This document shows, in pieces, positions 1 through 63,904 of a stretch of DNA of 63,904 nt; position 1 is the first letter of the stretch; the number at the start of each line of letters is the position of its first letter. Source of the stretch: Octopus bimaculoides (Eukaryota); contig NC_068994.1 of assembly GCF_001194135.2 (NCBI RefSeq), positions 44,599,933 to 44,663,836 of the forward strand, written 5' to 3'. The notes under the pieces were generated by a model that saw only the letters and a program-made list of their open reading frames with translations, was not told the DNA's origin and searched no databases. The translations under genes and the position numbers were made by a program.

Positions 1-2180
1 TCAATAAATTTAATGTTATATTCACATTTAAATATTTTTCTTTATGCTGCAGGTTCACCAAAATTTCCCAGAACACCTGAAATTACTCTTTTATAGAATA
101 CTGAATATCTATATTCATTCAAATTGATAGAGAAATTACTATTTTCACCAAGGAAAATGTCTTACAATAAAGGAGAGTGTATTCTTTCAAATATAAAATT
201 AAATCCTTATCTATGATTCAAAACATGAAAAACTTCCCTTAATTTTGTATATTTATGAAATATATATATTTCTTCAAGGACTTGATGTTAAATCTTAATG
301 ATAATTTTGAGGCACAAGAAATCAGATTTTTGTCTCTAAGTTTTGTTTAAGATATATTCTTTTTCATAAACCTAACAAAATCTTTGTCAATTTCTCTTTG
401 CCTTCTATTATTTTTCACATGAAAAAAGGCAAAATATGACTTTGCCATATGACTTCAACTATAACAAGATTGCTTCTCTTTAATAATATTTCTAAATTTA
501 TGATATCCATTCTGTTGTTAAAAATAGACAAATTATATGGCTTCCACTCAACAGACAAAAGAAGTTTTCAACCACCATGATGTACTCATTAACATGCATT
601 GTTTAGGCAGAGAAGCTCTAAACAACTGCATTTCTATATCAAAGCAAATAGGGTTCAGTATTATTGACTGGTTAGAGTTCCATAACCTTCTTCATTCAAA
701 CTTTGGTATTGATTACAAACAATGTTTAAATAGTGGTCAAATTTTATCTTTGAATACAAAATATTTGAATGAGTTCAGAAAATACAACTTCCAACTGTTA
801 TTGATTGAATCTTTAACAAATATAGAGAAAAAAACATAGGATATGCCTAGAATCATAAACAAAAAATGTTTTAATCATATTTGTAAGAAATAAACAAAAT
901 AACTTTGAGTGCCATGAGGAGAGATGAGTTGTAATAGCATTCATACTATTTCATAGATAAGATATATATAACATAAATACTAATGCTAAATAGTATGGTC
1001 TTGTTTTAGATTGGTGTTGATAAATATTGCTTTTGTGAGCTAATTTTAAAATATGTAACATGAAAATAATGGTAATCCTCAAAAGCAAAATGTTTTTATA
1101 TTCACTGTTGTATTTAGAATTTTATTGTAGATTGTAAAACACATAAAATTGGTTGTATAGATTAGCAAGCTAAAGGTACCGTAACTAATGTCCACCAACA
1201 GCCTCTTTCAAAATATTGAAACAACAAAATTATTAAAAAAAAAACATACAGTACAGGATTGAAAAACAAAGAAGCAAGCTGTAAATCTATATCATTTTAC
1301 TGCAAAAAGAAATATTTCCTGGAAAGGAAGCTTGAAGGGGTAGTTAATTTCGAAAGATTTGATTCTGTTCTTTTCACAAGATATGATTCCAATGAGTAAA
1401 TCTTCTATAATATGTGTCCCAAACATTAAGCTAAAAACTTGTTGATTACATGAGAGATTGTGTTCTCCTTAAATGATAAACTAAACATATTTCATGTTTA
1501 TAGACATGTTAGAAAACTACAGATACCAAGTCCCTATGTATAAAAGCTGTAATTTGACATATCACATCAATGCCACAAATAGATCGTAATTAGTGCTTTA
1601 TAAATCATTAATTACTTTGTTTTTGTTTGTTTATTTGGGGGTTTTATTCACTTTGTAAGAGTTTCGTTCAACATAATTTACCTGAGAAATTTACCTGTCT
1701 TCTTCTATGCTACTTACCCGCCACCACCACTTGAAGTATATTTTAGTATATTTAAGTATAATTTCTCTAATGTAAAAAGCAAACTATTTGATTTACTCTT
1801 TATATGTTAATGAGTTATTTTTTAAACCATTTTTTAATTTGAAATAAATATCTTCTAAAAGATATAAACTCTGATATTTATAATTTTATTTTATTTTTAT
1901 TATCAATCAATTAATTAGAATAGCATAAACCTAAGTAAATATTTTACACACAAACATTATTCATTCATATATTTCAACCTAATCAATACTTTTATTTATT
2001 TATTTATCTATTCATCAAACTTGGTATACAAACAATATTTGATTTGTTTAAGTTAACTGTTTGTTCAATTAATTACTATTTTAATGAAAAGTTGAAATAT
2101 TCTGTCAGTGATTCATTAAGAAAAATGTTGCCACTTTAAACATAGCAACTTGTGAGATAAATAAAGTGTTTATATAAATC

Positions 2181-3521
2181 ATGTATTCTGTCCAATCAAT
2201 GTACAGCAGCATGGGAAGTCAGTTCAATTTTGATTTCTGTCCTCCCACAATGGGCTCACCAAATAACCACCAGATTGGAAAATACTCACTCACCCCTAAT
2301 AATCATAACTTTTGCAACAAACGGACTTACAAAGGTGATAAACCCTACCGATGTGATATTTGTCGGAAAGGCTTCTGTCGACGTAGCAACCTTAGTAACC
2401 ATGAACGGTCTTCAGCATATGAAAAACACTTCTATTGTATGTATTGTAGAAAGGCTTTCTCTCAGCGTGCTCATTTGAAAACCCATGAAATAACCCATAC
2501 AGGACTTAAACCTTATTCGTGTGAATTCTGCTCAAAAACATTTGCCCAACGTGCCAACTTTGATAACCACCGACGCACACATACAGGTGAACGGCCCTAC
2601 CACTGCAGCTGGTGCTCAAAAGCTTTTGCTCAGTTGACAAACCTAAACAATCATGTACGGATTCATACTGGAGAACGGCCTTTTGTGTGTTCAATGTGTT
2701 CCAAGGCATTTAGCCAAGTTACAAACTTACGTAATCACGAACGTATCCACACAGGTGAAAAACCCTTTGTGTGCATATTTTGTGCAAAAGCATTCAGTCA
2801 AGTAACACACCTTCGAAATCATGAACGTGTTCACACTGGTGAAAAACCCTATACATGTTCCACTTGTTCTAAAGCTTTCAGTCAACGTGCTAATCTGGAT
2901 AATCACAAACGTATTCATACCGGTGAAAAACCATTTGCCTGTTTAGTATGTAAGAAATCTTTCTCACAAGTTACAAATTTACGGAACCATGAACGCATCC
3001 ATGCAGCATCAGGTAATGCCCCTTTGAACAAAAACAGCACCACTGCTAATAAAACCAACAATTATTACACTGATGCAGACAGCAACAATAATAGTTACCG
3101 GAAACATTATAACAACCAACAATCTCAGCACCATCCCATAAAACACCATCCACAAATCCAGAATCCAAATTCATCGCCAGATATCCAGGCTAGCACGTCC
3201 CCTACTGATCTCAATGTTCGAAATATGCCCCATCAACAGCAACTCCCGCCACCACCACTACCATCATTACCCCCTTCTTCTGCTACTGCCATTCGTCCCC
3301 AGCCAATAACCATCCCAAATTGGATGACTCCGCCCTCCTATGTACAACAAATCACTCCATCTTGGGAAAATAGTTACAACTGGTCATCTCGAAATTTCCC
3401 AATTGCTTCATCCCGGTGGAATTCCAGTAGCTCACAAAACATTCCTAGTCTGCTGCCCTGTGGCATTGGCCAAACCAACCATAGTATTGATTTAGATCCA
3501 AAACTGTATCAAAGAACCTAA
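2181..3521 (+). CDS. C2H2 zinc-finger protein ZNF-A (446 aa): 8 tandem fingers (first lacks terminal His), N/Q/H/P-rich linker, Trp-rich C-terminal motif
   Basis: Uninterrupted ORF with C-x2-C-x12-H-x3-H repeats and TGEKP/TGERP linkers; in-frame TAA at 2175-2177 fixes the start; both termini match the paralogue at 41330-43018. Confidence 0.95.
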   Translation: MYSVQSMYSSMGSQFNFDFCPPTMGSPNNHQIGKYSLTPNNHNFCNKRTYKGDKPYRCDICRKGFCRRSNLSNHERSSAYEKHFYCMYCRKAFSQRAHLKTHEITHTGLKPYSCEFCSKTFAQRANFDNHRRTHTGERPYHCSWCSKAFAQLTNLNNHVRIHTGERPFVCSMCSKAFSQVTNLRNHERIHTGEKPFVCIFCAKAFSQVTHLRNHERVHTGEKPYTCSTCSKAFSQRANLDNHKRIHTGEKPFACLVCKKSFSQVTNLRNHERIHAASGNAPLNKNSTTANKTNNYYTDADSNNNSYRKHYNNQQSQHHPIKHHPQIQNPNSSPDIQASTSPTDLNVRNMPHQQQLPPPPLPSLPPSSATAIRPQPITIPNWMTPPSYVQQITPSWENSYNWSSRNFPIASSRWNSSSSQNIPSLLPCGIGQTNHSIDLDPKLYQRT

Positions 3522-4074
3522 GAAGTATAACCACTTTTGTGATTTGTAATGCTGGAATATTTATGTATTTAGATAGAATTTTATTAAAATATGTATATTT
3601 TTACATGTTCTATTGAAACAGAGGCTTTTATACCAAATCTAATACAGATTCATCTATATATATACACATAGATATATGCATGATTTCAGAACTTCAAAAT
3701 AATACAGTGTCATAAATCTGAGTTATATGTGTGATTGTATGTGTTTTATAAGGATACATAATTATTTCAGTTAATATATGTTTGACTGAACAACTGGAAA
3801 ATCTGTTTACAAACAATCCAATATTCAAATTAGTTAACCCCAACGGTTTGTCTGTTAAGTAAAAAAAGGAGATCTTAACATAAGGACTGTATTAGTGTTC
3901 CTGTTAAGAGGAACAGGTTTAGATAATCTTTTGAATGGAAAAACAAAAAAGAAACTGTTAGTAAACACAAAACTTTCTTAGATGATTACTACATTTCAAC
4001 AAACAAGTGCAAAAAAAAAAATAATAAATTATCGTTTAAAATATAATTGTCAACGCTCAACAAGTAATTCTTTC

Positions 4075-4256
4075 TTATCTTGACACAAGGTCAGCAATTT
4101 TGAGGGGAGGGGGAATTTGATTACATTGACCCCCAGTGCTCAACTGATACTTATTATATTGATCCTAAAAGATGAAAGGCAAAGTCCACCTTAGTGGCCT
4201 TCAAACATGGAATGCTGGTTTTGCACAGTAATGATTCCACCAGCATCCTGCCTTAT
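4075..4256 (-). mobile_element. tRNA-derived SINE family A, decayed copy
   Basis: Reverse-complement match to the copies at 7066 and 10114 (gatgaaaggcaaagt, cccagtgctcaactg). Confidence 0.8.
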
Positions 4257-5468
4257 TCATATTCTTAATAAACAATAAAGTAAAATAAGATCACAGACTT
4301 AATACCAAATTTTTTAATCTTATTACAATTACACCCATGAATTAATGCAATGTTAAAACTTCCAATAGAGGAATCAATTTTATGCCGAATGTTAGCCAAT
4401 CAGATAAAAACAAATTATATTTCGAGATGGTCTTTTTTTTTTCTTTTGCCAAATAAATACATGCACTATATATTCATTCTTCACAACAGATTTATTTTAT
4501 TATTGCTCTTATTTTATGTCCTCTATATAAGTATAAATCTGCAGTGAAGCATGAATATACACTGTGTGTGTGTATGTGTGTTTTTTTTTGGGGGGGGGGC
4601 AAAATATAAAAAATTGCTATCTTGAAATATAACAATATCTTTTTCAACACACGATTTCATATCAGGAATCTTGCAAAACAAGATGAAAACAATGCTTCTA
4701 TAAGCAACACTATTACTTATCAGTGTGTATTTTTTGTTGTTGTTGTTGTTCCTGGAATTAAAATCAATATTGGGTTAATCTATATGTGTAGACATAGCCT
4801 GTATGAAATTTGAGATTGAGATGCAGAAACTGTGTCGGAGGCCTATTGTGCGTGTATGTGTGTGTGAGAGAGAGAGAGAGAGAAAGAGTATCAGGCAGTG
4901 AGAATGAGTACACAACTCTGCACTTGGTGGGTGTATAGTCTTTGTGGATTAACAGTGCTACCAATGGCAAAAATTCCAATATCCTTCAAGAGTTCCACTT
5001 AAGAATGATAGCAATTACATCTATTTTAAATGGAACTATGTGTGTGTGTGCTATATCGCTTTATGCCAATGATATAAAACTTATCCATTTGATAGATAAA
5101 TACTGATAAAATAAGTACCTGACCAAAATGAGTCCATGGATCGACAATATGATTGGTTAAAGCACTTGAAAGGGGTACCCCAGCAAAGCAGCGGTCCAGT
5201 GATTGGAACCAGTAAAAGAGTCATACTCTATCCATTATGAAAGTTCATTTGCTTTTACTATTGTAATATTTGATCTGAAGATACATACACGAGTAGTAAT
5301 TTTATTTTCTTAATATAGAAATTGTGATACACTCACTTTTATATAGTACCCATGCAACCCATTGTACTATGTGACTGGTTCAACATTGCATTGGTCAACA
5401 GACTTTCCAGTAATGCTATTTCATCAAACATATGTTTACAACCATTTTCATAAGTTTGTATGTTCATG

Positions 5469-5512
<44 letters not shown>

Positions 5513-5848
5513 AAAATGAACTAGGAGAAATTACTTAGAATAGCTAGTGGCATGTAGTTGAACTACAAAAAGGAATTAAGGTATTGATACCAATTACTGC
5601 CAAGTAATTAGTCTACTCTGTCTGGAAGTAGAGTTTTCAATAAATCATTATTTTGTATGTTATTTATAATATCTTTATTCATCTTTGTTGTTCAAATACA
5701 TTCCACTGGCTATTCTAAGTTATTTCTTTAACTTTTAGTTTGTTTTTTTTTTACATGTATGCAGATTATTAGGCCATAAATGTGTTCTACTTTTTTTTTT
5801 AATATGTTTAAGTGTTTTGTCTGCTGAAGATAAAGTAGGACAGTTACT

Positions 5849-5887
5849 GTGCTGATGACGCCTATTGAGGTAGAAACACATACCCAC
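5849..5887 (+). ncRNA. Fossil minimal hammerhead-like motif
   Basis: GTG-CTGATGA-CGCCT[ATTG]AGGTA-GAAAC-ACATA-CCC; restoring CpGs gives CGCCT/AGGCG and GAAAC-GC-GTA; stem I has one mismatch. Confidence 0.4.
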
Positions 5888-6120
5888 ACTTGTGGACATG
5901 TTACTACCTCAGTAGTTGTGAACAATTGGCCGTTCCTTCAATGGAATGCCTGTTGATTTTTAGAGAATTCTTGATTCTTGAAATTATCCCCCTTTCTCGT
6001 TTAGAATTGATAACAATTGTCACCAAGGGATTTGTTTACCCTCTCCAGAAGCAGAGATCATTTTAAGTAATTGAAAATTTATTCTATATTTCTACTATAT
6101 CCTTATTCATCTTTGTTTTA

Positions 6121-6191
<71 letters not shown>

Positions 6192-7065
6192 ATCTTGTGT
6201 TTATATGTATAAATACTTGTACATATATTTATGTTTAATTTGGTGTTTATATGTGTGTGTGTGTGTGTGTGTGCATACATGGCGCTTATATATATATACA
6301 TACATGTGTATATATTGGTAACACAAGGCATTTGACCAAGACCATTGTTGTGCAATAGGGCAGAAATGAGTTGACCAACAGCATTCTTCTTTTTCTTACT
6401 CTACTGCTTTGCATTTCTGAGCAATTCTGTTTTATATTAATTTGTAATGTAAATCTTAAGTAGCCAAGCAGTAAACTTCAAACCCAGCAAGACCAATAAT
6501 ATTGACACAGTCTTGCTGGAACAAGACTGAGCCTTATATTTCTTGTATCAAAGTTATCATTTTTAATTACACATTAACCTTAATTGAACAGAACTATGAT
6601 CAAAAGCATTCCATTTACAACCATCCCATCTTTTCAGCAGTATATAGGACCACATTATCTAATGTTCCCTTTCTTTAGTTAAGATAACATGGTGTGAACT
6701 GAAGGAGATTTGACTGTTATTTCTAGTAGGTCAAACAATCACATAGACACCCTTGTTAGCATGTACGTATCTAAGTATTCTTTCACTCTTCTATCTGTTA
6801 GAGCATTTGCTTGAGTAGTCATTGAAGTCAAGTATGGATTCATGGTCCATCCCTGATTATGATATTCTTATGTTCAAATACATTAGTTCCAGATTCTTCT
6901 TTGAAGATTTGGTGCAATGCTTCTTATTTTCCAAGAGTTGAAATTATAAACATTTAACAAGCATAAACAGTGTTGTCACATTCAAACAAATGCTCATATA
7001 GAACAGATTAACTGATAATTTATGATTTTATTCTATTTATTTATTGTAATATCTATTTTGTCCAT

Positions 7066-7268
7066 TAAGGCAGCAAGCTGACAAAGTCATTAGCATGCTA
7101 AGCAGCATTTTTTCCGTCTTTACATTCTGAGTTCAAATTCCACTGAGGTCAACTTTGTTTTTCATTCTTTCGGGGTCAATAAAACAATTACCTGTTGAAC
7201 ACTGGGAGTTGATGCAATCGACTTACCCCTACACCAGAATTGCTAGCCTTGTGCCAAAATTAAAATCA
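7066..7268 (+). mobile_element. tRNA-derived SINE family A
   Basis: taaggcagcaagctg head, B-box-like gagttcaaattcc, ctttcatcctttcggggtc body. Further copies at about 16690-16880, 21712-21918(-), 23050-23190(+), 24074-24288(+), 55690-55872 and 62030-62190(+). Confidence 0.85.
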
Positions 7269-7489
7269 ATATTTGTATTGTTTGTGTGGTAAGCAAACAA
7301 AGATCAAACTGTAAATATATCTATTTACATTTTGTTTTATGAACAGAGAACATTCTGTACACATATATAAAGTGAAAATTTAACTGAACCACAGCAAATC
7401 CCTGAGGAAGTCTTATTTCTGACCTTCAGTCTTCAACCCTTCATTGTGATTTCATTTTATGTTTTTTGTGGGATTTTTTCCATAGTCAA

Positions 7490-7690
7490 AGAACTATCAG
7501 TGCCAATAGCCATGTTATAGAGCCTTCAAGAATAGTAGAAAGAAATGGGTCATCCTCAAGCTAGATATCTGTCAGAGTGCTTATAATAGAGTGAATCCTA
7601 TTAAAGGCAGCTAAGGGCCTAGTGAGGTATTCAACCACACAAGTATACTGAGTTCTGGTCAACCATACAACCACACTGCATTCTTGGCCT
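7490..7690 (+). mobile_element. Possible highly decayed LINE RT fragment
   Basis: ILKLDICQSAYNRV at 7552-7593 resembles the LDxxKAYDRV RT motif; little other support. Confidence 0.35.
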
Positions 7691-8001
7691 CATTAGTGAT
7701 AGCTGACTATTTATGAAGTTATGTAAGACTACTTGACAAATTTTTGCTTCTTAACTCTAGAATAAGAAGTGGATTGATCATGTTACACATTGCACTTGCA
7801 ATGCTGAATCTATCAGTGAAAGTGTAATGTATTTTATCTCTACTGTTTGTAATTCTGTAGCACAATTGTGATCGGGGTTTTTGTGGCCACATGTATCTGA
7901 AACAATATGAATAATATATATACACAAACATGATTTAATATTTTAGTACACATAAATCAATACTGTAAGAGCTCTGTATTTCACTTAGATTTAAGACTTT
8001 C

Positions 8002-8064
<63 letters not shown>

Positions 8065-8093
8065 TCCAAGTGTACAGTATTATATAGCCATTA

Positions 8094-8187
8094 CAGCTGA
8101 TTCCACCAATTGGTTTCACACTCAGTGTTCAATGGAGTGTTAGGTAACAGTCCAGTTATGTAACCCTGCACTCATCAGAGGTGGCTG
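8094..8187 (-). ncRNA. Fossil type I hammerhead with long stem II (family 2, copy 2)
   Basis: Minus strand CAGCC-ACCT-CTGATGA-GTGC...46 nt...GTGT-GAAAC-CAATTG-GTG-GAA-TC-AGCTG; alignable to 17551-17645 including flanks. Confidence 0.55.
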
Positions 8188-9295
8188 TTAAGGAATGAAA
8201 TATGGCAATTTCACTTAGGCGTAAGAATACTATTAACAAGTTGTGAAAACTCAGTGTACTTGTTTTAGAGTAAAGCATCAAAAGAGTACAGACCATAATG
8301 TCAATCAGTGAATGACAATAGAACAGAGATTATATAATTATCTTCATTAGCTTACAGTCGTTTCTGTTATATGAAGCAGTGCACTCAGAGCTGATTGCTT
8401 GTGCATTATCCTATGGCGTCCTCGGTCCATTAAAATGAAGTGCATGTTTATTTTTAAAATGAAAAACAGTCAACTCTGTGTGGGGAGGGAGGTATGCATC
8501 TATGTATGTTTACACATAGTTATTGTGTGGTGTAACTAGGATTAAATGGCATTACTTAAAGGTTTATTCATGAAACTCTGCAAATACCTGTTATAATTAT
8601 GTATCCAGTATTCATGTTTTTGTTTGGCATAACATAAATAAACACAATATATATGTATGTATATGCATGTTTGTGTTTAGGTATGAATGTTTATATGTTT
8701 GCTTTTTGTATATTTATATATACATCTTATATTGCTAATACACCAGTGCAGCTTGTAAATGAAAGCATTCAGTTTATCTAAGTATATTTATATGTTTAAA
8801 GCATATCATAGGACAGGCAGCATGGCTGATTATCTTTGAGTTATTATTTAATTGAACAAAATTAACATCTTGATTCACAGCACCAATTTTTACAGCTCGT
8901 CTTATATTATTGCAAAACTTAAATGAATGTAATTGATTTTGGATTTTTACAGCATAATAATAGCAATCAAAAGATTTATCATTTTTTTTTTTTTTAATCA
9001 TTGAATTTACCATTTCTGCTGCCTGTCTGACAATATGTAGTCTTGCTGTTAAGAACTTGTGGTATATCCTCTGAGCTTCATTCCACTGAAAGCCTGTACA
9101 TTTTTTTTTTTTTTTTACAGTTTATTTAATTGTATAACCTCAATATATTTATCATTTTGTCTACATGATTTCGTGATTTACAATGTCAAAATAAAGTCAT
9201 CTGGTCTGTATGCTTGATTTAAAGGACATTTGGCTACTATTTCTAGCAGGTCAAACAACCATGTCTGCTGTCAAGTTAAGTGACATGCACTTTTA

Positions 9296-9505
9296 AATTC
9301 TTCTCCTCTAAGGCAGTGCTCTGCAACTGGTATGCCATGGCACACCGGGGCCATGGCACACTGGTGTGCCACAAGACGATGCTTGGTGTGCTGCAGTGTA
9401 ACCTGATTATAATATTTTTCCCTATCCTTTTAGATATATTTTTAGTTCAGGTGTGCCACCGAATTTTGAAAAGAATACAAGTGTTCTGCAAGTGAAAAGA
9501 GGTTG
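9296..9505. mobile_element. Decayed hAT-type MITE
   Basis: cagtgctctgcaactggtatgccatggcacac left end typical of Charlie-like elements; right end degenerate. Confidence 0.5.
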
Positions 9506-9558
9506 TGTCTTACTTTCTCTATTCCCACACAAATAGAGACACATGTGCATACATAAAG

Positions 9559-9592
<34 letters not shown>

Positions 9593-10069
9593 ATGTGTGT
9601 GTGCATGTGTGTGCTTGTGTGTGTGTGTCTATTGAGCATGTCTACATGAATGTATATCTCTGTGTACATATATACAAATTATAATATTACTTTGAAGAGA
9701 ACATCCGAACCACTGGTATTACATTTTAATAAAGCATTCTGTATCTAAACAAACAATATTTCTTGAACACCATTCTGAAAAATATTCTATTTAATCAAAT
9801 GAAACTTCAGTTTTTTTTTTTAAGAATCTTCTTTTTTTTTATATTTTAAGAATGTCTAAAATCTCTGCATTAAACTAATAAAAATGTTTGATACTGTCTT
9901 AGATAATATCACTTCTACTTACAAAAAATTTATAAGTGTTACTTTCAGTTTAAAAATACCATCTTATTAAATAACTATTAGTAAGTATCTAAGTGTATAG
10001 ATATATGTAACTTAAGATATTGATGTCTCATCATCATCATCATCATCATTATCATCATCATTATTATTA

Positions 10070-10112
<43 letters not shown>

Positions 10113-10113
10113 C

Positions 10114-10308
10114 TAAGGCAGTGAGCCAGGTGAAATTCTTAGTGGTATTTCGTCTGTCTTTATATTCTGAGTTCAAATTCCACCAGGGCTGACTTTGCCT
10201 TTCATCTTTTCAGGATCAATAAAATAAGTACCGGTTGAGTACTGGGGTCAATGTAATTGACTAGTCCCCTCCCCCGAAATTTCAGGCCTTTTGCCTATAG
10301 TAGAAAGG

Positions 10309-10346
<38 letters not shown>

Positions 10347-10906
10347 CAGGCCTTGTGCCGAGAGTAGAAAAGGTTATTATTATTATCAGTTTAAGGCAAC
10401 GAGCTGGCAGAATTCTTAGCACACCAGGCGAAATGCATAGTGGTATTTCGTCTGCCACTATGTTCTGAGTTCAAATTCCACTGAGGTTGACTTTGCCTTT
10501 CATCCTTTCAGGGTTGATAAAATAACTACCAGTGAAACACTGGGGTCAACGTCATCAACTAGTCCCCTCCCCACAAATCAGGCCTTGTACTTTTAATAGA
10601 AAGGATTATCATTGTTGATGATGTTATTATTATTATTATTGTTATTATTACTATTATTATTATCATCATCGTCATCATCATCATCATCAGTTTCAGGTGA
10701 CGAGCTAGCAGAATTGTTAGCATACCAGGCAAAACGCTTTGCAGTAATTTGTCTGTCTTCACATTCTGAATTCAAATTCTGCCGAGGACAACTTTGCCTT
10801 TCATCCTTTCGGGGTCGATAAAATAAGTACCAGCTAAACACTGGGTCAATGAAATCGACTATCCCCCTCCTCCAAATTTCAGGCCTTGTGCCTATAATAG
10901 AAAGGA
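10114..10906 (+). mobile_element. Tandem array of three SINE-A copies
   Basis: Copies at about 10114-10310, 10392-10606 and 10694-10906 separated by (ATT)n/(ATC)n tracts. Confidence 0.9.
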
Positions 10907-11907
10907 TTATATTCATCATCAATTGTCATATGTTAAGCTTTCAGTAATAATAATTTGCAGGGTTATATCTAGTCATAGAGCATAAAATATATGCAAAGAT
11001 ATTTTTATGTCAGTTTTTTTTTTTTTTTTACTAAATCTATGTAAAAGTATACAAGTTTAACTTGGACTCTAGTGTTTTACTTTTCTGTTTATACAAGACA
11101 TTGTTTTCTCTCTCATTGATTATGTAAAAATATTTCAGCATCTAAAATATACACTGCTGATTGATCTTTGGCAATAATTTATTGAAACTTCTATATAATT
11201 TTTTGTGTATCTGCTGACAAAGTGGTTGTGTAATTGCAAGTATTTTTTTAACTAACAAGAAATATTATCAAAATAATTAATACCTTTGTTTTACAGGGGA
11301 CAATTTGAAAAATAGCAAGTTTACTGCCAACCTTAAATGTCAGCTTGTTAGTAATAATGCTAAAATAAACAATTGTCCATTCTTAATTGCATTTGTCTAT
11401 TTTTGCTTAATTGTTTTAACTTTCCTACAAGCACCGTATCCAACAAGTCAATATGAGAAGAAAAGATATTACAGCCTAAATTACACAACAGAAATAGACA
11501 ACCTGGTTAACATACAAGAAACTAGAGATAACCTCAAACACAGTATGCCCAATAGCTAACACAAGTAAAATATAACTTTGAGTCAAATTAAAGAAGGAAA
11601 AAAATAAAGAAAATAGACTGTAGAAAAACAGAAAACTGGTAAACATTTGTAGCAGTAAAACACTATGTAAAGTAATTAGTTATATCAAGGGCAACATCTA
11701 TACTTTATGTCGCAATATTAACTTCAAATAACATTTTGACAGCAAGCATGTACCCTTATCAGATATCAGAACACTTGACAACCAATGTTGGTATGTTTAC
11801 GTCCCTGTAACTTAGTGGTCCAGTAAAAGAGACTACAGTCAAATGACTGAAACAAGTAAAAAAATAAAAGAATATATATATACACACACACACACTCACA
11901 CATATAT

Positions 11908-12660
11908 ATCATCATCATCATCATCATTGTTTAACATCAGTTTTCCATACTGGCATAGGTTGGACGGTTTGAATGAGGTCTGGAGAGCCAGTGGCTTCAC
12001 CAGGCTCCAATCTGATCTGGCAATGTTTCTACAGCTGGGTGCCCTTCCTAACACCAACCACTCTGAGATTGTGTAGTGAGTGCTTTTTACATGCCACCGG
12101 CACAGGAGCCAGTCAGGTGGGCCTGGCATCAATCACATTCAGATAGTGCTTATTACATGCCACTGGTATGGGGGCCAGTCAGTGGGTACTAGCATCGGCC
12201 ATGTTCAGATGGTGCTTTTTACGTGCCACCGGCACTGGCCACAGCTACGATATTGGCTTTACTTGATTCAACAGGTTTTCTCAAGTACATCATATCGCCC
12301 GACGCATCAGGGGTACTCTTAACTGGGCCAGACAGGCATGGCTGCAATCTCACTTTAGTTGCTGGGTCTTCTCAATCACAGCATATCTCCAAAGGTCTTG
12401 GTCTCTTGTCATTGCCTCTGTGAGGCCCAGTGTTTGAAGGTCATGCTTCACCACCTCATCCCATGTCTTCCTGGGTCTACCTCTTCCACAGGTTCCTTTC
12501 ACAGTTAGGGAGTGGCACTTCCTCACACAGCTGTCCTCATCCATATGTAACACATGACCATACCAGTGCAGCATCTCTCTTGCACACCACATTTGATACT
12601 TCTTATGCCCAACTTTTCCCTCAGGGCACTTACACTCTGTTGTGTATGCACACTGACATT
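11908..12660 (-). mobile_element. 5'-truncated RTE-clade LINE (ORF C-terminus, 3' UTR and (GAT)n tail)
   Basis: LHWYGHVLHMDEDSCVRKC...GRGRPRKTWDEVVKHDL is the RTE C-terminal signature. Isolated 3' UTR ends at about 17337-17505(+), 25855-26040(+), 36290-36478(+) and 46215-46410(+). Confidence 0.9.
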
Positions 12661-12700
<40 letters not shown>

Positions 12701-12851
12701 TCTCTCTGTTTATTTCCCCATATTCCTTTCAGTTGAAGAGTGTAGGCTTGAAATGTAAAAGACTTTCTCACTTTCCCAAGGTGTCAAACTAATATACCTG
12801 CTTGTTGTTCATACACCTGTCTTCATCTTCTGTTTTTCTGTAAATTTCAAC

Positions 12852-12895
<44 letters not shown>

Positions 12896-13079
12896 GTTGG
12901 CATTTTCCAGTTTCTGTCTACCAAATCCACTCATGATTTTGGTTGGTTCATGGCTATGTTATGAGACACTTTTTCAAGGTGCTGCATCATGGAATGGAAC
13001 CTGAGACTTCATGGTTAGGAAACAAGCTCTTTTAAACTACACAGCCATGCTTGTGTCTATCCTCACCATTTTCCAGATA

Positions 13080-14060
13080 CAGCTACATACCTATTTCAAT
13101 CTTACGTCAATGACTAAGAAACAAGGCTAAAAATAGCACTTGTCAAACGCACTGTCTCATTTCTTGCCAGCAACATCAGAGAATGTCAATTAAAACAAAC
13201 CATCGCATTTAACAACACTAACACACACACAAATCATAAATACTTGGTGTTACATACAACTTTTCTACAATGCACATAGAAGACATAGTAAAGAAAGTGT
13301 AGCAAGACTCAGAATTCAAAACCCTGTCAGTTCAGTAACAAGAAAAGACCACAGCATATCAAGTTTCCTTATTTGGCTGTGACTACATGAGGTGATTTTA
13401 AGTCAGATTTTAGCTAACTGTGGTTCTGGTGCATTTGTGTGGTGTTAAGATTAGTGAAAAACTTTCATGTAGTTTCATGCCAAATCATGGTTATCAACTG
13501 AGATGTGTGAGAAATACAATACAGAAGAGCTAGAGGCAGAGGGCTCATAGAGGTTATTCTGATTAGCCGGTAGTTATGCCATCCAACCTCATGTGAAAAG
13601 ATCACCTCCTGCCGAGCATACATTTCTCCTCTCACCATGCATACATTTTCATACACTAACTACTGGTGCTTAGAACAACAGTTTTTTTGTAAAGCAACAA
13701 TTTTAACATCAGTCTGTAAATAAACATGTTAACAAAACCTAAATATAGTAAACTGGTTTTATTTGGGAGTTGCAGCTCTAAGATAACCTCTTCTACAAAA
13801 GTAAAATGTAAACAATATTTAGAGTGCTCACTGATGCCACACAAGACCAACAGAAGGAAACAATAACAATGGTATACAAGTAACACTTTAAATCCATCAT
13901 GAATTGCGACAGCCCTATCTGAGCTGCCAATCTTTCCACAATAAGCTGCAAAAAATAAACATGCAAACGAATGAACATTATAACAAGCTGCACACAGATC
14001 ACATCAAAAAGCCATTAATTGCAATTGGATAAACTAAACTTCTCCACAGTTTGTATTTAT
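13080..14060 (+). mobile_element. Decayed I/Jockey-like LINE fragments (region C-terminal to the RT core)
   Basis: Frameshifted KYLGVT-like motif near 13238, HIEDIVKK, and QQKETITMVYK*HFKSIMN...SPI*AANLS near 13848-13940. Confidence 0.65.
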
Positions 14061-14689
14061 AACTAGATGAACTCCTTGTAGTTTATATTTACAGCTAAAT
14101 GAATATAACTACTGAAAGCTGAATGTCATTAACAGGAACTAAGTGCAGTGCTAAATACAAGATATTTTTTGACTCCTTTTAGTCATTTAGCTGCAGCCAC
14201 TTTGTAGAATCGTCTTCAAAGGTTTTAGTCAGCTATATTAGCATCAGTGCTTATTTTGATCTTGTATATTTTACATTTTACTTGTTTCAATCATTTGACT
14301 GTGGCCATACTGGGGCATAATCTCAGATGATTCAGTCAAAAAAATCAACCCCGATGCTCTATTTTTTTTTTAAAGTCTAGTATTTATTGTATGAACCACT
14401 TTTGCTGAGCTGAACAACTACACGGACATAAGCAAACCAACACAAGTTTTCCAGTGGTAGTGGAGGACAAATGCATTCACACACGCACACACAGGTGCAT
14501 GCAGTCACAGATACACATATACATATACGATGGGCTTATTTCAGTTTCTATCTGCCAGATCCACTCAAAACGCTTTGGTCAGCCTAGGGCTATATTAGAA
14601 GACACATGCTCAAGGTGCCATGCAGCGGTACTTAACCCAGGACCATAGCTTCCCAACACACTGCCATGCCTGCACCTATTTATTGATGG

Positions 14690-15680
14690 CAAGGCTCAAC
14701 AATACAGGACACACAAGAAATACTTGCTTTAACAGAAGGTGTTTAGCAATGCATTGTCATCTATACAATTCTCCATCTTCCTCACAACAATGCTGGCAAA
14801 GGTGTTCCACACACCTGAGGACAGAGTCTATATACAGTCCTTCCAAACTACAGACTTCTTCAATGTTGCCCATTTTAGAACAAAGTTGAAAACTGCATAG
14901 ATCTATGTAAAGGAGTTTATATATGCAAATGACACTACACTAGTTGCTTGTATGCATGAGAACATGCAAAGAACTGTTGGTGTGTTATCCACTGCTTCTG
15001 AAATATTTGGTCTCAAAATAAAAATCAGAAAGACAAAAGTGCAATAACAGCCAAGTACTATGCCAACACATGAAGAAAATATCAGAGTTAATGATATTAA
15101 TTTGAAAACTGTACAAGACTTGGGTATTTTAGCAGTACTATATTAAAAGATGAACACAGATGTTGAACTACAGAATAGGATGGCAATGGAAACAGTATTT
15201 AGATAAATGTATTTATAGCTATAAAACAGTCGTGTTTCTAGCAGAATCAAATGAAAGATCTATAGAGCAATCATCCTATTTCCTCTCTTGTATGGATGTT
15301 GTTCAGGAGTCAAGTGAAGAAACTTCATACCTTCATAATGAGAAACCTGCACTCATCTATAAAGTCTCCAACAAAGACATGGTTCCCAGTAACAAGATAT
15401 TTTAGAGTAATCAGGGTTGCCAAGTATAGAAGATTTCCTCATCAGTAAAACTTTCATTGGATGAGCATGTAACTCAAACATAAACTGAAAGACTGTCCAA
15501 GAAGATCCTATACACACAACTACCTGAAGAGCAAAAGAAAAATGACCAACCTCACCAAAAGACACTCTAAAGAGAATTCCTAAAAATAAGAGTATAGCCT
15601 TAATGTCATGGATATCCATAACATATGAACGGAATGCCAAGTGAGTGGTCATGAAACAACTATAAGAGCAGTCATGATTG
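14690..15680 (+). mobile_element. Decayed RTE (BovB-like) LINE reverse-transcriptase fragment
   Basis: FSIFLTTML...KEFIYANDTTLVA...FGLKIKIRKTKV...SGLPSIED...ERLSKKILY with stops and frameshifts; YADD decayed to YAND at 14922-14933. Confidence 0.9.
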
Positions 15681-17076
15681 CCATTTTCCCTGTTAGAACA
15701 AGTGTTAGTTTTGCAAGCTTCATGGATGAGGCAATATTTAATAGTCAGATACTCTTCCAGTTGTCAACTTTTTTTTAGTTACTACAAACAGAGATATGTA
15801 CTAGGTGTGTGCTGCACACCTATTGGAAATGGCAAATTCATTATAAATATTAACCTTAATCGTTAATTTAATCACAAATCTTAATGGAAAAGTTTTGTTA
15901 TACCCCTATTTGAAATTTGGTGGCACTGAGTGTGGCAGCACACCCAATACAACAACCGCCGCTGAACATGTGTCACCCAGTCCAGGAATCGGAACTACAA
16001 TTTTATGATCATGAGTTCAACACCCTAACCACTAAGCCATTTGTCTCCACTGTATAATGCATGTGTATGCATATTTCCTTATTTATTACAAGGACATCTC
16101 TTTTAGAGGATGGTCCTGACAATCAGCATATCACCGGTTGAAATAAAGCAAAGCTGCAGAATTTGAACTCACAAATTAGAGAGACAAAACTGAACAACAT
16201 AATGTATTTAGTATGCATTCTACTCCCTCAGCTTTCTCTACTACCTTACAATTAGAGTGTGCAAAAATGAACAGAAAATAAACAGAAAGAGAAATGTCAT
16301 CATAGAGCCAGTGAAAACAGAACAAGCATGCCTTGGTTAAAACCAAAAATACATTAAGAAAATTCTTGCACCTCTGCTGTATTTCTCGTGTTGAGTATAA
16401 CCTTCTAAGTTGATGTAATTTAATTTAGATAATTTTTTCATCACTTTTCATCATCTTCAATAGTTTACTGTTGTTTTTTTGCATCCAGTGAGCAGCTGTT
16501 TTACTTGCTAAGAATTCCATTTGCTGCTATGAAATACTGGCATGGATATTTTATACCAATTCCCTAAGACTCTCAGAGACAATATTTGTTTTATAATTTC
16601 TTTCATCATAAATTAAACAACCAATTTATTTTAGAACTAGTATACTTCAGGGAATATATATTTTAACGCCCTTATACTTTTAATATTCATTTCTACCATT
16701 GGCACAAAGCCAGCTATTTTCAGGGAAGGGTATAATCAATTAAATCAGCCCCTATAACCCTGTACATTAACTGGTATTTATTCATTTAATATTGGCAGAG
16801 CATCATACAAAATGACTTGCAGTATTAAATTACATTTGTTTATATTTTCAGTTCAAATCTTACTCAAACCAACCTCACTTTTCAGCCTTCCAAAGTTAAT
16901 TAGTAGACATGTGGCTATGTCGTAAGAAGCTTGCTTCCCAACCACATGGTTCCAGGTTCGGTCCCACTGTATGAGAGCTTGGGCAAGTGCCTATTACTAT
17001 AGCCTCAGGCCAATCAAAGCCTTGTAAGTGGATTTGGGAGAAAGAAACCGAAAGAAGCCTGTCATATATATGTATG

Positions 17077-17107
<31 letters not shown>

Positions 17108-17550
17108 TGAGGCAGGTTATCTACAGTTGAATATCCTCACCATTGCTAATGCTCACCTGTTTCCAAGCGAGGTAATATTTTCTTATGGCCAGGCATGTTT
17201 TCTTTTATGGAAGACAGATAATGAACAATATTGCTTGTATGACTGAAGTTTGTTTACAACCATCATGCAATGTCAAGACATGAGTGCATGCACACACACA
17301 CATATACACACACACACATATAATATATATATATATACACTCTCTGAGTGGTTGGCGTTAGGAAGGGCATCCAGCTGTAGAAACTCTACCAAATTAGATT
17401 GGAGCCTGGTGTTGCCATCCGGTTTCACCAGTCCTCAGTCAAATCGTCCAACCCATGCTAGCATGGAAAGCGGACGTTAAACGATGATGATGATGATGAT
17501 GATGATACTGCTTGAGCCGTCTAAGAGTGGTCGCCATTTCCCCTTCCATG

Positions 17551-17645
17551 CCGGCTATCTCTGACAAGTGTATATTATAAAACTGGTTTGTTGCCTAACA
17601 CTCCATTATATAATTTCATGTGAAACCAATTGGTAAGACCAGCCG
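17551..17645 (+). ncRNA. Fossil type I hammerhead with long stem II (family 2, copy 1)
   Basis: CGGCT-A-TCT-CTGACAA-GTGT...47 nt...ATGT-GAAAC-CAATTG-GTA-AGA-CC-AGCCG; core and stem II defects are CpG-type transitions. Confidence 0.6.
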
Positions 17646-17674
17646 TGATGGATAATTAACACTATAAAATTCAG

Positions 17675-17709
<35 letters not shown>

Positions 17710-18359
17710 TACTCTTCTGTTACAGTAAGATCAACAAAAAAAGTACTCCATCCAGTGAGAGATAAATATCATCTAATGTACACAGTATATTGTTATAAGC
17801 TACTAATTGTTTCATACATTGGAGATATTGTCTAGGCAGGCTTTAATAACATGCCTAGTGTCAGTCAGCCCAGCACTATTATAAAAGACACTTGCCCAAG
17901 GTTTTGCAGTGGGATAGAACCCAAAACCATATGGTTGGTAAACAAGCTTCTCAACTGCACAACCATGCCTGTGCTAATAAATCAATACAGTTATAATGGT
18001 ATTTAACATTGGTACACTAGGTTACAAATACTAACAATAGAAAATCATATAAGGTACTGTAACGCATTTGTCTGTTAATCTACCAATCCACTGTTCTTGT
18101 GCAACAATGACAAATATACATAATATTTCTATGAAATATGATAAGGAAAACTCTTCATTTAAAAAAAAATCAAGGAAACAAAAAAAATCCAAAGTCACTA
18201 TAAGTGATATGAATAACTGTAGAGCAACTTTTATTGATCAGGACTGACTTGAGACTAAACTATAAAACAGCAGTATAAAAATGTGTTTTACAGATTAATT
18301 ACTGTTAACAATAATGATGTTGGCCTCCTTTAGCAGATTAGGCAGTGAATAGCTCAAAG

Positions 18360-20780
18360 TTTCGCTAGTGTTGAACGTCTACAGTAGTATCCGGCGTAAC
18401 TTTGACAAGACAAGTCTTCGAATCACAGATACAGATCATCGAATGAGTTTCCGACGGAGTTTTTGTCTCCCTACTTTCACTCACAAATGCTGGGTCGAAC
18501 CTAAAGCTATACTAGAGGACATTTACCCAAGCCAACGTGCTATACAGTGTGATACCTCATGTTTGAGGATGTGAGGGAGCATCTACATGGTTACTTAGCC
18601 TGCTAGAAATAACAATCAAATCCTCCTCGATAACACCCTACGCGTCATTAATGAAATAAAAAACGGAAAACATAATCTTGGAAGATCATTTTAGGGGGGA
18701 AAAAAGAAAAAAAGACCGAATGGGTACGGCTAGAGCACGTTCGATCGCAGATAGATACGCTCTACCAAAGCTGACTTAGCGGCTAAACATCTGCCGTAGT
18801 AACTATCCCGATGATGTCACTATATTCTTAAAAAAATTAAAATATTGAAATTCCAGTGCAGCCACCCATTGTCAGGATCTCCCATCCCACATTCATTGCT
18901 TTTACTTCAATAAATAATTTGTTTATTATACTTTTTCTATTATGTTTTGTTTTATCTTTTTTTTCTTTTTACTGGTTTAAATATTTACTGGTTTAAATAT
19001 TATAGTATTAGCATTGTTTTCTGTGAAGGGAGCAATAAAAGAAAGGAAAAAGTACAATTGACATTTGAATTCTATAGTAGTAAAAGAAACAGCATTGAGT
19101 TTGCCGGAATGAATGAAAAATGACCATATGGTCTTAATGTATTTCACTTCACGATAAAAAATAAACATAATATATGATGTATGTCATGATACTTTGCATA
19201 ATTTAAAATGGTATTATCACATACGAAACAATTCCAGTTTTTTTAGGGATTTTATTTTTGCGTATTAGTTCTTGTTTGGTGTTCATTATTTACTCGATCT
19301 CAAAGAAAATATTAAGAAGCCGGTGAAAGTATAATTATTGCGTTATTAAAATAGTTCCGTCGTATCGTGTCGGATGATAAACTAGCAGTGTTTTTATTTA
19401 AGTGTAACACACTCGTAGATGTTTTACAAGGGAGAAATACTTGAAATAATCATTTTAATAACAAGCTAAAATAAATCCAAATGCCAGTTGCACAATTCTG
19501 TTTCGCTTTATCTCCCTTGTGTTTACATACAAATAGAATCTCATCTTTCTGAACGGGGTCCTTTCATATTCGATGGATAATTAGTGAAAAATTAAATATT
19601 TACTAAAATGTACATCCCAACGACTACCAATATTGACTAACCGAGTTCAACCACATCTTAAGATCGTCCTTGGTCAATGTAAATTTATTACCCAGTTTCT
19701 TTGTATTGGCTACTTTGAAAGATTGGCGACAAGCACCACCTGAAGAAAACAGCACAAGAAAGGTTAGCGTCAATGAGTTGTCAGTTATTAAAGCCAGTCC
19801 ATTCTCCACTGTTTGTGTTTGCAACGTTTTTTACTTGTCTTTTCATATATTCATTTGCTTTCAATATTGTAAATAATTGTGGATTCTACGCCAAAGTATT
19901 CATGTGTGCGTGCTGAATTTCAACAAGTGAAAACATTATAAATGTTCTCAAGTAATAATAATTAATCAAGAGCTAAACAAATCTGACAAAAAACTTTATA
20001 TTAAACTTGATAATTATATGAATTTATTATTTCAACCATCTCTTCTTATTTGGCTTCAATGCACATTCAGTTCTTTCTGGAAGTTCATCCATTGAGATAT
20101 ATGTAATTTCTTTGGCCCAAAGTTTTATTGGCTTTAAAAAACATTACCTAAAGATATTAATTTCAGAAATTAAAATGAAAATTGAACTATGAACGTTACT
20201 TCTTGTACTGATCATTTGCTAAACTTTTTGGTTCTATCATTTTTCCACTTAAAAAAAGGGTAGGAATACTGTGAAAACTTAGACACAGCTATAAGCTTGT
20301 CAATGATTTTACAACTCTCTGAGGAATTAAAAGATTATTCGACATTGGAGAACTCGTTCTGAATACTGAAAGACTTTGTCTATATAATAAGGAAGAAACT
20401 ATCGTTGCTGGCTGTCAAATATTTGTGACAGTCATTCTTAAATTAGTAAATTATCTCCTCAAAATTTCATACTCCTTCTTCTACCCTGGTTTTATCCATT
20501 CCCATTGGTTACGGCATTTCGTGTTTATTTGACTTTGCATCTTGTTTATTGCCAGATGTGATGCTTGTTAAAATGATCAATGGATCCACCACAACAACGA
20601 AATTGTTTGCCTTCATTCAAAATTATTATTTTCTTCCCCTCCCCTGTTACTTGCTTTCTCGGATTGCAACTGATTGCAGTTGACATCTAAATTAGGTCAT
20701 GGTTATTCTGTGTATTTTCGCCCGGAGTGGGTATACCAGAATATAAATACGAAGGGTTTGCGACAATATAAGCAGTATAA
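18360..20780. promoter_or_regulatory. Local CpG-retaining region, possible promoter / gene 5' end
   Basis: CpGs visibly more frequent than in the flanks, even in an old SINE fragment at about 18440-18560; judged by eye, not computed. Confidence 0.3.
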
Positions 20781-23424
20781 GTAGTTCTATCACGAAATGG
20801 GAGTTAAAGTAAATAAGATGACATTAGCATGTTGCTTTGTCTCATTGTTCGATCTGTAAATTCTTTGGTTTCTTTCTTTTGGTAGTCTTTACTAGTTCCC
20901 AGCACTTGCACGCAGCATGCATCACTGTTTTAAACTGTATCTCACTGTATCTTGCATTCTGTATAGCCTATTGTTTGCCCTGAAAACCAAGTTTCATCAT
21001 ACTACCTTCCTACTTACAGTGCAAGACTATTTTTCTAGTGGTTCTAACTGTTAAATACAACCTTCATCTTAGTAATGTTTAAATTTATATTTTATTAGCC
21101 AATCCCACTTCTGTATAATTATATCCACATTAAAAACAAATGATATGGGTATGTAAACAAATATAATTCAAACGAAAATGAAGATATCCTTGATGTGAAT
21201 TGAATTACACATACCCTGCTGCATAAGCATGCTTCCTCTTGCAATATCAGAACACCAAAATTTTACCTTGGAATTATGCTTAAAATGTCTTACAATAAGG
21301 ATGTAATATCAAATATTGAAGTTTTTGTACAAGGTATTTTGAATTTACTGAAGCACTCCTGCACATTGCATCCGCCGTAAAGAAGGATCTTTATTTTTTT
21401 TATTCAAATTTTACCTCTGGTAGAATATTTTTACTCACTGAAAACAAGAAGTGACCCTAGAGCACTGTACATATCCTGTAAATGGATTAACACCTAATTT
21501 TCTTGGTTGTTAGTTAAAAGGAATATCTTTATCGTTGGAGTTAAAGTTAAAAAAAAAAAACAGTAGAATCATGAAAGTAAGGTTTAATGTTAATTGAAAA
21601 GCAAGTCAAAAGAAAGATCTGAAGCTTAATTAGAATCTGATCAGATATTGCAATCATTGTGAGGGAAAAAAAAATAAGCACCACACAACACAACCATTTG
21701 CAATATATTGGCTTCAAATTTTGGCATACAACCAGCAATTTCAGGGGTAGGGTAAGTTGATTATATCAACCCCAGTGCTCAACTGGTACTTATTTTATCA
21801 ACCCTGAAAGGATGAAAGGCAAAGTTGACTTCAGCAGAATTTGAACTCAGAGTGTAAAGACAAATGAAATGCCGCTAAGCATTTTGTCCAGCATGCTAAC
21901 TATTCTGCCAAATCACTACTCAACCGTCTGCAATATGTTAAAATAAAAAATATTTAATAACATTTAATTGCAGCAAATGAAGCTCAATTATAATTAATGA
22001 CACAAAAGAAAACATTGAAAAAGTATGCAGGAATATTATAACTGATACTCCAAGGTTTGGAATATATAAAGGATTTATTATAGAAAGCTTTCATGACTTT
22101 TATAAATGTAAAAGATAACAATTATTTCAGTAGAGTCCCATCACATTTCTGCTATAGCATGAAGAATCTTTTCACATGTATAACAGCCATGTTTAAAGGA
22201 TGCCTTTGAAATAAAAAAAAAAACAAACATAAAATGAATGTTTCTAAATAACATATTTCACAGCAACTGGATGAATATATTTGCAGCATTTAAGATTTAT
22301 AATCAAGTTTGCTATAGAATTTGTCAGGCTTCACCATCATCATTTTACATATGTTCTTCTATGCCAGTTATGGCTTGATGGGTTATTTCAGTACGGCATC
22401 TCACCACTTATTGCAGTTTTTGGTCTCATCTGATGCACACAAAAGAAAACTGCAAATCATTGACATACATAATTGCAAAGATCGGTGGTTTTCTCTGTTG
22501 TGTATGTCATGTTTTTTGTGTGTTTTGTTTCTGTTTTTGCTGGATGGCTTTCCTGTTTCCAACCGTTTTAAGTATGGACTTGGTGCATTTTACCTTACAA
22601 CCAGCACTGGAGAGATTGTCTGCACCAGGATGGAAGAGTTCTCTCTCTATTTCATATCAGTTTTTCTTTCTGTAATCGAGTTACTGTTCTCCTAGATAAC
22701 TGTTCATGTGAATTCCAAATTTCCAGTTTTTAAACTTTCTTTTTCTTTTTGTTTGGCATGCTTGCTTGTGTCAAATATGTATACACCAATATCCTATGAT
22801 CCAATGCTTGAGGTGGTAAACATATGTATGGAATTGGTCTGCTTCATCAGGGTTGATTGGAGGTTAAACAACAAGCACTGCAGCTAACAGTAAGAGATTA
22901 TCTCTTTGTGGTAGGTTTTGACCATAAAGAGTTAAGTGTTTTTGCCAATGACATAATACACCAGTTACAGGATAATTATTGATCATTCAGCTAGTTGAAA
23001 CTGTAATAGATTTCTAATTATTTATTTATTTATTTGCTGGATTTGGTTTCAAATGCTGCCAAAGTCAACTTTACCTTTCATCCTTTCAGGGTTAATAAAA
23101 TAATGTAGCAGTGGGGGGTCAATGTAATCAATTGGCCCACTACCCTGCCCCATGGATTTCAGGCCTTGTGCCTATAGTAGAAAGAGTTATTTATTTGCTG
23201 GGTCAGAAGGAAGATGCAGTGTCCATGACCTTTGCAGGCCCTTGAAAACTAATGAGATTGATGCCATTAATGTTCCTCTTGAGCCTTTGTAAGTCGTTCC
23301 CTGCTAAAAACGTATGCACATACCTAATCTATTACCCAACTTAACAGTCTACCGGCCTTTGAATGTCTTAACCTGTGTACTCTCTGTAAGAAGCACTGAG
23401 GCCAAATTTCTTATCCAAGGATAG

Positions 23425-23745
23425 GAGCACTCCATCGGTTACGACGATGAGGGTTCCAGCTGATACGATCAACGGAACAGCTTGCTCGTGAAATTAACGT
23501 GCAAGTGGCTGAGCACTCCACAGACACGTGTACCCCTAACGTAGCTCAGGGAGACTCAGCATGACACAGAGTGTGACAAGGCCGGCCCTTTGAAATACAG
23601 GTACTACTCATTTTTGCCAGCTGAGTGGACTGGAGCAACGTGAAATAAAGTGTCTTGCTCAAGGACACAACGCGTTACCGGGAATTGAACTCACGACCTT
23701 ACGATCGTGAGCCGAATGCCCTAACCACTAAGCCACATGCATTCA
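23425..23745 (-). mobile_element. tRNA-derived SINE family D, young copy with perfect 15-bp target-site duplication
   Basis: TSD cttatccaaggatag at 23410-23424 and 23746-23760; A-box tggcttagtgg and B-box gagttcaattcc. Other head copies at about 15915-16050(-) and 47463-47716(+). Confidence 0.9.
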
Positions 23746-24619
23746 CTTATCCAAGGATAGCTTGCTCCTGCCAGTCTTGGAGGTCTTGAGAAAAACCATT
23801 TGCTCTGTTGTCTCTCATTTTACTAAACCATACAAGAAAAAGCTGCAACTCATGAAGATGTTGCTGATAAAATTCTTTCAAATATGATTCATTGATAATT
23901 CGATTGATCAAATACAAAGAAAGTGTAATTGTAATGAAGATGCAGTAAAGAACCAATAATGACATAGACTCAACATTTATTAAATATGGAACATGAATGA
24001 AGTACACAAGCAAACATAAAACAGCCTTCACAAGAGTTCACTTATAAAAGCTAATACTTTTAATGTTGCTCTTTAAGACATTGAACTGATAGAATCAATA
24101 ACCCATTGGATAAAATGCTTAGTGGTTTTTCCTTCCAGCTTTATGTTCTGGGTTCAAATTCCTCTGAGGTCAACTTTGTCTTTCATCTTTTTGGGGTTGA
24201 TAAAATAAGTACTAGTTGAGCACTGAGTGTTGACGTAATCAACTAGAAGTCTCTCCCAAAATTTTGGGCCTTGTGCCTATAGAAAAAACAATTGTTGTTG
24301 TTGTTTGGCCTCAGATAATCCTTGATCAAACAGATCTATGATGGAAGATGTTCTAACTGTGACCAACCTATTGTTTTGTATATATCAAGGAGTACATTGT
24401 CCAATGTGTCCCTTTTTTTTAAGGCAGTAGAATGTATTTAAACAAATTTGGTTGTTATTTCTAGCAATTCAAATGAATTCACGACACTCCTTTGTTGGCT
24501 CTCCAATACTTGCTAATAGAATAGTTCATTCATAAAGCTGATGTTTCAATTTCAATACTATTAACTGGATGGAAGATAATTCTACACTAAAATAGGATAC
24601 TGCTATACCATGAGCCAAT

Positions 24620-24795
24620 GAGGGAGGTTTTTATATGGTTATTTGATCCACAAGAAATAACAGCCAAATCTTCTCCAGATCATAGCTTCCCTTCTTAGAA
24701 AAGGAAAGAACACACTGGATAATGTAGTCATGGATACCCATGAAAATACCAGATAGTCATGGCTGTTATGGATCTGCTGACTTTGGATTAAACAT
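24620..24795 (+). repeat. Old interspersed repeat family E (SINE-like), unclassified
   Basis: ctagaaataacagccaaatc...cactggataatgtagtc...gatggtcatg motif recurs at about 6580-6770(-), 18575-18790(+), 24300-24500(-), 26545-26770(+) and 48950-49110(+). Confidence 0.6.
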
Positions 24796-24854
24796 TTACA
24801 AGTAGTATACCATAACTAACTTTTCTGAAAAGATTTATATTTAATATTCTGAAA

Positions 24855-25089
24855 CAGTGGTTTTCAACTGACATCCATATGGCCCTTGGGAGACCATCTA
24901 AGATTCTGTTGTTAAAATTTATCTGCAATAAATAGCTTATATTTCTACAATATACAACATATTTTAATCTTTTTATACAATTCCTAATAATATTTAATAA
25001 TGAAAATATAGTAGGATTTTTTAAAATTTTTATTTGAGTAAACTAGAAATCAAAGAGGTACATAGGCAAAAAATGGTTGAGAACCACAG
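24855..25089. mobile_element. hAT-type MITE
   Basis: TIR cagtggttttcaac / gttgagaaccacag; 8-bp TSD ttctgaaa / ttctaaaa (7 of 8 match). Confidence 0.8.
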
Positions 25090-25812
25090 TTCTAAAACTA
25101 AAGCTGTGTAGAATTATGTGCTTTGATCAGGGTTCAAATTACTGCCATAACACTTAAACTTATGATTGATGATCTTAACTTTTTTACTTATGGAAAACAG
25201 TTTTACATGTGTATATATCTTTTCTTGGGGAATGTCATGTTTGCAATTCTTTTCTGTCGACACATCAAGTTTATTGAGGCAACATGACTTCCAGAAAAGC
25301 AAAGCAATAATTAACATCGTTACTAGAATAACCATGAAATTTGGTTACACAGTGAAAGAGTTAATAACCACATAGAAGAAACAAATAGAAACAATATATG
25401 GTAGAGGGGAATCTTTAGTCTTGTCATGCCATTATAGTCAAGAGTATGGAGACTCAAGACTCTCTAACATAATGGCATTATAAACTTCATCCAGTTGATG
25501 CAGTGTATGCATTGGTAAGAAGAACATCCAGCTGTAAAAACCATGCCACCACCATCACTACCAAAAAGGAAATATATGGAGGTGACACAGGTAGAAGGGG
25601 TTCTTTAGTGCAATGAAGATATGCATGTTTCTGTTGTTTTGTTCTTTGTGCCAGGTGCCAAAGGACTGCAAAGAATGGGAAGATGAAATGTAGTAATGGA
25701 ATATTCAACATCGTTGCATGTGTGTGTATATATATATATATATATATTTAGAGAGAGAGAGGAAGAGAGTAGAGATTAATATACATGCATGAACGTATTT
25801 TTTTTGCATGTT

Positions 25813-25845
<33 letters not shown>

Positions 25846-26776
25846 TATATATATGGCTTCCGTGCCGGTGGCATGTAAAAAGCACCAACCAATCGTGACC
25901 GTTGCCAGCCTCCTCTGGCCCCTGTGCCGGTGGCACGTAAAAAGCACCCACTACACTCACAGAGTGGTTGGTGTTAGGAAGGGCATCCAGCTATAGAAAC
26001 ACTGCTAGATCAGACTGGAACCTGGTGCAGCCTCCTGGCACTTTTTTACACAGCTGTCCTCGTCCATATGCAAGCTGTCCTCATCAGGGGAATATTAACT
26101 TGCTTGGAAATGAGTGCAAGTTGAGGGCAGGAGAGGCATTTGGACAGAGAAAGATCTACCACAAATTCCATCAAAAGCATGGCAAAAATGCATATTAAAA
26201 GGATGATGATAGATATATAACTTCATCAAAAGTTTTAATTAAAACTTAATTGCAAGCTTCATTCACTTTTTACTTACTAACCCCTTATTCTGAAGTTCCA
26301 CACCTCCAGCAAAATATTGCCAACCCCACTTGGTGGGCATGCACTCCACCTCAAGAAATTCCTGGTCTAGTCTTTTAGATCATAAATTTATAAAAATCTA
26401 TTGCTGGACTTCAATTACAAATTTACAATCATTTTTGCAATATATGATACTTTGGATTCTTATATCATATTTAAAAATACAAAAGACAATGAAATGACTT
26501 CTGTCTTGAAACTTCTTTGATATTGTAGACAACCTGCCTGTATTTGCACAAGCCAACAAAGAAGTTTCTAAGTGGTTGCTCAGCCTGCTAGAAACAGCAG
26601 CCAAATTTCTCTGAACTCATACCCTACTATCTCTAAAAAGAGAGAGGGGTACACTGGATTATGTAGTCCTAGATACACTATGGTTAAAAAGAGATGAGAT
26701 GGTCATGACTGGAATGTCAATTGTCACAGATCAATTCAATCAAGATGACTTGAAGCTCAACAACAACCTGTGATTA

Positions 26777-27656
26777 TGAGTTGGTACCAAAAGGTTCCTG
26801 GACTAGTAATGCTTAATAAAAAGTAACTTATTTACCAAAGTTTTAACAACAGCTCCTTCGAAATAGTCACCTTACGCAGCAATACACTGGTCCCAGCATT
26901 CCTGCCACTTTTGGAATCCCACCTGGAAGTCATTTGCTGTAAGTGAGTCAAAGATCTTCTGTGATTCGTTCTGAATCTCAACAATGGTGTTACAACGGCA
27001 ACCTATGAGCTGCATGTTCAACTTGGGGAAGAGATGGAAGTCCACAGGGGCTAAATCTGGCGAATAGGGCAGAAGCGATACCATGTTGTTTTTGACAAGA
27101 AACTCACAAGTGAGGAGAGCCCGTTGAAGGATCCAGTGTCTTGCGCTCCACAGATCTGATCACTTTCACCAAATGTCCCCCCACCCTCAAATGCTTCGAA
27201 ACATTGCAGTAGAACTCTTGGTTGATGGTTTGGCCCTGGGGGATGAATTCTCAATGCACAATACATTTCCAGGAGTGATGCTTCCGGCAGGTCTTCCTGA
27301 TCACTCATCATCTTTCAGGGATGTTCTTCTACCTATGCCTCTCCAAACATTACATACGACCCAAAACCTCATTGCCATAAGTTTGCCAAAGCATACTCAG
27401 TGTCTTTGAAGTAGACTTCCCAAGTTTAACAAAACATTTTACATTGGCTCTTTGTTCCAGTCCATGACAAAATCTCAGACTACTACATATGATCACAAAA
27501 GCATAAATTTCACAACTTGCAAAATAAATTCAGCAATGTCACTTGACACACTGTCTCATGGAGGTCAGCGCTAGCTCTCACTGTGCACGCAAACCTGTGC
27601 TGCCATCTGTTGATGCTCTGCAGAACTAGTCCAGGAATTTTTTTGATACCACCTCA
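26777..27656 (-). mobile_element. Internally deleted mariner element (880 bp)
   Basis: TA at 26775-26776 and 27657-27658; imperfect TIRs of about 31 bp ending ggactagt; transposase pieces QRANVK..VKLGKS, SGRP, EFIPQGQTINQEFYC and PYSPDLAPVDFHLFPKL. Confidence 0.9.
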
Positions 27657-27730
27657 TATAGTCAACATTCACATATAATCTGAAATAAATAAAGATATTT
27701 TTTCATGAATAAAATATATGGCATTATTAC

Positions 27731-28750
27731 CAAGGCAGTGAGTCGGCAGAATTATTAGCATGCCAGACAAGATGCTGCTAAATAGTTTGTCCTGAGTTCA
27801 AATTCCACTAAGGTCAACTTTGCCTTTCATCCTTTCAGAGTCATTAAAATGCGATGGCGTTCTCAGAGAAACTCTAGGCATCGACGAGGATCAACTAACC
27901 GGTCTATTTCAGACCTGGGCTTCTGGATAACTTCCAGAAATCCCTTGCTTGGCAGTGCTACTGAGGGACACTGCCCTTTCAGGATAAACCTTACAGGCAC
28001 AGAAGTGCCATCACCCAGGCCTGCCCAAGGTGCACACAGAGCAACAACACCATTCTACACATCCTCATCCAGTGCCTGAGCATTGCTGACCTGTGGGTTT
28101 ATGTTGAACATCTGCTGTCGCATGTAGGGCAGATCCAGCAATCATCTGAATCTATTGTGAAGATTGCCCCACAGACCTCCATTGGCCAGGAGGGGCAAGC
28201 AGTTTTTATTTGTCTGGTGGCTGTAGCAAAAGAAGTAATATGGTGGACTCATCTGAAAGGACTAAAGTCAGACGCTTTCCTCTTTGGCCAAGCCCTCATC
28301 AACTTCTTCAAGTTTCACTTGAAGAAGAAAGTGAGTGGGGAGAGGGATGTGTTTCCTTCTAGCAAGTTTGTTGAAAGGGTGTATGTTAGAAGAATGGTCA
28401 GTGTGAAAGGACCAATTCTGAACATACATCTATGAAAAATTAAAGGAGAAGGGCTCTTGCCGTGTTGATCAGGCACCCGTGGCTTTTGTGGGGTTTTCCC
28501 CGGGGACCTTTAAAGTGCCTCTCCTATTGGGAGTTTTATGCTGTTTAATTTTTTATTGCTTACATGAGAAAAACCCTTTGTATCGTCTTGTATTGTCTTT
28601 TATGTTGTTACACGTCCTTTAATGTTGTTTTATGTAAGCCCTTGTGGCTAATAAAAGAATCAATTAGAAGTGTCAGTTGAGCATTGGAGTTGATGTAATC
28701 ACCTCACTTCCTCCCTCTGAAATTGCTGATCTTTTACCAAAACAAAAATG
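27731..28750 (+). mobile_element. SINE-A copy split by a LINE insertion
   Basis: 5' part 27731-27850 and 3' part about 28666-28750 rejoin to the SINE-A pattern (…ctttcagagtcattaaaat / agaagtgtcagttgagcattgg…). Confidence 0.75.
27851..28665 (+). mobile_element. 5'-truncated L1/Tx1-type LINE (ORF2 C-terminal zinc-knuckle region plus 3' UTR)
   Basis: One frame reads DNFQKSLAWQCY*GTLP...ACPRCTQSNNTILHILIQC...DLWVYVEHLL...VAKEVIWW (zf-RVT-like CxxC...H...C pattern); ends in aataaaagaat; second copy of the 3' end at 58040-58430. Confidence 0.8.
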
Positions 28751-29714
28751 GATTATTAACTCCTACTCGAGTCAACTTTACTTTTCATCCCTCTGAGATA
28801 AAACAAAGTACCAATCAAGTACAGAGGTCAATGGTACTGACTAAACTCCTCACCTCCTCAAAATCGTGGCTTTGTGCTTAGAGTACAAACTTTATGGGAC
28901 AGATATGATCAAGTATACTCGTTTTCTGAAATTTACCATAATTTCGTTGAAATGCACTACATTTGTTTCAATCAATTTTTAAAATAATGAAGAATTTAGT
29001 AAAATCATTTTGTCATTATAAAGTTGATGCTTTGGAACAAATTAACATAAAATTTTAATTTACATCACTTTAAAACAGGGAGTTTGTTTTAGAACCAGGA
29101 GCAGTCTCAGGCAGGTTGGATGGTATCAAAAGAGTTAAAGGATTTTAAAACTAAGTGTGTCATATAGTTTTGAAGAAAAGGTTAAGAGTATATGATGATT
29201 CTCCTCCTCCTCCTCCTCTTTTATTTCATATTCTTCCTCTTCTTTTTATGCTTATCTGTTTCTCCTTATTCATGCCTATGCATTGGTATGAAACTGTAAA
29301 GTTGTATCTTCATTTTGTTTTATATATATTCAGCCTATTCTTAAGGTTGAGTTGCTCCAGGTTATTATTATTGTTGATGTCGCTCTTGTATTTCTTTGAA
29401 TGTCCCCAGGGATAGTATGAGACTGAAGTAATTTAATTCTTTAACATTCTCAAACCAGGTTTCACTTACACAGAGTGCTGTGCACTACAAATATAGAATA
29501 GTATAAGCATAACATATAAGGCTATACTTCAAATAGTCAAGATAAGAAGTTTTTCTCAGAATTTCTTCCCAGCAGGCCAATCTTTCACTGTAATATATAT
29601 CATCAGAACCAACAAATAGTCTATGTAGTCTATACAAGCAAAAATTCAAAGTGTAGAACAGAAAAATTTCATATGGACCTTTATCACTCAAATATTTTAG
29701 TATGGTTACTCTTT

Positions 29715-29924
29715 TACTCTTTTACTTGTTTCAGTCATTTGACTGTGGCCATGGTGGAGCACCGCCTTTAGTCGAGCAAATCGACCCCAGGACTTATACT
29801 TTGTAAGCCTAGTACTTATTCTATCGGTCTCTTTTTGCCGAACCGCTAAGTTACGGGGACATAAACACACCAGCATCGGTTGTCAAGCGATGGTGGGGGG
29901 ACAAACACAGACACACACATACAC

Positions 29925-29989
<65 letters not shown>

Positions 29990-30153
29990 TACGACGGGCT
30001 TCTTTCAGTTTCCGTCTACCAAATCCACTCACAAGGCTTTGGTCGGTCCGAGGCTATAGTAGAAGACACTTGCCCAAGGTGCCACGCAGTGGAACTGAAC
30101 TCAGAACCATGTGGTTGGTAAGCAAGCTACTTACTACACAGCCACTCCTACGC
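29715..30153 (-). mobile_element. tRNA-derived SINE family B, young full-length copy with internal (TA)n
   Basis: Head gcgtaggagtggctgtgtagtaagtagcttgc, B-box-like gagttcagttcc, CpGs retained. Older copies at about 12893-13058(-), 14280-14675(-), 16905-17070(+), 17858-17975(-), 45590-46105(-); tail-only pieces at about 11745-11830 and 55010-55200. Confidence 0.85.
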
Positions 30154-30477
30154 ATGTTAATTTTTATTCCAAAACACCAGCTAAATTATGATGAAAGTTA
30201 TTCTTTTTTGATTTCATGATTAATTGAAACAAAGACTGTGTATTTCAACAGAAATATGGTAACAAAATGGTTACATTGGGACTCCTTTCAATATGTTTAT
30301 CAATTGGTGTTCTTAAAATTATTTGCTTCTTTGCAACAAAATTCTTTCTTCGTATCTCTCCCTCACAGATTAACCCATTCATGATTTCAAGCCCCAAAAA
30401 TTATTTTGATACTGAATACTAACACATATTCTTTTTCTTATCCAGATTAAACTGATAATTTACCTCCAGTATTAAAC

Positions 30478-30993
30478 ATGTTAACAATCGAGAAGCGATT
30501 CTCCTGTGAAACCTGCGGCAAAATGTTCTTGCTGAGTAAAACTTTGCAGAAACACAAGAAGATACATGTTCTGGATACAAAGTCAAAAGTCCCACCAACA
30601 AACCATGAATATCACCCATGTCACAGATGTGATTTATGTGGGAAGGAACTAGCTCAGAAGAATTATCTCAAAATCCATCGAAGAACACACACGGGAGAAA
30701 AACCATACAATTGTGAGATATGTGCAAAGAAGTTTGCTCGTCGAGACGCCCTCCGCATTCATGAGAGAACGCACAAAAGAGAAAAGCCTTTCTATTGTGA
30801 CATCTGTTCAAAGCATTTCGCACAAAAAAACTATTTAAAAATTCATAAACGTATACACACTGGTGAGAAACCCTTTCACTGTGATGTATGTATACAACAG
30901 TTTGCTCGTAGTGACACCCTCCTGAGACACAAAAGGACTCATAAAACAAATGAAAAACAAGAGCCAAAAGAGAAAGAAAAGCATAATGATTGA
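30478..30993 (+). CDS. C2H2 zinc-finger protein ZNF-B (171 aa, 5 fingers)
   Basis: One isolated finger then four tandem fingers with TGEKP/KREKP linkers; acceptor-like ttctttttcttatccag ends at 30445 and a second cag ends at 30469, so an upstream exon is likely and the true N-terminus is uncertain. Confidence 0.9.
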   Translation: MLTIEKRFSCETCGKMFLLSKTLQKHKKIHVLDTKSKVPPTNHEYHPCHRCDLCGKELAQKNYLKIHRRTHTGEKPYNCEICAKKFARRDALRIHERTHKREKPFYCDICSKHFAQKNYLKIHKRIHTGEKPFHCDVCIQQFARSDTLLRHKRTHKTNEKQEPKEKEKHND

Positions 30994-31303
30994 CAATGTC
31001 TGTGATGTTACATGTATTAAACTTCACACATCTACACACACACACATACCTATCTTATTTGGTCGACTGATACCAGTGGTGTCAACCACTTACAGTTTCC
31101 TTATGTGATTAATTCAAGTCATTTGTCAGGATATTATGCTGGAAGAAAAATTTATTCCAGCATGACAGCCTGATAAAGTACATCAATTTTTTGCATAAGA
31201 AAACTGCAAATAACTGACAATACTGATTTTAGTTAATCATATAAAATAAATATTCTACTATAGGGCATTGAATATTGTTTCTTTAATTTCTTATTACTAT
31301 TAT

Positions 31304-31345
<42 letters not shown>

Positions 31346-32392
31346 CACATACACACATACACACACACATATATAAAACTGTTGCCACAATTCTGGACAC
31401 TTTTTTACAGTTATTGTTAGATGGCTTTTATGTCTCTTTTCTGCTCATAATTATTTTTGTTGTCATCTTCAAAGTATATTTTGCCGTTCCTTAAAGTCAT
31501 GTTGCTATGAAATTTATATTAATCTATAATTAGCTTATGCTAAAACAGATAAATATAAAACTAAGATTACAGGAAACTGAAGAATGTGGGCGTAAATGCG
31601 TATCATGTTACTTCATAGTCAGTAGCCAATCAGAACTGAAATAGAACTGGTAGCCAATGGGCAGTGAGGTACAACTGTCATGAGCCAGTCAGCTTTGAAA
31701 CACAATCAAACTATTTCCATTAAATTATCAAATATCGAAGGGGGGAGGTCTAGTATTGGAATTTGTTTTTATTCTTTATCATGGCCCCTTCTGTTAGGGA
31801 AGATTGGACATGCCTAAGCTAAAACAGTTGTAATTCCTTGGGAACTATACACCTTTCAACAAGAAGACTGGGATAAGATGCAACAAAATCTGATGTAAAG
31901 AAGATTTGCCAACACTTTGGAGAATATGGTAGCATGAAAACTACTAAAAGAACAGGAAGAAAATGCAAAACAAGGGAACAGGATAACTAACCTTTTTTAC
32001 CTAATTATCAAAAAACACCAGAAGAAATACAGTCAACTTTAACAACTTGTAGGAGTCTGAATCCATTCCTTATAGGCATGGACTCAGACTCTTCAATGAA
32101 AAGCATTGAGCAAGATTACCAGGGTAAAAATGCCTATCTGAATGTTTTTTCCGAGAAGAAAACATCTTTTACAGGCAACACAAATGCTGGCTTGCAGAGG
32201 ACTGTTACAAATTCTTATGTCCATATGGTGAGATGAGACAAAGATTTCAATTTTCAGAAGCAATGGATTAAAATATGTGAAACACAGGATTAATGAAAAT
32301 ATATTTCTTCATTGTATTACAGTAGCTATGAAGCATTCTGTCAGTAGTATGTTGAGGTGTTGGTCATACTGGAATTATAAATGAATCTTTAA

Positions 32393-32612
32393 CCCTTTAG
32401 CATTCAAACTAGCCATATCAGGCCCAAATATTCTATTTGTTTTGTATTGAAACTGACCAGATCAAGCATCTCACAACTACACTATAAAGTCATTCTAAAA
32501 GCAAACAAACACATCGTCAAAATCTTAAAGCTACAAGAAAGTGTATAACTAATTTCAAAACAATGTGAATAAATTTGTATTATATTTGACAGACAAATTG
32601 AATGCTAAAAGG
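32393..32612. mobile_element. piggyBac-like MITE
   Basis: TTAA at 32389-32392 and 32613-32616; TIR ccctttagcattcaa / ttgaatgctaaaagg (1 mismatch). Confidence 0.8.
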
Positions 32613-33321
32613 TTAAATGCTTAAAAATACCAAACTATTTTGGAAATGTAATAATTTTACTTGATCAGTGACATGTTTCCACATTATTCAACTGAAGTAA
32701 TTTTTCAGCAAGGCAGTACCCAATATCATATAGCATAATCTAGAATGGAATGGTTGGAAGACTACAGAATATATATTCTAAAAGAGCCTAGAAACAGCTG
32801 CATTCTTAACCAGATTGAAAATTTATAGTCAAACACATGAGACAGGCATCAGTTCCCAAACTGGTCAACATTCAGTCAAAGCAATCATCAATGCCTAGTT
32901 CAGAATCATATATAATAAGGATTTGAAGAATATTATTGCTTCCATCCAAGAAGAATTGATGTGGTAATCAAAAATAAAATGATGTCCTTCTGGGACAATA
33001 TAATATAAACCATCATACTGTAAACTAAATTAAGTGATTGTCCTTTATTTGATATTTTATATATCTCTGGTTTTGGCTGATATGATATGCATATGTTTTA
33101 GTGTATTTAAGTCTCAAAGCTGTCCTACTCAGTCGAAGAACGATATCAATTTTAAAGCAATATGGCTTAGAGGAAAATAAAGGTTCTTTGAAGTTGACTT
33201 CAAATAAAAAAATTATTAGCAGAAAAGATGCATAAAAAATGCAACAAGCAATAACTATGAAGAAAGAATCTACAATCTTGGCCGCAAGCATGTGCACATA
33301 TACATGCATATATATATATAT

Positions 33322-33543
33322 ACATACAATGGGGTGCTGATAAGTTCCTGGCTTTGGGTAAAAGAAAATATGAGAGAATTTGTTAATTATGATTTTATTC
33401 AACATATTCCCCTCTCAGATTCACATATTTATTGCAGTGATCCTTCTGTTTTTCTAAGCTCTGTAAAAGAACTCAGAAGGTTGGGCCTCCAACCAGGCTT
33501 CTCGCAATATCCTTAAAGTCAGAATCTTTTCAGTACCTCCTTA
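33322..33543 (-). mobile_element. Mariner-derived MITE (about 220 bp)
   Basis: TIR-like ggggtgctgataagttcctggcttt ... aaagtcagaatctttcagtacctcc; same family in opposite orientation at about 38429-38651. Confidence 0.75.
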
Positions 33544-33893
33544 TGTGTATGTGTGTGTGTATATATATATATATATGTATGTATGTATGTATATGTATAT
33601 TGAAGTTCATGAATTTGGATAATTTTGTATGCTGAGAAAGAAGTTGATGTTTTATGACCAATCCTTTGTTCAAGGGACAGAAAAAATGCTCTCTCTCTGT
33701 CTCAGATGAAGGAACAGCCTTGGAACATCTGGTTCCTCCTTTCTCTCTATCATATACAGATTTATCCAACCTCATGAAGTTTACTGCATAATTTTTGCTG
33801 AGACAAACCGCCCTAGTTTCTTCAGTCTATGATTTTTACCAATACATATCTATATATATATATATATATATGTATGTATATACATTTGTGTGT

Positions 33894-34493
33894 ACGGATC
33901 TTTTTTAAAACGGGGGCCACATTTTTCATTAATGTTTTACGTAGTGTTTTTGGTACCGAAAGACTTTCAAACTTCGTATACTTATCTATTTTGTGTTATA
34001 GAACAGAAAAATATTTTTGTATTCGAATTTATTTCATGTAAAAAATTGTCTTATTTCGATAATTTCAACCAATCACTGACGTCCACTCAGCCGATATACA
34101 TTAAGTGCCGACTACATAAACAAACGATTCTTCGTTTTATTTGCTTTTTTCATTTTAAATTTGCTTTAACCCTAACCCTAAGCCTAAGCCTAACCCTAAC
34201 TCTAACCCTAGGGTTAGGGTTAGGGTTAGAGTTAGAGTTAGGGTTAGGGTTAATTGTTTCAGAATCGTTTGTTTATGTAGTCGGCACTTAATGTATATCG
34301 GCTGAATGGACGTCAGTGATTGGTTGAAATTACAGAAATACGACAACTTTAACATGGAATAATTTATGGATTTCTTTTTTTTTTAAGAAGACTAAGAGAA
34401 AAAGATGTTTTATATGACACATTCTACCAGTGTTCCAAGTTTCAAAGTGTTTCGTTAATGAAAAATGTGGCCCCCGTTTTAAAAAAGATCCGT
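33894..34493. mobile_element. 600-bp foldback element with a central telomere-like palindrome
   Basis: Perfect 39-bp TIRs (acggatcttttttaaaacgggggccacatttttcattaa); inner 71-bp inverted repeat 34061-34131 / 34261-34331; central (CCCTAA)n(TTAGGG)n-like tract. Confidence 0.85.
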
Positions 34494-35385
34494 GTGTACA
34501 TAAGTATGTGCATGCATGTATATATAACCAAATAGTATTTTAAATATTTCTCATACTTATGAGGACATTCATCTTTGCAACAATCCAGTGTGATAATGTG
34601 ATATTGTGATATGAAGATATAGACAATCTTTGAATACAACTAACATTGAATACAAATAACCATGCTTGTGGTGACTTCCTATAAAGAAGGAAAAATTAAA
34701 TTTTCTCATTTTATCTTTTCATTAACTCCTCACCATCCGAATATGATGAACTAGAGACACAACTAATTTTTCTTCTTTTCTTTTATATTACATTCTGTTT
34801 GCACCAATTATGAAATTATGAAATATTTGATATATAATGCACAATAGAGACCAGTAAAAGTTATTCTGGATTGATTTCTTTATGTGTGCATGAGAGTGTG
34901 TATGTGTGCATATCTATATCTATTTATCTATCCACACACACACACACACAGATATATATACACACACATACACATACATACTATTATAAATCTATTTCAG
35001 CCAATTTTACCAATTGGTTTCATACACGAATTAGGAGAGATAGAGTTTTCTCTTAACTCTCACATGTGAAAGTGCTATGTAAAATCAGCTGAAACCGATC
35101 TATAATCCCGAACTGTATAAACATTAATATACTCACTCAATTGACAAATATATGAGTGCCTGTTTTGTTTCGTTTTTTTAACTAATGGATTCTTAGACAA
35201 CTATATGAATAAATATATATATATATATATATATATAACTTTGGCATTAGCTGTAGTAGCTGAGAGAGTATCTTCTCTATATTTTCAATTTTATTCTTCA
35301 GCTTAAATGCTTGTCCCATTTTTCTTCATCTTCCATGATTCTGAATTTGCTTAGTTAATGATCTCTCTCTCTCACTCTCTCTCTC

Positions 35386-35421
<36 letters not shown>

Positions 35422-37273
35422 TCTCTCTCTTTCTTTCTTTCTTTCCTTTTTTTTTTTAACTTTTGCTTATCGCCATTGTAATATTTTGCATTTCCGTACA
35501 ACTGTGATCTATCGCCAGTGACTCTATATACATACAAACGATTGTATATTGATTTTCCCCAGACAAAATTAGTTTTTAATCTATATTTATTGAACTGCTG
35601 GCTGACAAAATCCTGTGTTGTTAAAGTCAAAATCATTTTTGTGACAACTAATATTTAGAAACACATGAATTTACTCACTTCTTAAATATAAATAAATCTT
35701 ACATATAACGATGAAATAGTCAAGTTGGTGGATAAATACATATTGGAGTATTAGTTCATGAGTTGTGAATTCAAATTTGCTGCAGGTATTGCAGTTCAAG
35801 TTCTATCATGTTTGACTTTCCCTTTCATTCTTCCAGGGTCAATAAAAATGGTTATATACTGTTTCATGGTTTTTGAATTAATATTTATTGCAAGTATTAT
35901 TGTATTTCTGTACAAAAACTTGACTGTAAAGGCATGTTTATAAGATGAAAATGTTTGTTTCATTTGTTTCACAACCAGATAGGTGAGAGTTTTCTATCCT
36001 AGCCTTACATTGACCAATTCTTTGTGGGTGGAATTTGGCTCCCTGGAAACTGTGTGGATATACATTGGTGGAGGGTGTAAATAGCAGCAAGAAAATGCCA
36101 AAAGCAGTGATCTTTGAAACCTCTAACGATACTTGTTCTACACTGAGTTACAGACACTGCCTTGTGATTCTCAAAGTCAGTAGTACAGTGAACTAGTGAC
36201 TGGTCCATTGGAAACCTGTAATTTATGATGCTGTTGTGACATCAGAATATAAAACAGAAATAAATACATAAATATTTACGTGCTAGTACTACATGAAAAA
36301 CATCTGTGCCAGCACCACATAAAAAGTACACTTTGTAAAGTGGTTGGTATTAGGAAAGGCATCCAACCATAGAAACAATGCCAAAACAGACAACTAGGGC
36401 CTGTTGCAGCTAGCCAGCTTCTCTCAAACCATCCAACTCAAGCCAGCATGGAATATGGACATTAAATGATGATGATTTAGCTTTGTTGTGAAATAGGAAC
36501 CGCTGGGGCATTTTTGGCAGCTTAAGATGAAGATCAAATCAACTGGCACTGACTTATTGTTATTTAACAACTCATTGAGATTCACTGATTTCTCCCTCCC
36601 AAGAAGCCAATGGTAGTTGCTGAAGACTACTTATTAAAAGTGAACATAGCTTATGAGTAACACAGCTCATTTACAACAAGATACAAGGTTGATGACCTGT
36701 CAATAAGAGGGTCTTGAATCTCTCAAGTTTCTGATTGTATCAAGCTACTGGCAGCTTGGCAGAAAATAAGGTAATATATGTCAGAATCATCAAAGACAGT
36801 AGACCATTTCCGGAACTGACAATATCTAGATTGTAAGACAAGTGGTGGTGGTGGTGGTGTTGATGATGATGATGATATATCCAGTCTAATAAATTTCAAG
36901 TAAATAACAAAGAAATGTGCCAAACATTGTTTATAGAACTCAAACATTGAGGGGTCTCTTTCTCATCTTAACAATTATATGTCAATCCAACACTATTAAT
37001 ATGAATGTGTTTAAGTTTCATTTCCAGGTTTGCAACACAAACTTGACATGCAATTTGACTTTGTATCAACAAAATGCAAATTAAATAAAGACAACAATTC
37101 AATCAGTTCTGACTATTAAAATGTTTTATTTGGGCATACAGGAAATAATATATTGCCATAACCAAGATGCTAAAAATCATTACCAGGATTATATATATAT
37201 AATTTTCAAATAGGATAAAATCTACATAAGAATTTATCAAGTAGTCAGCGTGAAAAACTTCATAAGGGAAAAA

Positions 37274-37480
37274 TTATTAAATATTCCCATTAAATATATT
37301 TATTTATATTAAGGGCATTACTATACATAAATACCTCATGCTACGAGGGACTCTTAAAGTCAAAACTACCAAAATAAACACATTATAGTTTTGACTTTAA
37401 GAGTCCTTCGTAGCATGAGGCAATTATGTATAGTAATGCCCTTAATATAAATAAATATATTTAAAGGGAATAATTAATAA
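37274..37480. repeat. AT-rich hairpin / foldback MITE
   Basis: 95-bp arms 37274-37368 and 37386-37480 with about 5 mismatches, 17-nt loop. Confidence 0.85.
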
Positions 37481-37533
37481 TCGTACTGCATTAACTTTGG
37501 TAGACCCTTGTTGCTTATTTTGACTTTAATCAC

Positions 37534-37607
<74 letters not shown>

Positions 37608-38428
37608 CAAATATAAATACAGAGTTCGACAAAAAAAACGTATGCACACTTCAGGAACGGAAAAGCCTGCATAAATATTTAAATCAGTATTACTGCAATT
37701 TATTCAGTGTTTTGGCAATTTGATAAAACATCGAAAGAGGTATTCATATTTATAGAGGTATTTATACAAGTTAAACATTTATACAGATTTTTCCTTTCCT
37801 GAAGTGTGTATACATTTTTTGGTGGACTCTGTGTGTGTGTGTGTGTAAATATATATGCTATCATATATATATATCATATATACAGTGTAAATAAAAGTTG
37901 TCAAGGTAAACACCTTTATTCAAGCTTCAGGTGTATAGTCTTATACACATTCACCACTACCTGGCCCTTGCTCACCTTCAGCAGAATCCACTCTGCTTCA
38001 ATTATTCAATTATTCCTTTCTTCCTCTTATCAGGCTTGGAATCCCTGAAAAGGGCCACAGGTACTGTTTTTCCTCCTCTGACTAAGGTAGTAAAATGAAG
38101 TTTTGATTTATATATGAGATAAATGTAGACTATTTATCCAAAATTACAGTTTTGTTCAAACAGCCAAGAGCCAAACAGAATGAAACCAGCAACCAGAACA
38201 TGTATTCCTAGTTCATCTCATATAAATGAACATGTGTGTGTGTGTGTGTGTGTGTACAGATATATATGTATGTGTATATATATATATATACATATATATA
38301 TGTGTGTGTAATGTTTGTGGTGTGAATGTATGTGTATATCTGTGAACATATATATATATATATATACACATACATATGCATGTGAGTATTTGTATGCATG
38401 TATGTATATATGTGTGTGTGTATGTATG

Positions 38429-38651
38429 TACAAGGGGCATGCTGAAAAGTTCCAAGCTTTAAAGGTATCGCAAAAGGCCTGATTGAAGGCACAACTTTCC
38501 AAGTTCTTTTACAGGACATAGAAAAACTGAAGGACTGCTGCAATAAGTGTATGAATCTGAGAGGGGAATATGTTGAATAAAATCATAATTAACTGATCCT
38601 CCTGTATTTTTTCTTTACCAAAAGCCAAGAACTTTTGAGCACCCTCTTGTA
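38429..38651 (+). mobile_element. Mariner-derived MITE, second copy
   Basis: caaggggcatgctgaaaagttcc ... aagaactttgagcaccctcttg flanked by TA; carries a transposase C-terminal remnant (…LRGEYVE*). Confidence 0.75.
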
Positions 38652-40291
38652 TGTATGTACGTATGTATGTATGTATGTATGTATGTATGTGTATGTATGT
38701 ATGTATGTGTGTATGTATGTATGTATGCATGTATCCATGCAAGTACATATGTAAGGTCAAGAAGAGTCAAATTTATGGACAAAATTCTAACTCTTATTTC
38801 ATTTTCATTGCATTGATAATGCTTTTGAGAAAGATATTAACATAACAAACTCTTTAAAAATTTAAAAACATAAAAACTTCTTCCTCCTCAGACTGAAATC
38901 TTAGGTCTATTTAAGAAGTCGATATATAATAATATATTGACTTCTTAAATTGATGATTATAAAATAAATAATGAAGAAATAGATCCTAATGTCTACTGGC
39001 AACAAATCAACATTAAACTAAACTTTTGTTGAAACATCATCATTTTGATGATAATTATCAGTTAATTTGTGAATCAGTCAGGTTGCCCACTTTTTCTTGT
39101 TTAATTGTAACACAGATTTCTCATGCTTTGAACTATTAGAAGTGTTGACACATTCCAGAAAATTGTGCATTAGTATTCTAATTATAGTTGATAACAAGGG
39201 CATAAGAGTGATAGTTTTGTGAGAGAGTTGTCAACAAACATGTTGTGTTTGGGGTAGTAGTAGACACATGTTTCTTGATAGGTGTTCATGAATTTATCAG
39301 CATCCTCAAAATATATGAGCCTAGTTCAACATTTATTAATAGAAAGTGTTGACAACAGCTTTAATAGACAAAGAATCAAGGATGTTCATATCATATCACT
39401 ATGTTTTAGCTGTGTTCCTTACAAAAAATATCTAACTGTCAATGATTCTAGTTCAGCTGACTGTAAATTATTCGATGGTATGAAGTAGTTCACCAGTATA
39501 AATGGTCCATGCATGATATATTTTGTCAGTATTGCCTTACATTTACTGTGTTGAGCTTAAATACTCACTAGTGTAAACCTTGGAAAGCAATAAACTTGTG
39601 ATACACTACATGAAGTGTATATCTATGGCTTATCAGGGTTTGCATAACGACTACATTAATGGTTATCACAGCACTAAACTTGTGAAGTAAGGAATAATTA
39701 TTATATTTGTAGGGAAATTGAAACGTACACTCAAAGTCTTTATACCTACTGTGATAGATCTCAAAAATATGAAAATCAACTAATATTATATTTAAAATAG
39801 TGTGTGGCTGATATTACAGTTTTATCAATGAAATCTTATGAAAATATTTGCTACTAACATTGTTGTGAAATTTTAAAGTTATATTTATTGAGTACCTAAA
39901 CGTGCCTTTTTGGATGAAATCTTTGTGCTAGTTGCTTGATTTATTGGGTATCTACGTCACTTTTACAAGATTGAAATATAGAAGGGGTTTGCTAATTATT
40001 AGATATTCTTTGAGAATATGAAAGCTGACCACAACATCACAGAAAGATTAATAACACATAAGCAAATCAATTAATAAATATCACATCATGCTCACATAAT
40101 TATGTTTTCTTCAAAAATGTGCTCAGATGGTTTAAGTACATATGTACAAGATAACAGCTAACATATATATATATATACATATATACATATATTTATATAT
40201 TTAATACATATATCTATCTATATATATATACATACACACATCATATTATTTACAATAGATGGATAGGTGTCCTCATCTTGTTTGTTGTTAT

Positions 40292-40333
40292 CACAATGTT
40301 TCGGTTGATATACTCTCCAGCCTTCATCAGGTG
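40292..40333 (-). ncRNA. Decayed copy of the same hammerhead
   Basis: Minus strand CAC-CTGATGA-A-GGCTG[gagagtatat]CAACC-GAAAC-ATT-GTG; one stem II mismatch and AACGTT decayed to AACATT. Confidence 0.6.
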
Positions 40334-40660
40334 TTCTGGTGGAATTTCGAACCCAACCCTTTATTTGACAAATGGGATAAACTATTCTCATTCTTAGGGT
40401 ATGTTCCTGGTGTTATTTTTCTGTTGATACTATTTTTGAAGTCCCTGCCTGGGATTGAACTTAGAATCCGAGGGTTAGTAGCCCGTGCTCTTATCTACAA
40501 TTATGTACGTTATTTACAATGGATGGATTCTAAGTTCAATCCCAGGCAGGGACTTGAAAAATAATATCAACAGAAAAACAACATCAGCAACATACCTTAG
40601 GAATGAGAACAGTGTACCCCGTGAGTTAAATAAAGGGTTGGGTTCGAAATTCGACCAGAA

Positions 40661-40702
40661 CACCTGATGAAGGCTGGGGAGTACATCAGCCGAAACGTTG
40701 TG
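40661..40702 (+). ncRNA. Minimal type I hammerhead ribozyme (Penelope-like-element type)
   Basis: CAC-CTGATGA-A-GGCTG[gggagtacat]CAGCC-GAAAC-GTT-GTG: full core, 5-bp stem II, 3-bp stem I, palindromic AACGTT in place of stem III. Confidence 0.75.
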
Positions 40703-40805
40703 ATAATAACAAACAAGGTGAGGACACCTATCTGTCCATTGTAAATAATGTGCATAATTCCTCATCTCAAAAATATAGAGTACTATATATATATTTATAT
40801 ATATA

Positions 40806-41237
40806 NNNNNNNNNNNNNNNNNNNNNNNNNNNNNNNNNNNNNNNNNNNNNNNNNNNNNNNNNNNNNNNNNNNNNNNNNNNNNNNNNNNNNNNNNNNNNNN
40901 NNNNNNNNNNNNNNNNNNNNNNNNNNNNNNNNNNNNNNNNNNNNNNNNNNNNNNNNNNNNNNNNNNNNNNNNNNNNNNNNNNNNNNNNNNNNNNNNNNNN
41001 NNNNNNNNNNNNNNNNNNNNNNNNNNNNNNNNNNNNNNNNNNNNNNNNNNNNNNNNNNNNNNNNNNNNNNNNNNNNNNNNNNNNNNNNNNNNNNNNNNNN
41101 NNNNNNNNNNNNNNNNNNNNNNNNNNNNNNNNNNNNNNNNNNNNNNNNNNNNNNNNNNNNNNNNNNNNNNNNNNNNNNNNNNNNNNNNNNNNNNNNNNNN
41201 NNNNNNNNNNNNNNNNNNNNNNNNNNNNNNNNNNNNN
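40806..41237. other. Assembly gap (N run) directly 3' of the ZNF-C stop
   Basis: N run. Other gaps: 45692-45936, 55278-55637, 57750-58038, 62862-62871. Confidence 1.
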
Positions 41238-41329
41238 ACACACATATATATATACACACACACACATATATATACATACATATATATATATATGTATATA
41301 TATTATTTATTTATATCTATATATTTGAG

Positions 41330-43018
41330 CTATATTGTGTACTCAATTCCTTGCTTTCCTTGTCTCATCCCACAAGGGAAGCCACCAGGTGTATTAGTCC
41401 AGCCAGGGTTCCATACAGGAGCCATTGTGAAACCTCGTGACCACATGTAGTTATTTTCCCAGCTTTGTGGTATCTGATGGCGAGACGATGTATTCATCCA
41501 TGACGTCGGAGGAAGAGAAGATGGCCCTCGAGGATGAGAAGCAAAAGATTGCGGATCTCTGAGATAATCCCCTTCATACCGTTGTACCATGTGATCTGTA
41601 TTTTTCATGTCCTGTCGCATGTGATGACTATGAGATGTGATTGACGTCTTGCAACAGATATCAGAATTGAAAGACTGTTGTTTGGCTGAGGTATGAGTGT
41701 GACTTCTTTTATGAAGCTCTAAATCTGTCCTCTGGGAGTAGACTTTCCCACAGTTTAGCATTTTGTTATTATGATGCGTATGTTTGTGTGCCTCAATCTC
41801 AAGAGAGTGAGCAAATATCTTCCCACAAATATTGCAACTGAATGGCAACATGGGAGCGTTCTGTTCTTTTTCTGAGGTGATGGCGGTATTATGTGTTCGT
41901 TTATGATTCTTTAAGATTGCACGTTGAGCAAAAGCTTTCCCACAATATTCACATTTGAATGGCTTTTCTCCAGTATGTGTTCTGCGATGATTATCAAAGT
42001 TAGTTCTCTGGGCAAATGCCTTCCCGCAAAAGTTACATTTAAAAGGTCTTTCACCAGTATGAATACGTTTATGATTATCGAGATGTGTTCTTTGAGTAAA
42101 CATCTTCTCACAATACTCACACTTGAAAGGTTTCTCTCCTGTGTGTGTTCGTTTGTGGTTATCAAGATGAGTTCTTTGAATAAATGCTTTACCACAAAAG
42201 TCACATATGAATGGCTTCTCTCCTGTATGAATTCGTTTGTGGTTATCAAGGTTTGTACGTTGTGCAAATGCTTTTTCACAGAAAACACATTTGAACGGTT
42301 TTTCTCCAGTATGCGTTCGACGATGATTATCAAGATTGACTACCTGAGCAAATGCTTTGTCACAGAAAGAACAAACGAATGGTTTTTCACCTGTATGGAT
42401 ACGTTTGTGGTTAACTAAATTTACAATCTGTGCAAATGCTTTATCACAGAAGTCACATTTAAATGGTTTCTCTCCTGTGTGAACACGTTCATGATATTTA
42501 AGATTAGTTATCTGACTGAATGACTTTGAACAGTACGAGCAAGAAAATGGTTTCTCTCCAGTATGAACCCGTTCGTGATTTTCCACATTTGTCTGTTGAC
42601 TGAAAGACTTTGAACAGAATCCACACTGATAAGGTTTCTCTCCTGTATGAGTCCGTTTATGATTATCGTAATTAGCTTTTTGAGCAAATGCTTTATCGCA
42701 ATAAGTGCAATTAAATGGTTTCTGCCCTGTGTGTGTTAACTCATGAGTTGTTAATCGAGCCCTCTGAGAAAATGCCTTCTGACAATAACTACAAAAGAAA
42801 TGCTTCTCTCCAGCTGGCATCATTTCATGATTACTTAAATTAACTTTTCTGGAAAACCCTTTGCGGCAGACATTACATCTGAATGGTTTATCATTTGAAA
42901 ACCCCATTTTGTTATCATTATGGCAATGATGCTGTGACTGGTTTTGAGAGAAGGGTTTGTTTGGTGGATCAAAGTTAAATTGATTCCCCATTGGGTATAA
43001 TGACTGAGTAGAATACAT
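41330..43018 (-). CDS. C2H2 zinc-finger protein ZNF-C (562 aa): 12 tandem fingers (first lacks terminal His), one separate finger, one decayed finger, Trp-rich C-terminal motif
   Basis: Uninterrupted ORF with canonical fingers and TGEKP linkers; paralogous termini to ZNF-A. Confidence 0.95.
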   Translation of the reverse strand: MYSTQSLYPMGNQFNFDPPNKPFSQNQSQHHCHNDNKMGFSNDKPFRCNVCRKGFSRKVNLSNHEMMPAGEKHFFCSYCQKAFSQRARLTTHELTHTGQKPFNCTYCDKAFAQKANYDNHKRTHTGEKPYQCGFCSKSFSQQTNVENHERVHTGEKPFSCSYCSKSFSQITNLKYHERVHTGEKPFKCDFCDKAFAQIVNLVNHKRIHTGEKPFVCSFCDKAFAQVVNLDNHRRTHTGEKPFKCVFCEKAFAQRTNLDNHKRIHTGEKPFICDFCGKAFIQRTHLDNHKRTHTGEKPFKCEYCEKMFTQRTHLDNHKRIHTGERPFKCNFCGKAFAQRTNFDNHRRTHTGEKPFKCEYCGKAFAQRAILKNHKRTHNTAITSEKEQNAPMLPFSCNICGKIFAHSLEIEAHKHTHHNNKMLNCGKVYSQRTDLELHKRSHTHTSAKQQSFNSDICCKTSITSHSHHMRQDMKNTDHMVQRYEGDYLRDPQSFASHPRGPSSLPPTSWMNTSSRHQIPQSWENNYMWSRGFTMAPVWNPGWTNTPGGFPCGMRQGKQGIEYTI

Positions 43019-43205
43019 AATTTTATTGTTTTAGAAACCTTAAACCTCTTTAACTTTTAAAACTTCAAATTGCTGCTTAATTTGTTTAGATATGAGGGTT
43101 TCTCAAAACCTGGAGTGGGAATATTTTTGTTGCATTAACACCTCAGCATAAAGATCCAGCCATGTGATTCCCAGAAGCTGAAAGTAAAATTGAGAAAAGA
43201 AAACG
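43019..43205 (-). other. Probable 5' UTR part of the ZNF-C coding exon and its splice acceptor
   Basis: Minus strand reads ttttcttttctcaattttactttcag|c with the exon starting at 43177, 159 nt before the ATG. Confidence 0.6.
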
Positions 43206-44071
43206 TTACGAGAAGCATCACTAATAGATTAACTCAATCAAATACGTGTATGTATGTCTGTGTAAAAGTGTATGTATGTGCGTGGGTGTGTGAAAGAGAG
43301 GGAGTGAGAACACATTCCACACACACATATATATGTAGAATTAAAATCTGATTGTGTGTGTGTGTGTATCAGTCTGTCTGTCTGTTCATTACTTTAACAT
43401 TGAAATCTTCCAAAACTTATATAAATATTGCACACATCATAGAGTATGTAGTTCATACCAAAAAAATTTATTAAAAATCTTAATGTTTGGGAAAAGTTAA
43501 AATTTTGATATAAGATAATAATTTAATCTCTTGTATTTGTTATTTACATTTAAATATAAAGAAACATATACAATGATGTTAGACATGTGAAACAACAGTT
43601 CAAGATAGAAAAGAGCAAACAAGGAACACTGACAGGACTAAATTCACACATCTGTCTATTGTTGACAGACTACTGATTATAAGGACTTTGCCATTCCATC
43701 TTCTCAAAATTATACATTATAAATTTGTTTCTGCTGTTTTACCTGTACTATTTCTATTGCCACAAGATACTTCATCAGCAACTTAGTGGTAGCAGGATAG
43801 GCTACTCTACAAATACCCAGTATTGTGAGATGTCCTACTTTAATAATAGATATGTAGTTCATGTTACAGCAGTTGCTTTGCTCGTCAGTTGTTTTGAACT
43901 TGTCCTTAAAATATTTGATGTCATTTGTTTGTTTTTTTTAATTAACAGTTAATATATTCACAAAGAAGTTTTTGAAAATCATACAATGTTTTTAGGGATT
44001 CTCAATTTTACATGCACCAGATAAATATTGGAATCAATGTATGTGTATTGATGTATGTGTATGTACATGTA

Positions 44072-44944
44072 TAAGGTACGTTCAAAAAGTATCCAATTAA
44101 ATTTTTTTTTTCCATGAATGCTAATGTGCTGTGGGCAAAATTCTTTGGATGGGATGTGACATCACCTTTCCAGCACAGTAGGCTGTATCAGTATCTGGCT
44201 TGTACACCTAGAGTACAGACACACAGTTTGCGCTTGTTGGAATTTTGTTCTTACCGAATGCATTAAGCAGAGATATCGCATCAAATTTTGCCAAAAGCTT
44301 GGTGATACACAAGTTCATAGCATCCAGAAGTTTCAGCGATCTATGGTGATGATGCCATGGGCAAAACTCAGATGAGAGTGTGGTACAACTGCTTCAAACA
44401 TGACCTCACCTCAATGGGGATCATGGCATGCTTGGACAGATCATCCACAAGCTGAAACAAGGAGCTGATTGAGAAGGTTCAGCAAACAGTTATAGCAGAG
44501 CATTGTGTAACAATCCAGGAAATTGCTCACAAAGTGGAAATAAGCACAAGATTGGTGCATTCTATTTTCACAGAGTGAAATGTGTATGTGGAGTGACAGC
44601 AAAATTAGTCCCCAAGGTGCTGGTCAAGTAGCAGAAGCTACTGTACATGGAAATCACTCAGGTCATACTGGACTGTGCAAACCACAACCCAGACTTCATG
44701 GAGACAATCATCACTGATGATATGACCTGGGTTTATGGTCTCTGTTCGATGCATTCGGTCATCTTGCATGAAAACAAAAATCCAATGAGTGCACACTACA
44801 CATCTGTACTCTAAGCATAACAGCCAGGAAATTTTCGTGCTTGGGCAGGAAGGGTGACACCACCTCCAAACCAAAGGATTTTATCCATTCCACAATAGTT
44901 TTGGCAACAAAAGGTAAAGCCAGATACTTTGTGAATGTTAGTGT
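44072..44944 (+). mobile_element. Mariner derivative: left end, 5' half of transposase, then an inverted left end
   Basis: QRYRIKFCQKLGDTQ...TAKLVPKVL...IITDDMTWVYG; 44741-44944 is a diverged reverse complement of 44072-44270. Confidence 0.8.
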
Positions 44945-47722
44945 ATGTTAGTATATATGTATGTTAGTGTATATGTATGTCTTTTAGAACACTAACTTAT
45001 TTATTATAACACAATTTACTATTAGAAAAGATAAGTACAATTTGAGCATTGAAACAGATAAAGAGAAGCCAAGTGAAAGAGAGAATGAATCATATAAGTA
45101 GATTAACATTTGTGTCTAATACAGATAAAAGTAATTTTATTTTGCTTGATACCATTCAGTGATCTTCATATTTTCTTGCAGATGTTTCATTACAGCATTC
45201 TTTTTTTTTTACCATCTCAGCTATTAAGATCCTTGTTTCAAAGTAAAGTTGCATTGTTCAAAGAAAATTTCATTGGTAAAATATCTGTCTTTATGTTCAT
45301 AACATAATTCAAGCTGTACAGCTGCTCTCGAAGTCATTGTTGTTGCCATCATCGTTGTCGTCGTCATCATCGTCATCATCATCATTATCATTATCATCAT
45401 CATCATCATCATCATCATCATTTAACATCTATTTTCCTATGTTTGCATGAATCAAACAGAATTTGAGGTAGATTTTCCATGGCCAGATACCCTGCCTGTC
45501 ACCAACCTTCACCTGTTTCCAAGCAAATATTTTCCTGTGGCCAGACATGTTTTTCACAGAAGATTGGAAGTAAACAACCTTGTTTGTACCTTTTAACTTT
45601 TACTTGTTTCGGTCATTAGACTGCAGCCATGCTGGGGCATCACCTTGAAGAATTTTTAATTGAATGTAACAACCCCAGTACTTATTTTTTTNNNNNNNNN
45701 NNNNNNNNNNNNNNNNNNNNNNNNNNNNNNNNNNNNNNNNNNNNNNNNNNNNNNNNNNNNNNNNNNNNNNNNNNNNNNNNNNNNNNNNNNNNNNNNNNNN
45801 NNNNNNNNNNNNNNNNNNNNNNNNNNNNNNNNNNNNNNNNNNNNNNNNNNNNNNNNNNNNNNNNNNNNNNNNNNNNNNNNNNNNNNNNNNNNNNNNNNNN
45901 NNNNNNNNNNNNNNNNNNNNNNNNNNNNNNNNNNNNTATATATATATATATGACGGGCTGCTTTCAGTTTCTATCTACCAAATTCACTTACAAGGCTTTG
46001 GTTGGCCTGAAGCTATAACAAGACATTTGCCCAAGATGCCATGCAGTGGGGCTGAACTCAGAACCGTGTGGTTGGGAAGCAAGCTTCTTACCACACAGTC
46101 ATACTTGACAATGATGATCATATACAATCATCATGGAATGTATGGACAAGAGTACATTTGACAGATACACACAAGCGCACACACACACACATATACATGT
46201 ATATGTACAAATTACTTGGTGACCTCACTAGTACCACACAAAGTAAGTACCCATTACACACTGAAAGCAGTTGGTATTAGGATGGGCATTCAGATATAGA
46301 AACTATACTGAAGTTGATATTGGTGCCTGACACAGTCTTGCAAGCACAATGGATTCTATCAAACAGTCCAACCCATGCCAGCATGGAAAAAACAGACGTT
46401 AAATTGTGAGAATGATACAGCAGGCTTCTTTCAGTTTCCATCCAATAAATCCACTCACAAGTCCTTTTCTTTAATTTCAATCATAGCAAACTGGCAGGGT
46501 CATGAGAGTATTCGATGAAATGTCTTGCAATATTTGTTCAAGTTCTGCATGCTCTGAGTTCACCACAGAATTTTAGTAAAGTCACAGACTTACATCTGAT
46601 AAAAAAAATTGAGAATGTTCCACTAATAATCAATTATTTGAGGAAAATAAGGAAGTATTCTAAATTTTAGGACAGAAAATTTTAGAAACTTGCTCAAAAC
46701 ATTACAGCACTTTTAATGAAGTTGTTGACATTTTATTCGATCACTATCAATAAAACAATAAAAGCAGCTGACCAGACTTACCACTTATGGACAAACAATA
46801 CAATTGTTTTCATTCAGAGAGTAAACTGTAGAAAAAAAAAAAAAAAAGATTTGATGTGATAGAAGAAGTCTGACTGAGAACATGCCAATTTTAGTCTAAA
46901 TCAAGTTAAAAAGCAAACGCAACAGAAATTATGTTTAAAATTGTTTCCCTGTGTTAGAAGTTCACAACACAAAGACATAAGCATAATTGTATGGTTAAAA
47001 ATTTTGCTTCTAAACTACATGGTCTCATTTTTCAGACCTACAGTAATTCACACAGGCAAGTTTTATCTTGTGTAGCCTAGGGCCACCTGGCATAAATTTA
47101 TGTATGTATGTTTCCCTGTTTTTATTTTTTAAATTTCCTACCAATGGAGAAAGAGTTGTTTCTAACCAAGAAACAAGACTCCTTCATAGGAATTTAGGTA
47201 TCATGAACAGGGTAATCTTGTTTGCTTGTTTGTTTGTTTGTTTGTTTGTTTGTTTGTTTGTATGTATGTATGTATGTATGTATGTATTTATGCTTAAATG
47301 CATGTATGCAAGTATGTATGTATGCATGTGTGTATGTATGTATGTGTGTATGTGTCTGTATGTATGTAGGTATGTATGTGTACATGTATGCATATACATA
47401 TATGTACATGCAGATGGGTACAGGCATGAATGCCATTGCATACATAACTCTTATTACTTGATGGAGGTGTGTGGCTTAGTGATTAGTGTGTTGGACTCGT
47501 GATTGTGAGATTGTGGTTTCAATTCCTGGACCAGGCAACACGTTGTGTTCTTGAGCAAAACACTTCATTTCACATTGTTCCTGTCCTCTCAGCTGGCAAA
47601 AATGAGTAATCCTGTGACAGACTGGCGTCTCATCCAAGTGGGGAATTTATGTGCTATGGAAACTGGGAAACCAATCCTTATGAGTCGGCATGACTCAAGA
47701 AGGTAACTTTACTTTAGTTTAA

Positions 47723-47944
47723 CCCTTTCGATACTAACCCGCCTGAAACCGCCTCTAGCTCTGTAGTACAAATGTCTTGTTTACAAAAGTTCTGAATTAA
47801 AATCTTCCACCAAACCTTAGTCACAGTTAATGTTCCTAACACTAGCTTAATGATAACTAAGTTGTTTTACTAAACCCTTTGTTATATTTAAAATTAATTG
47901 AAAGAAACAAAGAGCATCTCAAAATAAATACAGTAACGAAAGGG
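47723..47944. mobile_element. piggyBac-like MITE, second family
   Basis: TTAA at 47719-47722 and 47945-47948; TIR ccctttcgatac / gtaacgaaaggg; decayed opposite-strand copy at about 28905-29137. Confidence 0.8.
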
Positions 47945-49444
47945 TTAATGGAGACATTTCCTTTCTTATCACTTGCTAAACATTTTTTGACAGTACCTTT
48001 GATAGATTCTATCTCTAATCTTCTGATTAAGTGTGTTCTCTTTGGTTTTGTCTAACCCTAGCTTCTCAAGATTAGGAACAAAGCAGTCAGTTAGCTATGT
48101 TACCAAGTCCTCCTACAATTATTGGTAGCAATCTAAATTTACAGTCTGAATAGAGTAACTGCAGATGCTCATTAGTTCGACATAGATGTTCTCTTTCTCA
48201 CTAACCTTTAACATTATGTTGACACCTGCTGAACAACTGATTTCAACTATTATGCATAGTTTCTTTTCTCTGTCCCCAGTCAATATATCTCGTCTATTAT
48301 GCTTGAATTTATTGCAGTCTTGACAGGGTTATTTCACTAGTATCCTTTCATATTATTTGTGGTTGTATTCTCCATATCACAGTAGCTTCTTATATTTGTC
48401 CCCTTAAGATTATCTTCTTTATGGATTTCATTATACAATGTTCAAGTCATGACATTATATCTCATAAGTAGGTAATACTGTGATTACATTTACAGACAAC
48501 TATTCATGATTTCAATAACACCTTCTACATTAATTACACAAATCCTGCAGTGGTTGTTGCATCGAAGTGATTGACTTGCATTATGTAATTTGTGGTCATT
48601 TTCTGCTCCTGTATTGGAAAAGTATATCCTTCAAAGTGAATTCTAATGTCCTTCTTGTTAATCTAGGATAAACTAATCTGATTGTCAACATTGCAGACAG
48701 TTTGAAGCTTTCTGGATGAACTTTAAATATATGGATGAATATGAATGAATGTAGCTTCTGTTTTGATGACCTGCTGTAGTAGAATTATGCAACCTCTCTA
48801 GGTATATAACCTCGGTTGTCAGTTAAGGAATACTTTCTGATTTCCAACTGCCATGATATTCAAGCCAACAAGTGGGCCCCTGTTCACACTAAACTTGCTA
48901 GAGTTACTGAACAGGATTTAGTAAAACATGTGATCAAGCCATTAGCACAAAACTCCACCATTTTACATAACTTACACGGGAGACTCTACACGGTTGCTTG
49001 ACTTGTTAGAACTAGCAGCTAAATTCCTCTTGATGCACCAGATGTAGTTCTATATATACTTAAAAAGACAGGTGGTCATGTCTGGAATGGTTTTGTTTAT
49101 AAGTCTTCTTCATTGGGGCTGATCTACCACAGCAAAAATGAAACACTGCAAGGGGTAGCAAGCAAGTAAATTTATTTTTCTTTTGAATATAAATATTATT
49201 GAGAGCTTCACAGTGGCAATAAAATTTTGATCCACCTGCCTTTCTCTCTCTCTCTGTGTCTTTCTCTGTATATACTGAACATATCATATTGTAGTAAATT
49301 TACTATGGCAAAAAGAAACACAGTTCTGTATACCACAGCCGGCTGGTGGGTAAACATTTTTTTTTATTTCAAAAAAAATATTACCGGATACTTCACAGCA
49401 CCTCTAAACCAGGAGCTCACAAAGTATAAATCCATCTCTCTCTC

Positions 49445-49499
<55 letters not shown>

Positions 49500-50098
49500 A
49501 TATTGTGGCATTACATTTACACATGTGTAAAAAGGAATCAATCATAAGCTAGGAAAACATAAAACTAGATAGCTAAGTAGTTAAGTAGGTATGTTGCCTG
49601 ATATATAGACAGGTGGGCTAATATAAAATTCAAATGAATAGGTAGATAAGTAGAGTGATAGTAACAATTATTACCGCTAAATGTAGATTGATAAATGCAG
49701 TTCTGAGTTTCAAAATGAAAAAGGCATGTGGCACTGGATGTAGAGGGCAAAGAAACTACAAAATTACTGAATATTTCGGTTGAGGCTACAGGTAACAGGT
49801 AGAATAAGGATGGATAAGGTAATAAAAATGCGTAGAATGAATTGTAAAGTTTTGCTTTTTTTTATATTAAAAAAAGTTAAGGCTGGGAAATAGAAATAAC
49901 AGAAATGGGGAGGGGATAAACAGGAACGGGGAAGGGAGGGTATATGTGTATAAGAGTGGGAGATAAGAGGAAGAAAGACAGTGAAAGAGTAGGAGAGAAA
50001 AAAAGCCAGAAGTAGGAGTTAGAAGAAAAAAAGAGTGAAAGTATAAGGAGATGTTACATAGAGGTAGGAGGAGGGTATGACTAGACACATCAGTTTAC

Positions 50099-50460
50099 CG
50101 ACCTGAGCATTAGTCGACACATGAAGCAAGTAAATTTCAATTAGTCGCTACTTCGGATGCGACCTTGCAACCGCAGCGCTGGAAACAGGGTAGATTAGCA
50201 ACAAACACAGTTGCACAGTGGGGAAGAAAATAATACGACGCACAGACAGACTGAAATATTTTTATTTACTACATTTTTTTCTACAAGAACTAACAATGAA
50301 GTCACTCTCGCGACAACGGGTGTGGACCAAGGGAAGTAACTTGCAGTTTCAAGCAGTTTCTCTCCGTTCTTCCTCACGGCAAACATATTCCACTGAACAA
50401 ACCGTAAGATCCGAGGAAACCCGCGGAGGTCTGCTTCAGCCCAAAAATAAGTTAGTGTAA
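50099..50460 (-). promoter_or_regulatory. CpG-rich unique segment, candidate promoter / non-coding 5' exon(s) of ZNF-C
   Basis: Dense CpG outside any recognised repeat; minus-strand exon-like unit 50099-50178 (ctaccctgtttccag|CGCTG...GGTCG|gtaaac); sits at the CpG-decay boundary. Confidence 0.45.
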
Positions 50461-50784
50461 ACAGTCCAGAGATGGAACAATCGGTTTACCATGAGGAAGA
50501 AGAAAGATCTAAGATTTCAAACTATTTGTATATTAAAGGAACCTACGGTATAGCTGTTTGTATATTCGATTTTCCTGACGCAGACTTTAATTAGTTTTCT
50601 TCGGATTTTACTGTTTTGCTCATTAAAAATTTTGCTTCCTGTAAATATAGTTTTAAATGTAAAGATAGTTTTTTTAAAAAGGCAATTTAAAATACTATCT
50701 TTCATTTCGTTAAGTATTTAGTCTTATAAAAATACAATTTCAAAGATTACGTTGTTTAATTGTTATTATTTACGTGCACAGGAT

Positions 50785-51148
50785 GGAGGCGCAATGGCCC
50801 AGTGGTTAGGGTAGCGGGCTCGCGGTTTCGATTCCCAGACCGGGCGTTGTGAGTGTTTATTGAGCGAAAACACCGAAAGCTCCACGAGGCTCTGGCAGGG
50901 GATGGTGGCGAACCCTGCTGTACTCTTCCACCACAACTTTCTCTCACTCTTACTTCCTGTTTCTGTTGTGCCTGTAATTCAAAGGGTGAGCCTTGTCACA
51001 CTGTGTCACGCTGAATATCCCTGAGAACTACGTTAAGGGTACATGTGTCTGTGGAGTGCTCAGCCACTTGCACGTTAATTTCACGTTAATTTGATCGGAT
51101 CAACTGGAACCCTCGATGTCGTAGGCGACGGAGTGAAACAACAACAAC
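50785..51148 (+). mobile_element. tRNA-headed SINE sharing its 3' half with family D
   Basis: Head ggaggcgcaatggcccagtggttaggg; 3' part ccttgtcacac...gtggagtgctcagccacttgcacgttaatttcacg matches the reverse complement of 23425-23600; (AAC)n tail. Confidence 0.8.
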
Positions 51149-51378
51149 GCGCACAGGTGTAGTTTGCGTTGTTAGGAAGTTCGCTTTTCAAATACTTGGT
51201 TGTCAGTTCGATCCTTCTGGGCAATGTCTTGGGGAAAGTGTTTTCTAGCACGAACTTGAGTTGATCAAAATTTCGTTTGTGGAATTTGATAAACGACAGG
51301 ACTAGGCGGATACCTGTCGAGGTAACTTTTTATTTACAAGTTGACTTCGTTCGTCGTCCTTTTTAACATTTCCACCTA

Positions 51379-51432
51379 TACCGTAGGTTCCTTTAATATA
51401 CCATAGGTTCCTTTAATAATACCGTAGGTCCT
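51379..51432. repeat. Short tandem repeat, about 2.6 copies of a 20-bp unit
   Basis: taccgtaggttcctttaata, taccataggttcctttaata, then taccgtaggtcct. Confidence 0.8.
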
Positions 51433-53239
51433 CTTCATTGCAAGTATTCGGGCTAGGTTTCCAGTTTTAGGACAACTTCCAATAGTTACGGTAGTCATAA
51501 AAGAGACCCTAGGTACTATTTCGCCACTAAGCCATACAAATGCACACATATATCCGATGCTCTAATATCAATGTGTGGGTGTGTGAGACAAAAAAGTCAG
51601 AGAGAGTGTGTGTGCGCGTGCATGTATACACAGATCTGACATTGTCCAAAGTTTTATTATGGATCAACAGAGTTTATTTCTACATGTAAACTTCTTGAAA
51701 TGGTGGACTGTTTTCAGCTGAATTGCGGCCATCCGAAAATAATTCTTAAATACTTGGAAGTATAACTCTGCTGAGGACAAAAACTCATTACCGTTAATAA
51801 AAATTTATTCTCAAAAAGAGCAAGGGAGAGAAGTCCCAAAACTTTCGGTCAACCATTTAAATTTTTGTGGAAATTATGTTTTGTGTTTCTTTATGAAGGC
51901 TATGATTTGTGGTTGTTTCGAATTAACTGAGATTATTAGATTATTAAACCCCAATTTTCTAATGATATAGTTATTTGACTAAATCCCTTCAAATTCTTGA
52001 TGAAACACGTAGGTAGTAAATTGCATTAGTTTCAACTGTTATTTCCAGGAATGCTGCCCTAGTGGCTTCAAGGCTTATTCTTCTGTGACACGTCCAATTT
52101 ACGTATTTTTGAAAATCAAAACTTTTAGTTTCCTTCTATCTAATGCTTGTCTTCACTTCCCATCGTATTCATTTTCATCTGCTTTAAACACACTTAGATT
52201 CTAAGATCCTGTTGCTGGAGACGTGTCAGGGCTAAAACCTATCAAACAAACGCAAAAACTTATATATTCTGGACATCTACTTGTAGCAGAGATGAGATTT
52301 CTATAGTTGATAGACAACAGATACGACTGAGCCTAAGTAGACGATAAAAATGAATCAGGTTAGCTAGATTTCACGTAGATGGAACGCTTTTAGTGTGGTT
52401 GCGATGTAGTTAACGAATAATTGAAGATAAACATTTGTGTGCTGCATGTTCAATTCACAAAATCATACGAAATTTGGTATCATTCTTCATTTTATTTGTT
52501 TAATCAGGGACATAGAATATAGATTTTTTTTTACAGCAGTTGAATGAACAACAGCATTTGAGAATTAACGAACATTTGGTCACTACAGCATGCTGATATG
52601 TAACATCACAACGATTCATAATTAGCGAGGACAGATTAAATAAATGAAATAAGAATGAATTTCCGTGAGATTTACCAACATAACTCATGTGGTACGTTCA
52701 GTTGTTATTAATTTTTCAATATTGAGAAACCATCGCATAACGAAAAACGTACAGTTATTAAAGCCCTTGATGTAATGGACATCAGCTGTGAACTGCGATA
52801 CAAAGTCAGGGTGACTAATTACCCTTGGAGAATGTTTATTCATTGTAGAATGAAGAGCGAATATCAGTAGCTTATGGCCTGTATATATACAACAAAGTTC
52901 CTATCTTCTTGAAAGGGAAGAAAATGCTTATTGAAAGTATTCAATCTAGTAATGGCCAGTTTCGAGTGTCCCAGGAAAAGGACAAAGGTTGCCAAGAATT
53001 CTGGATAAATTGTTTTAAAATACCTCTGATTCCTACACCCGAAACATTCTCTCGTAGAGAAAGGGATGCATTTGGTATCGGGTAATTTAATAACGTGACC
53101 TGAGACCATTTCTTGTTAATCATGTTATACGATCGTAATTCATCAGATGTTAAGGGAATGTTCTCGTTTTTCTTTACCAATTACGTAACAATTCAGTTGA
53201 GGTGAAGTTGTTTCAGCACAGTGTGGAACAAAACGTTTG

Positions 53240-53760
53240 TATAAATTCTCTAAAAATTTACGGAAGAAGCCGGATATGATGTGAGAAATATAAGATAATT
53301 TACCTCCCACACGAAGACAATATAGATGCAGCTCAGGTTACGAAAGACGAACGTTATGAGATGCTTCTAGAAGACTGTAAAGATGCTGGTTGGAGTGCAG
53401 TAAACTTCACTGTAGAAGTTGGAAGTAAGGATTTTATTGGAACCAGACTGAGATGATGGCTACTGTCAATTGGTCTCCAAAATCGGCAAGCAAATGCCAT
53501 CTTGAAGGAGATCCAAGCGACAGTTGAAAGGGCCAACCATTGGATATGGCCGAAAAGGAATGGTAAAACCTGACTGGAGAGGTGATGATCCTAAAGTAGA
53601 CCTGAGATCGAATACCAGTCAGTCGAACCAGTGAGTGTGGGGCCTCAAATTAGTGAAGCTGGGGTACGCTGTAAAACCGTCAAGATGAAAGCTCCGAAAC
53701 GGTGCACATTCTCTCCTGATGACACCTGACAGCTACTGATATCCGGTATGCGGAGTTTTC
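53240..53760 (+). mobile_element. 3' end of a HERO/R2-superfamily LINE (restriction-like endonuclease C-terminus plus 3' UTR)
   Basis: PHEDNIDAAQVTKDERYEMLLEDCKDAGWSAVNFTVEVGSKDFIG...ERANHWIWPKR from 53307 matches the PWEEN...K..KY..L...C...GW.....VEVG..GF...WLW.KR pattern. Confidence 0.8.
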
Positions 53761-55215
53761 GACTGACTACACTTGCACAAATAAGTTGTTTCCAAGCGCC
53801 CTTAATGAAGTAGAAACTGGAAACTATACAACAGTTTCTACTTATAGATGGATATGTTGTATTCCATCTAACGTGACTCTACTCAGAAGGCTGTAATATC
53901 ATTTGCCAGGAATACGGTATAAAGAAATACATGGAACTAGGTGGTAACTTTAAATGTCTTGAATGCCGGCCACACGTATATATACACAAGTTGAATGATA
54001 AATGGAAATGGTTGATGAACATTTATTCATATCTCTACATGCATCTGCGTGGGTTGTATGTTTGCTGTTAACCCTGGTGAGGAAGCTCACAAACAGTGAT
54101 ATATTAGAACCTGTGCAGTGTTGTCGGTGCTGTGTAGAGATGTTGTTGACTAGTAGTAATAGATTTTGCGTTAATATCACGTATCCATAAATTAGTCTCA
54201 ATATCAATAACCGACTCGGAGGCCAAAGTGATGAAAAAACTTAGCACCAAGAATTCGATACGGAAGATTCGTTATAATGAAAATCCACCTGAAAACTCTC
54301 CGTAAGTTCAAGTCCAACGACTTTTTAGCATTTGTCGTCTACACAAAATGATTTTTTTTTCTGGACGTTTACAGCAGTCTAAGGATTATAAACAAATATT
54401 CAAGCTAGGTAGGACATGCTAATTAATATTCGTTACAAAAGCTGCTTCTGTTGCTAATAGCTAATTTACACACAGCTCGCCAGCTTTCCGTACACTACTG
54501 GCTGTTCGGTCAGCATTATTCTGTATCGGTTTTACAGAATTTCCGTCTAGCATTCGGTGATGATCTGCGATGCGGTGAACTCACGTACAACGGTTATGCC
54601 ACCCGCCCGTATACTGACGGAATTTCGTCAACCGATAATAGGATTTCGATGCTTTTTAGTATTTGTCGTCTACACCAAATGATTTTTCGGGACGTTTACA
54701 CCAGTCTAAGGCGTTGTAACAACACATCCAAGGCAAGTTGGATGTGCTAATTGACACAGATTCTTCTATGTCGTTGATTTTAAGCAATAAGTCTTTAATA
54801 CCATTTCACAGATTTGACTGGCATTTTAATTGCACTGGAATTTCTAGTAAAAACAAGATTAATTATTCCTTTCTGCTTCGATGGCGTTGCACCCCATTCA
54901 ACAGTCGCTAGCCAGTTGCTATTTTAACCAGCAATTATCGAATTGTTGATGTCTCCTCCTGACACGAACAAGCCAATGAAGGAGATTCACTTATCCAATG
55001 ACAATCAGCGTTATCATCGCTTGATAACCGATGTTGATGTATTTACGTCCCTGTAATCTAGCGGTTCAGTAAAAGATATCGATAGAATTAGTACTAGGCT
55101 TACAAAGAATAAGTTCGGGTGTCAATTTCTTCGACTAAAACGCTTTAATGCGATGCTCTAGCATGGGCACAGTCAAATGAATGTTACAAGCAAAAGAATA
55201 AAATAATATATACAT

Positions 55216-55277
<62 letters not shown>

Positions 55278-56916
55278 NNNNNNNNNNNNNNNNNNNNNNN
55301 NNNNNNNNNNNNNNNNNNNNNNNNNNNNNNNNNNNNNNNNNNNNNNNNNNNNNNNNNNNNNNNNNNNNNNNNNNNNNNNNNNNNNNNNNNNNNNNNNNNN
55401 NNNNNNNNNNNNNNNNNNNNNNNNNNNNNNNNNNNNNNNNNNNNNNNNNNNNNNNNNNNNNNNNNNNNNNNNNNNNNNNNNNNNNNNNNNNNNNNNNNNN
55501 NNNNNNNNNNNNNNNNNNNNNNNNNNNNNNNNNNNNNNNNNNNNNNNNNNNNNNNNNNNNNNNNNNNNNNNNNNNNNNNNNNNNNNNNNNNNNNNNNNNN
55601 NNNNNNNNNNNNNNNNNNNNNNNNNNNNNNNNNNNNNTATTATAGATACGATGTCTGAAATTTTGTGGTGGGGAGGAGATAGTCGATTATGTTGTCCGTC
55701 TGTGCTCAACTGCTACTTATTTTACCGACCTCGAAAGAATAAAAGACAAAGTCGACCTCAGTGACGTCTAGACTCTGAATGTACAGCCGTCTTTACATCC
55801 TGAGTTCAAATTCTGAGCGAGGTTGACTTTGCCTTCCATTCTTTTAGGCATGCTAACGATTCTGCCAGCTCGTAGCTTACTTCTTTGAGACATCTTCGCT
55901 TATTTGAATTCCGTTTCTTCATTTTTTTTTTTTTTGGTTACGATGTTTATTGTCAAATTTGTTTATGTCACTGTTTATGTTTATATAAATTGTTAACATT
56001 TATCTGCTAATCTCATTAAGAGTTATTTTTTTGTGAAACATTTTATTTATTTATTAACTTATTTGTATTTATTTACTTATTTATTTTTATTTCTTCAAGT
56101 CTGTTTCTTCATTTAAAAAATAGTTGCGTATGGAAGAATTAGTTTTGTAGAGAGTATTTGTTTTTCATGCATTGTACTCATACTAGAATTCATGGCTGAG
56201 TGGTTTTTGTTGGTTGCTTTGTTCATGTCGTTCTATACTCGTTCATATATTTTGAGATTAATAGGTTTCGAGACTTATTTTTGTGCGTGTTCGTAATTTG
56301 TAATTCGTGTGATCTGGTATACCAATTATTCATGGTTGGGTAATTTTGTTAATATATTTCCGTGTGCGTTTATGTACGTGTATATGTATGTGTTCGTTCA
56401 AGGCTTGTTTTTATTTGTGCTAATGTGTTTAAGTATTTTGTTTATATAATTTGTGTTGACTGTTAAACAGTCAGCATAAATTACGAGTCTTGTGGATATC
56501 AGTTTGTATGTCTGCGTATGTGCGTGTGCATGTGTGTGTGTATGTGTGTCTGTGATTCAAGCTGTTGTGTTGGTAGATATTATATTCTGTTTAGTGCTTA
56601 ATCCATTTATTCAAAATGAATTTGTTTTAGTGTCATCACCTTGACATGATCTCGTTTCTCTTGTTTAGTCGATGGGTACTTTGCGTGGATATTTGTATCT
56701 TTCTGTAACAGAGTGTAGCTTCTAGAACCATATATGTACCAGGGTGGACACACCATTGTTCCCCAATTAATGTTTACGGCTATTTTGCTTTCTTTTAACA
56801 CCCAGCTATGTTTTAGGCAAGAACGTTGGGTTTCTTAGATTTATATTGCGAAATATATATGTAAGTTATGCATATCTGTCTTTAATAGCTCTGTTACTAA
56901 TGGTGAACTAGTTTTA

Positions 56917-56980
<64 letters not shown>

Positions 56981-57576
56981 CATTATTATTATTATTTATC
57001 CACCTTGTGTTACTATTGCTTTGTTGTCTAGGCCGGCCTGTTTTTATGCCATTTCTGGGTAACTGGCATATTCTCATTCTGTTGCAGTTGCATAAGCCTC
57101 CAGAATCATTTATGTACAGTGATGCACACTCAGTTATTTCCTATATTGTATGCATGTACATACATACATACATACATACATACATACACACGCATACACA
57201 TACGCACGCACGAACACACGCACACAAGTCGATTTAGGATCTTTCGCACAAAACCACACACATGTATGTATGTACGTGTGAGCATACACCCGCACACATA
57301 TTTTTCTGTGATTTATGCACTATATGTTATAAGAGATACTTTCTCAAGATGAATGCTGCACTTTAATAAGAGTTTCAGCATGTATACACTTTAAGTATGT
57401 GCTCAGATCATTAATATGTGTGTGTATGTGGAGAGAGAGAGAGAGACGGAGACACAGACAGACAGTACTGTTGCGTTCTTAATGAGATCAGCAAAGAAAG
57501 GTACTCTAAATATCATTTGATAAACGCATGGTTTAAATGTGAGATGCAATAAGTTTCATACTCTGAAAGCTAAATT

Positions 57577-57678
57577 GTCGGACGAGCATGTACAGTATGC
57601 TATGTACTATCCTGCAATCTTTCAGACTTCAAGAAGGATTGCAGGATAGTACACGGCACGCTATACTGCTCGTCTGAC
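57577..57678. repeat. 102-nt imperfect hairpin
   Basis: Stem of about 46 bp including perfect gtactatcctgcaatc / gattgcaggatagtac; 9-nt loop. Confidence 0.8.
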
Positions 57679-58039
57679 TATTGTATTATCAGAAACTTAT
57701 ACTAGTTCACGTTAAAACCCTGTGTTTATATATATATATATATATATATNNNNNNNNNNNNNNNNNNNNNNNNNNNNNNNNNNNNNNNNNNNNNNNNNNN
57801 NNNNNNNNNNNNNNNNNNNNNNNNNNNNNNNNNNNNNNNNNNNNNNNNNNNNNNNNNNNNNNNNNNNNNNNNNNNNNNNNNNNNNNNNNNNNNNNNNNNN
57901 NNNNNNNNNNNNNNNNNNNNNNNNNNNNNNNNNNNNNNNNNNNNNNNNNNNNNNNNNNNNNNNNNNNNNNNNNNNNNNNNNNNNNNNNNNNNNNNNNNNN
58001 NNNNNNNNNNNNNNNNNNNNNNNNNNNNNNNNNNNNNNT

Positions 58040-58430
58040 GTAAATTTGAACGATATATATAGAGGAAAATGATGGTGGAGAGGGAAGTGTTGCCTTCTAG
58101 CAAGTTTGTTGAAAGGTGGGTGAATGTTGGAAGAATGACCAGTGTGAAAGGACCAAGTTTGAGAGTACACCTGTAAAAAAAAAAAAAAGGAATTAAAGAA
58201 GGGCTGTTGCCCTGTTGATCAGGGGCCCGTGGTTTTTGTGGGGTTTTTTCCACGAGGACCTTAAAGTGCCTCCCCAATTGAGCGTTTTAACTTGTTTAAT
58301 TTTAATTTTTATTTATTGTTTACACGCTGAAAGCCCTTTGTCTCGTTTTGTGTTGTCGTTTATGGTGTGTCATGACATTTAATGTACTATGTAAGCCCTT
58401 GTGGCTAATAAAAGAATTAATTATTATTAT
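58040..58430 (+). mobile_element. 3' end of the same L1/Tx1-type LINE family
   Basis: Aligns to 28310-28665 (ccttctagcaagtttgttgaaagg; tatgtaagcccttgtggctaataaaagaat) followed by (ATT)n; 5' side lost in an N-gap. Confidence 0.8.
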
Positions 58431-58817
58431 TATTATTTATTCATTTTGTTCATGTACAAGTAGGAAGACGGATATATTGTTTTCAGTCGTGCGTGTTTCT
58501 TTGTTTGTTTGTCCGTGGACAAGATATCTCAAGAACTGTTTCATATTTAAAGGAGATACATGATTGAAAGCCTTATTTACTGCGGTATTCGTCCTCAGAT
58601 AGTATCTCTTATAGACGCATAGTGTTTCTTAAAAAAATACACTGAAATATATTAACAGCAGGCGCAAATCGTCCGACAGCGGCGATGGCATTGCTAAATA
58701 TGCATTTCTACCTCGTTGTACTTCGTCAGCAGCATGCATGCAGTGGCAACCGCTTGCTAAGATAATAAAAAAATACCCCGTTACTGATTTTCTAAAATAG
58801 TGATTAAAATTAGCTAG

Positions 58818-58904
58818 CAGGCTGAATAAAGATTCGTAACGTGCGACAGGCTGAATAAAGATTCGTAACGTGCGACAGGCTGAATAAAGATTCGTAACGT
58901 GCGA
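58818..58904. repeat. Minisatellite, 3 perfect copies of a 29-bp unit
   Basis: (caggctgaataaagattcgtaacgtgcga)x3, contiguous with no spacers. Confidence 0.95.
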
Positions 58905-59110
58905 CGTTAGTTTAAAATAGCAATCTATGTATCATATTTTAAGCAGATACATTCGTCGGCTATACTCTTATGGGTTTTTTTTTTACACAATATATCTAAA
59001 AGAGATGTTACTTTAAGACAAATATCGCTGTAAATTAGGCTCTTGATGTGTCTGCTGTCAGTATGATACACAGATGGCTATTTTAAACTCGTGCTGTTCT
59101 TATAGCACAT

Positions 59111-59149
<39 letters not shown>

Positions 59150-61284
59150 CATAACGAATGAAGATGTATGATCAACGATGTTGACTCCTCTGTCAGTTCG
59201 TGTAATTTGGTGCTTATTGCCGTTTCTATCCAAGTCAGTCTTGATTTGGTACTTATTCCAGCCGTGATCGTCTTTTTTTTTTTTTTCCATCTTTCTTGAC
59301 GAAGTGTACCTCGGTGTACATTATATGTTCTTCATTTTTTTTATATATATAAATGCATAGAGACAGACAGTGAATAGTGATTTTTAAGATTTGGCAGCTA
59401 TTTCTAGCAGACGTTAGTGTGGTAATATGCCTAAAGATATTTATTGAGGAAAAGATGTAGCTAAAGCTTCAAGAATTCAGATAAAAAAATTATAAACTTT
59501 TTTTTTTCTAAATCATTCAGTTCTAAAATATATTTTTATCTCTTATCTGCATTGCCATGGTTTTTCATAACTCTTTATATTTGTCTTATAATATAGATGT
59601 TTTCTTTAGAGAATATTTTAATGTATGCAAGGCGCCACAAGCGTGATCTATTTAAATGAATTACTCAAATGATAAAATCTTGTGTTTTTTTTCTGTATAG
59701 TATGAAAATAGAAAACTAAATCCATGTTTATTGTTGATTATTTTATGCCTTATGTGTGGTCAGTGGGTAATTACGATAAAGAAATTCCAATCATAAGGTT
59801 AAAATATTTATTACTAGTTTGTTTTAATATATCAGTTCAAAGAATTAGTTCTTTGATTTTCCCAATTAAAGTCGGATATATTTCCAGACGTACACTTACA
59901 CCGGTTGGTAGGCGAATTTCTTCGGTAATTTTTCTGCATCCATTAATTTGCTCTTTTCATATTCTTACCTTATTTCAAATATTTATGTTCAATTTTCGAT
60001 TGCTTTATTTTGGTGACGATTTGCCGTTTCCTTTCAAGAAATAGCAATACATTCTGCAAAATCCGGCGACTATACAGGATAGAGACTGTAATTTTTTATC
60101 TTTTTCTTCTATTTTTTGACAATGTATTTAAGTAAAAGAAGTTGCTTTTTTTTTTTTTTTTTCTTTTCGTCTTTCGCTTTCGTTGACCTAGCTATTCCTA
60201 CTTAGCACTCTTCTTACGGTCTGGCTTGTTTCAATTACCTCAAAAGAAAGATATCATTTAAAGCTATAATTTTCTGAGAATCCAAAATTATCATTATTAT
60301 TTGCTCTGTAAAATTCTATATGTTCTTATTTTATTCCAAGTATTGTAGCTTGTGGCTCATATTTTAGGGCCTACTTTTAATTTGTCTTTTATGTGTGTGT
60401 GCTTGTCTGTCAAATTACAGATGTGAATTTTGCTGTTCACACTCATCCGGGCGCGCGCATTTATGTATATATACATTCATGTATGTGTCTGAGAGAGAAA
60501 GGTACTTGTCTGTATGCGTGAGAGTGAAGAGGTATTTGTGCGAGAGAGAGAGAGAGAGAGAATGAAGGCTGATGGGGGTATTAGTGTCTGATGACAAACT
60601 ATGTTTGACATTGTTGTTGGGGGAAAATTGACAATGAAACACTTAAGCTGTGGAGCTTGGAAAATCGTCAGGCTAGCTTAGTCGCTGCACCTCAGAAAAT
60701 GGGACAATGTTTTATAAAAGATAAAAAAAAACAACCCCATGTAAGTAGTGTAAAAATTCTTGTTGAATTCATATTAAGTTTTTGAAAACAGACACCTTTT
60801 TATATAGAAAACGGCCTTGCATTCTCTCTCTCTCTCTCTCCTGTTTTGTGTTTGTTTTGTTTTTCTCTGTGGAGAAATCAACATTAAATTAATGGAAGAA
60901 AATATTCTTTGTGTATTTAAGATGTCGACATCATTTCCATCAAGTTGAAAATAATCTGCATGTTTTATATAATATTATTTCTCTACCGTATTTCTAAAAC
61001 TTTCTTTAAATAATTTTTCGTAATTTATATAAGCCAATATTGGTTTCCTTTAAAGTTATACTTAAATAAATCTGTAATATTGTAATTTTATAGTAGTTTG
61101 CTTTTAATGAGAAAAATATTCGAGGCGATCGTTCCAAAAATCGCTTCATTTGTATTTATTTCTATGCATAGAAGTTTATTTTCTCTCTTCTAAGATGTCA
61201 CGACTTCTCATTTATTTTTGCATGGATCATTTGAGTCATGCTCTTCGTAGGACGTCGTATGATTTGATATGTTGTTTATATTAT

Positions 61285-61688
61285 ACATACATACATACAT
61301 ACATGCATGCATGCATACATACACACACACATTTTATATAGTGTGCATTTTTTCGGACTTATGGACAACTGTGTGTTTGTAAATAAATGTGTATACGTTT
61401 GTGTATGTATGTATGTGTATATATATATATATATGTATGTATATATGTGTGTGTGTATATGTGCATGTATGTGTATATATGTGTGTATATATATATATAT
61501 ATATGTGCATGTATTTGTATATATGTGTATATGTGCATGTGTGTGTATATATATGTGTGTGTATGTATATATATATGTGTGTGTGTATGCGTATATATAT
61601 GTGTGTGAATGTATGTATTTATTTATTTATTTATTTATGTGTTTCAGCCAAGTGGCTGCGGTCATGCTGGTGCACCACCGTGAGGTGG

Positions 61689-61720
<32 letters not shown>

Positions 61721-61728
61721 AATGTATG

Positions 61729-61760
<32 letters not shown>

Positions 61761-61764
61761 AATG

Positions 61765-61810
<46 letters not shown>

Positions 61811-61860
61811 AATGTATGTATATATATATGTATGTGTGTAGATGTGTGTATGTAAGATTG
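61285..61860. repeat. Long compound (TA)/(TG)/(TACA) microsatellite
   Basis: Direct reading. Other simple repeats include (TA)n 6123-6192 and 8008-8061, (ATC/ATT)n 10030-10112, (CT)n 35362-35445, compound 38230-38430, (ATC)n 45345-45421, (GA)n 55218-55277 and (ATT)n 56919-56997. Confidence 0.95.
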
Positions 61861-62479
61861 TGCGAGCGTGTATATATAAGTGCATGAGTAGCTATATATG
61901 ATTTACACAAACAAGCAATACCTAGTTATTTTATATGCAGTATCATCGTAGAATAGTCGAATCCATTTAAAACATGCCGTTATATTTCACATTTTATTTT
62001 ATTTTGTGATGCATTCTTTAGTAACGTCCCTTCCTTTACGATTTAAGTTCGAAGCTTGCCGAGGTCAACTTTACCTTTCATCCTTCTGGAGCTCGATAAG
62101 ATCAGTGCCTATTAAGTGTTGTAGTCAATCTAATCTAATCGGTTGTACCTTTCTTTACTTCCTCTCGAAGCTGTGGCCTTGTGCCCGTGTTTGAAATTAT
62201 TCAGATTCAAAAAAATATTTCATCGGTTATCTCTGACCTGAGAATTATTCCACTACATCTGTTGAAAGTCAGATGTTGGCCAGTTCTGAATAGGCCTTCT
62301 GTGTGTTGAAGGAGGGGTTTTACCTGTTACCCCCTATCCCTTGTCTTTTGTTGTTGTTTTTTTAATATTTTTCAATTTATTTTCTTTTCTCTTTACTTAC
62401 CATGTATTATAATCCCATTCGCTTCTAGGATCTTTATTGTACATCTTTTGCCCATTGTCCGACGTTAATTCTTATAATC

Positions 62480-63640
62480 CTTTCTCCTATAGGCACAAGT
62501 CCTGGAATTTGGTGGGAAGGGGTTAGTCGATTACATCAATCCCAGTGCTCAACTGGTACTTTTTTTTATCGATCCCGAAAGGATGAAAGGCAAAGTCGAT
62601 CTCGGCGGAATTTGAACTCAGAACGTAAAGACAGACAAAATACCGCTGCCCGGCGTGCTAACGATTTCACCAGTTCGCCACCTTGTTAACTCTTATAATC
62701 GCCATTTCTTAGGAGACTGGTAGGACCAGGATGCGTGCTTAATGCCTTTACATATCATTTTGATATAACCATTCTTTTAGCTGTGCACACTAGTAACTGC
62801 TGAGGTGAAGATAGGGTATGCAAGTTTTTCAAATTAAAGCAAATAATAATAATTCCTTCTTNNNNNNNNNNTTTGCCCATTGTCCGACGTTAATTCTTAT
62901 AATCCTTTCTCCTATAGGCACAAGTCCTGGAATTTGGTGGGAAGGGGTTAGTCGATTACATCAATCCCAGTGCTCAACTGGTACTTTTTTTTATCGATCC
63001 CGAAAGGATGAAAGGCAAAGTCGATCTTGGCAGAATTTGAACTCAGAACGTAGCGACAGACGAAATACCACTAAGCATTTTGCCTGGCATGCTAACGATT
63101 CTGCCAGCTCGCCGCCTTAATAATAATAATAATCCTTTCTACTGTAGGCACAAGGCCTGAAATTTGGGGGTGGGGGACTAGTCAATTACATCGACCCTAG
63201 TGTTTCACTGGTACTAAATTTATCGACCCTGAAAGGATGAAAGGCAAAGTTAAACCTCGGCGGAATTTGAACTCAGAACGTAAAGACGGGTGAAATGCCG
63301 CTAAACCTTTTTGCCCAGTTCGCTGCCTTAATAATAATAATGGTTTCAGATTTCGCCACATTTCGGGGGAGGGAACAAGTCGATTACATCGATCCCCAGT
63401 ATTCAACTGGTACTTATTTTATCGACCCTGAAAGGATGACAAGTACCTTTCTACTGTAGGCACAAGGCCTGAAGTTGGTTGGGAAGGGCATAGTCGATTA
63501 CATCGACCCCCAATACTTGAATGATACTTAATTTATCGATCCCGAAAGGATGAAAGGTAAAGTCGACCTCGGCGGAATTTGAACGCAGAACATAGCGACT
63601 GGCGAAATGCTACTAAAAATTCTGCCAGCTCGTCGCCTTA
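62480..63640 (-). mobile_element. Array of four near-full and one partial SINE-A copies, CpG-rich
   Basis: Repeated gaaaggatgaaaggcaaagtcgacctcggcggaatttgaactcagaacg; (AAT)n between several copies. Confidence 0.9.
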
Positions 63641-63904
63641 ATTAATTAAGCAAAACAATAAAACCAGAATATTAGTTTGTTTTTGTTTCGTTTTTTGGTT
63701 TTTTTTTTCATTTTGTAAGTTTTTCTTTCAATTTTAGGATTTAATTTTTTAAATTCTTCTGAATTTTCTTTATCAAAGTGCCATCTGGCTTATTTTACGA
63801 GATGGGAAACGGAGGTACAGAGATGCTGTTCAGTCTCATGTTTCATTATAGTTTTATACCTCCTGCTAAAAGAAAAGGGTAGTTTTTTTTTGGGGGGGGG
63901 GGGG

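What the first reader, a model, noticed from the sequence alone, without database searches (positions are those of the whole stretch)
3321..3521. Unnamed Trp-rich C-terminal module conserved between ZNF-A and ZNF-C
Seen: A has WMTPPSYVQQITPSWENSYNWSSRNFPIASSRWNSSSSQNIPSLLPCGIGQ and C (41330-41500) has WMNTSSRHQIPQSWENNYMWSRGFTMAPVWNPGWTNTPGGFPCGMRQ. Shared pattern: WM-x6/7-QI-x2-SWEN-x-Y-x-WS-R-x-F-x2-A-x2/3-WN...PCG-x2-Q. The linkers before it are unrelated in length and sequence. Established: cephalopod C2H2 genes are greatly expanded, and large C2H2 families elsewhere depend on effector modules such as KRAB or ZAD. I recognise no named domain here. Inference: a lineage-specific cofactor-binding or activation/repression module defining a ZNF subfamily.
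Basis: partly seen in the sequence, partly recalled or inferred. Interest (0 to 1): 0.72.

Follow-up and report, generated by a model that had tools for sequence, protein, structure and literature searches.

The report
Conserved Trp-rich tail motif, cephalopod ZNFs
The two octopus zinc-finger genes really do share a tryptophan-rich C-terminal motif, which together with an N-terminal motif marks a small, previously unnamed zinc-finger subfamily found in octopuses, argonauts and cuttlefish; it is under selection and predicted disordered, so it is most likely a partner-docking site, though its function is untested.

Summary
The window comes from Octopus bimaculoides chromosome CM046614.1. ZNF-A (2181-3521, +) and ZNF-C (41330-43018, -) are single-exon poly-C2H2 genes, and their last ~60 residues align far better than chance (score 94; 5000 shuffles averaged 31 with a maximum of 70).

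The motif is not confined to these two genes. A whole-library HMMER search found the same tail in 12 other protein clusters. Every named cluster is from a coleoid cephalopod: Octopus vulgaris, O. sinensis and O. bimaculoides, Argonauta hians, Sepia pharaonis and S. esculenta.

- **Shared architecture:** full-length members have an N-terminal motif at Met1 (MYxxQxxYxxGNQFNFD), a C2H2 array, a low-complexity linker, and the tail core YLxQMxQSWENNYxWSRGFP...W.N.P..C..KQxKQ.
- **Conservation:** between octopus and cuttlefish orthologues the tail core is 73% identical with no gaps. The linker is 17-47% identical and gappy.
- **Selection:** dN in the tail core is about half that of its flanks, and dN/dS is about 0.25.
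- **Known domains:** nothing in Pfam or the PDB matches.
- **Structure:** AlphaFold2 predicts both motifs as disordered.

It is therefore a conserved linear motif, not a folded domain. It most likely docks a nuclear partner, but that is inference. It marks a small subfamily, not the bulk of the cephalopod ZNF expansion.

The parts
2181..3521 (+). ZNF-A: a single-exon CDS of 446 aa, made of an N-terminal motif, 8 C2H2 fingers, a low-complexity linker and the Trp-rich tail
   Evidence: ORF list. Exact match to a gene called on O. bimaculoides CM046614.1. Pfam finds zf-C2H2 eight times. AlphaFold2 folds only residues 52-278.
2181..2237 (+). ZNF-A N-terminal family motif, MYSVQSMYSSMGSQFNFDF, starting at Met1
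   Evidence: M1, Y2, Q14 and F17 are invariant in the 10-protein family alignment. A local HMM of the motif hits only A and C in the window.
2346..3002 (+). ZNF-A C2H2 finger array (residues ~56-274); finger 1 is atypical (CDIC...NHERSSAYEKH)
   Evidence: The same atypical first finger occurs in ZNF-C and in the Sepia esculenta relative L009.
3003..3290 (+). ZNF-A linker, rich in N, Q, S, P and H, not conserved and predicted disordered
   Evidence: It does not align with the ZNF-C linker. pLDDT is 30-38.
3291..3473 (+). ZNF-A conserved C-terminal module (residues 371-431: IRPQPITIPNWMTPPSYVQQITPSWENSYNWSSRNFPIASSRWNSSSSQNIPSLLPCGIGQ)
   Evidence: Family alignments A3 and A4. The family tail HMM scores it 78 bits.
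3339..3404 (+). ZNF-A tail core (Y387-I408: YVQQITPSWENSYNWSSRNFPI), the most conserved stretch
   Evidence: Column information peaks at W395, W401, Y399, F406, I391 (Met in most members) and R404. W395 and Y399 are invariant across full-length members.
41330..43018 (-). ZNF-C: a single-exon CDS of 562 aa with the same architecture but a longer finger array
42968..43018 (-). ZNF-C N-terminal family motif, MYSTQSLYPMGNQFNFD
41351..41524 (-). ZNF-C conserved C-terminal module (residues 499-556: PSSLPPTSWMNTSSRHQIPQSWENNYMWSRGFTMAPVWNPGWTNTPGGFPCGMRQGKQ)
   Evidence: The family tail HMM scores it 94 bits.
41417..41482 (-). ZNF-C tail core (R513-P534: RHQIPQSWENNYMWSRGFTMAP)

Best explanation
Bases 3321-3521 encode the C-terminal end of a single-exon poly-C2H2 transcription-factor-like protein. 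Its core, (Y)LxQ(M/I)xQSWENNYxWSRGFP, is followed by a looser W.N.P...C..KQxKQ stretch. This is a conserved linear motif inside an otherwise fast-evolving, disordered, low-complexity tail.

Together with a second short motif at the extreme N-terminus (MYxxQ(S/P)xYxxG(N/K)QFxFD), it defines a small ZNF subfamily that predates the octopus-cuttlefish split.

The most likely mechanism is as follows. The finger array binds DNA. The tail motif, possibly acting with the N-terminal motif, is a docking site that becomes ordered only when it binds a conserved nuclear partner such as a co-regulator or chromatin factor. The conserved residues W, N, Y, W, R and F fall at alternate positions. That pattern suggests an extended strand presenting one aromatic face.

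Shown here: the motif exists, it is specific to the family, it is under purifying selection, it is predicted disordered, and it matches no known domain. Inferred: that it binds a partner, what that partner is, and the effect on transcription.
For: - **Reality:** the A and C tails score 94, against a shuffle mean of 31, SD 6.5 and 0 of 5000 reaching it. The similarity is at protein level, not DNA level.
- **Family:** an exhaustive HMMER search of 1.84 billion representatives returned 20 hits, 12 of them true. All true hits carry the same core.
- **Taxa:** named members come from Octopus vulgaris, O. sinensis and O. bimaculoides, Argonauta hians and Sepia pharaonis. Two of the RNA-seq runs with a member are Sepia esculenta larvae.
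- **Shared architecture:** M1, Y2, Q14 and F17, and W395 and Y399, are the only invariant residues outside the fingers.
- **Constraint across orders:** between octopus P0063 and the cuttlefish-type orthologue P0121, the fingers are 80-93% identical. The linker is 17-47% identical with many gaps. The tail core is 22/30 identical with no gaps.
- **Constraint by substitution rate:** for P0109 versus P0125, tail-core dN is 0.073. The flanking regions are 0.153 and 0.178 and the fingers 0.017. Tail-core dN/dS is 0.25.
- **Disorder:** the tail alone has a mean pLDDT of 59 with no secondary structure. In full-length A, residues 1-51 and 279-446 have pLDDT 30-38, while the fingers reach 70-92.
- **Alternating conservation:** the highest-information columns are W35, W41, Y39, F46, M30 and R44, spaced by even numbers of residues.
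- **No known domain:**. Two papers on cephalopod and metazoan ZNF expansions describe no accessory motif in cephalopod ZNFs.
Against: - No binding partner or transcriptional effect has been shown.
- The motif has almost no acidic residues, so it is not a classical acidic activation domain.
- The low pLDDT could partly reflect shallow alignments of 10-14 sequences.
- The dN/dS estimate rests on one pair and 40 codons, with 6.5 non-synonymous and 6.5 synonymous changes.
- In two RNA-seq contigs of family members (L009-L013 and L014) the tail lies in the +1 frame relative to the finger ORF. Some paralogues may therefore lack or dispense with it.
- The searches could only see annotated or assembled proteins, so Nautilus and other molluscs are not formally excluded.
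- No orthologues of A or C themselves were recovered from other Octopus species.
Confidence: 0.5

Rival explanations
1. The tail is a self-association or intramolecular element. The aromatic N-terminal and C-terminal motifs would bind each other within or between molecules. That could give dimerisation (as SCAN, ZAD and BTB do for other ZNFs), auto-inhibition, or sticker-driven condensates, rather than recruiting a separate cofactor.
For: The two motifs always occur together in full-length members. Both are rich in aromatic and polar residues and both are predicted disordered. Several known ZNF-associated modules are dimerisation devices (established knowledge of SCAN, ZAD and BTB).
Against: AlphaFold2 on full-length A gave no confident structure for either motif, so no N-C contact is suggested. 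The strict positional conservation of W-x3-Y-x-W-x-R-x-F fits a specific interface better than generic stickers. This reading overlaps with the best explanation, since both involve protein docking.
Confidence: 0.2
2. The tail is a trafficking or stability signal, such as a non-classical nuclear import signal or a degron, rather than a transcriptional effector.
For: It sits at the extreme C-terminus in a disordered region and is followed by a weakly basic, conserved K/RQxKQ(KEP) stretch.
Against: It has no canonical basic NLS or PY-NLS pattern (by inspection; its FP/YP is not PY). Poly-C2H2 proteins usually enter the nucleus through their fingers (established knowledge). A conserved core of about 25 residues with four or five invariant aromatics is more than typical degrons or NLSs need.
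Confidence: 0.12
3. The tail is an auxiliary nucleic-acid-contacting extension, with aromatic and Arg residues stacking on DNA or RNA to modulate finger binding.
For: The conserved residues are W, Y, F and R, and the motif is always tethered to a finger array.
Against: It is separated from the fingers by a non-conserved linker of roughly 100 to 250 residues and variable length. It carries little net positive charge. No similarity to known nucleic-acid-binding motifs was found.
Confidence: 0.08
4. The similarity is functionless residue of a recent duplication or gene conversion between A and C, or reflects a DNA-level element such as a TE fragment or 3' regulatory sequence.
For: A and C are paralogues 38 kb apart on one chromosome.
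Against: Nucleotide identity in the tail is only 54%, and 10 of 25 identical residues use different codons. The linkers have diverged beyond alignment while the tail has not. The motif is conserved between octopods and cuttlefish, and its dN is lower than that of the flanks.
Confidence: 0.03

Closest known systems
KRAB-ZNF (tetrapods) and FiNZ-ZNF (cyprinid fish)
   Same: A lineage-restricted, non-finger sequence is attached to tandem C2H2 arrays and defines a subfamily. The presumed role is recruiting a partner to DNA-bound fingers.
   Different: KRAB and FiNZ are N-terminal, roughly 40-75 residues, helical, and mark families of hundreds of fast-evolving genes. This motif is C-terminal, paired with a separate N-terminal motif, predicted disordered, and has no Pfam KRAB match. 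It marks only about a dozen clusters. Some of those are more than 99% identical between Octopus species.
ZAD (insects), SCAN and BTB/POZ zinc-finger-associated domains
   Same: They are accessory modules of C2H2 proteins that define subfamilies.
   Different: All three are folded dimerisation domains, and ZAD coordinates zinc through four Cys. This tail has at most one semi-conserved Cys, no predicted fold and no Pfam match.
SNAG motif of Snail/Gfi/Scratch, and the Sp box and Btd box of Sp factors
   Same: These are short conserved linear motifs in disordered regions flanking a C2H2 array. SNAG sits exactly at Met1, as the MYxxQ motif does here, and works by docking a co-repressor (established knowledge). 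This is the closest analogy for how the motif probably works.
   Different: The sequences are unrelated. No partner is known here. Here there are two motifs, one at each end of the protein.
Trp-based docking motifs: Hox YPWM hexapeptide, WRPW (Groucho), GW182 W-motifs
   Same: They are disordered peptides whose Trp side chains insert into pockets of a folded partner. The tail's Trp residues are flanked by S, N, G or P, as in GW182-type W-motifs.
   Different: The upstream 'WM' is not conserved across the family (column 20 has W in only 6 of 14), so it is not a hexapeptide. There is no WRPW. The Trp spacing is fixed (W-x3-Y-x-W) rather than scattered GW repeats.

Membership tests
KRAB-ZNF | N-terminal KRAB A/B box matching Pfam PF01352 | tested here: not met
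   Pfam scans of full-length A and C and of their C-terminal parts at E<=10, and of 14 family tails at E<=1, gave no KRAB hit. The 'KRAB' names on two Sepia pharaonis entries are depositor labels not backed by any KRAB sequence in P0122 or P0129.
ZAD-ZNF | N-terminal module of about 75 aa with four zinc-coordinating Cys (PF07776) | tested here: not met
   No Pfam hit. The N-terminal motif has no Cys, and the tail has one partly conserved Cys.
SCAN / BTB ZNFs | Folded helical dimerisation domain (PF02023 or PF00651) | tested here: not met
   No Pfam hit. AlphaFold2 finds no folded region outside residues 52-278.
Short linear motif / molecular recognition feature (class, not a homology family) | A short island of conservation within a poorly conserved region | tested here: met
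   The tail core is 22/30 identical with no gaps, against 17-47% identity with gaps in the linker, between octopus and cuttlefish orthologues. Core dN is 0.073 against 0.15-0.18 in the flanks.
Short linear motif / molecular recognition feature (class, not a homology family) | Intrinsic disorder of the motif and its surroundings | tested here: met
   The tail alone has a mean pLDDT of 59 and no secondary structure. In full-length A, residues 279-446 have pLDDT 30-38. These are predictions from shallow alignments.
Short linear motif / molecular recognition feature (class, not a homology family) | Binds a folded partner | not testable with these tools
   Needs pull-down, AP-MS or complex prediction against coleoid nuclear proteins.
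Coleoid 'MY-head / W-tail' ZNF subfamily (defined here) | N-terminal MYxxQ(S/P)xYxxG(N/K)QFxF(D) motif at Met1 | tested here: met
   Present in A and C and in P0063, P0109, P0123, P0124, P0125, P0135 and P0149. Related forms occur in L009 and L014.
Coleoid 'MY-head / W-tail' ZNF subfamily (defined here) | C-terminal core QSWENNYxWSRGFP within the last ~100 residues | tested here: met
   The family HMM scores A at 78 bits and C at 94 bits, and nothing else in the window scores. Alignment.
Coleoid 'MY-head / W-tail' ZNF subfamily (defined here) | Tandem C2H2 array encoded with both motifs in one uninterrupted coding exon | tested here: met
   Gene length equals 3 x (aa + 1) for A, C, P0109, P0149, P0063, P0150 and P0124.
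GW182-type W-motif / Ago-hook | Multiple Trp flanked by G/S/T scattered in a disordered region, with variable spacing | tested here: inconclusive
   The Trp residues are flanked by S, N, G or P, but their spacing is fixed and Gly neighbours are in the minority. Binding was not tested.
Hox-type YPWM hexapeptide | An invariant Trp in a (Y/F)PWM context | tested here: not met
   The 'WM' of A and C is W in only 6 of 14 family tails (column 20).

The most novel reading that the evidence does not exclude
The N-terminal MYxxQ motif and the C-terminal W-tail together form a two-part, coleoid-specific effector system. It would recruit a conserved co-regulator to a small set of deeply conserved ZNF transcription factors. 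In some paralogues, inclusion of the tail would be switched at the RNA level by a short retained intron or a frame change between fingers and tail, giving tailed and tail-less isoforms.
Probability: 0.15. Interest if true: 0.7.

Novelty: new variant of a known kind. Interest (0 to 1): 0.45.

Why it matters
Cephalopod genomes carry one of the largest C2H2 expansions known. Yet neither paper I read on cephalopod and metazoan ZNF expansions (PMC12513265, PMC10547256) names any accessory or effector sequence for cephalopod ZNFs.

This motif pair gives a sequence handle on one old, conserved subfamily. Members P0063/P0150 and P0135/P0149 are more than 99% identical between Octopus species. Others are transcribed in cuttlefish larvae.

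It also gives a defined peptide of about 25 residues, with obvious point mutants, for finding a cephalopod co-regulator. The limits are clear: it concerns about a dozen clusters rather than the ~1,800-gene expansion, and its function is still inferred.

Tried and rejected
- **Word-indexed homologue search with the two tails**: no candidates.
- **Word-indexed search with 14 tails**: only P0136. The index needs three shared 5-mers, so it is unsuited to this short motif.
- **Full-length A search**: swamped by generic poly-ZNF hits. It was useful only because P0063 and P0109 happened to carry the tail.
- **A and C in the protein collection**: neither exact sequence is there, so their own clusters and orthologues could not be listed.
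- **Weak hits from the exhaustive search:** P0131, P0132 and P0134 are translations of short repeated DNA arrays whose repeat encodes 'LQWSRNFSVADC'. P0138 is another repeat protein. P0128 is a repeat-bearing protease-like protein, and P0139 is an unrelated membrane-protein-like sequence. All were rejected as chance matches. P0133 and P0137 were not fetched; I counted them as false positives only from their profile-match pattern.
- **Known domains:** Pfam and a PDB profile search found nothing.
- **Structure search:** not run, because both models are disordered in the motif and matches would be meaningless.
- **Hox-hexapeptide reading of 'WM':** rejected because that Trp is not conserved.
- **DNA-level or gene-conversion explanation:** rejected.
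- **Sample accessions:** SRR27666067, ERZ21867824, SRR25158xxx and SRR99700xx could not be tied to species through the paper library.
- **Albertin et al. 2015:** not held.

Full report
**Where the window comes from.** The two large ZNF ORFs match genes called on Octopus bimaculoides chromosome CM046614.1 (assembly GCA_001194135.2), near 44.60-44.65 Mb.

- ZNF-A is the ORF 2181-3521 on the + strand (446 aa, 8 C2H2 fingers).
- ZNF-C is the ORF 41330-43018 on the - strand (562 aa, about 14 fingers).
- A third ORF, ZNF-B (30478-30993, 171 aa), has fingers only.

**Checking the observation.** The coordinates and both quoted peptides are exact. The tails align with 25 identical positions. The local score is 94, against 31.4 +/- 6.5 (maximum 70) for 5000 shuffles. 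Each tail finds only the other gene when searched against the window, and a family HMM built later also hits only A and C there.

The similarity is at protein level. Nucleotide identity across the aligned tail is 54%, and 10 of the 25 identical residues use different codons. The linkers between fingers and tail do not align. A and C also share an N-terminal motif that starts at Met1: MYSVQSMYSSMGSQFNFD in A and MYSTQSLYPMGNQFNFD in C.

**Is it confined to these two genes?** No. Word-indexed searches with tails alone failed, and the full-length search was swamped by generic ZNFs. Two of those hits, however, carried both motifs: P0063 (Octopus vulgaris/sinensis 'zinc finger protein 2 homolog') and P0109.

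A four-tail profile was then searched exhaustively against 1.84 billion representatives. It gave 20 hits at E<=1e-3, of which 12 are true members: P0063, P0121-P0127, P0129, P0130, P0135 and P0136. Of the other eight, I fetched six, and they are repeat translations or unrelated proteins. P0133 and P0137 were not fetched and were counted as false positives from their match pattern alone.

Named members come from these species:
- Octopus vulgaris, O. sinensis and O. bimaculoides (P0135/P0149 and P0063/P0150)
- Argonauta hians (P0124)
- Acanthosepion (Sepia) pharaonis (P0122, P0127, P0129, P0140)

Contigs carrying P0136 come from five RNA-seq runs. Two of them (SRR23936181 and SRR31864755) are Sepia esculenta larvae. 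The motif therefore spans both octopods and decapods. No named member lies outside the cephalopods, but Logan- and ENA-only members have no species label. A and C themselves are absent from the searchable collection, so the count of 12 is a lower bound.

**Anatomy of the family.** Full-length members share one plan:
1. An N-terminal motif, MYxxQ(S/P)xYxxG(N/K)QFxF(D).
2. A tandem C2H2 array.
3. A long N/Q/S/P/H-rich linker.
4. The tail: (I/L)R(L/Y)QP..IP..(W)M.S.YLxQMxQSWENNYxWSRGFPxxP.(W)...W.N.P...C..KQxKQ.

Outside the fingers, the only invariant residues in the 10-protein alignment are M1, Y2, Q14 and F17 at the head, and W395 and Y399 in the tail. S403, R404, F406, P407 and N420 are nearly invariant.

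The highest-information columns in the 14-tail alignment are W35, W41, Y39, F46, M30 and R44. The strongest positions are separated by even numbers of residues (Y, M, Q, W, N, Y, W, R, F). That is the pattern of one face of an extended strand. This structural reading is my inference.

Each genomic member's coding sequence is one uninterrupted exon. In O. bimaculoides, four members (P0150 at 4.98 Mb, P0149 at 30.0 Mb, and A and C at 44.6 Mb) lie on the same chromosome but are dispersed. Only A and C are close, at 38 kb apart.

**Is it under constraint?** Three lines of evidence say yes.
- Between octopus P0063 and its cuttlefish-type orthologue P0121, the fingers are 80-93% identical. The linker is 17-47% identical with many gaps. 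The tail core is 22/30 identical without gaps, and the following 46 residues are about 50-56% identical.
- For P0109 versus P0125, Nei-Gojobori estimates give tail-core dN 0.073 and dN/dS 0.25. The C-linker dN is 0.153, the post-tail region 0.178, the N-linker 0.208 and the fingers 0.017. The N-terminal motif has dN/dS 0.12. The counts are small (6.5 non-synonymous changes in 40 codons), so this is supportive rather than decisive.
- Within Octopus, the older members are more than 99% identical over their whole length. They behave like conserved regulators rather than fast-evolving repeat-targeting ZNFs.

**Is it a known domain, or a domain at all?**
- Pfam finds nothing on the A and C tails at E<=10, or on any of 14 family tails at E<=1.
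- A profile search of PDB sequences finds nothing at E<=10.
- AlphaFold2 on the tail with the 14-sequence alignment gives a mean pLDDT of 59 and no secondary structure.
- On full-length A with a 10-sequence family alignment, only residues 52-278 (the fingers) are confident, at pLDDT 70-92. Residues 1-51 and 279-446, which include both motifs, score 30-38.

With the caveat of shallow alignments, the feature is a conserved linear motif in a disordered tail, not an autonomous fold. Two papers on cephalopod and metazoan ZNF expansions describe no accessory motif for cephalopod ZNFs, and further literature searches found none.

**Most likely mechanism.** The fingers bind DNA. The tail core, probably with the N-terminal motif, is a docking peptide that orders on binding a conserved nuclear partner. 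The nearest functional analogies are short terminal motifs of other C2H2 factors, such as SNAG at Met1 of Snail and Gfi, and Trp-insertion docking peptides. These are analogies from established knowledge, not homology.

The motif lacks acidic residues, which argues against a classical acidic activation domain. Rival roles are self-association or N-C interaction, a trafficking or stability signal, and an auxiliary nucleic-acid contact. Neutral paralogy and DNA-level explanations are effectively excluded.

The motif does define a subfamily, is lineage-restricted and is unnamed, and none of the stated refutation conditions holds. But it is a disordered linear motif rather than a module with a fold. 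It comes paired with an N-terminal motif. It marks a small old subfamily rather than the bulk of the cephalopod expansion. Its cofactor or effector role is untested.

**An unexplained side observation.** In two RNA-seq contigs of family members, the tail lies in the +1 frame relative to the finger ORF.
- **L009** (identical arrangement in L010-L013, from five runs, two of them confirmed Sepia esculenta): the finger ORF is 474-2216 and the tail ORF 2140-2580. The two frames overlap across an A8 run. L009 is an A/C-type relative that shares the atypical first finger.
- **L014** (species unknown): the finger ORF is 58-1506 and the tail ORF 1472-1942.

By inspection, a GT..AG interval of 109 nt (1478-1586, with a pyrimidine-rich acceptor) would rejoin the frames in L014. 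A 70-nt GT..AG interval (2155-2224), or a 1-nt change in the A8 run, would do so in L009. In both contigs the tail frame opens just where the finger frame closes, which is also the signature of a simple 1-nt indel. I cannot distinguish a retained intron from a real frameshift with these tools.

Noticed in passing
window 2181-2237 (+) and 42968-43018 (-): A and C share a second conserved motif at the extreme N-terminus (MYSxQSxYxxMGxQFNFD). It accompanies the tail in every full-length family member and is also predicted disordered. In the P0109/P0125 pair its dN/dS is 0.12.
   Followed up: yes
L009 2140-2216 (same in L010-L013); L014 1472-1506: In two RNA-seq contigs of family members (one from runs that include Sepia esculenta, one of unknown species), the W-tail is in the +1 frame relative to the finger ORF. 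In L009 the frames overlap across an A8 run. In L014 a 109-nt GT..AG interval (1478-1586) would restore the frame. This could be a retained short intron giving tailed and tail-less isoforms, or a real frameshift.
   Followed up: partly
P0127 (Sepia pharaonis CAE1244983.1, 301 aa): This gene model has the N-terminal motif, a linker and the W-tail but no C2H2 fingers. It is either an annotation artefact that splices out the array or a finger-less paralogue. Its likely relative L014 has about 13 fingers.
   Followed up: no
window 2346-2440 (+) and the matching part of ZNF-C; L009: The first finger of A, C and the Sepia esculenta relative is atypical but conserved: C-x2-C-x12-H, then about 8 residues before the next His (NHERSSAYEKH / NHEMMPAGEKH / NHEKAPSDEKH). 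It marks an A/C-type subgroup older than the octopod-decapod split.
   Followed up: partly
window 40242-40469 and 40525-40752: A large inverted repeat (228-nt arms, 89% complementary, 55-nt spacer) lies just 3' of ZNF-C, next to an assembly gap (40807-41237) and TA/CA microsatellites. It looks like a foldback or MITE-like element.
   Followed up: partly
window 30478-30993 (+): ZNF-B (171 aa, 5 fingers) lies between A and C but has neither the N-terminal motif nor the W-tail. The motifs are therefore not a general property of ZNFs in this neighbourhood.
   Followed up: yes
P0063 residues ~443-452 and ~509-525; P0121: In the P0063/P0121 orthologue pair the linker holds a second, duplicated conserved island (C(E/D)L(F/Y)xKNP...PPLPQPPP). 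It is specific to that branch of the family.
   Followed up: no
O. bimaculoides CM046614.1 (L015 4.98 Mb, L004 30.0 Mb, window 44.6 Mb); O. vulgaris OX597827.1: All four O. bimaculoides family members located so far sit on one chromosome, dispersed over 40 Mb. The two O. vulgaris members found, P0063 and P0135, also share one chromosome.
   Followed up: partly
P0131, P0132, P0134 (hits): These are three-frame translations of short repeated DNA arrays, apparently CRISPR-like, whose repeat encodes 'LQWSRNFSVADC'. They match the tail profile by chance through 'WSRNF', a false-positive source for any search with this motif.
   Followed up: yes
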